A stretch of DNA of 24,793 nt from an uncultured Acidobacteriota bacterium (GTDB taxonomy: Bacteria; Acidobacteriota; Vicinamibacteria; Vicinamibacterales; UBA8438). Positions 1 to 24,793 of the stretch are shown here, in pieces. Under the pieces are notes generated by a model. It saw only the letters and a list, made by a program, of their open reading frames with translations. It was not told the DNA's origin and did not search any database. Location: NCBI GenBank assembly GCA_913043225.1, contig CAJWLU010000034.1, forward strand, positions 1 through 24,793, written 5' to 3'. The position numbers were made by a program, and so were the translations under genes. The stretch's first letter is position 1. The number at the start of each line of letters is the position of its first letter.

Positions 1-1
1 C

Positions 2-934
2 GTCGTGGACGCCGTCCTGCACCAGGAAACGGTTGGCGCACACGCAGGTCTGGCCGGTGTTTCGGAACTTCGAGGCCATCGCGCCGGCCACTGCCGCGTC
101 GAGGTCGGCGTCGTCGAAGACGATGAACGGCGCGTTGCCGCCCAGCTCGAGCGACAGCTTGGTGACGTGGGTGGCGCACTGCGCCATGAGCTTGCGGCCC
201 ACCTCAGTCGACCCGGTGAAGCTCAGGGCTCGGATGTCCGCGCTTTCGGTCAGGGTGCGGCCGATCGTGGCGGCGTCCAGACCGGTCACTACAGAGAACA
301 CCCCGGCCGGGATCCCGGCCTGTTCGCCTAGACTAGCAACCGCCAGCGCCGTTAACGGCGTACCCTCGGCCGGCTTGACGATCATGGGGCAGCCGGCGGC
401 GAGCGCTGCTCCGGCCTTCCGAGTGATCATCGCGGCTGGGAAGTTCCACGGCGTGATCGCGGCCGTGACCCCGATCGCCTGCCGCAACACCAGGATGTGC
501 TGACCGCGCCGGGGAGCCGGAATTACCTCACCATAGGCGCGCTTGCCCTCTTCGGCAAACCACTCCAGAAACTGCGCGGCGTAGCCCACCTCGCCACTAG
601 ACTCGGCCAGCGGCTTGCCCTGCTCGAGCGTCATCAGATGCGCTAGGTCCGCTTGATGCGCGTACATGAGACGGGCCCAGCCGTCCAGCAACGCTGCGCG
701 CTCACCCGCGGGCCGCTGTCTCCAGTCGTCGAAGGCGTTGACCGCGGCGGCGATGGCGGTTTCCACGTCAGCCGGTTCGCAGTCGGGCACTTCGCCCACC
801 TGATCGCCGTTGGCCGGATTGGTCACCGCGAAGGTGCGGCCGCTCCGGGCGGCCCGCCAGACGCCACCGATGTAGCACTGGTCGCGGAGCAGTGTGGAGT
901 CCAGCGATGTGATTGTCGCGGTTGGTGTAGACAC
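2..934 (-). CDS. gabD: NAD(P)-dependent succinate-semialdehyde dehydrogenase (aldehyde dehydrogenase family), 5' part; runs off the left edge
   Basis: Not in the ORF track because it has no stop in the window. Manual translation from GTG 934 gives MSTPTATITSLDSTLLRDQCYIGGVW...VTNPANG, ITPWNFPAAMITRK, FTGSTEVG, LELGGNAPFIVFDDAD and catalytic KFRNTGQTCVCANRF. GAGGA lies just upstream of the start. Confidence 0.93.
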   Translation of the reverse strand, partial: MSTPTATITSLDSTLLRDQCYIGGVWRAARSGRTFAVTNPANGDQVGEVPDCEPADVETAIAAAVNAFDDWRQRPAGERAALLDGWARLMYAHQADLAHLMTLEQGKPLAESSGEVGYAAQFLEWFAEEGKRAYGEVIPAPRRGQHILVLRQAIGVTAAITPWNFPAAMITRKAGAALAAGCPMIVKPAEGTPLTALAVASLGEQAGIPAGVFSVVTGLDAATIGRTLTESADIRALSFTGSTEVGRKLMAQCATHVTKLSLELGGNAPFIVFDDADLDAAVAGAMASKFRNTGQTCVCANRFLVQDGVHD

Positions 935-982
935 GGGTTCCTCTTCGGTCGTGTGTGGTCCAGGTCGGGACGAGAACGTAGC

Positions 983-1912
983 TTACTGTGGATTCGTCTG
1001 CGCGGCGGGCGTTTCGGGGTTTTCCTGGACGTCGACTAAACGCCCTCCGGTCTGGAACTGACGGAAGTCACGGTAGGTGGCGGTACTGTTGGTGCGGCGC
1101 CGGCTGCCCGCTTCCCAGTAGCTCTCGCGCATTTCCACAGGGACCCAGAGCTCGAGGTCAGAGGCCGCGCCAAACCGGACCGTGGCGCTGACTTCGGTGG
1201 CCGGGCGTGTGCCTAGCCCCGGGTGGTGCAGTGCCAGCGCGGTCTTCAGGATGCGACCCGTAGCCGGGTCCACGCAGATGTGCCCGTCTGCGGGTAGGTC
1301 GATACCCTGCAGGCCGCGGGTTAAGGTCGGGAACGTTACCTCTTCAAACCGGATCCGCCACGCCCCGCGCTGGTCTGCACAGTTCTCACCGTCGGCCTCG
1401 AACTCGAACCGGGTGATGTTGGCCGGGTGGAGGAAATAAAGGGCGTAAGTTGGCACGTTCATCGTTCGGCTGGTCGACCCGATGTTGTAGCGGGCGCTCT
1501 CTTCAGAGATGCGTCGGGCTTGTTCCAGCGCCTGGGCGGTATTACCCGCGAAGAGCGACACCAGACGGTCTTGCCGGTCACGAACGCGCCGGCCGTTCAC
1601 CTCGTAGACTTCGCGGAACCCGACCCACGCCGCGTCGTCGAGCCGCAGCAGCAGGAACTCGGACACCAGCCGCAAGCGGGTAGGGTTACTGCGCCCCCCT
1701 GAGAAGAAGCTCTGGCGGTAGTCTTCTTCCATCACGACCGTGGAGAGCTGCTCGACGAACCGCTTGACATAGGCCGTGGTCCGGGAGAGGACCAGGTCGA
1801 GGGTGGGCTGCGCCGAGACGATGGACGGAAGTGCGAGCGTCGCAGTGGCGAGCACGAGGGCGGCCAGCATGCGTCCGGCGCCTGTCTCTCCTTGTCGCCT
1901 GCCCATCGTCAC
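983..1912 (-). CDS. Secreted hypothetical protein; start may be GTG 1912, ATG 1906 or ATG 1870
   Basis: 309-aa ORF with a hydrophobic signal peptide ending VSA-Q and a beta-rich mature part (EESARYNIG, LWVPVEMRE, ATYRDFRQF). It resembles uncharacterised acidobacterial proteins (recalled, not searched). Confidence 0.8.
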   Translation of the reverse strand: MTMGRRQGETGAGRMLAALVLATATLALPSIVSAQPTLDLVLSRTTAYVKRFVEQLSTVVMEEDYRQSFFSGGRSNPTRLRLVSEFLLLRLDDAAWVGFREVYEVNGRRVRDRQDRLVSLFAGNTAQALEQARRISEESARYNIGSTSRTMNVPTYALYFLHPANITRFEFEADGENCADQRGAWRIRFEEVTFPTLTRGLQGIDLPADGHICVDPATGRILKTALALHHPGLGTRPATEVSATVRFGAASDLELWVPVEMRESYWEAGSRRRTNSTATYRDFRQFQTGGRLVDVQENPETPAAQTNPQ

Positions 1913-1918
1913 GCCCTA

Positions 1919-3745
1919 TCATGCCTCCGGGTCAGGCGGTTCCGCTACCGGGATGTCGAGGCCGACGGCGCGCATAATAGCGAGGGCGTTGCTCCGCGTG
2001 ACCGGTCCCGGTTTGAGCCGATAGTCGAACCGCATCTCCAGGTTCACTAGTAGGTCATCGAAGTGCACGTTGCTCGCTGCCGGAGCGAATTGGTCACCGA
2101 TCTCGGCTAGTGCCAGGTCATGGGTGGTAACTAGGCCGATGGTGTCGCGCCGTAGGAGCGAGTCGAGCAGTCCGCGGGCGCCCTCTGTTCGGTCGTGCGA
2201 GTTGGTGCCGTGGAGCAGCTCGTCGAATAGGAAGAGAGTTGGCTCCGAACGGGCCTGGGCTACAACCTGCCCGAGGCGCAGCACCTCGGTATAGAACCGA
2301 GAGCGGCCCGCCTGCAGGGAGTCCTCGATCCTGAGCGTTGCGCCGATCGCGAGTGGTGAGACACGGAGGTGTCGGGCGCGGACCGGTGCTCCCATCAGAG
2401 CCATTACCACGCTGACCCCGATGCTGCGGAGGAACGTCGTCTTCCCAGACATGTTCGACCCGCTCACGATCAGAACCCGAGGCGCTGCGCCCAGGCTAAC
2501 GTCGTTGGCCACCGCGGCTGCCGAGGGGAGCAGCGGGTGGGTGAGTGCGGTAGCCTCGTAGTGCGGCACCCCGTCTGTTTCAGCCACCTCTGGAAACGGG
2601 TCGTCCGGGTGCTCGAAGGCGTAGGTCCCTAGCGCGGCCAGTGCTTCCATTTCGCCTAGGTGTCCGAGCCAGCCGGCGACCTGGCCGCCATGTCGGGCGC
2701 GCCAGGCCTCGACCGCATAGGCCAGATGCAGCTGCCAGCACAGCAGCGCCGCCAGCGGTGCGAACAGGATGTTGCGTTGCCAGTCGTGGAGTTCCACGAG
2801 CTTTCGCAGGCTTCGGGCTGCTTCGCCCACATCCCCGTCCGCGGTCTCAAGGCTGTGGGCAAGCGCCTGGAGGCGGGCGGCCTCGTAGCTTTCTGTGCGG
2901 ATTACGGCGCTCACGTCGCCCAGCACGGTCAGCTCCGCCGCCGGAGCGCTCGCGCCTGCCATGATCCGGGTGGTCACTCCGGCCCACCGCCTGGCGAACA
3001 CCCCCAGGGTGAGCAAGGCGGCGATGGGCGCCAGCACCGGCGCGCCTTCGTTCCAGGCAAAGATGGTCGCTGGCACCAGCAGGGAGATACCTACCGCCAA
3101 GAGGCGTGTCCACAGGCCGGAGACCGCTTGGGGCGCCACGGCCCAGGCCTTGAGCGCGGCGGGATGGACTGTCTCTCGAGCCGCCGTACCGGCGGTCGCG
3201 AGCCGTTCGCGGAGAAGCGCGTTCGGCTGGAGCTCGATGGCCGCCTCCTGCCTGAGCCGCACCTCGTCAACCCCAGCCGGGCAGGTGAGCCAGTCGGCCA
3301 GGGTTTGTTCGCCGCCCTGGGTCTGAGCGGTGCAGAGCAGTTGGAAGAGCGAACCGTCACCGAATAGGTCAAGATCTTGGGCGTACAGGTGGTCCGGGTC
3401 GACGAAGTGGTCCCCGCCGGGGCTCTGTCCCGGCCAGCTGTCATCGATTCGGGCGAGTCCCCGCTCGTACCACGACACGGCCCGCCGTACCCGGTCTCGT
3501 GAGAGCAGGACTCGGTCGTGGGCCACCACCAGGCCGACAAACACTGCTGCAGGCGCCACTAGCCACCCCGGCGACAGCCACTCCGGTCCGATGGTGACCC
3601 AGCCCAGGGCCACTCCGCTCAGGAACGTTACCAGCCGTCCGGTGCCTATCCGATCCGCCTGTGCGTCGAGGGCGCGAGCTTCAGCCTGCCGTTCCGCAAG
3701 GCGGTTGTGGTAGAGCGAGGCTGGATCCAAGGGTGCAGAGATCAT
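1919..3745 (-). CDS. Membrane-anchored MutS-related ATPase (C-terminal MutS domain V; no mismatch-recognition domain)
   Basis: Walker A GSNMSGKTT, SLQAGRSRFYTE, Walker B LFLFDELLHGTNS, TTHD, C-terminal FDYRLKPG...SNALAIM; hydrophobic TM segments in the N-terminal half; no GxFYE motif. Confidence 0.9.
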   Translation of the reverse strand: MISAPLDPASLYHNRLAERQAEARALDAQADRIGTGRLVTFLSGVALGWVTIGPEWLSPGWLVAPAAVFVGLVVAHDRVLLSRDRVRRAVSWYERGLARIDDSWPGQSPGGDHFVDPDHLYAQDLDLFGDGSLFQLLCTAQTQGGEQTLADWLTCPAGVDEVRLRQEAAIELQPNALLRERLATAGTAARETVHPAALKAWAVAPQAVSGLWTRLLAVGISLLVPATIFAWNEGAPVLAPIAALLTLGVFARRWAGVTTRIMAGASAPAAELTVLGDVSAVIRTESYEAARLQALAHSLETADGDVGEAARSLRKLVELHDWQRNILFAPLAALLCWQLHLAYAVEAWRARHGGQVAGWLGHLGEMEALAALGTYAFEHPDDPFPEVAETDGVPHYEATALTHPLLPSAAAVANDVSLGAAPRVLIVSGSNMSGKTTFLRSIGVSVVMALMGAPVRARHLRVSPLAIGATLRIEDSLQAGRSRFYTEVLRLGQVVAQARSEPTLFLFDELLHGTNSHDRTEGARGLLDSLLRRDTIGLVTTHDLALAEIGDQFAPAASNVHFDDLLVNLEMRFDYRLKPGPVTRSNALAIMRAVGLDIPVAEPPDPEA

Positions 3746-3856
3746 GGTGAGAAACAGCTAGCGCGCGGCCGACGGAGTTTCGCCCCCCATCCTGCGGGCA
3801 GCGTATCAGACGGTGGTGAGGTTATGCTGGAGGGACCAGCGGAGGATATCACCACC

Positions 3857-5221
3857 ATGACCGACACCAGGACCCTGTGGAGCTGGATCGTGCTGTCGCT
3901 CGCCTGCGGGCTCCTGACTCCCGTGTGGACCCAGGCGCAGGTGAGCGAGCCCGATCGGACCGAGCGCCATCGGGTGCCCGCCGACTTCATGAGTTTCCGC
4001 GGCGCACAGTGGCTCGAGCGGGCGGAGCGGGTGGCCGAGGAGCGCCCCGACGAAGTGCTCGAGACGATGGGCCTCGAGCCGGGCGATGTGGTCGCCGACA
4101 TCGGGTGTGGCTCGGGCTATTACGCCCGGCGGATAGCGCCGCACGTGGCGCCGGCTGGACGTGTGTACTGCGTCGACATCCAGCCCGAGATGCTGGACAT
4201 CATGCGGGATCTCGCCGCCCAGGAGGGTGTGGACGGAGTCGTGCCGGTGCTGGGCACGCCGGACGACCCGAATCTGCCCGCGGGCGATGTGGACTGGATC
4301 ATCCTGGCCGACGTCTACCACGAGATGTCGGACTACGAGGCGATGCTCGCTGGGATGCGCGCCTCGCTCGCTCCGGGCGGTCGGGTGGCGCTGCTCGAGT
4401 ATCGGGTCGAGGATGGGACCGGCGACCACCTTAAGGCGGACCACGCGATGTCGGTCCGGCAGGTGCTGGCCGAGTGGCTGCCCGCCGGCTTCGCCCTGGT
4501 CGACCTGCACGAGTTCTTGCCTGGTCAGCATCTGTTTATCCTGACTAGGGCCGACGATGCCACTGTGCCCGGTGCACGTGTGCAGAGCGTCGATCTGTTC
4601 GATGCCATGGCCCGGGGGCTGGTTGAAGCCGAGGTGCGCGGCCGTGACGCGTCCAGCGTCACCATCAACGTCCGGAATCTGAGTGGTGCGCGTTTGGTCG
4701 TGACCTCGCCGGTCGGGATGTCGTTCGTCGCCCCCGAGGGCCGCCGGGACATGGTGGCTCGCCGCGATGGCTGGGTACGGTTGTTCGACGACGAGCCACT
4801 CGCCTGGCAGCTGCGCGCGGTGGGGCGTCAGCGCGATCTACCGCCGTCCGGCGCCGACGAGACGCTGGTGCCGGTGCCCCCGGGACAGAATCCGCAGCTG
4901 AGCGCACTGATGTATGCCATGCAGGTTGGCACGTATCGGGTTGCCGACTCGCCGCTGCTCTACATACCTAGGGCTCAGGGCCTCGAGCAGGCTGCCGCCT
5001 GGATCGCCGAGGCGGACCCAGCCTACGACGAGATCGCCGACGAGGTGGGCGATGATCGGCTCCCCGCGCAGTACGCGGTGGCGTTCGCGCTTGTCTACTG
5101 CGATTTTGCCGGTGTCGACGTCACCGGCACCCGGGTATGGGTTGACCACGAACGGATTTTCGGCGTCCTCCGGGACCCGGGGCTGAGCGCCTGGCATCAG
5201 TTGAAGACGGCCGGGCGCTAG
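3857..5221 (+). CDS. Class I SAM-dependent methyltransferase with N-terminal signal peptide and a C-terminal domain of unknown function
   Basis: SAM-binding motif VADIGCGSGY, VYCVDIQPEML, DVYHE, ALLEYR. Start moved to ATG 3857 because GGAGG sits at 3841-3845 and a signal peptide follows (LWSWIVLSLACGLLTPVWTQA). Confidence 0.85.
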   Translation: MTDTRTLWSWIVLSLACGLLTPVWTQAQVSEPDRTERHRVPADFMSFRGAQWLERAERVAEERPDEVLETMGLEPGDVVADIGCGSGYYARRIAPHVAPAGRVYCVDIQPEMLDIMRDLAAQEGVDGVVPVLGTPDDPNLPAGDVDWIILADVYHEMSDYEAMLAGMRASLAPGGRVALLEYRVEDGTGDHLKADHAMSVRQVLAEWLPAGFALVDLHEFLPGQHLFILTRADDATVPGARVQSVDLFDAMARGLVEAEVRGRDASSVTINVRNLSGARLVVTSPVGMSFVAPEGRRDMVARRDGWVRLFDDEPLAWQLRAVGRQRDLPPSGADETLVPVPPGQNPQLSALMYAMQVGTYRVADSPLLYIPRAQGLEQAAAWIAEADPAYDEIADEVGDDRLPAQYAVAFALVYCDFAGVDVTGTRVWVDHERIFGVLRDPGLSAWHQLKTAGR

Positions 5222-5306
5222 TCAATCACAACGTCGCCACTACGGCCGAACTTCTTGAGGGTATGGCGTCTACTTCGTTTGCAGTCTGCGGGTTCGTCTG
5301 GATTCA

Positions 5307-6509
5307 CTACATCAGACGGACGCGGACGGTTTCCACCCGGCCGACGTCGCCGTCCCGATAGAGCGACACGTCGACTTCGTCGCCAGGCTCATACCGATCA
5401 AGCGCGATGCGGAGGTCGCTGAGCGTCGAGACGGTGTCACCATCCACCTCGACGATGATGTCGCCGAGTTGATCGGCATTGGGGTCAGTGCCCTGGAGTC
5501 CGGCTCGGTCGGCGCCCGATCCAGGGACAATCTGGGCGATCAGCACCCCTGAAACGCCGAGCCGTTGGGCCACCAGCTGGTTGAGGCGGCCCGAGGCGGC
5601 GCTGATACCGAGCTGCGCGGGCGTGTACTCACCGTTGGCGATCAGCTGGGGGACCACCCGTTCGACTGTGTTGACGGGTACCGCGAATCCGACACCAGCC
5701 GACGCCCCGGACGGGCTGGCGATTTGGCTGTTCACGCCGATGAGTCGGCCCTGGCTATCGAGCAACGGCCCGCCTGAGTTGCCCGGGTTAATCGCCGCGT
5801 CGATCTGGATCACATTCTCAATGATGTCGCCACTAGTCAGCCCGGGAATCTGCCGGTTTAGAGCCGACACGATCCCGGTGGTGAGCGTCGCGTTCAGACC
5901 AAAGGGGTTCCCGATGGCGTAGACGCTCTGCCCGACACGCAGCCGGTCGCTGTCACCGATCGTGACCTGGCTCAAGGTGTCGGCGGGCGTGTCGATTTTC
6001 AGAACGGCCAGGTCATGCCGGGGCGATCCGCCCACCCACAGGGCTATGTGACTCGTCTGATCGTGCATCACGACTCGGGCCGACGAGGCGCCTTGGATCA
6101 CGTGGTAGTTGGTCACTATGTGCCCTTCGTCGTCCCACATGAATCCGGTGCCGCTTCCTTGAGGCACATTGACGCCCCGGCCAAAGAAGTCGGTGCGACG
6201 CGTGACCGTGGAGATGTAGACCACCGACGGGCTCGTGTTCTCGAAGAGGTTGATCCGCGCCTGCTCGTCCGCGCGAAGATCTGTGTAGGGCGGCGGGATG
6301 TCCGAGAGCTGCGCCGCGCTCGGCCGGTCCTTGTCGCCGGAGACCTGCTGGGCCGGAGCCTCAGGCTCTTCGGCGATTGCCTGCGTCGACGGCGTAAAAT
6401 CTACACTGCAGCCTGCCGTGGCGGCGCCAGCTAGGGCCACCAGCCAGGCGAACAGCGTCCCTAGGCGAGCCGACCGGCTCAGGGGGATCGAGTCCTGGGG
6501 ATCTGTCAT
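5307..6509 (-). CDS. HtrA/DegP-family trypsin-like serine protease with one PDZ domain, probable lipoprotein
   Basis: Catalytic triad TNYHV / DLAVLK / INPGNSGGPL; PDZ-like C-terminus (GSGADRAGL...GDIIVEVDG); lipobox-like TAGC; ATG 6509 preceded by GAGGAG. Confidence 0.93.
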   Translation of the reverse strand: MTDPQDSIPLSRSARLGTLFAWLVALAGAATAGCSVDFTPSTQAIAEEPEAPAQQVSGDKDRPSAAQLSDIPPPYTDLRADEQARINLFENTSPSVVYISTVTRRTDFFGRGVNVPQGSGTGFMWDDEGHIVTNYHVIQGASSARVVMHDQTSHIALWVGGSPRHDLAVLKIDTPADTLSQVTIGDSDRLRVGQSVYAIGNPFGLNATLTTGIVSALNRQIPGLTSGDIIENVIQIDAAINPGNSGGPLLDSQGRLIGVNSQIASPSGASAGVGFAVPVNTVERVVPQLIANGEYTPAQLGISAASGRLNQLVAQRLGVSGVLIAQIVPGSGADRAGLQGTDPNADQLGDIIVEVDGDTVSTLSDLRIALDRYEPGDEVDVSLYRDGDVGRVETVRVRLM

Positions 6510-6562
6510 CGCGCGGCTCCTCAACGCTAGTAGCACTCAGGATACCGCACAAAACCCACAGC

Positions 6563-6568
6563 TATAAT
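6563..6568 (+). promoter_or_regulatory. Sigma70 -10 element for a probably leaderless transcript
   Basis: Perfect TATAAT 7 nt before ATG 6576 with no Shine-Dalgarno in between. Confidence 0.65.
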
Positions 6569-6575
6569 CCGGCCC

Positions 6576-7574
6576 ATGCGAACACCACGAACGGCCGGAT
6601 TGGTGACGGTCCTGGGGCTCCTAGCCGGTCTGGGCTGCACGGCGGTACCTTCCGGCGACAGCGGAGCTTCTTCCCCGCCGCCCGAGCGGGTCGAGCTGCC
6701 GGTGACGCCGGCCGAGACCGAGGCCCGCGACCCGTCGCGGACCTGGATCATCATGCTTGGCACAGGGACCCCGGGGGCCGAGCCGGGCCGCTTCGGACCC
6801 GCTACCGCGGTGGTGGCTGGCGGTACCGCCTATCTGGTCGACGCAGGTCCCGGTGTCGTCCGGCGGGCGGCAGCCGGCGCCATCGTGAGCGGGCTCACGG
6901 CACTGCAGCCGCAGAACCTGCGGATTGCGTTCTTTACCCACCTCCACTCGGACCACACCCTCGGTTATCCCGACCTCATCCTGTCCCCCTGGGTACTGGG
7001 TCGCGCCGCGCCGCTCCAGACCTTCGGCCCACCGGGGCTCAGAGAGATGACCGACTCGCTTCTCGACGCCTTCAGCGAAGACATTCGGGTGCGGGTCGAG
7101 GGCCCGGAACAGCTGCGCCGGGACCTGCTCGTCGTCGAGCCGCAAGAGATTAGCCCAGGCGTGGTTTACGAGGATGAGGCCATCCGGGTGGAGGCGTTCG
7201 CGGTGCCACATGGTACCTGGGAGTACGCCTTCGGCTACAAGTTGACCACCAACGACCGCACCATCGTGATCTCGGGAGACACCGGTCCGTTCGACGAACT
7301 CGCTGAGATTGCGCGCGGGGCGGACGTGTTGGTGCACGAGGCCTACGGTGCCTCGGGGTTGCGCGAGCGTGAGGCGCCCACGCAGCAATATCACGGCACG
7401 TTCCACACCTCGGCCGTCAAGGTCGGTCAGATCGCGGCCGAGGCGGGTGTGGGCATGGTGATCCTCACCCACCAGCTGCATCTGAGCGGCGACACGGACG
7501 TGGAAATGGTCGAGCAGGTCCGTCTGAGCTTCGACGGGGAGGTATTCTACGGCCGGGACCTGGACGTCTTCTGA
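6576..7574 (+). CDS. Metallo-beta-lactamase-fold hydrolase of the RNase Z/arylsulfatase type, probable lipoprotein
   Basis: LGTGTP, LVDAGPG, THLHSDH (HxHxDH), VPHG, SGDTG, LVHEA, FHTS, LTHQ; signal peptide ending LAGLG-C. Confidence 0.9.
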   Translation: MRTPRTAGLVTVLGLLAGLGCTAVPSGDSGASSPPPERVELPVTPAETEARDPSRTWIIMLGTGTPGAEPGRFGPATAVVAGGTAYLVDAGPGVVRRAAAGAIVSGLTALQPQNLRIAFFTHLHSDHTLGYPDLILSPWVLGRAAPLQTFGPPGLREMTDSLLDAFSEDIRVRVEGPEQLRRDLLVVEPQEISPGVVYEDEAIRVEAFAVPHGTWEYAFGYKLTTNDRTIVISGDTGPFDELAEIARGADVLVHEAYGASGLREREAPTQQYHGTFHTSAVKVGQIAAEAGVGMVILTHQLHLSGDTDVEMVEQVRLSFDGEVFYGRDLDVF

Positions 7575-7612
7575 GTGCGTCTGGCTTTGGGACGGTGAGA
7601 TTCGTACAAAGC

Positions 7613-7640
7613 GAAGGCCCGCTCTGAAGAGCGGGCCTTC
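7613..7640. terminator. Intrinsic terminator hairpin between the convergent MBL hydrolase and trxA
   Basis: Perfect inverted repeat GAAGGCCCGCTCT-GA-AGAGCGGGCCTTC, followed on the minus strand by GCTTTGT (weak U-tract). Confidence 0.75.
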
Positions 7641-7667
7641 CGTGAACATGGAGCCGGCAGGTAGGGG

Positions 7668-8018
7668 TTACGCGCTGGCGGCGCTCTGGCCAGCGTGCTT
7701 GTCGAGCAGAGCAGCCAGCTGTTCCTTCCCGGCCACGCCAACGGTGGCTTCGACTACCTCGCCGCCCTTGAAGAGCAACAGCGTGGGGATCGACCTCACC
7801 CCAAACTGCGTCGGCGTGTTCGGGTTCTCATCGATGTTCAGCTTGCCCACCGCCACGCGACCGTCGTAATCGTCTGCCAGTTCTTCGACGGCCGGCGCAA
7901 TCATCCGGCACGGGCCGCACCACTCGGCCCAGAAATCCACCAGCACCGGCTTGTCGGACTGCAACACCGCCTGCTCGAAATCAGCATCGGTGAACGTCAG
8001 CGTATGCTCCGAAGCCAT
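7668..8018 (-). CDS. trxA: Thioredoxin
   Basis: [26 protein letters not shown]; 116 aa; AAGGAG RBS upstream. Confidence 0.97.
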
Positions 8019-8147
8019 CGTCCGTTCTCCTTCCCCTGGCTACCTAGGCGCGTCTCCGCTTCTCGTTCTTGAGACGCTTACACCGCTGTGGGAGATCCCA
8101 CAACGTCTCGCGCCATCCCTCAGTGTACCCCAACCGTCCGGGCCCGC

Positions 8148-8156
8148 TGGTATCCT
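8148..8156 (+). promoter_or_regulatory. Extended -10 element (TGnTATCCT) 7 nt before ATG 8164
   Basis: TGGTATCCT-gaccacg-ATG, the same geometry as the element at 6563. Confidence 0.5.
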
Positions 8157-8163
8157 GACCACG

Positions 8164-10058
8164 ATGGGGTGCTCGGCTCTGCACCGGATCGTTCTCGCAC
8201 TGTTCGTCGGGGCGTGTCGATGTCCTGTGATCGCCAGGCGACGACTCCTTTCGAATCGGATGCCATCATGCCGCACGGATCTGATGCCCACTCCTACGCT
8301 ACCCCGGACCAGATCGTCGTTCGTCACCTCGACCTCGACTGGGACGTGCGCTTCGACGATCGGACCCTGGAGGGTAGCGCCACGCTGCAGGTCGAGCGAG
8401 TCGTGCCAGACGCCGCCGAGCTCCGGCTCGACACGAGGGATCTGACCGTCAGCTCGGTGGAGCAGTCGAGCGCCGACGGGACTTGGCGTGCGGCCGCGTT
8501 CATCCTCGGCGAGGCGGACCCGGTGCTTGGTGCGGGGCTCCGGATCACCCTGGACGCCGATGCCACACGAGTGCGTATCAGTTATCGCACCAGCGTGGGG
8601 GCCTCGGGGGTCCAGTGGCTGGAGCCGTCACAAACCGCCGGCGGTGAGCATCCGTTCATGTTCACGCAGTCGCAGGCCATCCACGCCCGCAGCTGGATCC
8701 CGCTGCAGGACACGCCCGGAGTCCGGGTGACCTACACCGCCACGGTTCGTACGCCGCCTGCCCTCCGCGCGGTGATGAGCGCGGACACCGATCTCGACGC
8801 GCCGTCCGATGGTGAGTTCCGGTTCGAGATGCGGCAGTCGATTCCGTCGTATTTGATCGCTCTGGCCGTCGGCGCTCTCGAGTTCCGGGCTATGAGCCAC
8901 CGGACCGGGGTGTGGGCCGAGCCGTCGGTGGTCGAAGCCGCCGCGGCCGAGTTCGACGACACCGAAGCGATGATGGTGGCAACCGAGCGGCTCTACGGAC
9001 CGTATCGGTGGGAGCGCTACGACCTGCTGGTCCTGCCGCCGAGTTTTCCGTTTGGTGGTATGGAGAACCCGAGGCTGACCTTCGCCACTCCGACCGTGAT
9101 CGCCGGAGACAAGAGCCTGGTGGGTTTGGTCGCACACGAGCTAGCGCACTCCTGGTCGGGCAACCTGGTGACCAATGCCAGCTGGCGCGACTTCTGGCTG
9201 AACGAAGGGTTTACGGTGTATCTGGAGCGCCGGATCCTTGAGGCGGTTTTCGGACCCGAGCGGGTGGCGATGGAGGCGACGCTCGACTGGCAGACCCTCG
9301 CCGAGGAACTGGATCGGCTTCCGCCTGCCGATCAGGTGCTGCACGTCGACCTTACCGGACGCGATCCCGACGACGGTTTTACCCAGGTGCCGTATTTGAA
9401 GGGAGAGCTGTTTCTTCGACGGATTGAAGAGGTGACGGGTCGGGAGCGTTTCGACCGGTTCTTGCGCGGCTACTTCGACCACTTCGCGTTCCAGAGCATC
9501 GCCACAGCCGATTTCGTCACCTACCTCGACGAGCACCTCGAGGATGCCGACATACGTGCCGCGATCGATGTCGAACGATGGATCGAAGAGGCGGGATTGC
9601 CGGATGACGCGCCCACAAGCGAGTCGGACATGCTCGTCCGGGTGGCTACCTTGGCGGGCGAGTGGGTCGCGGGCGAGCGGGAGGCGTCGACATTGTCCGC
9701 CGCGGAGTGGACCACGCAGGAGTGGCTCCACTTTCTCCGTTCGCTCCCGCCCAATCTGTCGGCCGCTCAGCTTGGCGAGCTTGATGCTGCCTTCGGACTC
9801 ACCGAGGTTGGCAACGCGGAGGTGGCGCACGCCTGGCTGCTGATCGCTGTCTGCAACCAGTACGAGCCGGCTTGGTCACGGCTCGAGCGGTATCTCGTCG
9901 AAATTGGTCGACGGAAACTGATTAAACCACTCTACGACAAGCTCGTCACGACGCCGGAAGGGCGCGTCCGTGCGGCCGCTATCTACGAGCGCGCACGGCC
10001 AGGCTATCATCCGATCGCGGTCGCTTCGATTGACGAAGTTGTCCGCGCCAGCGAGTGA
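8164..10058 (+). CDS. M1-family zinc aminopeptidase (leukotriene A4 hydrolase-like); probable frameshift at 8209-8212, otherwise starts at ATG 8220 or 8268
   Basis: FTQSQAIHARSWIP, exopeptidase motif GGMEN, zinc motif HELAH-x18-E (WLNEGF), VPYLKG, C-terminal GRRKLIKPLY. A signal-peptide-like stretch from ATG 8164 is one frame off. Confidence 0.92.
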
Positions 10059-10207
10059 GGACTTTATGCACCTGCTCGAGACATCGCTCAATGCGAACAG
10101 CGTTGGCGTCGTATTTCCAGGCCCGTCAGGCGACCCTGGTCACTCCGATGGTGGCGTTTCGCCAGGACGACCGAGTGGCGGGTGGTCGGGCCGCCGCTGA
10201 CCTGCGC

Positions 10208-10462
10208 CTACTGGGTGACGGCCTCTTCTTCTTCGTCGTCCTTCGGTTCGAACTCCGCGAGGCCCTCGATCTGCCAGTCGCTCATGGGCTGGGGACCCGC
10301 CACGATACCGTCCAGGTCTGGATCGGTTCCGGGCGGCGGCGGCGGGGCGGCATCGCGCCGCTCCTTGGCCTCTTGTCGGCGCGCGTCCTTTATCTTGCGC
10401 TGTTCCTGCCGGGCGCGCTCACGTTGCCGTTTCTGCTGAGTCGGTCGTCCGCGTGTTGCCAT
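10208..10462 (-). CDS. Small highly charged hypothetical protein (84 aa)
   Basis: Strong RBS AGGAGGTG before ATG 10462; basic N-terminus (KRQRERARQEQRKIKDARR), poly-Pro, DPDLDGIVAGPQP, acidic tail. Confidence 0.8.
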   Translation of the reverse strand: MATRGRPTQQKRQRERARQEQRKIKDARRQEAKERRDAAPPPPPGTDPDLDGIVAGPQPMSDWQIEGLAEFEPKDDEEEEAVTQ

Positions 10463-10605
10463 ATACGCACCTCCTGTGGCGAGATGAGGCCCTGCCGGAG
10501 CAGACGTAGGGGTCTGTCAAGAGCGACGCGCTGTGGGGAAAGCGTGTTGGAAGACCCATCGGCTCCGAGGTCCAACCACCCGGGGCCAGCTCGATTTCCA
10601 GCCTC

Positions 10606-10643
10606 TAGAATATCACGACACGGAGGGTCGGCAGGACTATAAT
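10606..10643. promoter_or_regulatory. Divergent -10 elements for the small protein (minus) and the DedA gene (plus)
   Basis: Minus-strand TGATATTCT at 10607-10615; plus-strand TAGAAT 10606-10611 and TATAAT 10638-10643 in an otherwise GC-rich spacer. Confidence 0.45.
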
Positions 10644-10675
10644 CTCGCCGTCACCTCGACCTGGTCATCGTTTTC

Positions 10676-11260
10676 ATGGACGCATTGCGCGATAGTCTGC
10701 TGACCCTCGGTCTCCCCGGGCTGTTTCTGATCGCCATGTTCGATTCGGCCGGGATCCCGCTGCCCGGTGGGGTCGACATCGTCTTGATGCTGCTGGCCTG
10801 GCAGCAGCCGTCGTTCTTTCTCCTGGTGGCGTTCATCGCGTCCGTGGGTTCCACCCTAGGCTGTCTGGTGCTCTACCGGATCGGCCGGACCGGCGGAGAG
10901 GTTGCGGTGCGGCGGCTCGACCCGGAGAAGGTCGAGCGGGTGACCGCCAAGGTTCGCGAAAACGACGTGGCGGCCGTGACGGTGGCGTTGCTCGCGCCGC
11001 CGCCCTTTCCTACCAAGGTGTTCATGTTGGTGGCGGGCCTAGTCGGCATGCCGTGGCCTCGTTTCGTGGCGGCTGTCTTCGTGGCCCGGATGATCCGGTT
11101 CAGTGCTGAAGCGTATCTGGCCGTCCGGCTGGGTGACCGCGCCCTCGAGGCGCTCCAAGAGAACTACCCGCTGGTGGGGGCCGTTCTGCTCGGCGCCGTC
11201 CTGCTCTATGTCGCGATACAGTGGTTCCGCGGACGCAGCGCCCAGGCCGCGATCTCCTGA
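10676..11260 (+). CDS. DedA/VTT-domain (YqaA-like) membrane protein
   Basis: 194 aa, multiple TM segments, DSAGIPLPGGVD, GSTLGCLVLYRIGRTGG, PPPFPTKVF, RMIRF. Confidence 0.88.
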   Translation: MDALRDSLLTLGLPGLFLIAMFDSAGIPLPGGVDIVLMLLAWQQPSFFLLVAFIASVGSTLGCLVLYRIGRTGGEVAVRRLDPEKVERVTAKVRENDVAAVTVALLAPPPFPTKVFMLVAGLVGMPWPRFVAAVFVARMIRFSAEAYLAVRLGDRALEALQENYPLVGAVLLGAVLLYVAIQWFRGRSAQAAIS

Positions 11261-11552
11261 GATAGCGTCCCGCTACGGCTGTCCGTGGTCCTAATCGGTG
11301 GTCGTCGGCAATCATTCCCCTCGGCGACTTGCCGCAGCTGGCGTCGGCAGTGCGTTCCGACCTGGGCGATTCGCGGTCTGTCGCAGCTAGGTCAAAAGCA
11401 TCTGTTTATCCGGCGGCTAAGACCCGCTTGGCGTTTGCCGCCGACGAGCTTAGAAGACGTGACCTCGGCGCCCGGAAAGACGTAAGATCCGGCCACACTC
11501 GCCGCGATCGCGGCGCGCTTCAGCGTCGCGATTCTCCCGAAAGGAACCAGCC

Positions 11553-12272
11553 ATGCGGACCGCACTTTCCATGATTCTTCTGATTGCCGCCGGCTGTTTC
11601 CTGATCGCGTGTGGTCAGGGCGGAACCGGGGGCGCCGGCTTGGGTGGATCTTCGTCCGCGCCGATGTCGGACGGCGTGCCCGAAACCGACGACCAGCGGA
11701 TTCTGAACGCATTGGGGCAGGCGCTGGCCCAGAACGTGATACCGGCCGGACTGACGGCCGACGAGCTCGCCTACGTGCAGCGCGGGCTAAGTGATGCGGT
11801 GCTGGGTGCAGAAGCGTTGGTCGCGCTGAACGAGTTCGGCCCGCAGATCCAGGGCTTCGTGGAGGCCCGGGTCGCCGTCGCCTCCGAGGGCGAGCTCGAG
11901 CTGGCGAATGCCTTTATCGAGGAGCAGGCGGCCATCGCTGGTGCGGTGCGCACCGACTCGGGCATCGTCATCCAGGAGATGACGGCCGGGACCGGCACCA
12001 CCCCCACCGCCGCCGACACTGTCCGGGTCCACTACCACGGCACCCTCCGGGACGGCACCGTGTTCGACAGCTCGGTCGACCGCGGTGAGCCTGCGACCTT
12101 CGGCTTGAGCCAGGTCATTCCCTGCTGGACCGAGGGACTGCAACAGATCGCTGTCGGCGGAAAGAGCAAGCTCATCTGCCCGCCCGACCTCGCCTACGGT
12201 CCCCAGGGCCGTCCCGGCATCCCCGGCAACGCCGCGCTCCTCTTCGAGGTTGAGCTTTTGGCGATCGAGTAG
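11553..12272 (+). CDS. FKBP-type peptidyl-prolyl cis-trans isomerase (FkpA/Mip type), probable lipoprotein
   Basis: VRVHYHGTLRDGTVFDSS, VIPCWTEGLQ, PPDLAYG, IPGNAALLFEVELL; lipobox LIAC; AAAGGA RBS. Confidence 0.95.
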   Translation: MRTALSMILLIAAGCFLIACGQGGTGGAGLGGSSSAPMSDGVPETDDQRILNALGQALAQNVIPAGLTADELAYVQRGLSDAVLGAEALVALNEFGPQIQGFVEARVAVASEGELELANAFIEEQAAIAGAVRTDSGIVIQEMTAGTGTTPTAADTVRVHYHGTLRDGTVFDSSVDRGEPATFGLSQVIPCWTEGLQQIAVGGKSKLICPPDLAYGPQGRPGIPGNAALLFEVELLAIE

Positions 12273-12281
12273 GGTGCCGGT

Positions 12282-15134
12282 CTACCGGTCGTGACTCACC
12301 TCGACCGGTTCACCCAAGCCTAGCTCGGCAATCTGGCTGAGCTGGGTCTCGGCGTCCCCCACCACGACGTAGATCATCTGGTCCTCGTCCAAGTGTGTCG
12401 TAATCGTTTCGCGGAAGTCGGTGAGCGTCATCGAGAGCAGTGTCTCCTGATCCCGCTCGACAAAGTCAGCCGGCTTGCCCAGCCGGCTCATTTGTCGCAG
12501 TAGCCCTAGCTTGGCGCCGAGTGACTCGAATGCGCGAGTGTTGCCCTTGATTACCTGGTTTGTGGTGACAGTTACGTCCGATTCGGTGAACGTGTCGGCG
12601 TAGTTGCGAATCTGGTTTTGTAGCAAGCTCAGCGACTCGAGGGTGACGTTGGCTCTGACGCTCGTTTGTGCCACCCAGGGTGCTATTTCGCGCGTGGTGC
12701 CGATGCTTGACCGTGCTCCGTAGGTATAGCCCTTCTCGATCCGGAGTAGCTGGAACAGCCGTCCGCTCGAGCTGCCGCCGATCCGCTCGTTGGCGAAGTC
12801 CAGTCGGATCCACTCGTCGTCTTCCGCCGACAGCGCCAGCCGGCCAGCCATCAGTACGGATTGCTTGGCGTCTTGCACGTCCACGAAGTAGATGCGACCC
12901 GACTCGGCCGATGTTGGGGTTGGCTGCGGCGGCTGATCAACCGGTTTTGACGCCCAGTCCGTGCTCAGCTCCGCGAGAGCACCCTCTACGTCTTGCCGAT
13001 TCACGGCGCCGGCCACGTGGAAGGTTGCGAGCGACGGCGAGAACACACGTTCGTAGTAATTCTGCAGGTTGGCCAGGGTGATGTTGGCAGTCGTTGCCGG
13101 GGTGCCGGCCGGCGGCGTACCGAATGCGTGGTCGTCGCCATAGAGCAGGCGATAGAAGACGTCGCTGGCGATGGCAGGCGGGCTCGACTCTCGGTCCTTT
13201 AAGCGCGTAGCCAGTTCTCGGGTGAGACGTTCGAATTCATCCTCGTCCCACCGCGGCCTGAGGAGCATCTCGCCGACCAGAGTCATCGTCTGCTCGAACG
13301 TCCGGGCCAGCGTGCTGCCGCTCAGGCGAATTGTTTCCCGACCGGCCGAGATGTTGATCCGCGCGCCCAGCAGATCGATGGCTGCCTCGAGTTCGGCCGG
13401 CGAGCGGCGGGCGGTGCCTTCCTGCAAGAGCGAGGCGAGTAGTCCGGCCACGCCCGTTCTGCCGTCTGGATCCTGCAGTTGGCCTCCGGGGATCGTGAGA
13501 TCGAACTCGACGAGCTCGCTCTCGCGATGCTCGATGCCGTACAGCTCCAGACCGTTGTCGAGCCGACTCTGCCAGACCTCCGGGGCGCTGGCGAGCGGCG
13601 GGTCACCCAGTGGCGGCTCCGACCGGTCCGCCTCGGTTGGCGTGCGGCGGTAGCGCGCTTCTTCACCCTGGCTGACCTCGGCCTCGGCGCCCTGGAGAAT
13701 CTCCTCTTCGACCACGCGGGCCCGTTCGGCGCCCTCGAGCGCCAGCTCCGGGCGACCGCGCGGCACGAAGCTGGTCATGATGCGCGGCCGGTCCTTGATG
13801 TACCGCTGGTACGCCCCCATGATTTCCTCGGCGGTCACCGCTTCAGTCCGGTCCGCGATGGTGGCGATGTGGTTGGGGTCGCCGGCGAACTCGTTCCCTT
13901 CCGCCAGCTCGAACGCCTTGTCGAGCACGCTGCCGATCCGTTCGTGCAGGCTACGTTCGGCCTGCACTTTGACCCGTGCCAGTGCCTCGGCGTCGATGCC
14001 GCCCTGCTCGAATCTGGCGAGGGCCTCGTCGACGGCGACCACGACGCTGTCGAGGTCGGTGTCGCCGCCGGCGCGCACCCTGAACACGAGCTCGCCGGCG
14101 ATCTCGGCCGCACGATGTCCAACCACAACAGCCGGCGCCAGCCGCTGCTCCTCCACGACCACCTGATAGAGCGGCGACTCTCGGCTGTCAGCCAGCAGGC
14201 TCGCCAGTAGGTCTAGCGTGTAGTGGTCCTCGTGAAATTGCTCAACGGTGGGGAAGACCAACTGCAGCTCAGGCAGGGTAGCGAATGTGTCTTCGTACAT
14301 CAGCGACCGCGTGGCCTTGAGATAGACCGGCTGCGGGTAGGGTGCGGTCACCGTGGGACCCTGCCGGATCTCGCTGAACCAGTATTCGACCAGCCGCTTC
14401 GTTTCCCCGATCTCGATGTCTCCGGCAATCACGAGCGTGGCGTTGTTGGCGCCGTAGAGCCGTGTGTAGAACGACTGCACGTCTTCAAGCGTAGCGCTCT
14501 GCAGGTCGTCGAGCGACCCGACCACGGTCCAGTGATACGGATGATTTTCGGGATAGAGTGCTGCCTGTTGGACGGCTCGGGTGTGGCCGTAGGGCGCGTT
14601 GTCGACCCGCTGCCGCTTCTCGTTCTTGACGACCTGTTTCTCACGTTCCAGGGCGGCCTCGGTTACGGTGTTGATCATGAAGCCGAGCCTGTCAGAGTCG
14701 ATCCAGAGGATCTTCTCGAACGCGTCCTTGGGTACCACCTCGTAGTAGATGGTCATGTCCTGGCTGGTACCGCCGTTGCGGGTGCCACCCAGTTCGGGGA
14801 TTAGCTTTCGATTGGCGCCGCGTGGGACGTTCTCCGAGTCGTTGAACGACATGTGCTCGAAAAAGTGCGCAAATCCGGTGCGGCCGAGTCGTTCGCGGCT
14901 CGAACCCACGTGGACGATGGTGGCCACGGCCACGATCGGATCGGAGTGGTCCTCGTGGAGCACCACCTCGAGTCCGTTGTCCAGGGTGTAGCGTTCGTGG
15001 GCCAGCTCGGGAAAGGTGCTGGTCGGCGTAGGCTCGACCGGCGGGGATGGGGTGTCGCAGCCCGTGACCAGTAGCACGGTCAACAGCGTTGGGCAGACGA
15101 GAAAGAACCAGCGTCGGGCATCAGGTCTGAGCAC
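12282..15134 (-). CDS. M16-family (pitrilysin/insulinase) zinc protease, fused two-half type, probable lipoprotein
   Basis: Inverted zinc motif GFAHFFEHM, EKQVVKNEKRQR, second-half RIEKGYTYGA. Start moved to GTG 15134 (GGAG upstream), which gives a signal peptide ending LVTG-C. Confidence 0.92.
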   Translation of the reverse strand: MLRPDARRWFFLVCPTLLTVLLVTGCDTPSPPVEPTPTSTFPELAHERYTLDNGLEVVLHEDHSDPIVAVATIVHVGSSRERLGRTGFAHFFEHMSFNDSENVPRGANRKLIPELGGTRNGGTSQDMTIYYEVVPKDAFEKILWIDSDRLGFMINTVTEAALEREKQVVKNEKRQRVDNAPYGHTRAVQQAALYPENHPYHWTVVGSLDDLQSATLEDVQSFYTRLYGANNATLVIAGDIEIGETKRLVEYWFSEIRQGPTVTAPYPQPVYLKATRSLMYEDTFATLPELQLVFPTVEQFHEDHYTLDLLASLLADSRESPLYQVVVEEQRLAPAVVVGHRAAEIAGELVFRVRAGGDTDLDSVVVAVDEALARFEQGGIDAEALARVKVQAERSLHERIGSVLDKAFELAEGNEFAGDPNHIATIADRTEAVTAEEIMGAYQRYIKDRPRIMTSFVPRGRPELALEGAERARVVEEEILQGAEAEVSQGEEARYRRTPTEADRSEPPLGDPPLASAPEVWQSRLDNGLELYGIEHRESELVEFDLTIPGGQLQDPDGRTGVAGLLASLLQEGTARRSPAELEAAIDLLGARINISAGRETIRLSGSTLARTFEQTMTLVGEMLLRPRWDEDEFERLTRELATRLKDRESSPPAIASDVFYRLLYGDDHAFGTPPAGTPATTANITLANLQNYYERVFSPSLATFHVAGAVNRQDVEGALAELSTDWASKPVDQPPQPTPTSAESGRIYFVDVQDAKQSVLMAGRLALSAEDDEWIRLDFANERIGGSSSGRLFQLLRIEKGYTYGARSSIGTTREIAPWVAQTSVRANVTLESLSLLQNQIRNYADTFTESDVTVTTNQVIKGNTRAFESLGAKLGLLRQMSRLGKPADFVERDQETLLSMTLTDFRETITTHLDEDQMIYVVVGDAETQLSQIAELGLGEPVEVSHDR

Positions 15135-15154
15135 TTGATCTCCAGCCACTGTCT

Positions 15155-15160
15155 TACCAT
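15155..15160 (+). promoter_or_regulatory. Possible -10 element (TACCAT) 6 nt before GTG 15167
   Basis: TANNNT match at leaderless spacing in the 32-bp divergent gap; it overlaps a minus-strand TATGGT. Confidence 0.4.
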
Positions 15161-15166
15161 AGAGAG

Positions 15167-15685
15167 GTGACCTGTCGGGGGATGCTCGTGGTGGCGCTAC
15201 TGCTGGCGACGACCCAGCCGGGGGCGGCCCAGCTTGCGGCTGACCAGCACTGGCCACAGTTCCGTGGCCCAGCCGGTCGTGCGATTGCTGACGGGGCGGA
15301 GCTGCCCGACAGCGAGCAGGTCGCCTGGTTCCAGCCCAGCGGCATGCCCGATGTGCCGTCACCGCTGGTCTATCGCGGGCGTCTCTATTCGATCTTCGAC
15401 AACGGTATCCTCAACGTCTTCGACACGTATACCGGTCAACGGGTCTACCGCAAGCGGGTCGGTGGCGGCGGCAGTGGTTTCTCGGCGTCGCCCTGGGCTG
15501 CCGATGGCAAGGTGTATCTGTTGAGCGAAGAGGGCGACACGTTCGTCATCGCCGCCGGCGACAGCTACGAGGAGCTGGCGGTGAACGGCCTCGACGAGCT
15601 GGCCTTTGCCTCGCCCGCGGTGGCTGACGGAGCGCTCTTCATACGAACCATGACTAAGCTGTATCGAATAGAGGCGATGCCGTGA
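15167..15685 (+). pseudogene. PQQ-like/BamB-type beta-propeller gene; ORF is open but appears internally deleted
   Basis: Signal peptide and the family N-terminus HWPQFRGP...ELPD join directly to family C-terminal blades (VPSPLVYRGRLY, GFSASPWAADGKVY, ASPAVADGALFIRT...LYRI). Only 172 aa, far too short for a full propeller. Confidence 0.7.
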
Positions 15686-16794
15686 CCGTACGTCACGCTT
15701 TGGTCGCGATCGTGCTGATTGGCGCGGCCGCCTGCGGTGGGCCCCCGCCCGAGGTCGTCGTGCTGCGCGCGCCTGACGGCGCCTCACTACCGCAGATGGT
15801 CATCGACGAGGCCGGTGTGCTGCAGCTTATCTACTACACCGGTTCGATGAGCAGCGGAGATCTCTGGCACGTCAGTCGGGCGCCCGAAGACGACGACTGG
15901 TCACCGCCCAGGCGGGTCAACAGTACCCCGCACTCAGTGCATGGTCTGGGTCCCATCGACGGAGGCCAGCTGGCCATCGGTCCGGACGGCCTTCTGCATG
16001 CCACCTGGTTCCACAAGGATCCCAACCGGTTCTTTTACGCCCGTACCGACCACACCGGTATGTTCCAGGAGCAGCAGACGCTCTCCATGCACGACGAGTT
16101 GGGCATCGAGGCGGCTCCGACGGTGGCGGTGGATCATGAGGGCAACGTCTATGTCTTCTGGCACTCCGGAAAGGGAGAGGAAGCCGGCCGCCGGGTGCAC
16201 CTGGCCGTCTCGCGAAACAACGGCGTGTTCTTTGATCTGCCCCGGCCGGTGAGCCCGCCAGAGCATGGCGCGTGCGGCTGCTGTGGCCTCAGCGCCTCGG
16301 TTGATCATGACGGCGTGCTCCGGACCGCGTATCGGGCCGCCGGCGGGAACATCCATCGGAGCATGCGGCTGCTGACCAGCGTCGACCAGGGACGCACTTT
16401 CGAGGACACGCTCATCCAGCCGTGGGAGATCGGCGCTTGCCCGGTGGCCACCACTACGTTCGCGGTCGGAGCCGAGCGGACGATGGTGGCGTGGGAGACC
16501 CAGGGCCAGGTACACGTGGCCGATGTGGCCTCGCTCGGAGAGCCTTTCTCTCCGCCGGGCGAGGGCGCGTTCCGGAGGAAGAACCCGACCGTGGCGACAA
16601 ACGAGGCAGGTGACCTCCTGCTCGCCTGGGGCGACGGTCCCGGTTATCAGTCCGGTGGTGCCTTTCACTGGCAGCTGTTCGACCGCTGGGGCGGCGCCGT
16701 CGGCGGGCCGGCCGGCGGCCACGATCCGATCCCGGCCCGCAGTGTGCCAACCATGGCGAGCTACCCCGACGGTTCGTTCGTAATTGTGTACTAG
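15682..16794 (+). CDS. Asp-box (BNR/sialidase-like) beta-propeller lipoprotein with CGCC and ACP motifs
   Basis: Lipobox AAAC; Asp-box-like VSRNNGVFF and TSVDQGRTF; GACGCCG and WEIGACP; GTGA overlap with the upstream gene. Confidence 0.78.
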   Translation: MTVRHALVAIVLIGAAACGGPPPEVVVLRAPDGASLPQMVIDEAGVLQLIYYTGSMSSGDLWHVSRAPEDDDWSPPRRVNSTPHSVHGLGPIDGGQLAIGPDGLLHATWFHKDPNRFFYARTDHTGMFQEQQTLSMHDELGIEAAPTVAVDHEGNVYVFWHSGKGEEAGRRVHLAVSRNNGVFFDLPRPVSPPEHGACGCCGLSASVDHDGVLRTAYRAAGGNIHRSMRLLTSVDQGRTFEDTLIQPWEIGACPVATTTFAVGAERTMVAWETQGQVHVADVASLGEPFSPPGEGAFRRKNPTVATNEAGDLLLAWGDGPGYQSGGAFHWQLFDRWGGAVGGPAGGHDPIPARSVPTMASYPDGSFVIVY

Positions 16795-17143
16795 AGTTGC
16801 TGTAGGCCGATCCGCAGGGTTAGAGCCCAGCCCTCCAGAACCAAGAGAGAACTCCCAAAACCCGAAGCGCCGGTAGGCGGCCTGCGGCAGCTACGATCGC
16901 CTAGCTTGCCGGCTTTGACCTGGAGACTGCGTCATTCGAAGCGCGCGCCGGGTCGGGGCCGCTGGCGCGCCGAAAGGTGCGTGGGCGAGCGGCCGAGTGA
17001 CGACAGACCTGTCACAAGCCATTCTCCTGGCTCGAGCGCATGCGTGGTGCGAGGCGAGACTGAAAAGTGAAAGGTTTTGTCCCGCGCCGGTGTCCGGGTG
17101 AACTACGCTAGATGGTCCGAGTTTCGGGATCAAAGGAGGTGTT

Positions 17144-18472
17144 GTGGTGGGAGCAACCGTGATCCGTTGGCGGCCGGTGGTCTTCGTCCTCGCGTTGTTG
17201 GTGGCGGTGGGCGTCGTTGGCACCCTGTTCGTCGATGTTGCACCGCAGGCCGTCGAGGCGGAGGCGCGCGATCTCGAGTTCACCACGCCTGAGGATGTCG
17301 GCGTCTCATCCGAGCGCCTGAAGCGGCTCGACGCTGGCATGCAGGCGATGGTGGATGATGGCAAGTTGGCTGGCGTAGCTACCATGCTCGCTCGTCACGG
17401 CAAGGTGGTTTTCACCGACGCGGCCGGTAAGCTCGACATCGCCAAGGATGCGCCGGTCGAGCTCGACTCCATCTTCCGCATCTACTCCATGACCAAGCCG
17501 GTGGTTGGCGTGGCCATGATGATGCTCTACGAAGAGGGTAAGTATCAGCTCAACGACCCGGTCTCGAAGTTCATTCCCGGATTCGCCGACCTGGAGGTTT
17601 ACACGGGTGAGGGTTCGGACGGCATGATGGAGACCGAGCCGCTAGCGCGCGGCCGGCGTATCACCATGCGTGATCTAATGAAGCACACTGCCGGACTTGG
17701 CTACGTGCTGAACCCGCGGCATCCGGTAACCCGGGCATTCCAGCAGACCGCGGTGCTCGATGCAAACGCGTCGCTACAGACGATGGTCGACAAGATCGTT
17801 AAGGTGCCGCTGATTGCCCAGCCGCAGACCACATGGGCTTACAGCTCGTCGGTCGACGTGCAGGGCTACTTGGTCGAGCATCTCTCGGGGCAGCCGCTTG
17901 CCGACTTCCTCCAGGAGCAGATCTTCAGGCCGCTCGGCATGGTGGATACGGCGTTCTACGTGCCCGTGTCCAAGAAGGACCGGGTGGCTTCGATCCATGC
18001 GCCCACCCGCGAGGGTGGACTCCGCCCCACCTACGAAGGTCGTGGGGCGCTCCGCACCGAGCCGCCGGCCGGCCCCTCCGGCGGTGGCGGCCTGTACGGT
18101 ACCGCGCCCGACTACATCCGGTTCGCGCAGATGCTGCTCAACGGCGGCGAGCTCAACGGCGTCCGCCTGTTGTCGCCTCGCTCGATCGAGCTTATGGCCA
18201 GCGATCACCTCACCGAAGAGGAGAAGAGCGGTTACCGTCGGCCCGGCCAGACCTGGGGCCTCAACTTCTCGGTGGTAACCGACGCGGCTGCCTCGGGTGA
18301 AGCTTGGTCAAACGGATCTTTCTACTGGCTGGGGATCGCCGGCACCTGGTTCTGGGTTGACCCCGAGGAGGACCTGGTCTTCGTCGGTATGATCCAGGCG
18401 AACGGACCGGCCATCAACGAGGTGCAGCAGCTTTCGCGCAGCCTCGTCTATCAGGCCGTCGTCGGCGACTAG
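17144..18472 (+). CDS. Serine hydrolase, beta-lactamase class C / esterase family VIII, exported (start 17144 or 17147)
   Basis: FRIYSMTKP (SxxK), HTAGL, WAYS, IFRPLGMVDT, GGGGLYGT, WLGIAGTWFWVDP; AAAGGAGGTG RBS; hydrophobic N-terminus. Confidence 0.92.
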   Translation: MVGATVIRWRPVVFVLALLVAVGVVGTLFVDVAPQAVEAEARDLEFTTPEDVGVSSERLKRLDAGMQAMVDDGKLAGVATMLARHGKVVFTDAAGKLDIAKDAPVELDSIFRIYSMTKPVVGVAMMMLYEEGKYQLNDPVSKFIPGFADLEVYTGEGSDGMMETEPLARGRRITMRDLMKHTAGLGYVLNPRHPVTRAFQQTAVLDANASLQTMVDKIVKVPLIAQPQTTWAYSSSVDVQGYLVEHLSGQPLADFLQEQIFRPLGMVDTAFYVPVSKKDRVASIHAPTREGGLRPTYEGRGALRTEPPAGPSGGGGLYGTAPDYIRFAQMLLNGGELNGVRLLSPRSIELMASDHLTEEEKSGYRRPGQTWGLNFSVVTDAAASGEAWSNGSFYWLGIAGTWFWVDPEEDLVFVGMIQANGPAINEVQQLSRSLVYQAVVGD

Positions 18473-18617
18473 GGAGTCACCTCGGCCTGCGACGCTACGG
18501 TTGATTCGTCGGTCGGGCAGTTGCATCGGCGTCCTCCGCGCGCCGGTATAGCGCGATTCCCTTCCCGTGGTCTGGGTGAGGCGGGTAGGATCCGTTCCGC
18601 GAAAGGAGTCGCTGCCG

Positions 18618-19883
18618 GTGTCCCCGTCCTTCACCCGTTTCTCGTTGAGTGTCCAGCCGGAGGGTGCGTTTACCGTGCTGGCTGCCGCGCGGCAGCTTGC
18701 CGCCGCGGGTAAGGACGTCATCGAACTGGAGATCGGCGATAGCCCGTATGCGTCGCCCGAGGGCGCGGTCGAGGCCGGTATCCAGGCCATTCGGGATGGC
18801 CGCACCAGCTATGGCCCCTCGGTCGGGCTGTCCGAGTTCAGGGCGGCGGTGGCTGACTATGTGAACGAGGAGCACGGTTTCTCGGTGGAGGCCGAGCATG
18901 TGATCGCCGGCCCTGGTGCCAAGACGTTTGAACAGCTGTTCTGCGAGGCGTTCCTCGAGGCCGATGACGGTGTGCTCGTGTTCAGCCCCCACTTTCCGAC
19001 CTACGCGGCGAACATCGCGCGTCGAGGGGCGCGGATGGTGCTGTCCAGTTTGCGGGCCGCCGATGCCTTTCGTCCGTCGCTCGACGATGTGCGTCGCTTT
19101 TTGGAGGAGGACGCGCGGCCCAAGGCCATCTTCCTCAACAGTCCGCACAATCCCACCGGAGGCGTCGCTACCGAGGCCGACCTCGCTGGCCTGGCCGACC
19201 TCGTCCGAGGACGGGATGTCGCGGTATTCAGCGACGAGCCCTACGACTGCATGGTCTGGGCGGGACGTCACCACTCGCTGCTGGCCCAGCCCGGCATGCT
19301 CGAGCAGACGGTGGCGGCCTACACCTTCAGCAAGTCGTTTAGCATGAGCGGCTGGCGGCTTGGCTACGCTGTCTCGAGTCTCGAGAACATCGCCGTGCTC
19401 GACCTGCTCACCAACACGGCTCTCTCCTGTGTCCCCCCCTTCACGCAGATTGCGGGCGCGGCGGCGCTCTGGCATGACCGGGCCTACCGAGATGCTCGAA
19501 TACAGGACTTTCAGCGGAAGGTCGAGCTGCTGGTGACTGGCCTCAACGGGGTGGACGGGATCACCTGTCTGATGCCGGGGGGGACTTTCTATGTCTTTCC
19601 TTCGGTGGCAGCTATCTGCAATCGAGTCGGCATCACCTCACACGGCCTGGCGATGTATCTGCTCGAAGGGGCAGACGACCAGGTCGGTGTCGCGTGCCTC
19701 GGGGGCGAATGTTTCGGCGAGGCGGGGGCTGGCTTCCTGCGATTGAGCTGCGCCCAGCCGGATGAGCGTCTGACCGCCGCCGTCTCGTTCATTGCCGAGG
19801 CGTCTACCCGGACACCCCGGATCGAGTCCTACCTCGACGCGTATCCGGAGTTCCGTTCCGCCGAGCTCTACTCGCTCGACTGA
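18618..19883 (+). CDS. PLP-dependent aminotransferase class I/II (aspartate aminotransferase-like)
   Basis: LNSPHNPTGG, SDEPY, PLP lysine motif TFSKSFSMSGWRLGY, GTFYVFP, FLRLS; start moved to GTG 18618 after AAAGGAG. Confidence 0.93.
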   Translation: MSPSFTRFSLSVQPEGAFTVLAAARQLAAAGKDVIELEIGDSPYASPEGAVEAGIQAIRDGRTSYGPSVGLSEFRAAVADYVNEEHGFSVEAEHVIAGPGAKTFEQLFCEAFLEADDGVLVFSPHFPTYAANIARRGARMVLSSLRAADAFRPSLDDVRRFLEEDARPKAIFLNSPHNPTGGVATEADLAGLADLVRGRDVAVFSDEPYDCMVWAGRHHSLLAQPGMLEQTVAAYTFSKSFSMSGWRLGYAVSSLENIAVLDLLTNTALSCVPPFTQIAGAAALWHDRAYRDARIQDFQRKVELLVTGLNGVDGITCLMPGGTFYVFPSVAAICNRVGITSHGLAMYLLEGADDQVGVACLGGECFGEAGAGFLRLSCAQPDERLTAAVSFIAEASTRTPRIESYLDAYPEFRSAELYSLD

Positions 19884-20488
19884 GCGAGCCGCTCCTGCAC
19901 GCTGGCGACCAGCTCCGCGACGGGACGGGTGCCAGAGAGCTGGAGCATGGCCCAGCGTCGGGTCGGCTCGACCCACCGTTCGAACATCGGCTGCGCGTCA
20001 CGTGCGAAACGCTCGCGGACTTCGGTGGCGTCGCGGCCGCGCTCTTCCAGATCGCGCGCAACGCGTCGTGCGAGCGCTGTATCCTCGTGGACGTCCAGGA
20101 ACACTGTCAGATCGAAGATGGCGCGCGTCCTCTCATCATGGAACACCAGCAGTCCCTCGACGATCACCAGGCTCCCTGGGGTCACCAGTCGGGTGCGATC
20201 TGCGCGCGTGTGGTTGGTGTAGTCGTAGACCGGAGTGTGAACGGCAGCGCCGTCGGCCAGCCGCGCGAGGTCTGTCGCGAAGCGGTCCCAGTCGAACGCC
20301 GCGGGGATGTCGAAGTTCCACCGCTGCCGCTCGTTCGGTGTCAGCTCCGAAAGATCGCGATAGTAGGCATCCTGGGGAAGCACGACGCCGCCGCTTGCGT
20401 CGGCCAGGGCGTGGGCCAGGGTGGACTTGCCCGAGCACGAGCCGCCGGCCAGTCCGACCAGACGGGGCCCGCTGCGCGAGGACATCAC
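19868..20488 (-). CDS. udk: Uridine kinase
   Basis: P-loop GLAGGSCSGKST, QDAYYRD, NFDIPAAFD, PVYDYTNHTR, IVEGLL, RRVARDLEERGR, WVEPTRRWA. Confidence 0.9.
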   Translation of the reverse strand: MMSSRSGPRLVGLAGGSCSGKSTLAHALADASGGVVLPQDAYYRDLSELTPNERQRWNFDIPAAFDWDRFATDLARLADGAAVHTPVYDYTNHTRADRTRLVTPGSLVIVEGLLVFHDERTRAIFDLTVFLDVHEDTALARRVARDLEERGRDATEVRERFARDAQPMFERWVEPTRRWAMLQLSGTRPVAELVASVQERLAQSSE

Positions 20489-20850
20489 GGCGTACTCTAC
20501 CGTGGCAGGTTAGGAGAAGGCGGGTGGGCCGAAGACCCCGCAATTGGTGCCTCGCATGCGCCAAGTCTTCGGCCCATCCTGGCCGCGACTGCGTTCGCCG
20601 GCTCAAGGAGGAGTCGCCGGCGTCCGCGTTCTCGCGTCCCCTCTTCCAGCCCGCAAGCCTCAGGCCAACTACATGGACGCCCCCGCCGGATCGGCGCGGT
20701 GCATGGAGCGGGGCAGTGTTTGTAGTCGGATCTCGCAGTGCCTGGCTGGCGTTGGCTAGGGACGGTCCGGGTTAGGGCCACGTTTGTGTAGCGGTTCCAG
20801 GCGTGGATCCACAAAGTTGCGGGGGCGTGGCCCAGTCACGGGGTGCCCGC

Positions 20851-21618
20851 TTAGATCGACTCCAGATGGTCGGCTCGGGTCCAGCCGACCTTGCCGTCCT
20901 CGAGCACGATCTCGGCCCAGTCGTCCGAGCGCCTGTCGATCCGAACCTTCGTGCCTTCGTGGACGGTGAAGATCTGCAAGGCTACATCTTCAGATGGCGC
21001 GCTTTGCACGGTGGCCTCGGCGCTCATTACCACCGCCTTTTCGGCGGCTCCGAACGACAGCTCCCGTACGACCAGGTTGATGCCGAGCAGGAACGTTGTG
21101 GCTGCACCCACCACGGCAACCCGTTTTCCCAAAGCCGCCACAGGCGTCGTGGGTCTGAGGATGGTGACGATCAGCCCCGTCATGGCGGCGAGGTAAGCCA
21201 GCGCCGCGAACCACAGGAGTGCCGGACGGGGGAGGAGGTTGACCCACCAACCGACGATCCCGAACAGCCAGAACTCCGGAAGTGGCGTGACGGCGTCGGT
21301 GGTGAGCGACCGAGCAAGCTCGAGGTTGGCCGCGAGATCTTCGTCAGCGGGCATCAGCCGCCTGGCCCGCTCGTAGTAGAGGATCGCGGGGCCCAGCTCG
21401 CCCAGCTTGAAGTAGGCGTTTCCCACGTTGTAGTAGAGTTCTCCGCCTTCCAGTCCTTGGTCGAGGATCTGGGCGTAGCGGTCGAGTGCGCCCCGGAAGT
21501 CCCCTTCCTGATACCGCTGGTTCCCTTCGTCGAAGAACGCCTCCTGCGCGTCGACCCTCGGTCCAGTCAGGCCGGTGGCCACGACCGCCGCGAGTAACAC
21601 GGTGACTCGTATCCTCAT
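20851..21618 (-). CDS. batE: BatE-like protein: signal peptide, TPR repeats, two TM segments, C-terminal SH3-like domain
   Basis: LYYNVGNAYFKLGELGPAILYYERA, VHEGTKVRI...WAEIVLEDGKVGW; TGATG coupling to batD. Confidence 0.85.
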   Translation of the reverse strand: MRIRVTVLLAAVVATGLTGPRVDAQEAFFDEGNQRYQEGDFRGALDRYAQILDQGLEGGELYYNVGNAYFKLGELGPAILYYERARRLMPADEDLAANLELARSLTTDAVTPLPEFWLFGIVGWWVNLLPRPALLWFAALAYLAAMTGLIVTILRPTTPVAALGKRVAVVGAATTFLLGINLVVRELSFGAAEKAVVMSAEATVQSAPSEDVALQIFTVHEGTKVRIDRRSDDWAEIVLEDGKVGWTRADHLESI

Positions 21619-23420
21619 CAGAGTGCCTCGTCCAGTGCGATCATGGCCTGACCTGCACGGGTCAGGAACTCCTCCATCGCGGCGTGGTCGGGCGAAGTCG
21701 GCGCGAAACGCTGTCGGTCGCAGTCTTCCAGACAGCCGAGGTATCGCTCGACGAGGGAGGGATCGACGCTTCGGCCGTCGAGTCGAGTCCGCACTTCGTC
21801 ACGAAGCATGCCAGCCTCGGCGATGTTTAGCTTGTCGCCGAGAAACCCCTGCAGCGCTCGACCCACCTCGGCGTAGAACTCCCGGTGCTGCTCGGGAGAC
21901 TGGAGCGACTCGGCATGCGAGAGTCGCTGCTTTGCCACCCGCGACGCCCGGCGTCGGCGGGCGTATCCGACATCACCCTGAAGCCGGTCCTCATGCCGCC
22001 TGAACGCCACCGCTCCACCGAGCGCGACCAATGGGAAGAGCGCGACTACCCAGAACCAGGTGCTGCCGAGCAGAGCCCCTCCCACCGGGTGGAATGTCGG
22101 GCTCGCGATCCGGATGAAACGGATATCCTGGCGTTCGAGGTCGATCTCCGTCCGCAGGCGACCCGCGGGGCCCGCCGGGGCCTGAGTGGGATCGCCCGCG
22201 ATCGAGAGAGTGATGACATCGGTGGCCGCCGCCGCATACTGCCCGGTGTCGGGATCAAGATACGACAGCTCCACCTGCGGGAGGGTGACCGTGCCCGGAG
22301 AGCGAGGTACCAGCACGTACTCGAACGTCTTCGACCCACGAATTCCATCTGGCGTCGGATCGATCTGTTCCGTAACTTCGGGGGGATACACCTCGAGCGA
22401 CGACGGGAATGCCAGCTCCAATACTGGCAGCGTCCGGATGTTGCCGGTACCGGTTACCGACAGGCGGTAGGTCAGGGCATCATTGACCTCCGCCGTGGTG
22501 CGGTCGACCGAGGCGGAGACGTCGAGCGCGCCGACCAGGCCTGAGAACGACGAGGGTGGACCCTGTGGTAGGGGGAGGACCTCGATCTCGACTGGCTCCG
22601 ATCCAACGACCACCGGAACTCGGCGGCCGAACAGGCCGCCACCAAAAACCCCGTCGAACGGATCGCCAAAGACGCTCCGGCCACGTTGCTGGACCCGTAT
22701 TTGCGTCTCCACCGTCAGTGGCTCCAGCGTTCTGGTGCCCGCGCCAGTTGGGTACAGTGCCACCCGACGAATGACTGCGCTGGCGTAGGTCACACCGTCA
22801 CGGACCACCTGTTCCGCCTGTCCGGTGGATCCGCCAAGCTCCTCAACCCAGAACCCCCTCGTACTGGGCTGCCGGGTGATGTCATACCCCTCGACGTCGA
22901 CCCTCGTGAAGATCCGATACTCGACGACCACGGCCTGGTTGACATACACCCGGGTCGTATTGGGGGTCGCCGTCAAGAACAGATCCTCAGGCCTAATGCT
23001 TTCATCGGCGGGTCGGCCATTCGTGCTCGGCGGCGGCGCGTTGGAGACTGCAATCGACAAGGGCTCGGTCGCCAGCGATTGGCCCGCCGCTTGAACTTCG
23101 ACGGGGTCGATGTCGAAGGTGCCCTCGGTGGTGGCCTGGTAGCGATACTTGATGGTGAGCGACATCGCCGTCCGGCCATTGGTGATCTGCATCGACGTCG
23201 AAGTACCCGAACCGAGGAAGGCCGCGAACGTCGACAGGTCGGGGACCACCGGATCCTCGTCGAACTGCTGAACTCCGGTGACTTCCACGTTCAGGACGAA
23301 CTGGCGTCCCACCGCCACCTGCGGCTGGCTGAGGTAGGCCCGGACGGACTGCGCCTCGGCTGCGGCGGCCACCGTAAGGAGTCCTAGTGTCCAGACGATC
23401 AGATTGAGCATGCGCCTCAC
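21618..23420 (-). CDS. batD: BatD-family protein
   Basis: 600 aa; STSMQITNG, YVNQAVVVEYRIF, GFWVEEL, EVLPLP, GTGNI, FEYVLVPR, DIRFI, TM segment near the C-terminus, RFAP; GTGA overlap with batC. Confidence 0.9.
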   Translation of the reverse strand: MRRMLNLIVWTLGLLTVAAAAEAQSVRAYLSQPQVAVGRQFVLNVEVTGVQQFDEDPVVPDLSTFAAFLGSGTSTSMQITNGRTAMSLTIKYRYQATTEGTFDIDPVEVQAAGQSLATEPLSIAVSNAPPPSTNGRPADESIRPEDLFLTATPNTTRVYVNQAVVVEYRIFTRVDVEGYDITRQPSTRGFWVEELGGSTGQAEQVVRDGVTYASAVIRRVALYPTGAGTRTLEPLTVETQIRVQQRGRSVFGDPFDGVFGGGLFGRRVPVVVGSEPVEIEVLPLPQGPPSSFSGLVGALDVSASVDRTTAEVNDALTYRLSVTGTGNIRTLPVLELAFPSSLEVYPPEVTEQIDPTPDGIRGSKTFEYVLVPRSPGTVTLPQVELSYLDPDTGQYAAAATDVITLSIAGDPTQAPAGPAGRLRTEIDLERQDIRFIRIASPTFHPVGGALLGSTWFWVVALFPLVALGGAVAFRRHEDRLQGDVGYARRRRASRVAKQRLSHAESLQSPEQHREFYAEVGRALQGFLGDKLNIAEAGMLRDEVRTRLDGRSVDPSLVERYLGCLEDCDRQRFAPTSPDHAAMEEFLTRAGQAMIALDEAL

Positions 23421-24214
23421 CAGGGCCTCCTCACCGGCCTGATGGGTGTCGTGCTGCGCCGCTGCCGCTGTACCTGACTCGGGTCTTCAGCGATGGCATC
23501 GAGGAGACGTTCCGCCTCCTCGCGGCTCAGCTCGCCAAGGGCGTTCTCCGCTGGCGGCGGCTCCGCTTCGTTCTCCGGGGTGGGGTCCTGCTCGTCGGGT
23601 CGGTCCTGAGAGCCGTCCTGTGGCTCGTCCTGCTGGTCCTGTGAGTCTTCCTGGTTTTGGTCTTCGGAGGACGACGCGTCCTGTCGGTCCTGCTGTTCTT
23701 GTTGGTCCTGTTCCGGTTGGTCCTGTTGTTCTTGCTGTTCCTGGTTGTCTCCGTCCTGCGGTTGTTGCTGCTCTTGTTGCTGTAACTGCTCGATCGCCAG
23801 CTCGAGATTGTGCTTCGCGTCCGCGTCGGTCGGATCCCTGCGAAGCGCCTGCTTGTAGGCGTCGAGGGCTGGCTCGAGCTGTTGCTGACGGAACAACGCG
23901 TTACCCAGGTTGTACCAGGCCCGCGCGTCGACGGCCGGGTCGCCGCTCTCGGCGGCCTGGCGATAGGCGTCCATGGCTCGCTCGAGCTCATCGGTCCGGT
24001 AGAGCGCGTTGCCGTTGTTGAAGGGTGCCACCGGCGAGTCCGGAGCCTCCCGGAGCGCTTCGAGATACCGCTCGTGCGCCTCGTCGTAGCGGCCCTCGTC
24101 GTACAGCTGGTTTCCCTCTGCCACCGCGCGCCGTCCCGGTTGTGCCGAAGCACTCAGTGGCCACACTAGCGCCAGCACGAGCCCGGTTGCCGCGACGCGT
24201 ATCGTCCGGCTCAC
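23417..24214 (-). CDS. batC: BatC-like TPR protein; own start GTG 24214, also readable as an in-frame fusion from ATG 24316
   Basis: Signal peptide MSRTIRVAATGLVLALVWPLSASA-Q, TPRs (FNNGNALYR, WYNLGNALF, YKQALRRDPTDADAKHNLELA), Q/E/D-rich linker, terminal LSREEAERLLDAI...RPW; GGAGG 5 nt upstream of the GTG. Confidence 0.87.
   Translation of the reverse strand: MSRTIRVAATGLVLALVWPLSASAQPGRRAVAEGNQLYDEGRYDEAHERYLEALREAPDSPVAPFNNGNALYRTDELERAMDAYRQAAESGDPAVDARAWYNLGNALFRQQQLEPALDAYKQALRRDPTDADAKHNLELAIEQLQQQEQQQPQDGDNQEQQEQQDQPEQDQQEQQDRQDASSSEDQNQEDSQDQQDEPQDGSQDRPDEQDPTPENEAEPPPAENALGELSREEAERLLDAIAEDPSQVQRQRRSTTPIRPVRRPW
23570..23790 (-). repeat. Low-complexity Gln/Glu/Asp-rich coding tract within batC
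   Basis: Encodes QQQEQQQPQDGDNQEQQEQQDQPEQDQQEQQDRQD...; degenerate CAG/CAA/GAC repeats. Confidence 0.7.
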
Positions 24215-24316
24215 GAGAACCTCCCGGTCATCGTCGAGCGCGATGAACCGGAACGGGAGGAGGTGATACCCCCCCTCGCTCGCGTACGCCTCCCGGGCCC
24301 TGAACTTCCGCGTCAT
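24209..24316 (-). pseudogene. hxsB: 5' fragment (~36 codons) of the His-Xaa-Ser system radical SAM maturase HxsB, fused to batC
   Basis: MTRKFRAREAYASEGGYHLLPFRFIALDDDREVLVS matches the characteristic HxsB N-terminus (KF...Y...YxLLPFRF..LD...VL) as I recall it, and overlaps the hxsD stop (ATGA). No CxxxCxxC radical SAM motif follows. Confidence 0.78.
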
Positions 24317-24702
24317 TGCCAGTCCGCAATGTCGAACCCCACGGGGTCGCTCGGGTCACCAGGGGGCTGGGAGTCGAGGTCGTCGAGGGGAGCGAACGCC
24401 TTCGCAACCAGGAGCTCACGGACCGCCTGGGTCTCCCGCGCGACGATGGACCGGGTCTTGAAGTCGATCAGGTCTCTCCCCACCCGTGACCGGAGGGCAT
24501 CGAGCAGACCCTCCGTGAGCGAGCCGTCGAGCCGGGAGAGTATGACCTCGAACCGGTCACCGTCCCGCCCGATCTGGACATCGTAGTCTCCCCCATACCA
24601 GTAGAACGCCTTGAAGACGACGTCCTCCGGGTACATGCAGGCGTCGATTAGCACCGCGACAGAGCCGTCGCCCTGCCTAGTCACCATCGTCTCAGAGTTC
24701 AT
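24313..24702 (-). CDS. hxsD: His-Xaa-Ser system protein HxsD (start ATG 24702 or 24687)
   Basis: ~125-130 aa with ID...YP..VVFKAFYWY and LIDFKTRSIVARETQAVRELLVAKAF, the HxsD family pattern; it lies directly before an hxsB start. Confidence 0.85.
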   Translation of the reverse strand: MNSETMVTRQGDGSVAVLIDACMYPEDVVFKAFYWYGGDYDVQIGRDGDRFEVILSRLDGSLTEGLLDALRSRVGRDLIDFKTRSIVARETQAVRELLVAKAFAPLDDLDSQPPGDPSDPVGFDIADWQ

Positions 24703-24793
24703 CGTCTTCTCGCTGTGAGCGGCGTCGGAGGTAGAGCGCAGTGAGACCGACCGCCACGGCAACTGGAACGGGACCGTCGAGCGGCCCCCCCCC
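24692..24793 (-). CDS. C-terminal 33 aa of an upstream protein ending in a GlyGly-CTERM-like membrane anchor; runs off the right edge
   Basis: Manual translation GGGPLDGPVPVAVAVGLTALYLRRRSQREDDEL*; the TGA at 24692-24694 abuts or overlaps the hxsD start. Confidence 0.6.
   Translation of the reverse strand, partial: GGGPLDGPVPVAVAVGLTALYLRRRSQREDDEL

Follow-up and report, generated by a model that had tools for sequence, protein, structure and literature searches.

Does the end of contig C34 preserve a new gene arrangement, in which an hxs locus runs in frame into a bat operon, or did an assembler join the DNA of two organisms? The window analysed here is the whole of this contig (24,793 nucleotides), part of a species-representative genome (G000; 55 contigs, 3.85-Mb) that marker scores rate as 96.15% complete with 0.56% contamination. 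Its last 4 kb carry, on the minus strand, hxsD, a 299-aa ORF, batD and a batE-like gene, with stop and start codons that overlap. The first-pass annotation had read the 299-aa ORF (23417..24316, minus strand) as a chimera coupled by ATGA to a complete hxsD, and the sequence is as described: the ORF is present and overlaps the hxsD stop by ATGA. Three options had been left for it, namely a rearrangement that gives the hxs locus control of batCDE, a novel association of hxsD with batCDE, or an artefact. Our results favour the last, in the form of an assembly chimera, and do not support the other two. We conclude that the hxsD-hxsB'-batC join is almost certainly an inter-genome misassembly by the assembler and not a new gene arrangement; that it is an artefact, assembler error and library chimera taken together, is marginally likelier still. 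The hxs portion makes up the terminal 564-585 bases of the contig, and the features are as follows.

24703..24793, minus strand: probable foreign tail upstream of hxsD; one frame reads as the end of another gene, with a hydrophobic segment before three Arg, and stops just inside hxsD; identical in the X3 and X4 contigs that match the hxs side
24313..24702, minus strand: hxsD, complete, 129 aa, most likely of another organism; matches TIGR03976, exact protein on 45 contigs, not found in 103 genomes of the family
24209..24316, minus strand: start of hxsB, 36 codons; protein P0001 begins with the same residues, and the start of full-length HxsB P0002 is 80% identical
24209..24229, minus strand: 21-base word common to both sources and probable misjoin point, where the matches of bat-side and hxs-side contigs end
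23417..24214, minus strand: batC-like gene, native, 265 aa, with a signal-peptide-like start (by inspection), TPR repeats and a Gln/Asp-rich tail; exact protein on 6 contigs, TPR and NF047507 matches
21618..23420, minus strand: batD, native, 600 aa; PF13584 above cut-off, and relatives
20851..21618, minus strand: batE-like gene, native, TPR and SH3, 255 aa, from domain content and position
19868..20488, minus strand: uridine kinase after batE; NF004018, just above cut-off

On the hxs side, the identification of HxsD held up in a profile search, in which the protein scored 63 bits against TIGR03976 (cut-off 50) and so belongs to that family. Residues 1-40 of the 299-aa ORF, taken alone, matched nothing in NCBIfam or Pfam. 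When longer relatives of this start were sought, 37 candidates yielded two proteins. P0001 is identical to the ORF over residues 1-36 and different afterwards; it aligns with model positions 1-92 of the HxsB family TIGR03978 (E 2e-15) and breaks off after 122 aa, on a contig of 1.5 kb. P0002 is a full-length HxsB of 485 aa (TIGR03978, 580 bits; cut-off 370) whose start is 80% identical to the same residues. Judged by these alignments, residues 1-36 are the true start of HxsB, as the first-pass annotation had proposed for the first ~36 aa. What is present of this radical SAM protein is 36 codons, a stub that lacks the radical-SAM cysteine motif. The remainder of hxsB and hxsC, which might have been expected elsewhere in the assembly, were not found there: profile searches of the 96%-complete source genome gave no match above cut-off for the rest of HxsB, a best score of 31.5 bits for HxsC (TIGR03977; cut-off 267.9) and no match for the effector HxsA (TIGR03979). 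Among the other genomes of the same family, 0 of 103 carry hxsD, while the exact HxsD protein is recorded on 45 contigs, the longest of 81 kb. The hxsD gene is most likely from another organism than the bat genes. The frame upstream of it (24692-24793, minus strand) encodes a Pro/Val-rich hydrophobic stretch, three arginines and a short acidic tail at its end, which we take to resemble a C-terminal membrane anchor; this frame may belong to the donor's hxsA or to some unrelated gene.

The donor was searched for and not found. An exact 26-base pattern across the junction had 0 matches in the metagenome_contigs collection. None of 369 candidate stretches there held a relative of HxsD, and genome_contigs yielded, among 365 candidates, a single 50%-identical locus in a Longimicrobiaceae MAG, with the proviso for both collections that very close genomes may be missing. 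The 15 other HxsD relatives reached 60% identity at most, and the 564-base tail gave only matches of 26-57 bases, in 13 of 400 genomes of the phylum. The 45 contigs with the exact HxsD, together with a 30.4-kb contig in run X4, indicate that a marine organism carries this hxs locus. The nearest named relative found, the Longimicrobiaceae locus (L020:2798-8325), lies outside Pseudomonadota and has the rarer order hxsA-hxsD-hxsB-hxsC; its hxsB appears to be in pieces, and a DDE transposase (PF13701) is inserted there on the opposite strand.

On the bat side, residues 35-299 of the ORF form a complete BatC-like TPR protein of 265 aa. Its match to NF047507 (91.7 bits) lies under the cut-off of 175 of that Leptospira-specific model, and BatC and BatE are named here from domain content and position, without a passed family cut-off. 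BatD passes the cut-off of PF13584. A TPR BatC, a BatD and a TPR and SH3 BatE thus follow one another in the order of a bat operon, in agreement with the earlier description of an in-frame complete BatC followed by tightly coupled batD and batE; batC and batD overlap by GTGA. The genes that would precede them lie at the start of contig C10, where the minus strand carries moxR (PF07726, 219 bits), a DUF58 gene (PF01882, 281 bits), a BatD-like ORF, batA and batB; the last two matched Leptospira-specific models below cut-off, and two contigs of other runs bridge C10 to the window. We detected BatD in nine of 40 relatives, at 53-79% identity. In all nine loci examined, batB directly precedes batC, the batB tail is alike, and the gene after batB is 48-61% identical to the BatC-like protein of the window; none has an HxsB start at the batB-batC junction. 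Not included in this comparison is L017, a second batD of genome G004, which is more distant and lies at the edge of a contig. Synteny in relatives, which had been suggested as a check, therefore sides with batB as the neighbour of batC. Records of the 265-aa BatC in unfused form come from 6 contigs, the longest of 478,980 bases; those of the fused 299-aa form come from 1 contig only, of 24,793 bases, which is the length of the window.

Contigs assembled from other samples map the join. Parts of 23400-24793 occur in 19 public runs, and contigs from four of the 19 (X1-X4; six records) were aligned to 22800-24793, bearing in mind that contigs drop rare variants. None of the six records crosses 24209-24229. 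The X1 and X2 contigs match the bat side without mismatch up to 24229 and then diverge, into a loose end that reads as the tail of BatB. Those of X3 and X4 agree with the hxs side at every base between 24209 and the end of the contig. Below 24209 they differ, and hand translation of this loose end yields what comes after residue 36 in P0001. Each side thus continues into different, ordinary sequence in independent assemblies, which is the mark of an assembly chimera. The absence of bat-side cover in X3 and X4, and of hxs-side cover in X1 and X2, reflects holes in the contig sets and is not evidence on its own; the argument uses the loose ends and the bridges. Across the 19 runs, the best share of the region's words was 0.57, which fits the bat side alone, and the next was 0.40, which fits the hxs side alone.

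The two sides overlap in exactly 21 bases, 24209-24229. The first-pass annotation had placed the junction at 24209-24220; it is better described as this overlap, which is part of both genes, than as a point. In the frame of HxsB and BatC this word reads DREVLVS, and in another frame TGRFS followed by a stop. In the hxs source it forms HxsB codons 30-36, and in the bat source it comprises the last batB codons, the stop, a GGGAGG ribosome site and the GTG start of batC; this site lies 5 bases before the GTG at 24214, where the 265-aa BatC begins. DREVLVS also occurs in P0002, and the same-genus genome G001 shares 19 of the 21 bases where its batB ends and its batC begins, indicating that the word is native to both genes. 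The source genome holds one copy of it.

Two of these runs also contain the batB-batC join that had been named beforehand as the sign of an artefact. A contig of X1 (23,055 bases) matches C10:556-6000 at record positions 10846-16290 and window positions 22800-24229 at 16335-17764. A second, from X2 (2,869 bases), matches window positions 23006-24229 at 1-1224 and, further along at 1269-2869, C10:556-2156. In either contig 44 bases separate C10 from the window, with 0 mismatches; the records on C10:1-6000 and on the window agree in length and depth and were taken as the same. An overlap of 16 between the two 30-base loose ends again gives 44 bases. By record, X1 and X2 are different samples from different studies. 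These bridges show that batB and batC are neighbours in the sampled population and that the assembly lacks 44 bases of the batB tail. The true upstream neighbour of the window batC is batB on C10, 44 bases away. A blastn comparison of the C10 start with the window gave no useful overlap.

The other side of this gap is also chimeric. A batB ending at a break elsewhere in the assembly had been anticipated, and we found it on C10 (L018): below position 556, batB continues in frame into a fragment of a sulfite-reductase hemoprotein (CysI/Sir; 1-555), which matches positions 352-521 of the NF010029 model and extends the false BatB-CysI frame to 508 codons. The source genome has no other copy of this fragment. 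At 57.7% GC, the fragment falls in the lowest 1% (1st percentile) of a Markov model trained on the genome. The hxs tail, at 66.1% GC against 65.0% for the genome, sits at the 44th percentile, and composition was dropped as a sign of its foreign origin, the tail being host-like. The two tails are similar in length, 555 bases on C10 and 564 on C34. In the source genome, 17 contig-end pairs overlap by exactly 55 bases; neither foreign tail end is among them. Ten other 560-base contig ends (including C31 start, C36 end, C2 start, C47 end and C5 end) score below the C10 tail in the Markov model; some may be further foreign tails, and others rRNA, tRNA or islands.

These features suggest how the join could have arisen. 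A short-read assembler would have stepped from the host batB/batC boundary into another organism's hxsB through the common 21-base word. The usual smallest k is 21; SPAdes uses k values of 21, 33 and 55 by default, and 55-base overlaps between contig ends are its pattern. From the 17 exact 55-base overlaps we infer a smallest assembler word of k=21 here as well. Under a uniform model, chance alone would give a 3.85-Mb genome about 2,500-3,000 sites with a 21-mer in common with a 1.4-1.7-Gb metagenome, and longer k values would normally undo such links. Coverage of the 44 bases was probably thin, leaving a dead end on either side; the assembler would have continued C34 into the foreign hxs piece and C10 into the foreign sulfite-reductase fragment. 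That the fusion stays in frame is a one-in-three coincidence: the 21-base word has the same reading frame in HxsB as in BatC. The real genome would then lack an HXS system, and its bat genes would form the usual operon, moxR-DUF58-x-batA-batB-batC-batD-batE.

It is very improbable that a real event, either recombination at the 21-base microhomology or a foreign island, put batCDE behind an HXS defence promoter and away from batAB; if true, the locus would capture operons in the course of being shuffled between two marine bacteria that are not related. An island replacing the 44 bases between batB and batC would have the sulfite-reductase fragment and hxsD-hxsB' as its two ends and a middle that was left unassembled. 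Both foreign tails do point into the gap in compatible orientation, and interspecies movement of HXS systems has been reported (PMC13128918), but the tails look like those of two donors, 8 points of GC apart (57.7% against 66.1%). Moreover, X4 carries the hxs side on its 30.4-kb contig at a depth of 13.8 and has no cover on C10:1-600, and the 19.6 kb upstream of hxsD in that contig appear to be free of a near-identical sulfite-reductase fragment. Genes are cut mid-way at both ends, no target duplication is seen, and the tail ends are missing from the 55-base overlap pairs, all of which makes an island extremely improbable.

We see an equally slim chance that recombination at the microhomology fused hxsB to batC in one lineage and brought batCDE behind the hxs promoter. 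The in-frame join and the intact ribosome site and start of batC would suit such an event; against it, the fused form occurs on 1 contig only, both sides occur together in no indexed run, the batB end on C10 would need a second, unrelated event, and the HxsB stub has no catalytic motif in a genome where hxsA and hxsC were not found. A physical chimera from library preparation or whole-genome amplification would likewise yield a join at a short common word in a single assembly, and the similar lengths of the two tails (555 and 564 bases) are in its favour. Next to no probability falls to it, given an overlap of exactly 21 bases, the smallest k in common use, and 55-base overlaps that fit multi-k de Bruijn assembly. 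Misassembly between genomes thus accounts best for the join.

Under the misassembly reading, the locus has no biological import, both halves being ordinary. HXS is described as a four-gene anti-phage system, HxsA/B/C/D, in which all four genes are needed for defence, the order is D-B-C-A in 99.6% of systems and 99.7% of systems are in Pseudomonadota (PMC13128918). The locus shares with it an hxsD directly before an hxsB start, in the usual D-B order; it differs in consisting of hxsD and 36 hxsB codons only, most likely another organism's, and does not qualify as a complete system. An operon with MoxR and DUF58 is known for the bat genes, as for batABCDE of Bacteroides (PMC3557215); natural fusions among them are known, such as batB-batC in L. 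biflexa. The same ordinary order is seen here, as in the batB-batE stretch of the nine relatives, with moxR, DUF58, the BatD-like ORF, batA and batB on C10 and batC, batD and batE in the window, except that the operon is divided between two contigs and 44 bases are missing. No bat-hxs gene fusion turned up in the literature, in searches that were not aimed at this gene pair.

Interspecies chimeric contigs have been reported in 141 of 687 near-complete MAGs assembled with metaSPAdes and in 444 of 640 assembled with MEGAHIT (bioRxiv 10.64898/2026.10.15.759294). As far as that preprint describes them, the present case, foreign sequence joined within a contig whose MAG scores well on markers, does not differ in kind; here it produced an in-frame fusion ORF, which is now in protein collections (P0004). 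The 299-aa fusion protein, already public, and the BatB-sulfite-reductase fusion of C10 would both be false gene products, in a genome that represents its species and shows 0.56% contamination by markers. C10 and C34 need to be trimmed and joined, and an in-frame fusion that lies no more than about 600 bases from the end of a contig should be compared with other assemblies before it is read biologically. At the opposite end of the window, a succinate-semialdehyde-dehydrogenase-like gene (named by inspection) is cut at the window start (1-934) and continues on the start of contig C29 via an exact 55-base overlap.
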